Shown piece after piece: positions 1 to 35,113 of a DNA stretch of 35,113 nucleotides. This DNA comes from a virus. Its lineage: Duplodnaviria > Caudoviricetes. The notes beneath the pieces are model-generated. The model saw only the letters and a program-made list of their open reading frames with translations. It ran no database searches and was not told where the DNA came from. Within the stretch, counting starts at the first letter, position 1. Each line of letters begins with the position of its first letter. Where the stretch lies: positions 1-35,113 of IMG/VR virus record IMGVR_UViG_3300032318_001756; one strand, 5' to 3'. The position numbers and the translations under genes are program-made.

Positions 1-1179
1 AGAAGGAGCTCCATGTCTTGCATACATGTTTCCTACAGCTCCGGGAAGATTTCCTCCCATTTGCATTGTTCCTCCCCATGCTCCATTATAATTAAAGCCT
101 TTGTCTGTCAATCCTCCCATTGTGGATTCTATTCCTCCACCATCATTATATTTGTCTAACCATCCACCGTTTTTCTTTTCTTGTAATGCTCCTGTTGCTA
201 TTGCTGCTGGAACTAATGCCTTATACATATTAGGATTAGTCATATCAAACATTCCATTATTACCTCTAGCTGATTTTACATTATTTCCAAAAGGAATAGC
301 TAATTCTGAATAATCTTTTGGGAAATAATCTTTACCAAATTTTATATTTGTTACAGCATCATAACTATTAATATTTGGTAAATTATGTGGCATAGCTACA
401 TCAATATAATTATCAGTAAAATATGGATTTTTTACATTAATATAATTTTCATAAATAATACCTTTATCGTTACCAAGTAAATCTCTTTTAGAATACTTAT
501 CAGCAATTTCTTTTTTAGGAGAAAAAAATGTATGGTCTGTTTCTTTTGTGGTTTGAGTTCTTCTTTTAAAATTTTCTAATCTTTTTGGAGTAATATATTC
601 AGTAAGAGGTTCTTTATTAATAGAGCCATGATACATTTTAACAATGTTACCTTTTTCATCTCTTATAATAGATTCTCTAAAGGCTTTTTTAAAATTTTTA
701 CTATTCTCTTGTATAAATTGTTCTGGAGTTCCTTTAAATGCAGAACCATCTGGATTTTTCATCCAAGTACCATTAGCTTTAGATGTTTGTTCAATGGTTT
801 TGTACTCATCTATTAAATTTTTATTAGATGGGATTTCAGGATTCCATTTACTCCAATCTATTTCTGATTTAAAATTAGGTTTTGCTTTCTTTGCTACAGA
901 GCTAGTTGTTTTAGCTGCTTTTGTAGCTTTTGCAGACTTACCCACTATCCCAGCACCAAGCAGATTAATAGGATCAAGAACAGCATCTACAGCAAATGCC
1001 CCTGCTTTGTTTTTAATACCCATTGCCTCAGAAGGAGCTTGATATTTTCCTGTAATCAGCTTTGTTACAGCTTTTTGAGGAATAGAAAACATTTCAAAAA
1101 AGTTTGAAACATCTTCAGGAGTAATAGGATTAAGAAATGCTCCTTTCTGTGCTCTTTTAGTATTTTTCTTCTTTGCCAT
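1..1179 (-). CDS. Putative virion cargo/ejection protein with ART-PolyVal-like ADP-ribosyltransferase domain (3' end runs off the window; absent from the ORF track)
   Basis: Hand translation from the ATG at 1179 (TAATG overlap with the upstream stop) is open for 393 codons to base 1: MAKKKNTKRAQKG...KANGTWMKNPDG...NFKKAF...DEKGNIVKMYHGS...TFFSPKKEIADKY...YINVKNPY...SYDAV...SELAIP...KSARGNNGMFD, then KNGG/NDGG/TMGG/QMGG repeats. It sits right after the muzzle genes, where crAss-like phages encode cargo proteins. Confidence 0.8.
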   Translation of the reverse strand, partial: MAKKKNTKRAQKGAFLNPITPEDVSNFFEMFSIPQKAVTKLITGKYQAPSEAMGIKNKAGAFAVDAVLDPINLLGAGIVGKSAKATKAAKTTSSVAKKAKPNFKSEIDWSKWNPEIPSNKNLIDEYKTIEQTSKANGTWMKNPDGSAFKGTPEQFIQENSKNFKKAFRESIIRDEKGNIVKMYHGSINKEPLTEYITPKRLENFKRRTQTTKETDHTFFSPKKEIADKYSKRDLLGNDKGIIYENYINVKNPYFTDNYIDVAMPHNLPNINSYDAVTNIKFGKDYFPKDYSELAIPFGNNVKSARGNNGMFDMTNPNMYKALVPAAIATGALQEKKNGGWLDKYNDGGGIESTMGGLTDKGFNYNGAWGGTMQMGGNLPGAVGNMYARHGAPS

Positions 1180-2045
1180 TACTTATAAGAGATTTGAGCA
1201 GGTGTATAAATGAATTGACTAGTGAGATGGATGTCAGAACGATTATCAAGAATATGTCTCACTTTAAGTTCCTTGGCTCTAAGAGGTTCTTTCTTAAATG
1301 ATCTCTTAGAATAGTCCATATTAGTCTGGTTAACAATCTTGTCTATGGACATTGATTCACAGGAAGCTGTGAACAAAGGAATATTCTTGTTCTTAACTAA
1401 TGACCAAAAGGTGTTGTATTGATAGAAGTTATCTGACTTGGTGAACGTAATTGTCTTACTATCAGTGTGATATATGGGATACTTCATGTATTCCTGAAGG
1501 TTCCTCTTAGGCTTGGGAGCAAGATTGAGAACACCAGAACTCTGCTGTCCATTGTAAAGAACAGCTTTGTTGAAATAATATTCATCTGTTTCCACTTTCC
1601 TGCTGTCATCAAATACACCAAGTACACTAGGAAGGTATTGATACACTTTTGTATAATCTTTTACATTCTGAAGAATTTCATCATAATATTGATATGCAAA
1701 AGGATATTCAATGATGTAAGGATTGACACATCCGTAGAAGTTGTTATAGATGGTGGGGTTTGTAAGATGTCTCCAAATAGACCCTGTATTATGAAACTTG
1801 AACTGAACACTTGCAAGTTGTTGCATTGTCAGTTGCTGTATAGGAAATTGCCATGACTTACCACAACACTTAGTTCCAGTGGAAGTGACAATAATAACAT
1901 TGACAGAATCATTCACACTGAATGATAGTCCGTCAATCAATTGTTGTCTTGTTGCATCAGAAGCAAGTGTATTCCCCAAATCATCTGATATGGAGAACAC
2001 ACTTGTTCTATTTCCTGCCTTCTTAAGTCTTAATGTGATAGTCAT
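1179..2045 (-). CDS. C-terminal part of tail stabilisation (muzzle) protein, fused to a ~70-aa N-terminal beta-rich domain
   Basis: 288-aa ORF. IWRH...YNNFYG...PYIIEY...LRAKELKVRHILDN resembles, from memory, the C-terminus of crAss-like stabilisation proteins. The N-terminus resembles that of the adjacent 218-aa ORF. Confidence 0.6.
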   Translation of the reverse strand: MTITLRLKKAGNRTSVFSISDDLGNTLASDATRQQLIDGLSFSVNDSVNVIIVTSTGTKCCGKSWQFPIQQLTMQQLASVQFKFHNTGSIWRHLTNPTIYNNFYGCVNPYIIEYPFAYQYYDEILQNVKDYTKVYQYLPSVLGVFDDSRKVETDEYYFNKAVLYNGQQSSGVLNLAPKPKRNLQEYMKYPIYHTDSKTITFTKSDNFYQYNTFWSLVKNKNIPLFTASCESMSIDKIVNQTNMDYSKRSFKKEPLRAKELKVRHILDNRSDIHLTSQFIYTPAQISYK

Positions 2046-2056
2046 TTCTTATTACG

Positions 2057-2713
2057 TTATATACAGTTTAGACCATCTACAGTTATGTACAAAATATTTA
2101 TTCCATTAGTTATAGTAGTCTGTACTTGAGGACATCCAAATGTATTACTTATACTAAATCCGGGACACGTTGTACAAAATGGTGATGAATTACAAATAGA
2201 TATGGTTGCAACACCAGTGGTTGCTTTTAGATAGAAGTTTCCTTGAGGAAGTCCTGTCAATGTAATGAAAAGTGAACACTCTGTTGTATTAGGAGTCAAC
2301 AGAGTATTAGTCCAGTTTATTCCATCTGTTGAATACGATATACCATTTGCTTGTTGATTCACATACTTGGCATATATACGAACCTCAGCAGCTTGTGTAG
2401 TGGTAGTTGATGTTGTACTGCTACTTGTAGAACTTGAACTAGTGCTACTGCTACTGCTACTTGTAGATGTAGATGTAGTGGCAGATGTTCCTACAATAGG
2501 AAGTGTTATAGAATTTGTACACAATCCTTTTGAAACCACTTTTATCAATGTTGCAGCATTAGGAACAGCATATGATGTATATCCTGCTGTCAATGCAGCT
2601 TTTGAAATATTTATCTCAAAAGGTGATGTATATCCATCAGCATCAGAATACAGATCAAAAGGACCTGTATCTGTTCCTGCTATCGTAAGTGTTATCAATA
2701 CTGTTTGTGCCAT
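2057..2713 (-). CDS. Putative virion surface protein: two small beta-rich domains joined by a Ser/Thr linker
   Basis: 218-aa ORF co-oriented with the tail genes; central TSATTSTSTSSSSSSTSSSSTSSTTSTTTT tract; Cys-containing C-terminal domain. Confidence 0.7.
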   Translation of the reverse strand: MAQTVLITLTIAGTDTGPFDLYSDADGYTSPFEINISKAALTAGYTSYAVPNAATLIKVVSKGLCTNSITLPIVGTSATTSTSTSSSSSSTSSSSTSSSTTSTTTTQAAEVRIYAKYVNQQANGISYSTDGINWTNTLLTPNTTECSLFITLTGLPQGNFYLKATTGVATISICNSSPFCTTCPGFSISNTFGCPQVQTTITNGINILYITVDGLNCI

Positions 2714-2733
2714 ATTTTAAATTTATGGAGTTG

Positions 2734-5700
2734 TTAATCCAAAACTGTTGTTGTTGTAGAGGTAGTTGTGCAATCTAAGCAAAATCCAGTGGTGTAGCAA
2801 TTGCTAGAACACAGATAGTATGTTATTCCCGGATCCACTATTATAGTTGAGCCTCTTTTTACACAGTATTTTTGTACTTGTTCAGGGAAAGGAGCTACTG
2901 CAAACTCTACTATAATTGGTCCATAGTTACAATCATTTATGGTTGCATATTTGTTTGTCTCAGCTGTATTTGTGAATACATAACAGTCACACTGAGGTAG
3001 ACATGGTGTACACTTACCACTTGTTGTACAAGATGTTCCACAAAGTCTTACATCTATTGATCCCGGAATAATTGCTGTAGTGTTGTCAATACATACAGTG
3101 ACATTAGCAAATCCACTTACTGAATAATAGTCAGCAACACCTCCACATGGTTTGTAATAAATAGACATTGGTTCTGCTGACGGATTAATTAACGTATAAC
3201 AATAACATCCGGGAGCAAGTGTAGTAGATGTAGATGTTGTAGTGGAGCTTGGACTACAGCAATCTTGCCATGTAACTATAAACCCATCACCGAATCCATA
3301 GAACTGAGAAGTGTCTACACAAATAACATAGTCTACAAATGTACCTCCACTTTCATAAAAGTTACCATTACAATCTGTATATGCATAATTATCTGTGCCA
3401 GTTAAAGATGCATTACAACATACACATCCACAAGGAGAATTTATAGTGGTGGTAGTAGATGTAGTTGAAGTAGAAGTAGATGTTGAGGTAGAAGTTGAGG
3501 TAGAAGTTGAAGTAGAAGTAGAAGATGATGTAGATGTTGAAGTTGAAGATGAAGTAGATGTTGAGGTAGAACTAGGTATAGTGGTGGTAGTAGATGTAGT
3601 TGTACTACTTGTTGATGTACTTGTGCTAGTTGATGTACTTGTCGAAGTTGATGTGCTTGTTGATGTAGAAGTAGATGTGCTAGTAGAAGTTGAGGTTGGT
3701 ATAGTTGTAGTAGTGGTAGTGGTGGTTGGTCTACAATCAGTACATGTTTGTAATGTACAAGATAATGTAGGAATACAAGGGTATGCATTTATTCCTATTA
3801 CAGGAATATATCCATTAAACTGATCATCACCTACACAAGCACTGTACACTTCATAAGCAGCCATTGGATAAGATGAATAATAAGAATTGCCACAATAACG
3901 AATTGAAATTCCAAGTTCATAAGATGCAGTATTTTCAAACGTTACACATCTACAAAGAATTGCTGTAGTTGTAGTGGACGTAGTAGATGTAGAAGAAGAT
4001 GTTGTAGATGTAGAGGACGTAGACGATGATGTTGAACTGCTAGTAGAAGACGTGGAAGACGTAGTAGAAGAAGACGTGGAAGTGGAGGAAGTAGATGTGG
4101 AAGGAGGAACAGTGGTGGTTGTGGTGGTGGTGCTTAGACAGCTACATATTTCTGTAGCTCCCTGATCGTTGATTCTTGTATGTGGTTTGTTTACATCAAA
4201 ACATATAATTGTACCAAGTGATCCACTTCCTGTTACAAATGACCCATCACATTCATAATAAGAATATGTACCGCTAGTTGCAATTGTTCCTATATGACAT
4301 TCACAAGGAGCAACAGTGGTAGTGGTACTAGTTGATGTAGATGTAGAAGTGGAAGTGGACGTACTTGTAGATGTAGGTATAGTGGTAGTAGTGCTTGTTG
4401 TGCTTGTAGATGTTGAAGATGTTGTAGATGTAGTGGTGGAAGGAACATATATTGCAGAACCCCCAAGAGAACAAATTGCTGCTCTAGCTTGTCCACCAAG
4501 CAGACAGTTTGACGTGTAAATAGTTGTTGTAGATGTTGATGTAATAGGAGGTTGTTTAGCCACCACCAAATCAATATCACAGCTCTCATTAATGCCAGAA
4601 TAGAAGAAGTTGTTTTCTCCTATGTACCAATTGGGAATATAGCTATGGAAACTTATCCAACTCTTTGTGTTGAAGTTGAATGAAATTGTCCAAGACTTGT
4701 TACAGAAATAATCAAGGTCTGTGAGATTTACAATTCTTCTCAAAGAGCCATTCTGAATATAGAACTCTTCAGAGCTAGCATCGTACTTTATGTCTTTTGA
4801 CAGAGGGATGTAATCAAGTTTAGTGATTATCACTCTTTCATACTTGCTGTCAAATACACCATGTAGTCCTACACCGTTAAAGTGATTGTCTACATTTACA
4901 TCAGGGAAATACCTGAGGATTTCAAATGCCAAGTGGTCTGTCATAAACCTATTGACACCACTTCCAAATCCTGTAAGCTCTTCAATAGCTGTACCTGAAA
5001 TAAGAAATATCTGACCCCTCTTAGCATCAATTGTCACTTGTCCTTGAGGTATCTTCAGAAGCATTTTGTGTTGACTTCCTACATATCCAAGATCAGTTTC
5101 TGCAAAATCAACAGGAGGACTGCTTCTGAATAATGAATCATTACCAAGGTAGGCAGCTTGAGGATTGCTTGTTTCAACAGTGAGAAGAGTGTTATACAGC
5201 AAAGACTTGTTTTCAAATCTTGCAAGGATGGCTCTGTTCTGAATACCATCCAGAGAAGTGAGCTTTCCATAGTTCTGAGGGAAATCAAAGAAACTAATTG
5301 GTCTATATATCAACCAACTATTAATCCTGTTATCAGAGAAGCTTTGTTGCCTGTCTGAATATATTGCTCTAAACGGAAAGTTTGTATAACAGAGTTGCTC
5401 CACCCAATCTATAGGCAGGTGAGAGAAGAATGTTTCTTCATTCTGTTTAGAGAATCCTACATTGTAATAATATGTGTTATCAAGAGCAATGGGAACATTT
5501 GATTGTTGTAACCAATCATCAGGTACACCTGAGCTCACGCGAGGCCAAAAGTCTCCTTCTCTATTATTAAATGCTTGTCTAAGATCAACATTCACCGTAG
5601 ACTCACAGTAGAAATAAGGAATACCATAAGCATAGAGATACATTTTTCCATCATAGAAAGTTCTTCCCGGATTAGGTTCTGATGCTGTAGAAGGAGGAAA

Positions 5701-8700
5701 CTGACTATTAGGACAATCAAAGTTGTGAGCTTTGATAGATATAATATTCCTTAACTCATTAAGGCCAACAGTTGTTGGATTAAAATCATAAAGAATTGAT
5801 CTTGAAGAAAACCAATACTTAGGATAGGCAACGTTTCCTATTTCATCATAGAATACATCACTATCATCAGGAGCTCCCACCCTATCATCAATGAAGAAAG
5901 GAAGCTTTGTTTTGAATGCAAACTTATTAATGAATGTGTCCCCACCAAATATTGTAGTGGAAGAAGTATTGTTTAGATTAACTTGATATCCAGTATCAAT
6001 TGTTTGATATGAATACATCTGCCCCCACTGATTAGGGAAGCTTGACTTTATAGATGCATAGTATGAAACTGTCTTAATGTCACTCAGTTGCTCAGGTGTA
6101 GAACATAATGACCTATCAGACAATGTATATCTTGATTCATCACTAATTATAGGAGATGTACCAAATAAAAGATTGGGAGTTTGAGAAGGAGCAGGGAGGA
6201 ATGTTTTATTTAAATCTGTTCTCAGATATACAGAAGATTCCCTGCTAAAGTTATTTATATCATGGGTGTCTCTTACATTCTGTACACCGGGAAACAGATA
6301 TTGAACAATGTCAAGAGGTCTTTGCTTTATACCAAGATCGTTGTCTACATTTGCATAGTAGTCATAGCTTGCAATTGTATTAAAGGAATAGGCATAGTTT
6401 CTTCTTGTTATTCCATTAATAAATGTTGTAAGATAGGCTTGATATGCAGTGAACATTGCTGTAGGGTCTCCACCACTAACATCTTCACTTGATATCAAAG
6501 CATCATATTGTGCTTCGTAAGAAAGAAGTTTGTAAAGAGCATGTTCTCTCACCTGTACATGATGACCTCTTCCTGCACCAAATACTACATTCTCAATCTT
6601 CAATATATCTCCAAGGAAAGGGGAACCAAATGATGTATCAGGAGAATTAAATACATTTCTGTATTTGTAGTCATCGTCTTTGAAAGCATTAAGTTGAGGA
6701 GGAAGACAGAAGTTGTTTCCTCCTACAGTACCGTCAGAAAGTTGTCTTATTGTATATCCTCCAATATGAAACCCTACAGAAGGAACAGTGCCAAGTTGAA
6801 CTTGAAGAGTTCTATTCTGTCTTGTACCAAGTGTAAAAGATTGTACAGTTCCATTTATATCTGTATATGAAAAAGTAGCAATGATGCCATCACATGATAC
6901 ATAATATGTGTCATATTTTACAGGAATAGGAGCAGATGAGAATGTTCCTTCAAGAGCTGTAGGCTTTGTAATAGAACACACTTCATAAGTGACACCTGTA
7001 AGCATTTGAGCACTTGCTGTTTCTCCAGTGAAACAATCTGTGTATTCATATAAGCCTGTTGTTCCACATATAAATCTAAACGTAAGACATTCTAAATTGA
7101 AAGCATTGTTCTTTTCAAGAAGGAAGGGGTCTTCTCTTAAATCATTATAAGGATAGTTGGGGAAGAAATATTCTGTTCCTTCTCTCTCATATTTTCCTAC
7201 ATTTCTGAGAATACCTTTAGCAATAACAGACTTATTTGTAGACCTGTCACCTCTCACTATCTTGAATCCTGCAATGTTGTTCTTCTCTTGAGAAGTGAGG
7301 TCTGATGTACCAATTAGTGAAAGCACTTGACTTACATCAATCTTTACACCTATTGGGAACACACTTCTGTCTTGCATTACAACAGAAATGTTAGGAGCAA
7401 TAGTGTAAGATCCACTCTCAAATATAGGACTCACTCTTACATCAGGAAACTTGTGGTGTCTGATAGGAGTGTTTGCAAGTTCTCCCCACACATCATCATT
7501 ACAAGGATAGAGGTCAGTAGATTCCCAATATGCAAACTCTCCATATTCATGAGGAGTGGCACTATTGATATTGGATCCTGAAGCTGCTCCTGTTACAGAA
7601 GCAGTGTTATATATCTTCCAATAAGGAGCAAATCCTACACCACCTGATGTATAATCAGGAGTGCCAATAAAGTCAGGGTTGGTGTCAGGAACATCAGGTT
7701 TTGTGAATTCATTTGAATTCTTTGCTCTACCGGGGATGTGAAATCCATCTGTTTGTTTACCATTCTTGAGAAGGAATACAATTTCAAATGCATACACCTC
7801 ATCTCTCATATACCCTCTCATATTTGTAGCATTCAGCTCATCTGAATAATCCTCATCAGCAGGGAGTTTATATGTTTGCCAGTTTAGGTCAATTTGATTG
7901 GCAATCTTTTGATAATTGATTCTATCAATAGATGTAAGGTTATCCCATACAAGAACATCTTGCACAGCTGTAAGGTCTTGTGCAATCTCGTAATAAGGAA
8001 ACCTTTCAAATATGTCGTTAAGAGTGAGATTAATTTGTGCTTGATTCTGCCCTGTATATGTAATAGACCTTGTACTGTCATCAATGAAATATGTTCCTAC
8101 AAGCTGTACAGAAGTTTCATTGTTAATAGTCTTGATTACAGCAAGGTTGAAATACTGAAAATACCCTGTAATGTCTATGTCATTAATGTCTAAAATGATG
8201 GCTCTTCCTACAGGATAGTTGAGATCAGGAGTGACAATATCAGGATTTGCAATAGGTGTAGGATTGGTTACAGAGTAGTAGGAAGTGTACCCATTACCTG
8301 AAGCATCACAATACTGAATTGCAAACTGATAGGTTCCTGCAATCAGGTTTCCTATATTTGTCACCTCTCTTACATTCAAAGAAGGAATTGCAAAGTCAGG
8401 CTGTACGTTAAGCTTGTTGCAATCTATCTCATCTATTGTCTCATTATCACAAACATTTGTCCCCGGTCTAATCTTCTTAACACTTGACAAATCATCTATG
8501 TCAAGATATCTACGAGGATTGAGTCCATCTGTCCAATATATCTCTGTTGTACAATTGGTTATCTTGTGGACGCTCTTGTGTATAGGATGATTGATGTTGA
8601 AATTAAGACATTCTGCATTTATGTATGTTTTGTAAATGCAGTCATTATTATCCATATACCCAATCTCACTTTCTCCTGTTTCAGGATGAATGAGAAAGAA

Positions 8701-8949
8701 TATGTGTTTGTTCTTTTCATTTATGAAATGCGTACCTATCAGAATAAATCCATCAGGGAAATTGACACAAAGCTCATTAGCAGGTTCATTCTGATAATTA
8801 ACACCATTAGCATCGAAATTCTCAACCGCTGCATTAAGGGCATAAGTGAGCTGTCCCTTCTTAACCTGATTAAGGGTTTGGTCCATATTAAGACCAGAAA
8901 CAGCAGCGTTATTTTCCTGCCTTATGTTTGATTGTTGTTCGTCAGCCAT
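2734..8949 (-). CDS. Tail stabilisation (muzzle) protein, crAss-like, with Ser/Thr-rich and Cys-rich C-terminal extension
   Basis: 2071 aa, follows the tail tubular gene. N-terminal GLNMD...YALNA, IYWTDGLNPRRY, GYMRDEVYAFEIV, IRHHKFP and SWTISF...WISFHSYIP motifs are typical of crAss-like stabilisation proteins. The last ~600 aa are S/T tracts and Cys modules. Confidence 0.8.
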   Translation of the reverse strand: MADEQQSNIRQENNAAVSGLNMDQTLNQVKKGQLTYALNAAVENFDANGVNYQNEPANELCVNFPDGFILIGTHFINEKNKHIFFLIHPETGESEIGYMDNNDCIYKTYINAECLNFNINHPIHKSVHKITNCTTEIYWTDGLNPRRYLDIDDLSSVKKIRPGTNVCDNETIDEIDCNKLNVQPDFAIPSLNVREVTNIGNLIAGTYQFAIQYCDASGNGYTSYYSVTNPTPIANPDIVTPDLNYPVGRAIILDINDIDITGYFQYFNLAVIKTINNETSVQLVGTYFIDDSTRSITYTGQNQAQINLTLNDIFERFPYYEIAQDLTAVQDVLVWDNLTSIDRINYQKIANQIDLNWQTYKLPADEDYSDELNATNMRGYMRDEVYAFEIVFLLKNGKQTDGFHIPGRAKNSNEFTKPDVPDTNPDFIGTPDYTSGGVGFAPYWKIYNTASVTGAASGSNINSATPHEYGEFAYWESTDLYPCNDDVWGELANTPIRHHKFPDVRVSPIFESGSYTIAPNISVVMQDRSVFPIGVKIDVSQVLSLIGTSDLTSQEKNNIAGFKIVRGDRSTNKSVIAKGILRNVGKYEREGTEYFFPNYPYNDLREDPFLLEKNNAFNLECLTFRFICGTTGLYEYTDCFTGETASAQMLTGVTYEVCSITKPTALEGTFSSAPIPVKYDTYYVSCDGIIATFSYTDINGTVQSFTLGTRQNRTLQVQLGTVPSVGFHIGGYTIRQLSDGTVGGNNFCLPPQLNAFKDDDYKYRNVFNSPDTSFGSPFLGDILKIENVVFGAGRGHHVQVREHALYKLLSYEAQYDALISSEDVSGGDPTAMFTAYQAYLTTFINGITRRNYAYSFNTIASYDYYANVDNDLGIKQRPLDIVQYLFPGVQNVRDTHDINNFSRESSVYLRTDLNKTFLPAPSQTPNLLFGTSPIISDESRYTLSDRSLCSTPEQLSDIKTVSYYASIKSSFPNQWGQMYSYQTIDTGYQVNLNNTSSTTIFGGDTFINKFAFKTKLPFFIDDRVGAPDDSDVFYDEIGNVAYPKYWFSSRSILYDFNPTTVGLNELRNIISIKAHNFDCPNSQFPPSTASEPNPGRTFYDGKMYLYAYGIPYFYCESTVNVDLRQAFNNREGDFWPRVSSGVPDDWLQQSNVPIALDNTYYYNVGFSKQNEETFFSHLPIDWVEQLCYTNFPFRAIYSDRQQSFSDNRINSWLIYRPISFFDFPQNYGKLTSLDGIQNRAILARFENKSLLYNTLLTVETSNPQAAYLGNDSLFRSSPPVDFAETDLGYVGSQHKMLLKIPQGQVTIDAKRGQIFLISGTAIEELTGFGSGVNRFMTDHLAFEILRYFPDVNVDNHFNGVGLHGVFDSKYERVIITKLDYIPLSKDIKYDASSEEFYIQNGSLRRIVNLTDLDYFCNKSWTISFNFNTKSWISFHSYIPNWYIGENNFFYSGINESCDIDLVVAKQPPITSTSTTTIYTSNCLLGGQARAAICSLGGSAIYVPSTTTSTTSSTSTSTTSTTTTIPTSTSTSTSTSTSTSTSTTTTVAPCECHIGTIATSGTYSYYECDGSFVTGSGSLGTIICFDVNKPHTRINDQGATEICSCLSTTTTTTTVPPSTSTSSTSTSSSTTSSTSSTSSSTSSSTSSTSTTSSSTSTTSTTTTAILCRCVTFENTASYELGISIRYCGNSYYSSYPMAAYEVYSACVGDDQFNGYIPVIGINAYPCIPTLSCTLQTCTDCRPTTTTTTTTIPTSTSTSTSTSTSTSTSTSTSTSTSTSTSTSSTTTSTTTTIPSSTSTSTSSSTSTSTSSSTSTSTSTSTSTSTSTSTSTTSTTTTINSPCGCVCCNASLTGTDNYAYTDCNGNFYESGGTFVDYVICVDTSQFYGFGDGFIVTWQDCCSPSSTTTSTSTTLAPGCYCYTLINPSAEPMSIYYKPCGGVADYYSVSGFANVTVCIDNTTAIIPGSIDVRLCGTSCTTSGKCTPCLPQCDCYVFTNTAETNKYATINDCNYGPIIVEFAVAPFPEQVQKYCVKRGSTIIVDPGITYYLCSSNCYTTGFCLDCTTTSTTTTVLD
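3445..4545 (-). repeat. Low-complexity coding repeats (degenerate GTAGAT/GTTGAG/GTAGAA units on +) encoding (TS)n/poly-Thr tracts
   Basis: Visible tandem degenerate hexamers at about 3445-3725, 3965-4130 and 4315-4440, with a shorter tract near 4520-4545. Confidence 0.9.
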
Positions 8950-8951
8950 TG

Positions 8952-9914
8952 TTAGTTATTTCTACGCCAATTTCTAGAAACTCTGTTAGGAAGTTCGTAC
9001 ATGTTAAACCTGTTAAGGTCTTGTTTGATTCTTCTCTGTTTAGCCCAAACATCTTGCTTCTTAATCTCAATATCAGCCATGATGAATGCCTCTTCAGAGA
9101 GCTGCTTGTAATATCCAAGCTTCTTCTGAAGTTGGTCAAAGGTTTCATCATTTATCTGATTAGCAAGTGTTTCAAACACTTTGTATTTAATGAATGCTTC
9201 AATATATTCTCTTATACGGAAGTTGTCAGGAACCATTTGATTACCGCTTCCATCAAACTCATAGGCATAGAAAATAAGATGTACAATTCCATTTCTGAAA
9301 TTGGTTACAAACTTATTGTCTCTAATGTCAAAGCTATCATATCCTGCACTTCCGGGAGTGAATTCATGTAATAGAGGATTTGTAGGTGTGAATCTCCATG
9401 CATCTGTATAATCCACATCACACTTATTCCTTGCAGAAATGTTTCCCGGCTTAAGCAAATATGACTTCTTATATGATCTTGTCATCTGATGATTGGTCTT
9501 ATACACAGCCTGAATTAAATCAGGCATACATGTACAATTATCAGGAGGACAATTAGATGTGCAAGGAACGCCATTTGAAATGACAGGACTCACCTGAATG
9601 GTGTTCTCTGTTGCTGCTTGAGAATAGAATGAGTTAGCTGTCTGATAGGGATATTGAGGAATCTCTGTACACATCCATGCTTCTCTTACAGCATAGAAGT
9701 TATCAGGAAGCCTTGCCTCAAAGTCTTGAATCTCAAGAGGTGTTTCAGAGATGACATAAGTGGTTCTTCCCAACTTTCTCAGACATTTGTCAAGATAGGT
9801 GGGGAACATTAAATCATCAACAGCTCCTGTGTCAAAGTAGCTTTTAAGCTCTTCCTTGACAGTGGAATACACCATCTCAGGACTGATGAAATCATATTTA
9901 AAATAGTATGACAT
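8952..9914 (-). CDS. Tail tubular / ring protein (crAss Ttub-like)
   Basis: 320 aa immediately upstream of the stabilisation gene; LPDNFYAV and VPDNFRIREYIEAFI motifs; conserved crAss-like gene order. Confidence 0.7.
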   Translation of the reverse strand: MSYYFKYDFISPEMVYSTVKEELKSYFDTGAVDDLMFPTYLDKCLRKLGRTTYVISETPLEIQDFEARLPDNFYAVREAWMCTEIPQYPYQTANSFYSQAATENTIQVSPVISNGVPCTSNCPPDNCTCMPDLIQAVYKTNHQMTRSYKKSYLLKPGNISARNKCDVDYTDAWRFTPTNPLLHEFTPGSAGYDSFDIRDNKFVTNFRNGIVHLIFYAYEFDGSGNQMVPDNFRIREYIEAFIKYKVFETLANQINDETFDQLQKKLGYYKQLSEEAFIMADIEIKKQDVWAKQRRIKQDLNRFNMYELPNRVSRNWRRNN

Positions 9915-9917
9915 GTT

Positions 9918-10394
9918 TTAGATTTTCCAAGTGCGATAAATGTGTTGATATTTATCGTTGGTTTGGATGTAATGAGCTAAGAGTCTTGATGTCACTCTTG
10001 TAGGCTTGAAATACCAAAGGTCACTATGCTTGAATCTGGTTGATTCTTTAAACCACACCCAACCAAAGAAATAGCCCTCAGTATGATAGTTGAAATTATA
10101 AATGATCTTCCCTTTCTCTTTGGTCTTTTTCCAATCAACAGCAAGATTGATGAATTTGTCATTAGGACCTTTCATCTTTCTTCTCTTTTTCTTGTTGACG
10201 GTAAACTCTCCAAGTCCGTAGGGAAGTTTTGCTTTTTCTCCAGTTTCAAGTATGTAGTTTCTGAAACTGTCGTTAAATGAGTAGAGAATGTTTCTCCACT
10301 CGTCAAATGTAAGAGATATAGAAGGATGTTTCTTACAAAAGTCGTTATAGTTCTCTCTGCTTGCTGTTCTAAATTCTATCGCTCTCCTCGGCAT
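9918..10394 (-). CDS. IHF/HU-like DNA-binding protein (crAss-type)
   Basis: Basic 158-aa protein from the ATG at 10394 (the track starts at an upstream TTG); KAKLPYGLGEFTVNKKK and VDWKKTKE...NYHTEGY motifs; lies between ring genes as in crAss-like phages. Confidence 0.65.
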   Translation of the reverse strand: MPRRAIEFRTASRENYNDFCKKHPSISLTFDEWRNILYSFNDSFRNYILETGEKAKLPYGLGEFTVNKKKRRKMKGPNDKFINLAVDWKKTKEKGKIIYNFNYHTEGYFFGWVWFKESTRFKHSDLWYFKPTRVTSRLLAHYIQTNDKYQHIYRTWKI

Positions 10395-10396
10395 AA

Positions 10397-11125
10397 TCAA
10401 CTTCCATTAGGTGCATTTGCAGCCTGACCATCTAGATTATTTTGTGTCATATCTTCCTTCACTCTGAAGTATGTGTTAAGAAGCTTCTGTGATACAAGCT
10501 CCAACACCTGCTTCTCCAAATATCCCGGACATGCATATTCTTTGTCAAGAGGGTTTTTACACTTCTCTGTAACATCAACATTTTGAGAGCAGCTGCAATT
10601 CTCAGGATAGAGAATTTCATTGGGCACATCCTGCTCAAAGTATGCAGCAATCCTTATAGCTCTCAGCAGAGGATTGGTTACATACAAATACCCATTCATT
10701 ATCCAGTAATAGGTTTCGTTCTTGATTACAGGAAGTTTAAGGAGATTGACATATCTATTCACTGTAATCTCCTTGAATTTCTTTCCTACCCCACCCATTG
10801 CATTAATTGAATAAACTCCCTGAATTAGATATTGGTAATTACCTTCTGCTATTCTAGGAATTTTGAATTTTGTTCTTGCAATTCTACATTCATCTACATA
10901 CTCACAGCATTCAGAAATAGGCACTTCTTCTAATTCCAAACAAGGAATAGTGGTGAAGATGGTGGACGTAGCCCAAAGTTTTCTCAGATTGGTTTCCCTC
11001 TTGACAAGCAAGAGAGTGCTGTTCTTAATCTCAGAAGCAATAGTTCTGTCTGTGATCAAGTTATCAGTAGAGAGAAGTCTATGTGTGCTTCTTACATCAC
11101 TTACCAATTTTCTGAGCGTAGCCAT
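10397..11125 (-). CDS. Putative tail ring protein
   Basis: 242 aa; TLRKLVSDV start, YYWIMNGYLYV and C-terminal EDMTQNNLD resemble crAss-like ring proteins; synteny. Confidence 0.55.
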   Translation of the reverse strand: MATLRKLVSDVRSTHRLLSTDNLITDRTIASEIKNSTLLLVKRETNLRKLWATSTIFTTIPCLELEEVPISECCEYVDECRIARTKFKIPRIAEGNYQYLIQGVYSINAMGGVGKKFKEITVNRYVNLLKLPVIKNETYYWIMNGYLYVTNPLLRAIRIAAYFEQDVPNEILYPENCSCSQNVDVTEKCKNPLDKEYACPGYLEKQVLELVSQKLLNTYFRVKEDMTQNNLDGQAANAPNGS

Positions 11126-12378
11126 TATAAATACTGTTTGTATATGTTTGTCATTCCATCTATTTCATCAATAAGGAATGCTGTCACTTCACCTTTCACA
11201 CATGTATATCCTTTTCTACTATCCCAACTACTTTTTGCATTTGAGAATGCAGGGATTTGATAAAACTTAATACCGTTAATTGACTGCGTAACCTCATGAT
11301 GCCTGTCTCCTGTAAATACATAGAAATATTCATGATTTGACCATTCATCTTTGTATTCCATAGGAAATACTGTTGCCAAAGATTGAGCCTTCATTACATC
11401 TCCATGATTGAACATCATTGCTGTGTTCCCATAGCTTACATACTTTCTGTAAGCAGGAGATGTATCAAACATCACTCTTGGTTCATCTCTGTAATATGCC
11501 TCAAGCCAGTTTATCAAATGCCACCCTACATATTCATCATGGTTTCCGGGAATATAAATCACGTCCACCACTTGAGACATTTCTAATAGTTTGTCAATTA
11601 TTCTTGTTTCATGATTACATATCAGTTCAAATGATTTATGATATGTAAGAATGTTATCTTGAGGAGTGCCTTTAGTAGTGGTATTAGTAAACTCACTATT
11701 AAACTCGTCAGATCCTATGATGTAAATTGACTTTGCCAAATATCCTGCAATTGCTGCTTGATTAATGATGGTGGTGAGTTTCACATCCACTCTCCTAAAC
11801 CTATCAACAATTGAATTGTCGCCATCTATATCAAACTTATTGTAATGAGCATCTTGTTTGTTGATTACAAGACAAACATCATTTTCAAAGAATTCTCTTT
11901 TAGCAGGAGCAGCAATCACTGCTTTATTTGGTTGGTAGTTTTTAAGGAAGTCAATAAATGATTCTTGGTATAGATTTTCATCTGTTTTTTTTGTCAACCA
12001 AGCTTTCACTTGCCAATGAGGACTGTTGCTGTTTCCCCAGTAGTTCTGAACATATTTTGCAATCTCCCATTTAGAAGTGTCTATTCTGCATTTTTCAATC
12101 AGCTCATCAAGAGTTTTGATTTCATTATTGCATTTCAACACAACTTCTCCTGTACCTTTCTTTAAGTCTTCCTCAAACTTCAGAATGACATCTTCAAGTT
12201 CTCCTACATATGCAGCAACTTCTGCGTCTTTTCTTATATCTTCGCTTTCTTGTAATTGCTTCATTAGTCTTTTAATCTCCTTCTCAGAGATGCCGAGTTT
12301 ATCAGCATAAAATGATTTTGACTTCTTCCAGCCTATCATTTTTCTGAGACTTTCTAAAAGATGTTGATTATCAGACAT
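11125..12378 (-). CDS. Calcineurin-like metallophosphoesterase with N-terminal HTH-like segment
   Basis: Metal-binding motifs in order: QDAH, GSDEFN, PGNHD, HGD, GDRHH; N-terminal YADKLGISEKEIKRL helix-turn-helix-like segment. Confidence 0.8.
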   Translation of the reverse strand: MSDNQHLLESLRKMIGWKKSKSFYADKLGISEKEIKRLMKQLQESEDIRKDAEVAAYVGELEDVILKFEEDLKKGTGEVVLKCNNEIKTLDELIEKCRIDTSKWEIAKYVQNYWGNSNSPHWQVKAWLTKKTDENLYQESFIDFLKNYQPNKAVIAAPAKREFFENDVCLVINKQDAHYNKFDIDGDNSIVDRFRRVDVKLTTIINQAAIAGYLAKSIYIIGSDEFNSEFTNTTTKGTPQDNILTYHKSFELICNHETRIIDKLLEMSQVVDVIYIPGNHDEYVGWHLINWLEAYYRDEPRVMFDTSPAYRKYVSYGNTAMMFNHGDVMKAQSLATVFPMEYKDEWSNHEYFYVFTGDRHHEVTQSINGIKFYQIPAFSNAKSSWDSRKGYTCVKGEVTAFLIDEIDGMTNIYKQYL

Positions 12379-12407
12379 TTAGAAGTTTTTAAAAAATAAA
12401 ATTGGCG

Positions 12408-12439
12408 TGAAGATATAAAACGTTTTCCATATATCCAAA
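12408..12439 (-). promoter_or_regulatory. Candidate Bacteroidota sigma-type promoter for the phosphoesterase/tail operon
   Basis: On the minus strand TTTG - 20 nt - TATCTTCA (consensus TTTG-N19-21-TAnnTTTG), just downstream of a terminator. Confidence 0.45.
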
Positions 12440-12481
12440 TTAATTTAACTAACTTTATTATATACTATAATCTACATAATT

Positions 12482-12510
12482 AAAAACCCCCAGTATAGAA
12501 ATACCGGGGG
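12482..12510 (-). terminator. Rho-independent terminator after the fibre gene
   Basis: CCCCCAGTAT-AGAA-ATACCGGGGG hairpin with A5 on + (U-tract on the minus-strand transcript). Confidence 0.75.
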
Positions 12511-12557
12511 AAAACTTTTACAAAACCAACAAAAGTAAAAGCTTTTTCATATTGTGT

Positions 12558-13673
12558 TTAAGGTATGTATATAATGTAGTAAGCACCCATCATTGGTTGA
12601 TTGTTACTATGAGGCTGTCCTCCTCCTGTGTCAGAAATAGTATGCGTGTGTGTAGGGTCAGTAAGAGTGACATTAAGACCACTGGGATTGGTAAATGCAG
12701 TGCCTAGTCCTTGTGTAGAGTTGAATGTAGGATATACAGGAGATCCATTAGGAGCTTCTGATTGAGAAGACGTACCTGTAATTGATTCTGTAATTCCTGT
12801 AGCAGAATTTGCAGCTGTATGGTTGTGAGAAGGAATCTGAGCAGTGGTGAGAGTGATGGAATTAGTTCCTTGCTTTGTTCCTAAAGAATAACTAGGATTA
12901 AATGCAGAAGGAATAACATTAGTGTCCATTGTGGGACCACCCATTGTACCATCAGTTGTACCCACTGTAGACCTACCACGAAGGTCAGGAGTGAAGTTCA
13001 ATCCATTACATAGGTATATCTTTTCCCAATATCCTATACCTGCACCTGTGAGACTAAGAGCATCTCCTGTAGCAGGATAGTTGCTCAATTGTCCAAAATA
13101 AGGCATTGCTACATAAGGAACCATTTTGGTGTAAGCCTTGTTAGCAGGAGCCTGTGTTGCAAGATAGGCAGCAATGTATGTATTGATGTCAGCTATCTTT
13201 ACATAATTATTATTTACATTAAGAATCAATGCTGTAAGACTTGTATCAACAGCACATAGCTTTGTAATAATAGCTTGCACAATCTGATGGGTATCAGAAG
13301 ATGCAGTGACACCTGTAAGACATCCAATTGTATAATCAGCATTAAGAGCTGTAATATCAGCCTTGACAGCATCCACTTGTGTCTGAAGATCACAAATAGC
13401 CTTAATCAGTGCAATGATGAGTTCATCAAGCTGATAACTAGGACATATAGGAAGATGCTTCTTAATAAGATCACAGATGACGCTCTGTGGTACATCAATT
13501 ATAATTCCAGTGCCATCAAGTGTAGAAATAATAAACTTTGCCAATTGCTCTTCTACATGCAGAAGAGTGTCTCCATATGATATACCAAGTGCAGGGATAT
13601 CTGCTCCTGTGTATTTCACACATTTGTCAGATGTTATCTCTGCACAGCCATTGAAGCAGTTTGAGCAGGACAT
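12558..13673 (-). CDS. Tail fibre protein with tail-collar domain
   Basis: YLCNGLNFTPDLRGRSTVG collar motif, SITLTTAQIPSHNH, THTHT and TGGGQPHSNNQP...YYIIYIP tip; Cys-rich N-terminus and coiled-coil middle. Confidence 0.8.
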   Translation of the reverse strand: MSCSNCFNGCAEITSDKCVKYTGADIPALGISYGDTLLHVEEQLAKFIISTLDGTGIIIDVPQSVICDLIKKHLPICPSYQLDELIIALIKAICDLQTQVDAVKADITALNADYTIGCLTGVTASSDTHQIVQAIITKLCAVDTSLTALILNVNNNYVKIADINTYIAAYLATQAPANKAYTKMVPYVAMPYFGQLSNYPATGDALSLTGAGIGYWEKIYLCNGLNFTPDLRGRSTVGTTDGTMGGPTMDTNVIPSAFNPSYSLGTKQGTNSITLTTAQIPSHNHTAANSATGITESITGTSSQSEAPNGSPVYPTFNSTQGLGTAFTNPSGLNVTLTDPTHTHTISDTGGGQPHSNNQPMMGAYYIIYIP

Positions 13674-13681
13674 TTTTACGA

Positions 13682-13948
13682 TTATTTATGAATTAACAAT
13701 TTTACCTTGCTTGCAATCTGTTTTACTGTAAAACAAGATGCATAGTCAGGATTACAATACTTAAAAAGAAGGATGCGCTTGTAATTAAGCAAATCCTTAA
13801 TAATGTCTCCCTTAATTGTCTTGTTTAGAGAGAATACGATATTGTTGAATTCTCGTTGAGCAAGCTCTCTGAGTTTACAGTCAATATCATTGAGAAGTGC
13901 AGGAATACTAGCACACTCAACACAATTTGTAAGCCTTGGAGATAACAT
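13682..13948 (-). CDS. Small virion protein (possible tail hub subunit)
   Basis: 88 aa, co-oriented and coupled to its neighbours; function inferred from synteny only. Confidence 0.55.
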   Translation of the reverse strand: MLSPRLTNCVECASIPALLNDIDCKLRELAQREFNNIVFSLNKTIKGDIIKDLLNYKRILLFKYCNPDYASCFTVKQIASKVKLLIHK

Positions 13949-14060
13949 TTCTTATCCTGTTTGTTGTTTGTTTTATAGCAGCATTACAAGCAGAACATAG
14001 TCCATTTATAAGCTGACATCCGCACCCTACACTAGTGCCACATTTAGAACAACGTGCCAT
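13917..14060 (-). CDS. Small Cys-rich protein (47 aa)
   Basis: ATG at 14060, 2 nt after the upstream stop: MARCSKCGTSVGCGCQLINGLCSAC...; CxxC, CxC and CxxC motifs. Confidence 0.65.
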   Translation of the reverse strand: MARCSKCGTSVGCGCQLINGLCSACNAAIKQTTNRIRNVISKAYKLC

Positions 14061-14062
14061 AA

Positions 14063-14611
14063 TTAACAATTGTAATAAGCTGTAACTGTATAATTGTTTC
14101 CTGTGCATCCACATCCATCAGAAGAGAAGTTTCTTAACATTCTTGCTGCCTGATCATACAACGTATTTGCTGTATCCACTGCACAGTTGTTAGCTGCTGC
14201 AATAGATCCTTGGATGAAGTAGTATATGCTGTCCAATGCAACCTTTTGTTGCTTCTTGATAGCCAAATCACATTCCATCATGTCAAGCTTCATGAAAGCA
14301 TTGTCAAATTTCTCCTGCAACTGATCCACTCTCATTATTGTCTTTGTAACAGATTCTGTAGATGTGTTGTACGTTAGGGTGTACACACCATCAGGAATAG
14401 GTAAAGTGTCTACACCTACAGCTGTTAGTTCAAGATTTGTAGAATTAAAGAGATTGATCTGATTAGGAGAGAATACAATAGTGACAGGGTCAAATCCCGG
14501 AACTGTAATGTCTATTTCTGGAGTAACAGGAGCAACAGAATATACAGAAGCATCCACCACAGCCATTGTGTATGTACTATATGTAGGAACCACTAATATA
14601 TCTAGAGCCAT
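14063..14611 (-). CDS. Virion protein (possible tail hub subunit)
   Basis: Likely start ATG at 14611 (MALDILVV); Ig-like N-terminal half with LPIPDGVYTLTY, helical C-terminal half; synteny. Confidence 0.6.
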   Translation of the reverse strand: MALDILVVPTYSTYTMAVVDASVYSVAPVTPEIDITVPGFDPVTIVFSPNQINLFNSTNLELTAVGVDTLPIPDGVYTLTYNTSTESVTKTIMRVDQLQEKFDNAFMKLDMMECDLAIKKQQKVALDSIYYFIQGSIAAANNCAVDTANTLYDQAARMLRNFSSDGCGCTGNNYTVTAYYNC

Positions 14612-14622
14612 ATTATTCAATT

Positions 14623-14667
14623 AAAAAAGCCAGAGGATTTGAGAAGTCCTCTCTTACCCTCTGGCTT
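14623..14667 (-). terminator. Terminator after the auxiliary capsid-like gene
   Basis: AAGCCAGAGG...CCTCTGGCTT inverted repeat with A6 on +. Confidence 0.75.
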
Positions 14668-14691
14668 AGGTTAATGTTAAGGTATGCTGTC

Positions 14692-15855
14692 TTACGGAAT
14701 CAGCGTAGAAGTTGTAGAAGTGGTGGGCCACACAGTAGTCGTGGTAGACGTAGTAGTGAGACATGTGTTGTCAGCATCTACAGTACCAAGAGCTGCTTCA
14801 AGAACTGTTTCAATACCTGCGGTGAGCGCAGTGGGAGTAGCAATGATCACCATGCTGTCTTCCTGAATATAATCACCCCACTGATAAGCAGATCTGTCGT
14901 AATTATTGAACTTGATGTAGAAAGTGTCATAAGTAACACCATCACTCACCCAAGATTCAAAGTTAGCATTGTAACCTGCCATCCTGTAGAGATGCTTCAG
15001 GTAACCAGCCTGATAGCTGTAGTAGTTCTTCTCAAGCTGACGAATTTCATCAGGAGTACCTGCAACATAAGAAGCACGTTGGGTAACTTGAGCATTAGCT
15101 ACAATATCACAAGCATCATCTACGATGAAATCAGCAGTGGTAGCCGGGCCTTTGTAAACAAAGGTGCGGAAATACATGCGGTCATACTCGTAGGGGAAAG
15201 CAGCAACATCGCAAGGCTGACCATATCTAGTGAGAGGTTTACCAGAGATGCGAAGAATAGCACTTGCATTGTTACCAATTCTTTGGAACTGATAGAAGTC
15301 ATTGAAGTTAATGTTGTCAGGGTTGTTACCCGGAGCTGCTTGAGTGAGCTTCAGAATGAAAGCATCAATCAGAGCAGGAACATTAACATCAGTGCAAACA
15401 TCACCACCACACTCGCAGCAAGGAGCTTGAACAGTCACTGAGCGAGTGAAGCCATTGAAGTACAGAGTGTCCAGATAGGAAGAGTGAGCACGGAGGGTCA
15501 GCGTTACCACTTCACCACACTTTACACTCCAACCACTAACATCAGTCACCTGATTTACAGGTGTAGGGCAACCTGCCACTTTGTACCACTCAGTTACATT
15601 AGTGCGACAACCGGGGTTAGTACCTGCACAACCAGCAATCTTGTCAGACCTTTTAGAGCCTTGGAGATATGTGTTTGTCCTACCTTGAGCAATGTAGAAA
15701 TAGGGCTTTCCAGTGATGTTACCTGCCGTAGCAACGGAATAATCACTTCTGAAAATACCAAACTGTCCAGCAGCCAAATCCTGCGTAGAACCTGAGCTAG
15801 GTAGGCTGTTTCCTACAGGTACTACAAAGACAGTAGTTAAAGAAAAATCTGCCAT
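14692..15855 (-). CDS. Abundant structural protein, probably auxiliary capsid protein, with Thr-rich C-terminal tail
   Basis: 387 aa; codon bias similar to the MCP; followed by a terminator; position matches the crAss-like auxiliary capsid gene; ends CLTTTSTTTTVWPTTSTTSTLIP. Confidence 0.6.
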   Translation of the reverse strand: MADFSLTTVFVVPVGNSLPSSGSTQDLAAGQFGIFRSDYSVATAGNITGKPYFYIAQGRTNTYLQGSKRSDKIAGCAGTNPGCRTNVTEWYKVAGCPTPVNQVTDVSGWSVKCGEVVTLTLRAHSSYLDTLYFNGFTRSVTVQAPCCECGGDVCTDVNVPALIDAFILKLTQAAPGNNPDNINFNDFYQFQRIGNNASAILRISGKPLTRYGQPCDVAAFPYEYDRMYFRTFVYKGPATTADFIVDDACDIVANAQVTQRASYVAGTPDEIRQLEKNYYSYQAGYLKHLYRMAGYNANFESWVSDGVTYDTFYIKFNNYDRSAYQWGDYIQEDSMVIIATPTALTAGIETVLEAALGTVDADNTCLTTTSTTTTVWPTTSTTSTLIP

Positions 15856-15883
15856 TTTGTTTTATTTTAAATTGTTAAAATGC

Positions 15884-16615
15884 TTATTCGTTTGTCTGTA
15901 TTCTCATTGCTGAAGATTGTACAGCAGACATGTTTTCGGTGTACATTGCAAGGTTTTGGACAGTGAGATCAAGAAGTTCATCTTCTAAATATTCCTCTAG
16001 TTCACAGTCTTGATTGATGGAATCACTACCATCAAACTTTACATATCCTTCTTTATCAATATAAATAGGATATCGCATGTAGGCTACATACACTTCTTTT
16101 GGAATAAATGTACCATCTGTAAACACACTCATTTCATCAGAGGAGATGTAATTAAATGTCTCTTGATATTCAAATGAGGGCTTGTAATGATCATTATTCA
16201 AAAGCAAGCTTGTGTCACCATGTTTTGCAAGCTCCTTATTTATCCATATCACCCTATTCTTACATTCTCCTTTGTCAGCTAACATGTAGCTGTCAATGTA
16301 GAACATGTATTTAGGTGAAAGTTTGTCTAAATATACCACCCATTGATTAAGATGTTTGTCCCTTATTGTAGGAACAAGATATTGATTTGAATAGCTTTGA
16401 ATAAGTTTCTGCAAATCTTCATACCTCTTTTTAAAGGCATCAAGTCCCATACCACTTACGGTACTAAAACCATCAACCTTCTGCTTAATCAACTTCAACT
16501 GGGCTTCATTCAACGCAAGGATTTTATCCTCCAATTGAATCTCCTGATGATCATTGGTCGATAGTTTATTTAGTCTTTGATCAATCTTGTACAATAAACT
16601 ATCTACTGATATCAT
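15884..16615 (-). CDS. Conserved crAss-like structural protein (gene-74-like ring protein)
   Basis: 243 aa; EDKILALNEAQ, YMRYP and CELEEYLEDELLDLTV motifs; second gene after the MCP. Confidence 0.6.
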   Translation of the reverse strand: MISVDSLLYKIDQRLNKLSTNDHQEIQLEDKILALNEAQLKLIKQKVDGFSTVSGMGLDAFKKRYEDLQKLIQSYSNQYLVPTIRDKHLNQWVVYLDKLSPKYMFYIDSYMLADKGECKNRVIWINKELAKHGDTSLLLNNDHYKPSFEYQETFNYISSDEMSVFTDGTFIPKEVYVAYMRYPIYIDKEGYVKFDGSDSINQDCELEEYLEDELLDLTVQNLAMYTENMSAVQSSAMRIQTNE

Positions 16616-17577
16616 ACAGCTGCCAGTTTTTTAGCTTTTAATTTTTGTTCAAGGGTGATGAGATCATCTTGATGTTCATCGTCAGCCAAGTATTTAATCA
16701 AGGCTTCTTCGTCTACAGCTACCTCATATTCACCCTCGTATATTCTACCACTATTTCTCACTCTGTATATAGAATGTTGAATAGCTTGTTTCACTACGTC
16801 TTTAATGTGCAAAAGGTTCTCTTTCATGTCTGCAAACCTCTCAAACACTTCCACTGTGGAAAGTCCTTGATACTTACCACTCTTGAATTCTGTTTGCTTG
16901 AGAAGGTTGTCCACTTGAACATATACAGCTTCTTCTTTGCTGTCATCTGTTACAGGGAGACCAAGCATCCTTGCAATCTTTCTCTTCTTTTCAGGAGTCA
17001 TACTGTCAAACTTGACAATGCACTTGTTAATCCTTTGCTTCTTCTTGAATGTCACTTGGTTCTCAATATCCTCATCTGCTACATAATATTGTGTTTCAGC
17101 AGGAAATTCACCTCTTTCCCAAGATTGATAGGAACTAGCAATAGTGGGGTGTACACGCAACCAAGCAAAAGCAAGTTCTTGAAGAGGAATGCTCAAATCG
17201 AAATAGTTATCTCCATCAAGAAGTTTTACAGGTTGTACATGCAATACATCTTCTGTAGATGTAGCAAGTGCAGAGTTCCAAAACTTAGAACGAGAACCAA
17301 GATCAATATTGAGAGCTGTTTCCAGTTTCTCCTTGAGCTTTGTCACTCTTTCAATCTCAATTTCTCTTTCTGTAGGATCACCAATTCTTCTGATGTACAT
17401 AGCATTAGGATCTAAGCCTGTGCGATATTGTCCATCAAGTTCCTTGTAGGGATACTTGAAAACACCTGTACCCGGAATCCTTGTCATTCCTTTCTGAGAA
17501 AGACCTTGCTGCATAGTCTGAAGACCTGTACTAGAATAGTCCTTCTTAATCGTAGAGATTTTCCCTATTTTGCCCAT
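16612..17577 (-). CDS. Conserved crAss-like protein (gene-75-like)
   Basis: 321 aa directly downstream of the MCP; FDLSIPLQELAFAWL...HPTIASS; synteny. Confidence 0.6.
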   Translation of the reverse strand: MGKIGKISTIKKDYSSTGLQTMQQGLSQKGMTRIPGTGVFKYPYKELDGQYRTGLDPNAMYIRRIGDPTEREIEIERVTKLKEKLETALNIDLGSRSKFWNSALATSTEDVLHVQPVKLLDGDNYFDLSIPLQELAFAWLRVHPTIASSYQSWERGEFPAETQYYVADEDIENQVTFKKKQRINKCIVKFDSMTPEKKRKIARMLGLPVTDDSKEEAVYVQVDNLLKQTEFKSGKYQGLSTVEVFERFADMKENLLHIKDVVKQAIQHSIYRVRNSGRIYEGEYEVAVDEEALIKYLADDEHQDDLITLEQKLKAKKLAAV

Positions 17578-17606
17578 TATTTAGTTGTTTAATTGTTTGG
17601 TTTATT

Positions 17607-17745
17607 TGCAGAGTGTTGTCATCAAAAACAGTGCTCTTAGACATCTAATCTAACACACACACTCTGTAGTTTGAGGAGAGCCCTCCGTGGTAGGAAGGGT
17701 GGAGAGCTCTCCTCGGTAGGAATAATTAGTCTAGGAATTTCCTAG
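17607..17745 (-). promoter_or_regulatory. Three stem-loops in the MCP 3' intergenic region
   Basis: CAGAGTGT...ACACTCTG, GAGGAGAGC...GCTCTCCTC and CTAGGAA-T-TTCCTAG inverted repeats. Confidence 0.6.
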
Positions 17746-17754
17746 AGGGGTTCT

Positions 17755-19308
17755 TTAGAATTGCGGGATTTCTTCAATCAGAACCGTGCGAGAAAGATCT
17801 TCAATGAAGATGTCACAACGGTCTTTCATCCAAATCTCATAACCGGGGAACTTGTTAGCAGAACTCATGCCCTGAGACTTGGCAAAACCAAGGTGGTGAC
17901 GAGTACCATCAATATAACCCCAAGTCATAGAAGGAGCACCCTTCATCCTTACCTCACGAATGTTGTTCACCATAGAGCCATCGCTCATCGGGGATACATC
18001 AAACACCATGAATACAGGCGTAGACTTTTTGTTCTGACCAAATTCCAGATTGCTCTGAGGAAGATCAAGTTCCTTCAGGTGGATGAGTTCCACACGGCCA
18101 GTTTCACGAGTAACCATTGCATCGAATGCAAAGTTATAAGTGATGTGCTGACCTTCGCCTTGCAGATAACGGTTACCGCTATCAGCCATGAATGTCAAAC
18201 CGCTGTTCAGTGCATCAGCCTTCAGAGCTTGTTGGAATACATCAAAACCTGCCTCGTTAGTGTACATTTTTACACGACGATCTTTTACATCTACACGACG
18301 ATAGAACAGATCACCAAATACTGAACGAATGAGGTTAGCAGTGAATTCACCACGGTTGTATTGTACAAGGTTACCGTTATTACGCATCCTGTGATATACA
18401 CCTGCGGAAGTACGCTTCAGTTCCTGCTTAGAACCATTGGTCTTAACAGTGCCGGGCTTACTCCAAATCATACGCTTAACTTTCAGTTCAAGCATAGACT
18501 TACGCATCCAGAATTCGATAAACGGCTCCCACTTAACATCATTACGAGTGAGGGGAAGTTGGTTCCTGCGCTGAGGAGCATATACAAGAATGTCAAGGGG
18601 CTTACCAGAAGCATCTCTCATCATCTTGTCATCAGCCCACTCAGTGATTTTGTGCTCAAAACCATAGGCACTACCCAGAGATTCAAACATCGTAATTTGC
18701 TCACCCAAACGAGGAAGACCAAGCAGATCTTGATCAAACTCACCAATTGCAGCATCAACAAGCTCAAGTTCAATGCCAGTTTGCAGGAACGTAGAACTTG
18801 CAAAGTCTACAGTGGGGTTATCACTTACGAGAGTGAAGGTGTACAGGTAGCCCATGTTCCAAGGAACAGGATCCTTTACAACGTAGAAGCGAGGACCATA
18901 CTGACGAGAGCCCACAGAAACAATGGCGTTCTTGGAGAACTCATTGGTATCAAGTACCAGAGAGAATTCTTGACCATCAATACCCGGCTTAGACAAAGCC
19001 AAAGTGGAAGAAGGAACGTCAATGATTTTAGGGAACTTGTAAGGCACTGCAATCTGCCACTTCCATGCATCACTATTGTTGTCAATGTAATACGGAGTGG
19101 ACTTGTTAATCATGTCCAAAAAGTCATTGCTGTACAGAGAGCTCTGCGTATACAGACTGATGATTTTCTTATCATAGTCAGCAGGTTCCGTAGAGTGGAA
19201 ACTTTCAAGGTGGTTTGCATCTGTAAGCTTACCTACTGCACGTTTGTCCATAGAGGCAACTCTTGCGTAGGTAAACCCAGTTAAACCCGGAATTGTTTGA
19301 ATAGGCAT
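17755..19308 (-). CDS. Major capsid protein (crAss-like, HK97 fold)
   Basis: 517 aa; order terminase-portal-acidic protein-MCP; strong codon bias; size and motifs (VKMYTNEAG, VELIHLKELD, IFIEDLSRTVLI) fit crAss-like MCPs. Confidence 0.85.
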   Translation of the reverse strand: MPIQTIPGLTGFTYARVASMDKRAVGKLTDANHLESFHSTEPADYDKKIISLYTQSSLYSNDFLDMINKSTPYYIDNNSDAWKWQIAVPYKFPKIIDVPSSTLALSKPGIDGQEFSLVLDTNEFSKNAIVSVGSRQYGPRFYVVKDPVPWNMGYLYTFTLVSDNPTVDFASSTFLQTGIELELVDAAIGEFDQDLLGLPRLGEQITMFESLGSAYGFEHKITEWADDKMMRDASGKPLDILVYAPQRRNQLPLTRNDVKWEPFIEFWMRKSMLELKVKRMIWSKPGTVKTNGSKQELKRTSAGVYHRMRNNGNLVQYNRGEFTANLIRSVFGDLFYRRVDVKDRRVKMYTNEAGFDVFQQALKADALNSGLTFMADSGNRYLQGEGQHITYNFAFDAMVTRETGRVELIHLKELDLPQSNLEFGQNKKSTPVFMVFDVSPMSDGSMVNNIREVRMKGAPSMTWGYIDGTRHHLGFAKSQGMSSANKFPGYEIWMKDRCDIFIEDLSRTVLIEEIPQF

Positions 19309-19334
19309 TTTGTGTTATCTTTTAAGTTTATAAA

Positions 19335-20570
19335 TTACAAAAACCAAGAATTGGATTTTGCTGGCTTACCAGATGTAGAAGATTTCATTGAGGTTTTAGA
19401 AGCTTGTCTTGCCACTTCACCAAACAATTCATTGGACTTTTTAGTAATGCCTGTTTTCTGAATTGTAGAAAGTGTAGGATCTTTTTCAATCACCTTAAGC
19501 AGCAGAGCCACTTTCACTTTCATTTCATGATTCTCAGGACGCTTGAGGTCTAAGATTGTACGGTCAAATTCTGTGAGAAGTTCTCCTGAAGGGAGCTTAT
19601 ATTTATCCGTCAATAGGAAATCTTGTAGTTCGCCAGCAAGTTTAGGATTGACAGGAATACCATCAAAATCCCTACTTTTCACCTTGTCTTGCAGGATGCT
19701 TTGTACATTCTGCACATATTGTTGTTTAACAGCATGTTGTTGTTGGAGTTGTTTCTCTTTCTCCTGTTCCATCTGTTGAAGCTTTGCAGCTTCTTTCTTT
19801 ACAAGCACTTTATGGTGCTTTGTGGCAACAGTTTCCAAATCTCCATAGTTTCTGAGTCTCTCAATCTCTGTATCAATGTCTTCACTATCAAATCCTTGAT
19901 CTGTAAGTGCTTGACGAAGAACTGACACTTGGTTGTTCTCCTGAGACAAATCCATTTCAGAGAAACTCTTTATATTACTATATGTACCGAAATAATCTTT
20001 AGGATTGACACCTTTTACGAAGATGGCTTGGAAAGCTTGTTGATAATCTTCTCCAAACTGTCCAATGAAATTGTTTACAATCTCAATGGCTCCTTTCTTC
20101 TTTTCATTTTGGAACCTCTCAAGAAACTCTTCAGGAGTGCTGATGTTCACATCTTCGTCATCGTCATCATCCTGTGTAAACACATTCAGTTTGAACAACT
20201 CCTTGGTAAGAGTAGAGAAAATGCTAGATTCATCTCCTTCCTCTTCTTCAGAAGGTGTTTCAGCAGCAGCTTTTGGAGCAGGTGTTTCTTCTTCTTCCTC
20301 ATCATCGTTGTCTCCTCCAAGCAGAAAGTCCTGAATAGAATTCTTTTCAGGTTCTTTTTCCTCAACTTTGGGAGTTTTCTTTTCAGGGGAAGGAGCTTTA
20401 TCATCTCCCACTTCCTTTACAATTTTCTGAACATCGTCAGGAGAACCTGTAGAGGTTTCAGCTCCAAACAAATCATTGATGAGTTCTGCGCTTCCAGCAC
20501 CACCCATTTCCATAGTGTTCTCAATACTGAAGCCACCAAATGATTGGTCCATATCCAAATTATCGGCCAT
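19335..20570 (-). CDS. Scaffold-like acidic protein (crAss gene-77-like)
   Basis: 411 aa, very D/E-rich N-terminal half with coiled coil, located between portal and MCP. Confidence 0.7.
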   Translation of the reverse strand: MADNLDMDQSFGGFSIENTMEMGGAGSAELINDLFGAETSTGSPDDVQKIVKEVGDDKAPSPEKKTPKVEEKEPEKNSIQDFLLGGDNDDEEEEETPAPKAAAETPSEEEEGDESSIFSTLTKELFKLNVFTQDDDDDEDVNISTPEEFLERFQNEKKKGAIEIVNNFIGQFGEDYQQAFQAIFVKGVNPKDYFGTYSNIKSFSEMDLSQENNQVSVLRQALTDQGFDSEDIDTEIERLRNYGDLETVATKHHKVLVKKEAAKLQQMEQEKEKQLQQQHAVKQQYVQNVQSILQDKVKSRDFDGIPVNPKLAGELQDFLLTDKYKLPSGELLTEFDRTILDLKRPENHEMKVKVALLLKVIEKDPTLSTIQKTGITKKSNELFGEVARQASKTSMKSSTSGKPAKSNSWFL

Positions 20571-20597
20571 ATTTAGTTATTTAGATTGGTTTGAGTG

Positions 20598-20628
20598 TAA
20601 AAGTATATTTAGATAGGAATTAAACAAA
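20598..20628 (-). promoter_or_regulatory. Candidate promoter for the scaffold/MCP operon
   Basis: Minus strand TTTG - 19 nt - TACTTTTA, about 27 nt upstream of the ATG. Confidence 0.5.
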
Positions 20629-20696
20629 CACATACATCAGTGTAGCATTTGTTTTGCTTGGTAATATAGCATTAAGATTTTTTACTCTAACTAATA

Positions 20697-23303
20697 TTAT
20701 TTACTTTTCTTCTTAGTGTCCTTGTTTCTGCCCTTTGCATTCTCTCTTGCAATTGCCAAGTCATTAGCCATGTTCTCTCTTTCCACTTGCAGTTTCTCTT
20801 TTTCTAATTGCATCTTTTGCAAGTCGATGTTCTGTTTAGACTGAGCTTCTGACATCTTCATTTGATATTCTCTTTGAGCATTTGCTTCTTCGCTAGCAAA
20901 CCTACTCATCTCAAGAACATCAGGAATTGCATTGGCATTTACATCTTCAGCTGGAACATTTCCATATCCTGTAGCAGAGATGATGGCAATCTCCTTCTTG
21001 TTAATCCTATCAAGCTCTTTGTTGTAGTTCTCATTAGCCACTCTAGCTTGCTCAATTGCTTGTTGTTGCTCAAGTTGAGCTTGTGCAATCTGTGCATCCT
21101 GCTCCATCTTCTGCTGATTCTGCTGCATTTGCTGATCTTGCAGTGCTTCCTGCCTGTCTTTCAAAGTTTTGAACACACGCTTCATTTGTCTAATACTATC
21201 CGTAGAATACAGCTCTATGATGTCATGGAGACTACCGCCATTCTGAAGAACAGCTTGAGAAAGTCCTCTAATCTCTTCAAACATTTTCTTATCCTCAGGA
21301 CGATTGGTGATAAACACTTTAAGGTCACGGAATTTGAGATCTGTACCATTCACCTGTACAAATGCTGATTCTCCTTCAGATGTAATATAAGAGAGAGTGG
21401 ACTGTGGCTTTTTACTTTCAACGTACAGAGCAGCATCTACAATAGCCTGATAGAGTTGTCCAAGTACATATTCATGTGCAACAAATATAGGCTCTGTTTG
21501 GGCATAGGATTGCGTAATAGCAGCATTTGTTCCTGTGGCAGATTCACTGGCAGTTATAGATCCAAGTCTTTGCCTTGACATACCTATAAGTTCCCAACAT
21601 TCGTTCTTCAATTGTTGAGCAAGTGTATAACGAGATTGAATTTCCTGTGTGCGTGTGAGGTCAATATCTCTGAATTGATTGAATGAACTAGGACTCTTTA
21701 AGTTCTCAGGACTATCATCAATAAACACCACTCCTCTGTTTCTAGCTTCCATCTCCCATATATCAAGAGCATCTTGAGCATCTCCATCTTTAGGAACAGG
21801 TACATGTCTAATGGATGTCAGATACACTTTACCCACTTCCTTCTCAAGAAGCTTATACAATTGGTTCATACACACATTGTACAACACTTGGAAAGGTTTC
21901 ATCATGTCCACCAAAGACCTAGCCTCTGTGTTCTTCACTTCATAAGTCATACCTACAATGGGACAATAATTCAGAAGCTTGTAAGGTTTTATATGATAGA
22001 TGTCTGGTCCTATTTTAATTCCCTGATACCATTGATTCACCCATCCCCATTCTAAAGATTGTTCTGTAGGAATAGTGCCAGATTTGTAGCTTTCATCAAC
22101 AAGCATTGACTGCTCATTGCCCAATTCATCTGTGTATATCAGCTTGCCTATCTTTCTTTTACTTATCCAATAAGCTCTTACGACAACATATTTGTAACCA
22201 AAAGAGGAAACGTTAGACGTAAGACCCAAGAAATCTTTAAGTCCATCATTGTTTTCCTTCATCTCACTCTCAATAATCATCCTTGTCTGAAGAACAAGAG
22301 GATCATAAGTGTCATAGGTGACACTATCAATACCCGGAGCTACGCTAGGATTGCCAAGGTTGGATTCACGAACATTAATCAATCCATAGTCCTGAAGAGA
22401 GCTTCTGAGGTGGTCTATTTCTTCTTTTGTCAGATCAGGAATAGATTCAATAATCTCAGATAATTCCATCACCTGTACAGTGCCAGCAGCATAAGCCCCT
22501 TGTGCTCTGCCTGTAGGGTCAGAGATGTATTTCCTATCAGGTGTGGTGAGGAACCATGTGTTCTTGGGGTTTGCCACCTCAATATTGAATCCTGTCTTGG
22601 AGTTGTCCTCATATACATGGTAATATTCCCTAGCTGAAATCAGCATGTCTCTAAAAGCATCTTCTGATTTCTCTTTAAGAATAAATTCAGCCTTGAGAGC
22701 TGTGAGAACATGGTTTGCCCATTTCTCAGCTACAGAGGTGTATGTATCCAAGTCATCTTTCACTTTGTCAAATGACATTTGTTGAAGCTCCTCAGGATCA
22801 ATTTCTTCAGGGTCTTGTCCTTGCATCATGAGCTTTTCCATCAGCTTTGACTTTGCTGTGGAAAGTACATAGTTCTGAAGCACTTCTGTCTTATACTGAA
22901 GCTCTTCAGCTTGACTGTCATCGTCAAAAGCCTTCACTCTAAAAGCATCAGGTCTTTTTGATATCTCACCTACAAGTTCATTAATAGGTGTGGTGATAAT
23001 AGAATAATGTTTAACATAGGCAGGAAGTTCTAAGTCCTGCGTAAGCATCTCTGTAAAACTCTTCACCTGAGGTTCTTGATAGAAATCCTCCATGCGAAGA
23101 ATACCTTTTACAAGGTCATAGTTCTTTACAAATGTATCACGATTCTTTACATACTCTGCATAAGCTTTGTTTGCAAAATAGTCCATTGTGTTCTTAATCC
23201 AACTTTCATCTCTTTTCTCCTTCTCTGTCTTAAACTGGTCAGGAAATATGTTGAGATAGGCATACCTAATGGTAGCGTCTTTGGTATATCTAATGATAGC
23301 CAT
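20697..23303 (-). CDS. Portal protein
   Basis: 868 aa after the terminase; SLVDMMKPFQVLYN, ELIGMSRQRLG and long Q-rich C-terminal coiled coil typical of crAss-like portals. Confidence 0.85.
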   Translation of the reverse strand: MAIIRYTKDATIRYAYLNIFPDQFKTEKEKRDESWIKNTMDYFANKAYAEYVKNRDTFVKNYDLVKGILRMEDFYQEPQVKSFTEMLTQDLELPAYVKHYSIITTPINELVGEISKRPDAFRVKAFDDDSQAEELQYKTEVLQNYVLSTAKSKLMEKLMMQGQDPEEIDPEELQQMSFDKVKDDLDTYTSVAEKWANHVLTALKAEFILKEKSEDAFRDMLISAREYYHVYEDNSKTGFNIEVANPKNTWFLTTPDRKYISDPTGRAQGAYAAGTVQVMELSEIIESIPDLTKEEIDHLRSSLQDYGLINVRESNLGNPSVAPGIDSVTYDTYDPLVLQTRMIIESEMKENNDGLKDFLGLTSNVSSFGYKYVVVRAYWISKRKIGKLIYTDELGNEQSMLVDESYKSGTIPTEQSLEWGWVNQWYQGIKIGPDIYHIKPYKLLNYCPIVGMTYEVKNTEARSLVDMMKPFQVLYNVCMNQLYKLLEKEVGKVYLTSIRHVPVPKDGDAQDALDIWEMEARNRGVVFIDDSPENLKSPSSFNQFRDIDLTRTQEIQSRYTLAQQLKNECWELIGMSRQRLGSITASESATGTNAAITQSYAQTEPIFVAHEYVLGQLYQAIVDAALYVESKKPQSTLSYITSEGESAFVQVNGTDLKFRDLKVFITNRPEDKKMFEEIRGLSQAVLQNGGSLHDIIELYSTDSIRQMKRVFKTLKDRQEALQDQQMQQNQQKMEQDAQIAQAQLEQQQAIEQARVANENYNKELDRINKKEIAIISATGYGNVPAEDVNANAIPDVLEMSRFASEEANAQREYQMKMSEAQSKQNIDLQKMQLEKEKLQVERENMANDLAIARENAKGRNKDTKKKSK

Positions 23304-25342
23304 TATGTAAATAATTTTCGTTTTTTGTTTGTAAACAGACCTTGTGAAGGTTCTGAGAATAATCTGTTTTGTTTTTTGTTCTTTGAGAACAAAGCTAACA
23401 CTCTTTCATCACCACTTCCTCCCACCTTTCCCATAATAGGATCCATCTTGAGAGCCTGAGCAATTGCTAATTCAGCAGCCACTATACGGTCAAAGTTACC
23501 CTCATCATTATACTGAATCACTTCTTCAAGCAGCAGAGGATCAAATATCTTACTCACACCTGTTGATTCTTTGATGACATTTCCCTCATCATCTGTCTCT
23601 CTGTATATCACTTCTTCCAAATATCTTTTCAGACAGTTGTGGAGATAGTCTATTATCTTTTGAGAGCTTCTGTGTACACCATACTCACGTTTAACGGTAG
23701 TGTTTGGAACCACTTCCATCAACCATTGAGGTTGCTTTTCTAAATAATGAGCATCTCCTTTGGCTTTCATATATTCTATAAAGGAGATGTCATCGTTCTC
23801 ACACAATGTTCTAGCGTTGTAGTATTTTATCAGGAGTCTTGCTTGTTCTTCCCATTGTTCTTTCTTATCAGGTCTTGCAACATAACTTGCTACAAACATG
23901 TCCTGATATTTCTCTCCTGTTAAATCATGCATTCTTTTGTAAACATAGACAGCTCCCAATGAGGAGCTATATGCCGATTTTCCCTGCCTATAGGGATCCA
24001 CACCTGCTACATAAAGTCCATAAGGAGGGTTTTCAATTGGGAATTCATAAATCACAACAGGAGCATCCTTCATGTCTGAATTCTTCAGAGGAAAGTTAGT
24101 GATGGGTTGTTTGTCTGTGAATTCATGTGCAATCCTTTCTCCATCAGAAAATAGAATTACAGGTGTTCCTGTCCTTTCATTATTATGAAGTCTTGTTTTC
24201 TGCCTCTTTGCAGCTTCAATATCAAATATATTTGTGTCTTCATTGAGAAATATATCATCCACTTCTAATGGGTAATACATCTTCTCTTTAAGATATGCAA
24301 GTCTGTCTCCTGCTTTCTTTAGTCTTTCTAGATTGGTGATGGTTATTTCTTTGGCTCTAGTGTCATCACTAATCAGCATAGGTACGTTATGTAAATCATC
24401 CTCTGTTGGTCTGTTGAGATGGACTCCCAATGATGAGGGTAGTTTAGCCTCCATGCGGTATTTGTAGGATATGAACAATCCATGCACTCTTTTGCTATCT
24501 GGTGAATTGTCATACGAGAGAAAGTTGAAGTTGTCCACATCGAACATAAGAGTTTTAGCATCCATGAATTTTTTCATATCACCGCCTGTTCCTGTAAGAA
24601 TAGGACTACATCCCCAACCAAAAGGTGTTGTAAATCCGGGAACAGCAGCTTGGAAACCTCTCAAGAAGTTCCCTTTACCAATCTCATCAATAATTAGTTT
24701 ACGAGGCTTTGTACCTGCAATGGCTTCCTCATTATTGCCCTCATCAAGGTTACGAATGAGGATTTGGGAAAATGGAATACGTTCACCTGCTCTTGTTTTA
24801 ATACCAAGCGTCACCTGATTCTTCCAATTGTCCTCAATCCTCTGCCATCTCCAAGCTTCAGGAATGAAATTGAGCCCTTTGTCAAGCTTGTCTGTAATAA
24901 GCTTAATATCAGGAGCGTTCAATCCTGCAATAATGTTTTGGGAGTTTTCATCAAATGTGGCTCCCCACCCTATATAGCTTGCCTCAAGAACAGACTTTGC
25001 AAAACGTCTAATACCAAGAATAACAAGTCCTTTCTTCTCTTTTTGAGCTCTATCAATCTCTGTTGTCACCAACCATTCATTATCCCTGAGAAGAGGATTG
25101 TTATACTTCTGAGAAATACGTCCTCTGTCATCTATCACATCCACCTCTGTATGCCAAAAGTTGAGATGCCAATATAGAAAAGGGTTTATGTATGTATCAC
25201 CCATCATAAACCCATCCAAACATAGCTCCTTATGGAAATTGAAAAACTCAGCGTATTCACTTGATTCTTTGTCAGGAACACGCTTTTGATTTATAAACCA
25301 TTCATTGTATTGTAAGTTTCTCATTTCCTGTTCTTCAGCCAC
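23303..25342 (-). CDS. terL: Terminase large subunit
   Basis: Walker A-like GIRRFAKS, Walker B LIIDEIG, coupling motif TGTGG, nuclease motifs AGVDPY, LCEND and NFDRIVA. Confidence 0.92.
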   Translation of the reverse strand: MAEEQEMRNLQYNEWFINQKRVPDKESSEYAEFFNFHKELCLDGFMMGDTYINPFLYWHLNFWHTEVDVIDDRGRISQKYNNPLLRDNEWLVTTEIDRAQKEKKGLVILGIRRFAKSVLEASYIGWGATFDENSQNIIAGLNAPDIKLITDKLDKGLNFIPEAWRWQRIEDNWKNQVTLGIKTRAGERIPFSQILIRNLDEGNNEEAIAGTKPRKLIIDEIGKGNFLRGFQAAVPGFTTPFGWGCSPILTGTGGDMKKFMDAKTLMFDVDNFNFLSYDNSPDSKRVHGLFISYKYRMEAKLPSSLGVHLNRPTEDDLHNVPMLISDDTRAKEITITNLERLKKAGDRLAYLKEKMYYPLEVDDIFLNEDTNIFDIEAAKRQKTRLHNNERTGTPVILFSDGERIAHEFTDKQPITNFPLKNSDMKDAPVVIYEFPIENPPYGLYVAGVDPYRQGKSAYSSSLGAVYVYKRMHDLTGEKYQDMFVASYVARPDKKEQWEEQARLLIKYYNARTLCENDDISFIEYMKAKGDAHYLEKQPQWLMEVVPNTTVKREYGVHRSSQKIIDYLHNCLKRYLEEVIYRETDDEGNVIKESTGVSKIFDPLLLEEVIQYNDEGNFDRIVAAELAIAQALKMDPIMGKVGGSGDERVLALFSKNKKQNRLFSEPSQGLFTNKKRKLFT

Positions 25343-25656
25343 TCTTCAGCCATTGTTGACATTCCTCCATTTCCCCTAACCTCCACCTTTGCTTCCTCAA
25401 TCTTCCTTAGCTTATCCACCACCTCAAGAAGAGCAAGATAGTTTTTCATTGTCTCCTGAAGAAACTTTCCCTGAGCTTCAATGCTAGCTATCACCATAGG
25501 GAGCATTCCTCCTTTTGATGTAGGTTTCCATTCTATCCTGTCTTTTAGTTCGTGCAGAGGATTGGCATCAACGTAAGCTTTCCAACTTTGAAGCTGTTGT
25601 TCTGCCCAATCAAGCTCTACGGAAATGTATGTAGTTTTATTCGTCGCTTTCGCCAT
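25321..25656 (-). CDS. Hypothetical protein, candidate small terminase subunit
   Basis: 111-aa helical protein overlapping the terL start; ends VRGNGG...; assignment by position only. Confidence 0.45.
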   Translation of the reverse strand: MAKATNKTTYISVELDWAEQQLQSWKAYVDANPLHELKDRIEWKPTSKGGMLPMVIASIEAQGKFLQETMKNYLALLEVVDKLRKIEEAKVEVRGNGGMSTMAEEWLKNRK

Positions 25657-25921
25657 CTGAATTTTCGTTTAGAATATTATCTAAATCCATTGCATCCTTA
25701 ATTATCTTGTCAATCTCCTCCTTGTTGGGAAAATTGTCAAGCTCCATGTTCACTTGATACTTCTGGAGAGCAAACAGAAATTCTTTGTCTGTAATTCCCC
25801 ACATATCTCCATATCCATCAAATGCTGTGGACAAATGTTGTCCTATACTATATGTAGGATGTTGTTTGTGCAACTCTTGGAGCAATGAAATTGTTTGACT
25901 AAAATAAGAAGCCTTCCTCAT
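25637..25921 (-). CDS. Hypothetical protein
   Basis: 94 aa, overlapped/coupled within the operon. Confidence 0.65.
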   Translation of the reverse strand: MRKASYFSQTISLLQELHKQHPTYSIGQHLSTAFDGYGDMWGITDKEFLFALQKYQVNMELDNFPNKEEIDKIIKDAMDLDNILNENSDGESDE

Positions 25922-26154
25922 ACCAAATCATTAAAATCAATAGAAGGAGGAGCTGTGGGAGACTCTTCAGAAGGAATGTCTTCTTTGTCTTCTGACACAT
26001 ATTCATCCTTATAGGAAAGAAAAATGGAAGGTTCTCCATTGACATCGTTCTTGTGTTCAATATCAACGTAATCAATTCCTTGATTATACACTAGCATTAG
26101 AGCCTTCATTAACGTTTCCAAATGTACCTTTTCCACCTTCATTGTCGTCTTCAT
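25918..26154 (-). CDS. Hypothetical acidic protein
   Basis: 78 aa, ATGA coupling with the next gene. Confidence 0.6.
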   Translation of the reverse strand: MKTTMKVEKVHLETLMKALMLVYNQGIDYVDIEHKNDVNGEPSIFLSYKDEYVSEDKEDIPSEESPTAPPSIDFNDLV

Positions 26155-26410
26155 TTATATGTTCAGCTTTCCATAAGCCCTGAGGACATTCACAAGAGAC
26201 ACATCTGGTTTTGGCAGAAAGCGTACATCCACAATCTACACAATGTACATCCATTCTGAGGGTGGAGTAATTCAGCTTTTGTTTTCTGTTCTCTGAATGG
26301 AAAATGCAATTCTTACATATCTCCATCCTATAAGCTGAAAGACTCTCAATCCTTTCACTCCTTGTCAGAAGCCTGTTTCTCCAGCCCTCGTAAATTTGAG
26401 AGAAGTTCAT
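26084..26410 (-). CDS. Zn-finger protein
   Basis: RMEICKNC...HCVDCGCTLSAKTRCVSCECPQGLW Cys cluster. Confidence 0.7.
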   Translation of the reverse strand: MNFSQIYEGWRNRLLTRSERIESLSAYRMEICKNCIFHSENRKQKLNYSTLRMDVHCVDCGCTLSAKTRCVSCECPQGLWKAEHINEDDNEGGKGTFGNVNEGSNASV

Positions 26411-26756
26411 GGTTTATTCTTGGTTTTAATGTTTGTGCTACCTCAATTGTATTGTTCAGCTTATTTGTTAAGGACAATAGTCTTGCAGGAGAATTATTGG
26501 GAGAAGAGAGCTGCTCTGTAAAATATTCCATCTTCTGAAGCTGCTTCTCATATTTGGAAGCTGCTTTCTTATCGTTAAAGAACATCTTCCCAAACCCCGA
26601 AATCTCTATTTCTTTACATGTTTGTGTAGCATTGAGAGCTGACGTAAATTGATGATTGACAACAGCCTCAATAACTTTCTCTTCTGTAAGGAGAGAAATA
26701 GCCAATTTCCTAATGAGGAAATCCTTTATGGACATGCTTATTGGCTTATCAAACAT
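26355..26756 (-). CDS. HU/IHF-like protein
   Basis: Helical N-terminus followed by the EIEISGFGKMFF signature of HU/IHF folds. Confidence 0.65.
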   Translation of the reverse strand: MFDKPISMSIKDFLIRKLAISLLTEEKVIEAVVNHQFTSALNATQTCKEIEISGFGKMFFNDKKAASKYEKQLQKMEYFTEQLSSPNNSPARLLSLTNKLNNTIEVAQTLKPRINHELLSNLRGLEKQASDKE

Positions 26757-27090
26757 TGGACAGAAGTTTAATTTCCAATTGAAGAGGCTTATTGAAATCC
26801 AGCTGTATAAGAGAATTCACCTTTGTCTTGTTATTGTTCTTAACAAGAATCTTAGCCTTCTTCAGCTTGGAAATCATGTTATTAATCGTAGGAGCAGAAC
26901 TGTTATACATAGAACAAAACTCTTTCCTGTATTCAGCATAGCTAATGTTCCCTCTAACAGCTGTAAAGGCAATGAGCTGCAATTCTCTTTTTGTAAGCTG
27001 CAAATCATTTATCGTAGACAGAATGGAATAATACTTCTCAGCTCTGAGAAGCACATCATCCTCCACACGTTTAAGCCTTTGTACAATCAT
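26749..27090 (-). CDS. Winged helix-turn-helix DNA-binding protein
   Basis: LTKRELQLIAF...SSAPTINNMISKLKKAKILVK wHTH pattern; first gene after a promoter. Confidence 0.65.
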   Translation of the reverse strand: MIVQRLKRVEDDVLLRAEKYYSILSTINDLQLTKRELQLIAFTAVRGNISYAEYRKEFCSMYNSSAPTINNMISKLKKAKILVKNNNKTKVNSLIQLDFNKPLQLEIKLLSNV

Positions 27091-27110
27091 GTGTCCTTAT
27101 ATAATTACAA

Positions 27111-27141
27111 CAAAATTACCAATTATAATACGTTTGACAAT
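27111..27141 (-). promoter_or_regulatory. Bacteroidota-type promoter for the late/packaging operon
   Basis: Perfect -7 box TAATTTTG (CAAAATTA at 27111-27118 on +) with ATTG 19 nt upstream, 20 nt before the ATG at 27090. Confidence 0.6.
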
Positions 27142-27166
27142 AGCCTTAAAAACATGTATTGCTATA

Positions 27167-27400
27167 TTATCCGTTCAATTCTTTAATAAACCTAATTTCT
27201 ATTTCAACAAGAAGCATTCCAAATGTCAATGTGTCTATTCTATAAGTGTTAGTGGTAAAAGGCTCATGAAATATTCCCATTTTAAAATAACCACTCTTTA
27301 ACAAATTAATGTCTATTATCAATTCTATTTCCTGATAATTGTAAAACCCTTTGAAAAGAGCAATAATAGGAAACATCAATAGAGCCCATAAATAAACCAT
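27167..27400 (-). CDS. Small hypothetical membrane protein
   Basis: 77 aa, hydrophobic N-terminus, downstream of a perfect -7 box. Confidence 0.5.
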   Translation of the reverse strand: MVYLWALLMFPIIALFKGFYNYQEIELIIDINLLKSGYFKMGIFHEPFTTNTYRIDTLTFGMLLVEIEIRFIKELNG

Positions 27401-27446
27401 ACATTAGCTGTTTTATATTGAGAACACCTTCCCCACCCACCGCCCT

Positions 27447-27454
27447 CAAAGGTA
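27447..27454 (-). promoter_or_regulatory. Bacteroidota -7 promoter element TACCTTTG
   Basis: CAAAGGTA on + matches TAnnTTTG on the minus strand; the -33 element is weak. Confidence 0.45.
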
Positions 27455-27491
27455 AGAGGAAATTTAATCAATGAGAGAAAAAAATTATTTT

Positions 27492-27509
27492 GTAAAGCTA
27501 TAGCTTTAC
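27492..27509. repeat. Perfect 18-bp palindrome GTAAAGCTATAGCTTTAC
   Basis: Directly visible in the divergent intergenic region. Confidence 0.9.
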
Positions 27510-27536
27510 CCCTGTTCTAAGTATAGCGTGTAAAAG

Positions 27537-27669
27537 GTCCCCCTAGCCCCCGGCCCTTTTATTAACTATCCCCCCTACATTACAAAAATTCATCATGTAT
27601 ATGGGGGAGGAGGCTACTCCATGTTAAACCCCCCATACAGGGGAGCAGGAGGGGGATGACCCCCCTGCT
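27537..27669. other. G/C-homopolymer-rich strand-switch region (candidate genome terminus/packaging or origin region)
   Basis: Several C5-6 and G5 runs and the hairpin AGCAGG-A-GGGG-GATGA-CCCC-CCTGCT between divergent gene blocks. Confidence 0.45.
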
Positions 27670-27690
27670 TTCAAATTTCATAACTTCAAA

Positions 27691-28131
27691 ATGCACAACG
27701 ACATGGAAAAAAATGTCATCAGGCTTGACGGTGATGCCTGCTACGAAATCACCCTGAAGAACGCAGGTTTGCCTTACAGGAAAGGCAGCAAACTTGATGG
27801 TCAGACCTACAGCCGTTACTCGTACAACGGTGTCATCTTCAATGTCAACGATAGCCTTGGCTTTCGTGAGGCATTGGCAGAGAATGACCTTGCCACTGTC
27901 AAACTCTTGGACACCACTTGGCAGCGTGATGTCATTAACGAAGATGGCAGCGAGTCCAAGAAAGAGGAGAAGGGCTACGAGTTTGAATCCTTCCTTCGTG
28001 AGAGCGACATATTCTCACGCGAAGTGCGTAGGGCAAAGCATGCAGCAACCTTGACTACCATCAAGCGAGTGGCAGAGGCAGAAGTGCTTGACGCAGAAGG
28101 AATGCGAGCACTCCTCTCGGCAAGCGTTTGA
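27691..28131 (+). CDS. Hypothetical protein, first gene of the plus-strand block; GC-rich codon usage
   Basis: 146 aa with an A-rich leader and its own terminator. Confidence 0.8.
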   Translation: MHNDMEKNVIRLDGDACYEITLKNAGLPYRKGSKLDGQTYSRYSYNGVIFNVNDSLGFREALAENDLATVKLLDTTWQRDVINEDGSESKKEEKGYEFESFLRESDIFSREVRRAKHAATLTTIKRVAEAEVLDAEGMRALLSASV

Positions 28132-28138
28132 GACCACA

Positions 28139-28182
28139 GGGCGGCAACCATTCCATAACAGGAGGGGTTGCTGCCCTTTTTT
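28139..28182 (+). terminator. Rho-independent terminator
   Basis: GGGCGGCAACC...GGTTGCTGCCC followed by T6. Confidence 0.85.
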
Positions 28183-28302
28183 CCCAATGCCATAGCATGA
28201 GGGACTAATGTACGCAAGTGGCAGCGTCGCAGAGTGCGTGTGTATATATGGGTGGGAATGTCATGCGACATTTGTGGGTGGGAGTAGTGAAATAAAATGA
28301 TA

Positions 28303-28327
28303 TAACTCATTGATTCTGAGTGAGTTA
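28303..28327. promoter_or_regulatory. IHF-consensus site within an imperfect palindrome
   Basis: TAACTCATTGATTCTGAGTGAGTTA; the reverse complement of 28303-28315 is AATCAATGAGTTA = WATCAAnnnnTTR. Confidence 0.6.
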
Positions 28328-28435
28328 GAGAGGTGATGTGAACTCAATAGGTGATAAATAGTGTATTTACAACATAGAAAACAATGTCAATGTATGACAT
28401 ACATATAGCATTATATTACATAAAACAGGAAAACA

Positions 28436-28681
28436 ATGGAAGAGATTATTGTTAATGCAATTATTAATCAAGTGGTTATTAAAGAAAAATATGATAACTA
28501 CAGAGAAGCATTTAATGATATGGAACAACAGAATGTTGTGCACCTTGGATGGTTAAATGCAGGTATTAACGTACCAAAGCATTTAAAGTGTGAAAAGGTG
28601 TACAGTAATTGGTCAGGGTCTTCATGCCTATATTGTGATCCTATATACAGAATATCTTATTCTGTTGATATGGGAGATTGA
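28436..28681 (+). CDS. Hypothetical protein
   Basis: 81 aa, A-rich leader, followed by a terminator hairpin. Confidence 0.7.
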   Translation: MEEIIVNAIINQVVIKEKYDNYREAFNDMEQQNVVHLGWLNAGINVPKHLKCEKVYSNWSGSSCLYCDPIYRISYSVDMGD

Positions 28682-28690
28682 TGATATTAT

Positions 28691-28720
28691 AGAGAGCTCT
28701 ATAACAGGGCTCTCTTTTGT
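28691..28720 (+). terminator. Terminator-like hairpin overlapping P1 of twister 1
   Basis: AGAGAGCTCT-ATAAC-AGGGCTCTCT-TTTGT. Confidence 0.7.
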
Positions 28721-28932
28721 TAATGCGTCATTCCTGTTTCCCAAGGACAGGCAATTGTAATAGTAAACCTTCTCAGTAAACTGTATGTACACAGGTGCAC
28801 ATCTGATGTACACAGTGTGGGGTAATGCTATTCTCGTAATAGAAATACAAAACGGAGTTTATAACTCTAAACTGGGTTAGGAAGTGATTCCTTATAACCA
28901 ATTACTATTACAATTGAACGCAGAGGGGCAAA
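28716..28932 (+). ncRNA. Twister ribozyme (type P1) with ~135-nt structured insert in P5
   Basis: P1 UUUGU/GCAAA; U|AA at 28721-23; P2 UGCG/CGCA; UC available to pair with GG of the loop UCCCAAGG; P4 CCUGU/ACAGG; perfect 15-bp P5 28752-28766/28902-28916; conserved GAGGG at 28923-27. Confidence 0.85.
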
Positions 28933-28958
28933 TGTCCTCAGCATGACGTTAAACTGCT

Positions 28959-29265
28959 GAATTTCTAATGCACCATTCTCATGTGGATATGAAGACTTCT
29001 TAGAAAAACAAGCAGAAATGCCTCTGTAGGGAGATGTAAAATAACCGTTGAAGAAACGCCCCTAAGATGTGAAACCACCTGATTAACCAAGCCCTGAGCG
29101 TGAGTATATAACCGTTGGCACCTAGTTAATCAGCTCCCAAGGATGAGACAGTTGTAATGTGTAATGTATTAAGCCAAGTCATGCTTGTATTGAACATTGT
29201 GTTCCACATTAACAAGGTAATACCTTGAGTCTTTACCATTACAACTGAGTGCAGAGGGGAAATTT
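28959..29265 (+). ncRNA. Second twister-like ribozyme with inserts beside L4 and in P5
   Basis: P1 GAAUUUC/GAAAUUU; U|AA at 28966-68; P2 UGCA/UGCA; CC to pair with GG of UCCCAAGG (29135-42); P4 UCUCAU/AUGAGA; perfect 11-bp P5 29149-59/29237-47; GAGGG at 29254-58. Confidence 0.75.
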
Positions 29266-29270
29266 TCTTT

Positions 29271-29365
29271 ATGCATATTGTAACATCAGGGCTCTGTTTC
29301 CTGTCTATGAAGTTTTGCAGAATTGCAAAATGGAGAGAAAGCAATAAAATTGTTACAATGTGCAT
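29271..29365 (+). ncRNA. Unassigned structured RNA element
   Basis: 15-bp closing stem ATGCATATTGTAACA/TGTTACAATGTGCAT enclosing CAGG/CCTG and TTTTGCA-GAAT-TGCAAAA hairpins. Confidence 0.5.
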
Positions 29366-29373
29366 TTAGGAAT

Positions 29374-29413
29374 AGGCTACATATTAGGAGAAATTCTAAT
29401 GTGTAGCCTTTTT
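29374..29413 (+). terminator. Strong terminator closing the ncRNA locus
   Basis: AGGCTACATATTAGGA-GAAA-TTCTAATGTGTAGCCT followed by a T run. Confidence 0.85.
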
Positions 29414-29642
29414 ATTTTGTCATTTATTATTAACCATAAACCGAAAAACATGGAAGGCGTAATTAACCTTTTACTTAGTAGGATGGACTAATCCGTGAAG
29501 CGCAAGTATCTCCATTTGGACCTTTCAACGCGAATATCACCTCTATTGTTTCTTTTTTTGTCACCCTTTAAATAATTGTTTTATGCCATTAGGTATGGAA
29601 AGTGACATTTATGACTATATGTTCTAAATTAAAACCTATAAA

Positions 29643-29846
29643 ATGAAACACGTTCTGTTATTAGTGTCAATGTTATTAATGTCTTTTGTGTTCTTAATTC
29701 CTATTTGTGTGCTCATAAGTGTTGAGCAGCCTTTGACAGGAGCACAGAAGGGGCTTGTTGTCTGTCTAATGACAGCAGCAGGTATTGGGTCATATCTGTA
29801 TTATGTCATCTATAAGGCTTCTAAAAAGGGGCCTCAAAGCTTTTAA
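29643..29846 (+). CDS. Small two-TM membrane protein
   Basis: 67 aa, two hydrophobic segments, basic C-terminus. Confidence 0.7.
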   Translation: MKHVLLLVSMLLMSFVFLIPICVLISVEQPLTGAQKGLVVCLMTAAGIGSYLYYVIYKASKKGPQSF

Positions 29847-29855
29847 CCCCTTAAT

Positions 29856-29984
29856 ATGAAAACTAGAATTGTACTGTTCATTGCCATCTTATTGATGGCA
29901 GCCTCTTGCAGAACCAGTGGATATGGCTGCAAGGGCAGAGAGTCTTGGAATGGGATGGTTAAGAGAATTAATCGTCCCTATTAA
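29856..29984 (+). CDS. Small lipoprotein (42 aa; below the track cutoff)
   Basis: MKTRIVLFIAILLMAAS-CRTSGYGCKGRESWNGMVKRINRPY: basic N-terminus, hydrophobic core, lipobox Cys. Confidence 0.75.
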   Translation: MKTRIVLFIAILLMAASCRTSGYGCKGRESWNGMVKRINRPY

Positions 29985-29990
29985 TTCATC

Positions 29991-30027
29991 GGTGGGCATA
30001 CAATAATGTGTGTCCACCATTTTTTTT
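29991..30027 (+). terminator. Rho-independent terminator
   Basis: GGTGGGCATAC-AATAAT-GTGTGTCCACC-A-T8. Confidence 0.8.
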
Positions 30028-30049
30028 ATGTATAAAATAAAATAGAAAT

Positions 30050-30790
30050 ATGAGAATTATTACACATGATGGAATGTTCCATGCAGATGAGATTTTCGCT
30101 ATCGCTCTTCTGCATGAGGTAATTGAGAATTGTCCTGTTGAGAGAACAAGAAACATCTCAGCAGTGGACTATACAGACAATGATGTATGGATAGTGGATG
30201 TTGGTGGCATCTATGATCCAGAGAAGAATCTTTTTGATCACCACCATGACAAATCTCTGCATGCATCTTGTATATTAGTGCTTAATGAGTTGATGAATCG
30301 CAATCTCATTAGCATGCATTTGTATGAGGAGTTGTACAAAAACTTTCATACCATCTCCCAGATTGATTGTAATGGCTTTCTTGCTGTTAATGGTTTTCAG
30401 GTGAATAGCCTTGTAAAATCATTCAATAGCTTGCCTGATGGGTTTAATATTGCCCTTGAACTAGCTAAATGCTATATTAAGGCTGCAATTGACACTGTTA
30501 ACAAGATTGCAGAGAGTGAGGAGATATGGGAAAGAGGTGAGGACATTAGTAGATACATTAAGTTGTGTGATGCTTTCCCAATTCATTGGAAGAGATACAA
30601 TGATCACATGTTCCTCATCTATCCTAATAGTGGTAAGTGGAATCTCTTAAGCATTGACAGTGAGAATTTTCCTATTGTGTCTAATGAAGCACATGAATTC
30701 CTTCATAATGGGAAATTCATTGCTGTATATGCCAATAAGGAAGATGCCATTGCCTCTGCTCAATTGTCTGCAATGATAGTAGTGGGGTAA
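30050..30790 (+). CDS. MYG1-family (UPF0160, DHH-like) nuclease/phosphodiesterase
   Basis: ITHDGMFHADE, VERTR and VDVGGIYDPEKNLFDHHH signature motifs of MYG1. Confidence 0.85.
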   Translation: MRIITHDGMFHADEIFAIALLHEVIENCPVERTRNISAVDYTDNDVWIVDVGGIYDPEKNLFDHHHDKSLHASCILVLNELMNRNLISMHLYEELYKNFHTISQIDCNGFLAVNGFQVNSLVKSFNSLPDGFNIALELAKCYIKAAIDTVNKIAESEEIWERGEDISRYIKLCDAFPIHWKRYNDHMFLIYPNSGKWNLLSIDSENFPIVSNEAHEFLHNGKFIAVYANKEDAIASAQLSAMIVVG

Positions 30791-30868
30791 ACATATTTTC
30801 GGGTGGTTTAAGGAATGTGCTAGGCATCACATAAAACTGCCTACATTTTATTATTTAAACTAGAAAAC

Positions 30869-31129
30869 ATGGAAATTTTATGTTTGGTGTTATTTTTCAT
30901 TGTTGTAATGCTTGTTTTTCTGTTTATTAAGAGCAATACACACGTCCAAGATTGGAAAAATGTTTCTAAACTCCAAGATACATTAATTGGAGAACTGAAA
31001 GAAGAAACAAATCTTTATAAAAAACAGGTGGGTTTGTACAAAGAACTATGTAAAACAAATGATGTGTACATAAATGTACAGAAACAATACATTAACGAAC
31101 TATTAGAAATCTTAAAAACACAGAAATGA
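30869..31129 (+). CDS. Membrane-anchored coiled-coil protein
   Basis: 86 aa; N-terminal TM segment plus heptad-rich tail. Confidence 0.7.
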   Translation: MEILCLVLFFIVVMLVFLFIKSNTHVQDWKNVSKLQDTLIGELKEETNLYKKQVGLYKELCKTNDVYINVQKQYINELLEILKTQK

Positions 31130-31329
31130 AACATTTAATTGCAGCAATCTTCCTGTTTATTTCAGCATTTGCGTACATGTATTTAGGACTAATAAGCCTT
31201 GCACCCTCTGCTGTAAACTTGTCTCTTATATGCTTTGGCTTTTGTGTGCTTATGATGGCATGCATCTTTTTCATCACCTCATATAAAAATTATAAAAATG
31301 CAAAGAAACATCAAAATCGTGCTTTTTAG
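31126..31329 (+). CDS. Small two-TM membrane protein
   Basis: 67 aa, ATGA-coupled to the previous gene. Confidence 0.65.
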   Translation: MKHLIAAIFLFISAFAYMYLGLISLAPSAVNLSLICFGFCVLMMACIFFITSYKNYKNAKKHQNRAF

Positions 31330-31468
31330 AACTAAGAGGTTCATTGTAGGTAAAAGAGCACGTCCTCAATCCTTCACTCAAGGCTATCACACAGTGATGG
31401 CTTGTTCAAGAGATAGTTTTAATAACTGGTGTAAGACACTGAATGTCAGTGTTTTATATAAAAGATGA
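31298..31468 (+). CDS. Small basic hypothetical protein (56 aa; not in track)
   Basis: MQRNIKIVLFRTKRFIVGKRARPQSF...LYKR; A-rich leader; fills the gap between genes. Confidence 0.55.
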   Translation: MQRNIKIVLFRTKRFIVGKRARPQSFTQGYHTVMACSRDSFNNWCKTLNVSVLYKR

Positions 31469-31472
31469 AAAA

Positions 31473-31820
31473 ATGAAAAAGAAAGAGTTTATGTATGGTA
31501 TGACACCTGTCACCATCAAGATAGGTACATACAACAACAGAAGACCTAACATTCAACTTATTGATGCCATTGATGGTGTACCTTTCATGACAGCATCTCT
31601 CAATGTTCCATTATTGGATGTTGAAGGTGATTTAGTTCTTATTAAGGACTATTCAGAGAATACAGGTGTGTTAGATTGGCTTATTGAGAAGAATGTTGTT
31701 GTTCCCACAGGCTATTATTATGAATTGGCGTTTGACAGAGTGCCTATTTGTAACCTTCTCCCTGAAGAAGAATGGAGGGATGAAGAGCCTGATTGGGATA
31801 ATACTGAGAACATTGATTAA
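31473..31820 (+). CDS. DUF4313-like protein
   Basis: GTYNNRRPNIQL...GVPFMTASLNV...IKDYSENTGVLDWLIEKNVVVPTG pattern; likely start at 31473. Confidence 0.6.
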   Translation: MKKKEFMYGMTPVTIKIGTYNNRRPNIQLIDAIDGVPFMTASLNVPLLDVEGDLVLIKDYSENTGVLDWLIEKNVVVPTGYYYELAFDRVPICNLLPEEEWRDEEPDWDNTENID

Positions 31821-31824
31821 CCAT

Positions 31825-31858
31825 AGAGAGCCCTTAATATATTATTAGGGGCTCTTTT
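31825..31858 (+). terminator. Terminator
   Basis: AGAGAGCCCTTAAT...ATTAGGGGCTCTTTT hairpin. Confidence 0.7.
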
Positions 31859-31869
31859 AAATTTCAAAC

Positions 31870-32121
31870 ATGGAAAAAGAGAAGTTTATTGATTTGTATG
31901 GCTATTTTATGGTGGAGGTGAATGACTCTTTCCACAAATTAGGAGACTACAGGCTTGAATGTCCTAAAGATGTAGAAACAGCTCTTGCCTATCACCGTAA
32001 AGGCTATGTAATTGGATCCATATTCAAAGAAGAGGATAGAGAGGTGATAAAGTTGGACAATGATTGTGGTTTCCAGTATAATAAGATAGGGTTTGTTGTA
32101 TTAGATCACAAAAAACCGTAA
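31870..32121 (+). CDS. Hypothetical protein
   Basis: 83 aa, A-rich leader. Confidence 0.7.
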   Translation: MEKEKFIDLYGYFMVEVNDSFHKLGDYRLECPKDVETALAYHRKGYVIGSIFKEEDREVIKLDNDCGFQYNKIGFVVLDHKKP

Positions 32122-32124
32122 AAC

Positions 32125-32601
32125 ATGGAAAACGTATTTTGGATTCCTTTGCAATTAAGTTTTAGGTCTTACATTCCTAAAACAGGCTTGAGAACAGGAA
32201 TGATGTTTCTCAAGAATGTCAATGGAGAACCATTTGTATTCCTTCTTGAGAGAGTTCCTGCGGATCAAGAACAATGGATAAAGGATGTTGGCTATCCAAT
32301 AGAACCATATATTGTCAATGTTGATGAGCATACAGATGTTGAAGATGTGATTGTAGAACCTGACAATATTGGTTGGTTTGACGAAGGGGAATTCACTGAT
32401 GAATTGGTGGACATTGAATGTCGCCACCTAAATCGTATTCTTTCAGGATATGATGGTTTTGTAGAACTTGAGATGATGGATGAAGAAGGTAATGAAGAAA
32501 ACCTTGTTCCTGTCATTTATGAAGGCAAAGTGACCCTGCGTTATCCTGAATTTGAAGAGCATTCAAATGATTACACACCAAATGAAGAGTCTTTTTTATA
32601 A
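32125..32601 (+). CDS. Acidic hypothetical protein
   Basis: 158 aa, strongly D/E-rich. Confidence 0.75.
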   Translation: MENVFWIPLQLSFRSYIPKTGLRTGMMFLKNVNGEPFVFLLERVPADQEQWIKDVGYPIEPYIVNVDEHTDVEDVIVEPDNIGWFDEGEFTDELVDIECRHLNRILSGYDGFVELEMMDEEGNEENLVPVIYEGKVTLRYPEFEEHSNDYTPNEESFL

Positions 32602-32616
32602 TTTAAATCAACAATT

Positions 32617-32841
32617 ATGGCTAAACAGTGGTCAGCAAAAGAAGACATCATCATCTATGGACAGATGAAAGAAGGACGTAAGACATCTGATGTAGTAGAT
32701 GCAGCCTATCACAAACTGAGAAATAGGACAATGGTAGCAGTGATGAGCCGTGTTAACTTCCTTAAAAAGCAACGTAAAACACTGGTATTCACTGAATTTC
32801 GTCTTGAAATCAAGAAAGATAAGTTGATTATTCACATTTAA
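32617..32841 (+). CDS. Small Myb/HTH-like protein
   Basis: KQWSAKEDII...KLRNRTMVAVMSR resembles the Myb-like W(S/T)xxED...RT..AV..R pattern. Confidence 0.6.
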   Translation: MAKQWSAKEDIIIYGQMKEGRKTSDVVDAAYHKLRNRTMVAVMSRVNFLKKQRKTLVFTEFRLEIKKDKLIIHI

Positions 32842-32852
32842 AACCAAGAAAA

Positions 32853-33020
32853 ATGGCAACACTTGTCTATGGAGAGAGGTCTAGGAAGAAACTGACCTTA
32901 AATGTCAATGTATGGGTGAATGAGAAACCGAATTATTATCATAATTCGATTAAGCTCATTGACCACATTCTTCGGTTCAAGTCCAATCCTCTCAAGAAGA
33001 GAGTGAGGAAGGCTAATTAA
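32853..33020 (+). CDS. Small basic hypothetical protein (55 aa; not in track)
   Basis: MATLVYGERSRKKLTLNV...KKRVRKAN; A-rich leader; followed by a hairpin. Confidence 0.6.
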   Translation: MATLVYGERSRKKLTLNVNVWVNEKPNYYHNSIKLIDHILRFKSNPLKKRVRKAN

Positions 33021-33027
33021 TTAACAT

Positions 33028-33063
33028 GGGAGAGAGTGTAATGCTCTCTCCCTAATTTATTTA
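33028..33063 (+). terminator. Terminator-like hairpin
   Basis: GGGAGAGAG-TGTAATG-CTCTCTCCC then an AT-rich tail. Confidence 0.6.
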
Positions 33064-33065
33064 TT

Positions 33066-33485
33066 ATGTTCAAGGTAAAAAACAATATTGCAACAAGAGA
33101 ATTTCTCCAAAAGGCTTATCATTGTGAAGGTGTTACAAAGTATTATAGAAAGGTTATTAGAAGTATAATGAGAAATGATCCTTTTGCAGAAAGTTATCAC
33201 GTTGATGAAACCATCATTCTAGCTGCTTATAATGATGAAGACCATATTTGCGATGACTGGGCAGATAGAATAAAAGCACAATTCAGGATTGAAAAGGATG
33301 ACGAATTGTTTGAATTTGGTAAAGAGTTTAAACTCACCCATATGTCATTTCCTCTAATGATATCACATTGGCTGTTGGAACCTTATGATAAATACAAAGG
33401 TAAATGTTTGGTTTTGCAAAATAATTATGAACTCATAGTGGAAAAGGTAGGTAATTATACAATTCTCAAATTCAAAAAAAAGTGA
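33066..33485 (+). CDS. Hypothetical protein
   Basis: 139-aa ORF in a co-oriented block. Confidence 0.7.
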   Translation: MFKVKNNIATREFLQKAYHCEGVTKYYRKVIRSIMRNDPFAESYHVDETIILAAYNDEDHICDDWADRIKAQFRIEKDDELFEFGKEFKLTHMSFPLMISHWLLEPYDKYKGKCLVLQNNYELIVEKVGNYTILKFKKK

Positions 33486-33489
33486 TAAC

Positions 33490-34086
33490 ATGGCTGTAGA
33501 AATCTTCATTGAACCTGAACTTCAGGAATTGGAACAAGCAGAGGTGGCACAAGAATGGTTTGAAGTTGCCTCTCAATTAGGACTTAATGAGCAATTGAAG
33601 CATGCAGATAGGAGTGAAGAGAAGAAAGCTCCTCCATATATGCACATTGACCCTAAAACAGCGAAAATCATTAAAATGCTGTGTCCTGTGCAAATGGAAT
33701 ATAAGAAATACAGGGCTTCCACCATTCCTTTGGATGTGTTGAAAGAGATTCAGAAAGCAGAAACAAATGGCTGGTATTCAAGGATACACATTTGTTATGA
33801 TGACAAATCTCCTGATCCCTTTGTTATTGGATTTACACATTCAGAACATCGTTGGAGTGCTGACATTCATCTTATTGCTCGTTGGGGTGCAGAATTGTTA
33901 CCTTTTGAGCAATTGGAGGCTAAGGCTATTCAACGTATGCACAGTGATGTGAAACAAGCAGCAATTAGGCTGAAACATGAAGTTGAAATGATTCTTGAAG
34001 ATGTTGACGGCTTTGCTAATCAATTGTTAGGAGGTAAAGAGGCTTCTACTTTTGAATTTAAAGCTGAGGACATCAGTAAATGGTAA
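33490..34086 (+). CDS. Hypothetical protein
   Basis: 198 aa; PDPFVIG and HLIARWG motifs of a phage protein of unknown function. Confidence 0.8.
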   Translation: MAVEIFIEPELQELEQAEVAQEWFEVASQLGLNEQLKHADRSEEKKAPPYMHIDPKTAKIIKMLCPVQMEYKKYRASTIPLDVLKEIQKAETNGWYSRIHICYDDKSPDPFVIGFTHSEHRWSADIHLIARWGAELLPFEQLEAKAIQRMHSDVKQAAIRLKHEVEMILEDVDGFANQLLGGKEASTFEFKAEDISKW

Positions 34087-34166
34087 AATTCTTTTTGCAA
34101 ACGGTCCCCACTTATGTTTCTACATTGGGTGGTTTGTCTTAATTTTACTTCCTAAAATGGCTAATT

Positions 34167-34286
34167 ATGAAAATTATGTTGCTTGCATCAAATGTTGTAT
34201 ATATAGGCATATGTATTGCTTGTTTGGTTTCCATCTATCGTAATCATCTTGCTATCAAAGAATTACAGAAAAAACTTAAACAATGA
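34167..34286 (+). CDS. Small single-TM protein (39 aa; not in track)
   Basis: MKIMLLASNVVYIGICIACLVSIYRNHLAIKELQKKLKQ; ATGA overlap with the next gene. Confidence 0.55.
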   Translation: MKIMLLASNVVYIGICIACLVSIYRNHLAIKELQKKLKQ

Positions 34287-34486
34287 TATCAAAAGAAACA
34301 CTTGAATGTGTAGAGGTGGGTATTCTTACAGATGAACAATTGGATGAGGCTATTAAGCATTATTCAGAACTGGAAAAGAACCTTCAATGTCATGGAGCAA
34401 AATATGCATTAGTGTGGAGAGATGCTTTTCAGACATTGAACACACTTATTAGATATAAACAATCTAGAAAATGGAAAGAGAATTGA
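34283..34486 (+). CDS. Hypothetical protein
   Basis: 67 aa, coupled to its neighbours. Confidence 0.65.
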   Translation: MISKETLECVEVGILTDEQLDEAIKHYSELEKNLQCHGAKYALVWRDAFQTLNTLIRYKQSRKWKEN

Positions 34487-34674
34487 CCTATAAGGAGAGG
34501 TATGACATATGGTTTAGGAACAATTATGAAACAGGAATGGAGAAAAACTATGACATTGTTCCTGATTTCAACCATCCATATTATGAACCTACACCCATCA
34601 AAGAGACAATACACATTGATGATGAAGGAGATGTAACAAAAACTTATACATATCTCCTGACCACGATAGTTTAG
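34471..34674 (+). CDS. Hypothetical protein
   Basis: 67 aa, overlapping the previous stop. Confidence 0.6.
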   Translation: MERELTYKERYDIWFRNNYETGMEKNYDIVPDFNHPYYEPTPIKETIHIDDEGDVTKTYTYLLTTIV

Positions 34675-34701
34675 TATTAATAACAAAAAAAAACAAAACT
34701 T

Positions 34702-34869
34702 ATGAAGTATCAAGTAGAAAACTCAAAATTCAGGGTAGTATTTGAAACTAATTTAACACTTGAGGAAGCTCAAGACTTTATTGAGGAATCAGAAAAAAAA
34801 GAGCTTGAAGAGTTTCAAAAGAATAAAGAAGTTTTCAGAATTGTTCCAATGCCGGAGGAGGAAAAATAA
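34702..34869 (+). CDS. Small acidic hypothetical protein (55 aa; not in track)
   Basis: MKYQVENSKFRVVFETNLTLEEAQDFIEE...PMPEEEK; A-rich leader. Confidence 0.65.
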   Translation: MKYQVENSKFRVVFETNLTLEEAQDFIEESEKKELEEFQKNKEVFRIVPMPEEEK

Positions 34870-34876
34870 ATAGGTC

Positions 34877-34982
34877 AGTCAGGTGGCGAAAGCTATTGGT
34901 AAAGTGATGATTGATTGGAAGACATTAAGTTGACACCCATTCAATATGTAACTTAATACAGGTTCGAATCCTGTCCTGACTA
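34877..34982 (+). tRNA. tRNA-like RNA with intact acceptor stem and T-arm but no identifiable anticodon arm
   Basis: AGTCAGG/CCTGACT 7-bp acceptor stem plus discriminator A, TGGCG after the stem, ACAGG-TTCGAAT-CCTGT T-arm; 106 nt; no encoded CCA. Confidence 0.7.
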
Positions 34983-35002
34983 CAAACGAGTAAATAAAAG
35001 TT

Positions 35003-35104
35003 ATGAGGAATGAAAAGTATTGGAATGGGTTTTTACTAGGATTCTTTATTGGTGGGATAATTGGTATAATAATACTCCATTTAGTACAAAGGGGAATTTT
35101 ATAA
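35003..35104 (+). CDS. Small membrane peptide (33 aa; not in track)
   Basis: MRNEKYWNGFLLGFFIGGIIGIIILHLVQRGIL with GxxxG repeats. Confidence 0.55.
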   Translation: MRNEKYWNGFLLGFFIGGIIGIIILHLVQRGIL

Positions 35105-35113
35105 AATATAGTC

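Follow-up and report, generated by a model that had tools for sequence, protein, structure and literature searches.

Why phages and bacteria carry self-cleaving ribozymes is stated as an open question in the sections of PMC6765202 and PMC10085705 available to us. The same question is raised by a crAss-like phage genome in which two predicted twister ribozymes, both enlarged by folded inserts, stand one behind the other in a stretch without genes: what would a phage gain from cutting its RNA at this place, and what are the inserts for?

Results

The window, by which we mean the whole 35,113-nt stretch of DNA analysed here, is a partial crAss-like phage record (about 30% complete) and lies entirely in one contig of run X1, its possible source. 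Its assignment is based on PHROG matches for portal, terminase and capsid and on the Pfam family crAss_MUZ, and its terminase matches those of cr-phage and Cellulophaga phage records at 26-31%. The minus strand carries the portal, terminase, capsid and muzzle genes up to about 27400, small plus-strand ORFs, mostly without assignment, follow from 27691 onward, and the twister pair forms the head of this small-gene arm. In phage phi14:2, according to the accessible part of 10.1101/2020.03.07.982082, early RNA is made by a virion RNA polymerase and two early intergenic RNAs are abundant and persistent; by analogy, the small-gene arm of the window may be an early region as well. The DFDxD motif of the virion polymerase was not found in the window's partial record. 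Upstream of the cassette, a non-coding motif at 28290-28435 is conserved in five other loci (L194, L213, L054, L105 and L070) and is possibly part of an early promoter region. It is followed by an 81-aa ORF (28436-28681, plus strand), which has one orthologue in L289 and another in L194, the latter 88% identical over 66 aa. No sigma-70-like site was found within 28600-29300, and the four terminator-like sites in 4 kb are near the chance number (2.5 ± 1.7). A minus-strand ORF of 79 aa spans the ribozyme region and has no Pfam match. About 650 nt past the cassette lies a MYG1-family exonuclease gene (30050-30790, plus strand; PF03690, E 1e-17); no such gene was flagged in the syntenic stretches of five relatives.

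The initial annotation had proposed two type-P1 twister cores in this gene-free stretch, and every stem that it named was found in place. The ribozyme region (736 nt) folds with z = -6.6, a value equalled by 0 of 20 shuffles, and the family descriptor used below gave 226 raw matches in 944 kb of loci against 0 when the loci were reversed; the pair is therefore not a chance product. Twister 1 (28716-28932, plus strand) is of a compact type. Its P1 is formed by 28716-20/28928-32, P2 by UGCG/CGCA and P4 by CCUGU/ACAGG, L4 reads UCCCAAGG at 28739-46, and GA-GGG lies at 28923-27, with G28923 as the predicted general base and U28721|A28722 as the predicted cut. A P5 stem of 15 perfect bp (28752-66/28902-16) and its multi-hairpin insert together take up 165 nt (28752-28916) in the predicted fold. 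Twister 2 (28961-29263, plus strand) is of an arm type, with P1 at 28961-65/29259-63, P2 UGCA/UGCA, P4 CUCAU/AUGAG, L4 at 29135-42, P5 at 29149-59/29237-47 (99 nt with its insert, 29149-29247), GA-GGG at 29254-58, the predicted general base G29254 and the predicted cut U28966|A28967. Its largest insert is not in P5: between the 5' strand of P4 and L4 lies a conserved two-helix arm of 152 nt (28983-29134), at a point where compact copies have one bulged U. Helix A of the arm pairs 28983-29001 with 29064-29078 and contains a conserved internal loop, helix B pairs 29079-87 with 29125-33, and each ends in a variable slot (slot 1, 29002-29063; slot 2, 29088-29124). The inserts, annotated as structured, are indeed folded in the predictions. 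Pseudoknot T1, which joins L4 to L1, is CCC/GGG in both copies; T2, two base pairs that link L2 with L4, is UC/GG in one and CC/GG in the other; and the cleavage-site A, the next A, the general-base G and the L4 A are present in both.

The cassette had been described as bounded by terminator hairpins. Downstream, a long predicted hairpin (29264-29372) is followed by a strong terminator-like hairpin with U-tract (29374-29418) in the terminator scan. The U-tract of the upstream terminator-like hairpin (28691-28721) is short and doubles as the 5' strand of P1 of twister 1. The same upstream hairpin occurs in L194 with a longer U-tract, and in run X2 it is replaced by 526 other letters. The predicted cuts lie 245 nt apart, as annotated; the second released RNA would be terminator-bounded, as annotated too, and would measure about 449 nt to the U-tract. 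A linker hairpin (28938-28960) stands directly before cut 2. Hairpins of this kind (CCUGAGCAUG...AAACUGCU type) directly precede the cut in 19 of 159 family copies, also occur apart from twisters and belong to no Rfam family, while a second recurring hairpin (GGUC...CCUUAAAGAC type) holds the same position in 6 copies.

Judged by sequence and predicted structure, both elements are twisters by the structural definition given in the accessible part of PMC5408937, and stems, pseudoknots, key bases and covariation support both this identity and the predicted cut sites. The same part of that source treats cleavage ends of 5'-OH and 2',3'-cyclic phosphate as established for the class and names P0, P3 and P5 as the optional stems. 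With the type-P1 twister (Roth et al. 2014, as cited there; RF03160) the phage elements share P1, P2, P4, T1, T2 and the U|A site, as well as the conserved L1 and L4 bases, the general-base G and the optional P5 position. They differ from it in that P5 (24-203 nt) holds long multi-hairpin inserts, in that arm-type copies carry a conserved two-helix domain of 106-258 nt at the P4/L4 junction, which corresponds to none of P0, P3 or P5, and in that RF03160 does not detect them. The Rfam search of the window gave nothing at the gathering score and no twister match at E<=10, and RF03160 (twister-P1, gathering threshold 67.2 bits) matched neither the window, nor the compact copy L032, nor 5 records at E<=10. 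Since L032 is a natural member with a P5 of only 26 nt, the inserts alone do not explain the miss. T2 is GC/GC in the canonical twister and YC/GR in the phage family. By the rules set out in the available text of PMC11662667, both copies carry the features that predict activity, with the exception of the L4 insert of twister 2: in the large twister screen reported there (section 32) L4 insertions reduced cleavage, while location 1 tolerated imperfections, and an insertion of 152 nt is outside the range that this section describes.

A pattern for the compact core matched 46 viral loci. One for the 5' strand of the arm matched 100 viral, 118 metagenome and 14 genome loci, and those for two other parts matched 119 and 120 viral loci, many of them by chance. 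A family descriptor that demanded P2 and most of P4 pairing recognised 164 distinct copies (56 compact, 108 arm) in 401 fetched loci. Among the 14 pattern matches in GTDB genomes only L268, L269 and L272, all on short MAG contigs, parse as family members; none was found in 50,697 cultured-phage records, and no family twister was found in Lbo-JY46, whose terminase is the nearest cultured one (40%). In 22 near-complete twister-bearing genomes, 18 of which have a terminase related to that of the window, the 3' core pattern was present once in 15, twice in 3 and not at all in 4. Opposite-strand family copies were absent from 98 loci. A literature search, which most subscription papers lay outside, returned no description of this phage twister family; as far as searched, this large family, undetected by Rfam, is a previously undescribed variant of a known ribozyme class.

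Because the parser demanded P2 and P4 pairing, the pairing rates of these stems are built in, and the variety of pair types is the evidence. P2 occurs as UGCA/UGCA, UGCG/CGCA, UGUA/UACA, CACA/UGUG and CGUA/UACG, P4 shows up to four pair types per position, and compensatory pairs are found in both. T1 was left free in the search and pairs in 98/106 arm copies and 47/51 compact copies, with compensatory versions CAC/GUG (L002 and L188), CUU/AAG (L172) and CUC/GAG (L186). Pair 2 of T2 forms in 164/164 copies, a figure governed by the Y and G that the parser fixed there; pair 1 forms in 149/164, the other 15 having C-A, and changes in T2 are one-sided except for U-A in 2 copies. Other bases left free in the arm-type copies are A1A2 (kept in 103/106) and GA (105/106), and pair 3 of the arm is G-C in 74 and A-U in 31. 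P1 pairing was 3.36 with its own partner against 2.91 ± 0.07 with shuffled partners. An alignment of 13 hand-picked compact copies, whose relatedness inflates the shuffle test, had 94.6% of cells paired and 12/28 pairs differing on both sides; slid-partner controls of this alignment gave 32-43% pairing. Covariation across related phage contigs, a check proposed in the initial annotation, is present in the stems and in pseudoknot T1. Among 135 arm copies, about 11 retain the body although their cut strand is degenerate, so the fold may matter without cutting. Arm-type bodies that lack the cleavage strand and keep L4, P5 and the 3' core were seen in L289 (about 1430-1640), L070, L233, L247 and L336, and that of L289 has also lost arm slot 1.

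The tandem arrangement varies between strains. In run X2, from the same study as X1, an 82-nt contig joins 28932 to 29271 at a depth of 17.9, the form with the intervening block having 25.1. Its length leaves no room between the two positions, hence a sister strain lacks the 338-nt block (28933-29270, plus strand) of linker and twister 2. Five close relatives with terminase identities of 77-85% all carry an arm-type copy at the same position; a compact copy stands ahead of it only in G020. Across loci with 1-kb flanks, at most 25 of 98 copies, counting the window's two and possibly one double parse, have a same-strand neighbour within 1 kb. Tandem spacing ranges from 102 to 793 nt, leaving aside the L167 pair (18 nt, a double parse) and a 1372-nt pair that exceeds 1 kb, and what separates neighbours varies from nothing (0 nt) to entire genes. 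In L004, L068, L089 and L180 twisters follow head to tail, the 3' core of one lying 0-4 nt from the next cut site.

At the place orthologous to twister 1, directly after the same hairpin, L194 carries a pistol ribozyme (L194:2313-2381, minus strand; 63.8 bits, E 9.7e-12). The 81-aa gene of this locus is the closest found, and an arm-type twister lies about 0.85 kb beyond the pistol. Hatchet ribozymes gave four matches, all on the twister's strand and within about 1.5 kb of it (L003:273-439 plus, L087:3175-3326 minus, G007:118814-118950 and G019:23696-23830); the two with alignments shown, L003 and L087, have long inserts. A scan of 22 genomes for pistol and type II hammerhead, in which no control gave a match either, returned none, and a simple hammerhead pattern occurred in 1/110 loci. 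In L533 (reverse orientation 6624 and 7077; G027) two hammerhead-like cores lie on the twisters' strand, to which RF02276 gives no score. The ribozyme clusters beside Mu-like phage genes, as described in the accessible parts of PMC10085705 and PMC6765202, likewise bring several classes close together in the same kind of place, whereas the present case concerns lytic crAss-like phages, a direct replacement of one class by another at an orthologous site, and exchangeable inserts.

The three variable slots, two in the arm and one in P5, are exchanged separately between phages. Arm slot 1 is 92% identical in L131, arm slot 2 is identical at 39/39 positions in L309, and 81 nt of the P5 insert of twister 1 are 84% identical in L016. 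The segment 29149-29258 (P5 and 3' core of twister 2) recurs with 0-1 differences downstream of different P4 stems in X18, X19 and X4, the X19 scaffold being visibly compact. X18 and X19 are RNA-library contigs and contain relatives' copies only, while the X20 contig is probably DNA, and in it the 5' strand of the arm takes up a hairpin insert. The 157 P5 inserts fall into 130 clusters, several of which mix arm and compact types. The inserts fold better than shuffles, modestly (mean z -0.6 to -1.0), and their loops are enriched in GNRA (42 vs 7.7) and UGNAA-type (11 vs 1.4) sequences; a common sequence, a tRNA or an Rfam match, CRISPR repeat families included, was not found in them. The arm is conserved across 20-170 nt of variable insert and its strands covary, with the 5' strand varying in some copies. 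No free-standing arm was seen: the inspected non-twister matches lacked the partner strand, many of them fell within open reading frames, and Rfam returned nothing for 20 of them. The near-invariant stems (P5 base, arm helices and 3' core) are likely recombination anchors for the exchange or loss of hairpins and whole modules, recombination being the presumed route. A GIY-YIG homing-endonuclease-type gene of 176-177 aa sits inside the arm-type twister, between P4 and P5, in L100 (2211-2741, plus strand) and in L103/L533 (G027; L533:3342-3875, minus strand), and such an insertion could offer one route of exchange. The leader of this gene contains sequence complementary to the twister's own core, and L533 repeats part of P4/L4 after the gene.

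In 71% of 152 copies the cut lies no more than 10 nt from the end of a hairpin; at four offsets further upstream the figure is 35-39%. Of 130 copies, 70 have an ORF start within 100 nt of the twister's 3' end (a count without control), and 14 meet a terminator first. Taken together, the hairpin before the cut, the replacement by a pistol and the four same-strand hatchets are most simply read as selection for a cut at these places.

Discussion

We propose, with a probability of roughly 0.55, that the twisters would serve as self-cutting punctuation of the early transcript, their conserved stems acting as exchange points for cargo. Each twister would cut shortly after a hairpin. This would leave an upstream RNA that ends in a hairpin and a cyclic phosphate, much like a terminated transcript, and in this way the hairpin and cut 1 would finish the 3' end of the 81-aa ORF mRNA; the downstream RNA would begin with a 5'-OH inside a folded body and so might resist decay from the 5' end. 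Transcription of the locus, cleavage and stabilisation, as we infer them, would yield linear RNAs of 245 nt and ~449 nt here. Speculatively, such punctuation would be required if the phage delivers a polymerase that does not stop at host-type terminators. The intergenic RNAs of phi14:2, as far as described in the accessible part of 10.1101/2020.03.07.982082, are likewise long non-coding RNAs from the early region of a crAss-like phage, but this is a likeness without a sequence link. Near-complete genomes have 1-2 twister copies each, too few for punctuation throughout a genome, and punctuation alone leaves the conserved internal loop of the arm unexplained. In folds that omit pseudoknots, the loop of the linker can pair with the P2/T2 strand of twister 1, P2 forming with a probability of 0.89 without the linker and 0.16 with it, and the linker also weakens twister 2 (0.32 vs 0.66-0.69); in such models the linker loop may trap twister 1.

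The cargo itself could be the purpose. A possible, if improbable, account is that the cut mainly frees stable non-coding RNAs whose hairpins are shown as decoys or sponges to host RNA-binding or defence proteins. The RNA that would start at cut 2 has no ORF and is terminator-bounded, the inserts are more structured than shuffles and abound in GNRA and UGNAA-type loops, their 130 clusters resemble the outcome of an arms race, and the arm-type copy is kept at its site in all five close relatives. Yet the inserts share neither sequence nor a match to a known RNA, CRISPR repeats and tRNA included, over half of the scored copies lead into a nearby ORF while few meet a terminator first, and in L194 a cargo-free pistol takes the place of twister 1. 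The decoy idea suits twister 2, at the head of this ORF-less RNA, better than the family as a whole, and for twister 2 a linear decoy is compatible with punctuation. An unlikely extension is that the arm-type twister forms a modular self-releasing platform for RNA display, whose three exchangeable slots would present combinatorial hairpin decoys or a host-sensing switch within minutes of the start of infection; reshuffled among crAss-like phages, it would then be a cassette for RNA diversity directed at host defences. We regard as doubtful a sensing or docking function of the L4 arm that would put twister 2 under the control of a ligand or protein, with twister 1 constitutive. The arm adjoins both pseudoknots, its covarying strands (pair 3 above) are conserved over the variable insert, and it was not seen alone, the inspected non-twister 3' strands having no partner; against this, identical P5 inserts occur in arm and compact forms, the 5' strand of the arm varies in some copies and accepts a hairpin in X20, ligand-related gene context is absent, and the arm may merely stabilise the fold.

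Two further accounts carry still less weight. The modules could for the most part be passengers, selfish or neutral, that recombination and homing endonucleases have spread through a plastic region, as gain and loss within one population, GIY-YIG genes inside the twisters of L100 and L103/L533 and the degenerate copies might suggest; compensatory pseudoknot changes, near-invariant catalytic bases, the fixed position in 5/5 relatives and the pistol, a ribozyme of an unrelated class, that takes the site of twister 1 in L194 make this quite improbable. Still less credible is the circular RNA raised in the initial annotation, for which the tandem would be built to excise a 245-nt piece that an RtcB-type ligase closes. 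The two predicted cuts would yield a 5'-OH and a cyclic phosphate, both termini are free and close together in the predicted fold, a Bacteroides control genome carries RtcB, and the linker could prevent re-cutting of a circle by breaking up the core (-65.7 vs -55.9 kcal/mol in folds without pseudoknots). A purpose-built circle is nevertheless unlikely because the pair is not fixed between strains: the sister strain has no twister 2, only 1/5 close relatives has the tandem, at most 25/98 copies have a neighbour within 1 kb, and the spacing of 102-793 nt sometimes includes genes. Selection for an end-closing P1 was not visible either, cross-P1 pairing in 15 tandem pairs being 2.6, under the random 2.91, and RtcB is rare in these phages (1/47 phage records, 1/22 near-complete). 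Moreover, the 245-nt piece keeps nearly all of ribozyme 1 and supplies a new U, so that a ligated circle could cut itself again. In the Tornado twister/RtcB system for synthetic expression of circular RNA both ribozymes are cut away and the ends are closed by a stem. The window resembles Tornado in its two tandem twisters and, by prediction, in its 5'-OH and cyclic-phosphate ends, and differs in that the excised piece retains ribozyme 1; the conserved ribozyme pair with an end-closing stem that marks Tornado-like or retrozyme-like designs was not found.

The punctuation reading with exchangeable cargo has a parallel in the PeSL cassettes of T4-like phages, which, in the accessible part of PMC4122927, are likewise short, conserved regulatory motifs of a plastic early region at which unrelated modules are exchanged. 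Here too indels and exchanges are bounded by a conserved motif; a composite promoter and terminator repeated through plastic regions was not found. PeSLs are promoter/terminator DNA motifs, whereas the phage twisters are catalytic RNAs, 1-2 per genome, with exchanged parts both within the RNA and next to it. The natural controls available, namely one population with and without twister 2, a pistol orthologue for twister 1 and identical inserts in arm and compact scaffolds, make the effect of the cut separable from that of the cargo. The arm also marks a new domain insertion point (P4/L4, 100-260 nt) in a ribozyme widely used for RNA engineering.

A long-range pairing of AGCCCUG (29090) with CAGGGCU (28705 and 29287) was considered and rejected, the same slot in one locus, L309, having no partner within 3 kb. 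The P5 base may resemble Bacteroidota CRISPR-repeat stems, and the UGAAA element of the arm may resemble a T-loop. Slot 2 (29088-29124) holds AAGCCCUGAGCGU, a sequence similar to the 3' half of the pistol consensus in Rfam, and the insert in P5 of L011 is similar to parts of the hatchet consensus; the inserts may thus include fragments of other ribozymes.

Follow-up and report, generated by a model that had tools for sequence, protein, structure and literature searches.

A conserved two-arm insertion at the top of P4 in a twister-like RNA family of phages

Introduction

What becomes of a twister ribozyme when two folded arms are inserted next to its catalytic loop? The question is raised by a stretch of viral DNA (the window, 35,113 nt in full; IMG/VR record IMGVR_UViG_3300032318_001756) that carries two twister-like elements in tandem, with no clear gene between them. 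Twister 1 is plain. Twister 2 was noted, in a reading made from the sequence alone, to have 151 nt (28983–29133) between helix P4 and the catalytic loop L4 with all core nucleotides intact, which suggested either a new twister architecture or an allosteric or inactivated ribozyme.

The type-P1 twister ribozyme reportedly goes back to Roth et al. in 2014. It corresponds to Rfam RF03160 and is described in PMC5408937, PMC6154101 and PMC11662667, with the rice Osa-1-4 twister in PMC5113685. Stem-loops P0, P3 and P5 occur as auxiliary elements (PMC11662667), and they are the only optional stems named in the relevant sections of PMC5408937, PMC6154101, PMC6765202 and PMC8501958. A survey of natural twisters reports about 94% to be active, with tolerance of imperfect P1, P2 and P4, of changes at L4 positions 1 and 9, of long P3 arms (over 50 nt) and of P5; every P5-bearing twister tested cleaved well, and lower cleavage went with the presence of a P0 hairpin or with pseudoknot defects (PMC11662667). 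The P1 stem has been reported as dispensable (PMC5408937). No paper on a twister with arms at P4 or L4 was found in the largely open-access literature searched. Why phages carry self-cleaving ribozymes is an open question (PMC6765202).

Methods

A pattern joining L4 to the P5 stem, which is blind to the insert, returned 119 viral loci with plain and inserted forms. Further searches used the D1 5' motif, the D1–D2 junction, the 3' core and the P4'–P5 junction. A regular-expression parser resolved 89 distinct inserted copies including the window's (the first set), 83 of them with the 3' end in view. For the second set, from metagenome contigs, 73 of 103 distinct matches were parsed, of which 57 were new. 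For the core counts, 7 mis-parsed copies and 6 without a 3' end were dropped from the 89, leaving 76.

Core positions are numbered after the rice twister (PMC5113685). A core was scored as intact if it had both As after the cut site, C14, a 7-nt L4 ending in AAG, G45, A46, three T1 pairs and a paired P2.

Architecture of the inserted form

The insertion is real. Every motif named in the sequence-only reading is present in the window (Table 1), and the same insertion point, with D1 and D2 always at the top of P4, is found in 146 distinct copies, the window's included (89 in the first set and 57 further ones). Relatives without the insert also exist, and 144 such plain copies were parsed. Of 83 distinct matches to the D1 5' motif, inspected by eye, 80 come immediately after the 5' half of a twister-type element (the exceptions being L121, L162 and L188). 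The motif is therefore part of the twister RNA rather than free-standing, and its conservation in this place shows that the insert is not a chance occurrence.

Table 1. Features of the tandem twister region and its neighbour
Feature	Position	Strand	Remarks
Terminator-like hairpin, P0 position of twister 1	28691–28715	+	Similar hairpins before other copies
Twister 1, no insert, long P5	28716–28932	+	Predicted cut between 28721 and 28722
Small hairpin in P0 position, directly upstream of twister 2	28939–28959	+	From the fold; recurring hairpin type in the twister family
Whole twister 2 (inserted)	28959–29265	+
P1 5' strand (28959–28965) and L1 U-A-A	28959–28968	+	Predicted cleavage between U28966 and A28967
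P2 5' strand UGCAC and C28974	28969–28974	+	UGCAC pairs with 29249–29253; C28974 is the T2 partner of G29141
P4 5' strand CUCAU	28978–28982	+	Pairs across the insert with 29143–29147; extendable by U28977–A29148 (UCUCAU, 28977–28982)
Arm D1	28983–29078	+	Stem GUGG (28983–28986)/CCAC (29075–29078); conserved A-rich internal loop; stem UCUUAG (28998–29003)/CUAAGA (29062–29067); variable structured tip
Arm D2	29079–29133	+	Stem CUGAUUAAC (29079–29087)/GUUAAUCAG (29125–29133); variable tip
C29134, loop L4, G29142, P4 3' strand	29134–29148	+	L4 UCCCAAG (29135–29141), with G29142 UCCCAAGG (29135–29142); P4 3' strand AUGAG(A) (AUGAGA, 29143–29148)
P5 arm	29149–29247	+	Variable tip
P2 3' strand GUGCA, G29254, A29255, GGG (29256–29258), P1 3' strand	29249–29265	+	GGG is the T1 partner of the L4 CCC
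Long hairpin (29264–29372) and terminator-like hairpin (29374–29409)	29264–29415	+	Downstream of twister 2
MYG1-like exonuclease domain gene of the phage	30050–30790	+	PF03690, E 1e-17

The two arms occupy 151 nt together, with a single C (29134) between them and UCCC. In the minimum-energy fold of 28959–29266, P1 (7 pairs), P2, P4 with its long-range pairing, the two arms and P5 are all formed, and 1 of 100 shuffles does as well (z -2.2). The insert alone is modestly stable (z -1.75; 6 of 200 shuffles), so that folding energy by itself is weak evidence, and the comparison between copies is more informative. Distal P4 has all five pairs in 78 of 86 copies of the first set and 50 of 57 of the second, and its pairing follows every change in the 3' strand, with variants such as CUAUC/GAUAG, CUACA/UGUAG and CUCUU/AAGAG. 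There is covariation support across copies for the P2 and P4 stems, and the base stems of D1 and D2 also covary; the pairs of highest mutual information are those of the proposed helices, as judged against shuffles that ignore relatedness. P1 is weak family-wide, pairs 2–4 scoring just above all shuffles and pairs 1 and 5 not. These observations bear out the proposal of a new twister architecture: across the 146 copies, the site of insertion, the stems of D1 and D2 and the long-range P4 are all conserved and show compensatory changes.

The covarying 5' strand of P4 is upstream of the insert, which does not lie between the 5' strands of T2 and P4, and L4 is closed not by an uninterrupted P4 hairpin but across the two arms. 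A local P4, which would turn the insert into a canonical P3, can be drawn in the window as UCAGC/GAUGA with 4 of 5 pairs. Forcing it there costs 7 kcal/mol, it ignores the changes in the P4 3' strand, and the best such alternative has 5 of 5 pairs in none of 86 copies. Two loci, L057 and L763, have a hairpin in the canonical P3 position as well as the insert. Since P4 covaries across the insert, and since these loci carry both, the insert is not a P3.

One detail of the original placement needs refinement. Position 23, immediately before UCCC, is U in 144 of 144 plain copies, but among 86 inserted ones it is C in 75. Together with the base that follows AAG, it makes C-G in 71, U-A in 8, C.A in 4 and U.G in 3 of the 86 copies of the first set, and C-G in 51, C.A in 3, U.G in 3 and U-A in none of the 57 of the second. 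The insert is indeed at the top of P4, but if C29134 pairs with G29142, as it may, P4 has one pair above the arms, which would then sit within the helix and not between P4 and L4. That L4 is closed by such a lone pair, on top of a four-way junction, is plausible, though not established. The arms run GU...AG; an intron-like reading was rejected because clean removal would leave C at position 23, which is found in 0 of 144 plain copies.

Rfam does not recognise this family. At the gathering score nothing was found in the window, and at E<=10 no ribozyme was found in the region or in the insert. Scans of the window, region, insert and 35 related loci gave no twister, pistol, hammerhead, hairpin or Flavo-1 match in the element, with one hatchet and some tRNAs elsewhere in the loci. 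RF03160 (twister-P1) did not match even the plain copies, including those with a short P5. Rfam thus misses an abundant phage family of twister-like RNAs in both its plain and its inserted form.

In G001, the closest relative of the window (head proteins 94% identical), the corresponding region contains an inserted copy whose arm tips are unrelated. The 3'-core pattern occurs in one to three copies in 4 of 5 records examined; 4 of those 5 have a relative of the window's head protein, and a complete 345-kb record has none. By eye, about two dozen matches to the short D1–D2 junction pattern in viral contigs were due to chance. A scan of bacterial genomes gave mostly chance matches, with a real element in 4 of 120 loci; all four were in contigs of unknown provenance, so no host is inferred.

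The catalytic core

The element resembles the type-P1 twister in its order, P1-L1(UAA, cut after U)-P2-T2-P4-L4(UCCCAAG)-P4'-P5-P2'-GAGGG-P1', in a T1 pseudoknot with covariation, in the C14-G30 pair, and in its optional P0, P3 and P5. The sequence NAA is found in L1 in 82 of 89 inserted copies, the window having U28966, A28967 and A28968. The 3' strand of P2 is followed by G in 78 of 79 and by A in 79 of 79 (G29254, A29255 and GGG in the window). G29254 (G45) is the predicted general base, by its position in the rice twister structure. Cleavage of twister 2 is predicted between U28966 and A28967, by analogy with the U-A cleavage site of twister (PMC5408937).

As the sequence-only reading had it, the window copy keeps its core nucleotides. 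Across the family, the core is intact in 67 of 76 and in 40 of 43 inserted copies, against 123 of 133 plain ones (Fisher p 0.32 for the first set against the plain copies). Because a copy is parsed only if part of its core is present, these are upper estimates, more inflated for the plain copies. In a subset of equal ascertainment, using a pattern that touches no catalytic base, the figures are 12 of 15 inserted and 52 of 59 plain (p 0.41). The core is thus intact about as often as in plain copies, which argues against inactivation, both for the window copy and for most others. The T1 pair 27–47 is C-G in 68, U-A in 4, A-U in 1 and unpaired in 3 of 76 inserted copies, and A-U in 8 of 133 plain ones, so that compensatory T1 pairs occur in both forms.

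On the basis of these comparisons, we consider it probable, though by no means certain, that the insert is a peripheral two-arm addition at the top of P4, and that twister 2 is an active variant of the type-P1 twister that would cut between 28966 and 28967.

An alternative that we think unlikely is that the inserted form, or the whole family, cuts very slowly or no longer at all, and that the RNA serves as a folded scaffold that displays the variable arms or protects RNA ends. One argument for it comes from T2. The C14-G30 pair is kept, and a second pair, C28973–G29142, is possible in the window. However, position 13 covaries perfectly with position 40 in the inserted copies (C-G 65 and U-A 11 of 76) and is mismatched with position 31 (C.A) in 8 of 76, which points to five pairs in P2 and only one in T2. 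A rice twister with the A40C change, believed to lengthen P2 at the expense of T2, has a relative activity of 0.09 (PMC5113685). In addition, position 31 is A in 12 of 80 inserted and 0 of 106 plain copies, which are not independent, and P4 is predicted with a probability above 0.5 in only 21 of 75 inserted copies (0.68 for the window copy) against 116 of 131 plain ones, by a model without pseudoknots.

The cleavage site is missing from some inserted copies, for example L099, L107, L192, L218 and L243, and by eye 14 of 116 matches are rod-like hairpin derivatives that are non-catalytic, lacking either L4 or the cut site (L452, L456, L465, L466, L472, L501, L512, L517 (two), L520, L523, L530 and L547 (two)). 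These keep P2, P5 and usually a short P4-like hairpin; the 5' end is paired directly with GAGGG, and some have compensatory changes. The scaffold can therefore persist without catalysis. The window copy, however, is unlike these derivatives, which show what catalytic loss looks like, and A7, A8, C14, G30, G45, A46 and T1, with its compensatory changes, are kept in 107 of 119 inserted copies. This favours the active variant over the scaffold.

The arms and their tips

In the inserted copies D1 is 52–200 nt long and D2 14–167 nt, the whole insert being 98–289 nt. P5 is always present and long (50–148 nt). The base stem of D1 is GUGG/CCAC in 54 of 89 copies and GUAG/CUAC in 34 of 89. In its internal loop the sequence RAAA is kept on the 3' strand, and the 5' strand is variable and tolerates deletions. 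The loop would probably make a tertiary contact that helps the split P4/L4 fold. Given the variable 5' strand, and given that D1 is reduced to a bare hairpin in L112, any such role is not essential.

The tips are a different matter. The 383 tips fall into 311 clusters; the D1 tips form 75 clusters and the D2 tips 72. Among pairs of inserted copies that share tips, 28 of 32 have only one of the three in common. The window is a good example: its D1 tip is nearly identical in L191; its D2 is identical in L232, the D1 and P5 of which differ; and its P5 is 99% identical to that of a plain twister (L078) and of another inserted copy (L779). The tips nevertheless remain structured. Across 41 homologous tip pairs, each counted both ways, double compensatory changes number 18 where simulation gives 3.9, and broken pairs 51 where it gives 90.8. 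Of 119 D1 loops, 11 are GNRA, against 1.0 in shuffles. Some arm tips, in L014 and L100, contain a hairpin like the T-arm of tRNA (GGGUUCAAUUCCC).

The pattern suggests that recombination between phages has its crossovers in the conserved stems and so swaps the tips; for single copies, there is some residual chance of assembly error at short repeats.

These observations bear on the proposal of an allosteric switch, here taken to mean that the insert is a regulatory domain in which a ligand, a protein or a register shift of one base pair gates cleavage. In its favour, the insert lies next to the catalytic loop, an internal loop is conserved in D1, and position 23 differs between the two forms as described above. 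The registers considered were 13–31 with 23 and 40 free, and 13–40 with 23–31, and both are possible in most copies including the window's. The 23–31 covariation of the first set (U-A in 8 of 86) was, however, not replicated in the second (0 of 57). Moreover, the arm interiors are unrelated between phages: no 5-mer is common to more than about a quarter of the D1 or D2 clusters, and neither a conserved switch pairing nor an aptamer-like loop was found in the arms of the inserted copies. A 6-nt match between insert and core is present in only 8–14 of 76 copies, with no conserved insert–core pairing, and the D1 loop tolerates deletions on its 5' strand. A hairpin between C13-C14-A15 and GUGG that would sequester C14 fails in all 33 of the GUAG/GUUAG copies scored. 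An 8-nt complementarity between the P0 hairpin (28940–28947) and the P5 tip (29178–29185) was also discarded as a mechanism, since the same P5 tip occurs in L002 and L078 behind different upstream sequence. We therefore find no positive support for the switch, and regard a regulatory insert as distinctly improbable. The glmS ribozyme-riboswitch is a precedent for ligand-controlled self-cleaving RNA (PMC6765202); unlike for glmS, no consistent downstream metabolic gene was seen for the phage form, the window's neighbours being unannotated small ORFs and the MYG1-like gene, and no conserved switching pairing was found.

Endonuclease genes within the elements

Some of the twister elements contain genes for GIY-YIG endonucleases (PF01541), which are above the Pfam cut-off in 5 of 5 tested. 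They were seen in L164 (1184–2010, +), L167, L282, L026, L332, L320 and L720, and are around 175 aa long where complete. The leaders of these ORFs pair back on L4 or on the 5' half of the ribozyme, and the 3' half follows the ORF where visible. Among the loci there are 8 distinct ORFs of this kind: 6 come after a 5' half, without an intervening 3' core, and 5 have the 3' half after them. Break points are at the P4/L4 region.

It could be, then, that the insert spread mainly by breaking the DNA target of homing endonucleases that invade the ribozyme genes, and that its only role in the RNA is to be tolerated. The presence of the genes and the location of the break points fit this idea. Against it, 4 of 6 split copies already carry the insert, which thus confers no general immunity, and such an escape would need neither two conserved stems nor a conserved internal loop. 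We consider it very unlikely. The embedded endonucleases could promote recombination of the tips.

Least credible of all, and largely refuted, is a nested ribozyme, a P3 with a local P4, or an assembly chimera: we see a likeness between the window's D2 tip and a strand of the pistol ribozyme, and between the D1 loop and either domain 2 of the hammerhead or loop B of the hairpin ribozyme, and the conserved junctions are repeats of 25–35 nt that could mislead assemblers, but the pistol-like letters are within variable tips, the other look-alikes are in variable tips or themselves vary, the tips have no conserved partner loop, the Rfam scans and the P3 evidence are as given above, and one assembled contig of public run X2 (from the same study as a possible source) spans 28903–29322 with no difference.

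Proposed mechanism and relation to known twisters

In the preferred reading, that of an active variant, comparison of the copies indicates that P4 would close across the insert into a junction with D1 and D2. P2, P5 and the T1 pseudoknot keep compensatory changes, and the catalytic positions are conserved. The tips of D1, D2 and P5 appear to be exchanged one slot at a time, with the hairpins kept, presumably through recombination across the conserved stems. Cleavage by the two ribozymes would divide a non-coding transcript located at the head of the + strand arm of small genes. This transcript would lie between two terminator-like hairpins, which is weak evidence alone (4 such hairpins were found in the region against 1.9 expected). 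The predicted pieces are about 245 nt (28722–28966) and about 450 nt (28967 to the terminator-like hairpin), and each would start with a 5'-OH and a folded ribozyme body.

The phage element is predicted to work like a type-P1 twister, but we place it outside RF03160 on account of the interrupted P4/L4 hairpin, the lack of an Rfam score and the possibly single-pair T2. It differs from the type-P1 twister in its two conserved arms inside or at the top of P4, in an extra nucleotide before UCCC, and in a P2 of five covarying pairs with an uncertain second T2 pair. The long P5 of every inserted copy also contrasts with annotated twisters, 1% of which have a P5 according to PMC6154101. Like twisters that bear P0, P3 or P5, the phage form has long variable arms on an intact core. 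The arms of those twisters leave from L2 or sit upstream, with none from P4 or L4 in the relevant part of PMC11662667, whereas in the phage form the sequence of the arm stems is conserved and a P3 can occur as well. A further parallel is with the T-variant twisters of Schistosoma, natural variants outside the original consensus that were shown to be active; these belong to a retrotransposon, and what sets them apart is P1 and how many As L1 contains, not arms at P4 (as described in PMC8501958). Plain members of the phage family could be among the tested twisters in the supplement of PMC11662667.

If the predicted cutting is true, the twister fold can be extended next to its catalytic loop, at a site that the relevant sections of the reviews and of the activity survey do not describe as tolerating a stem. 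The T2 register may also be shifted, in a way predicted to be harmful from structural work on the rice twister. The site would be a natural insertion point for ribozyme engineering, and twister 1 is the natural comparison construct for twister 2.

More tentatively, and with only a modest chance of being right, the twister could be a self-releasing display chassis, with D1, D2 and P5 as slots for a large library of recombining structured tips, which self-cleavage would free as discrete early non-coding RNAs, for example as decoys for host RNA-binding or defence proteins. Tip recombination through the conserved stems would possibly be driven by homing endonucleases with a cut site at this junction. 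Phage twisters would then do more than cut, and the persistence of rod-like copies without a catalytic core would be accounted for. The tandem plain and inserted copies are a ready-made pair for asking if cleavage yields non-coding RNAs and if the swapped tips have any importance.

Genomic setting

The window is a fragment of the genome of an uncultured crAss-like phage. Its minus strand carries major head, portal and terminase genes; among the best-matching annotated relatives of the terminase are those of Leptolyngbya phage Lbo-JY46 (40%), Cellulophaga phi17:2 (31%) and gut crAss-like phages (around 27%). Both twisters are within a stretch with no recognised gene (28682–29642), not far from where a + strand arm of small ORFs, most of them unannotated, begins. 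A promoter scan was at chance level (8 vs 10.9), and blastn of 28690–29400 against annotated phage records gave a single 34-nt match, also at chance level. RNA-labelled public runs, searched as assembled contigs, which cannot show ends or expression, contained just short pieces of relatives.

Twister 1 belongs to this uncatalogued family as one of its plain members, and its P5 tip of 145 nt is partly common to L425. In a related strain in run X2, 526 other bases replace 27 just upstream of it (window 28687–28715), so that this slot is also variable. The small hairpin upstream of twister 2 (AGCAUG...AAACUGCU, 28939–28959) recurs upstream of many copies and elsewhere in these phage regions; a regular expression for this type matched upstream of 4 of 87 inserted and 6 of 142 plain copies, and there was no Rfam match to the hairpin. 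The pair of hairpins downstream of twister 2 has a 96% copy in L724 (152–297), which also has an inserted twister, and the base of the long hairpin is loosely like P2 and P5 of the twister family. The hatchet ribozyme mentioned above is in L002 (384–516, +; RF02678, 78 bits), about 1 kb upstream of a plain and an inserted twister. Finally, a short sequence at 34955–35016, possibly a repeated early-region signal, has three similar stretches in L693 (G005), some 4–5 kb from the twisters of that locus.
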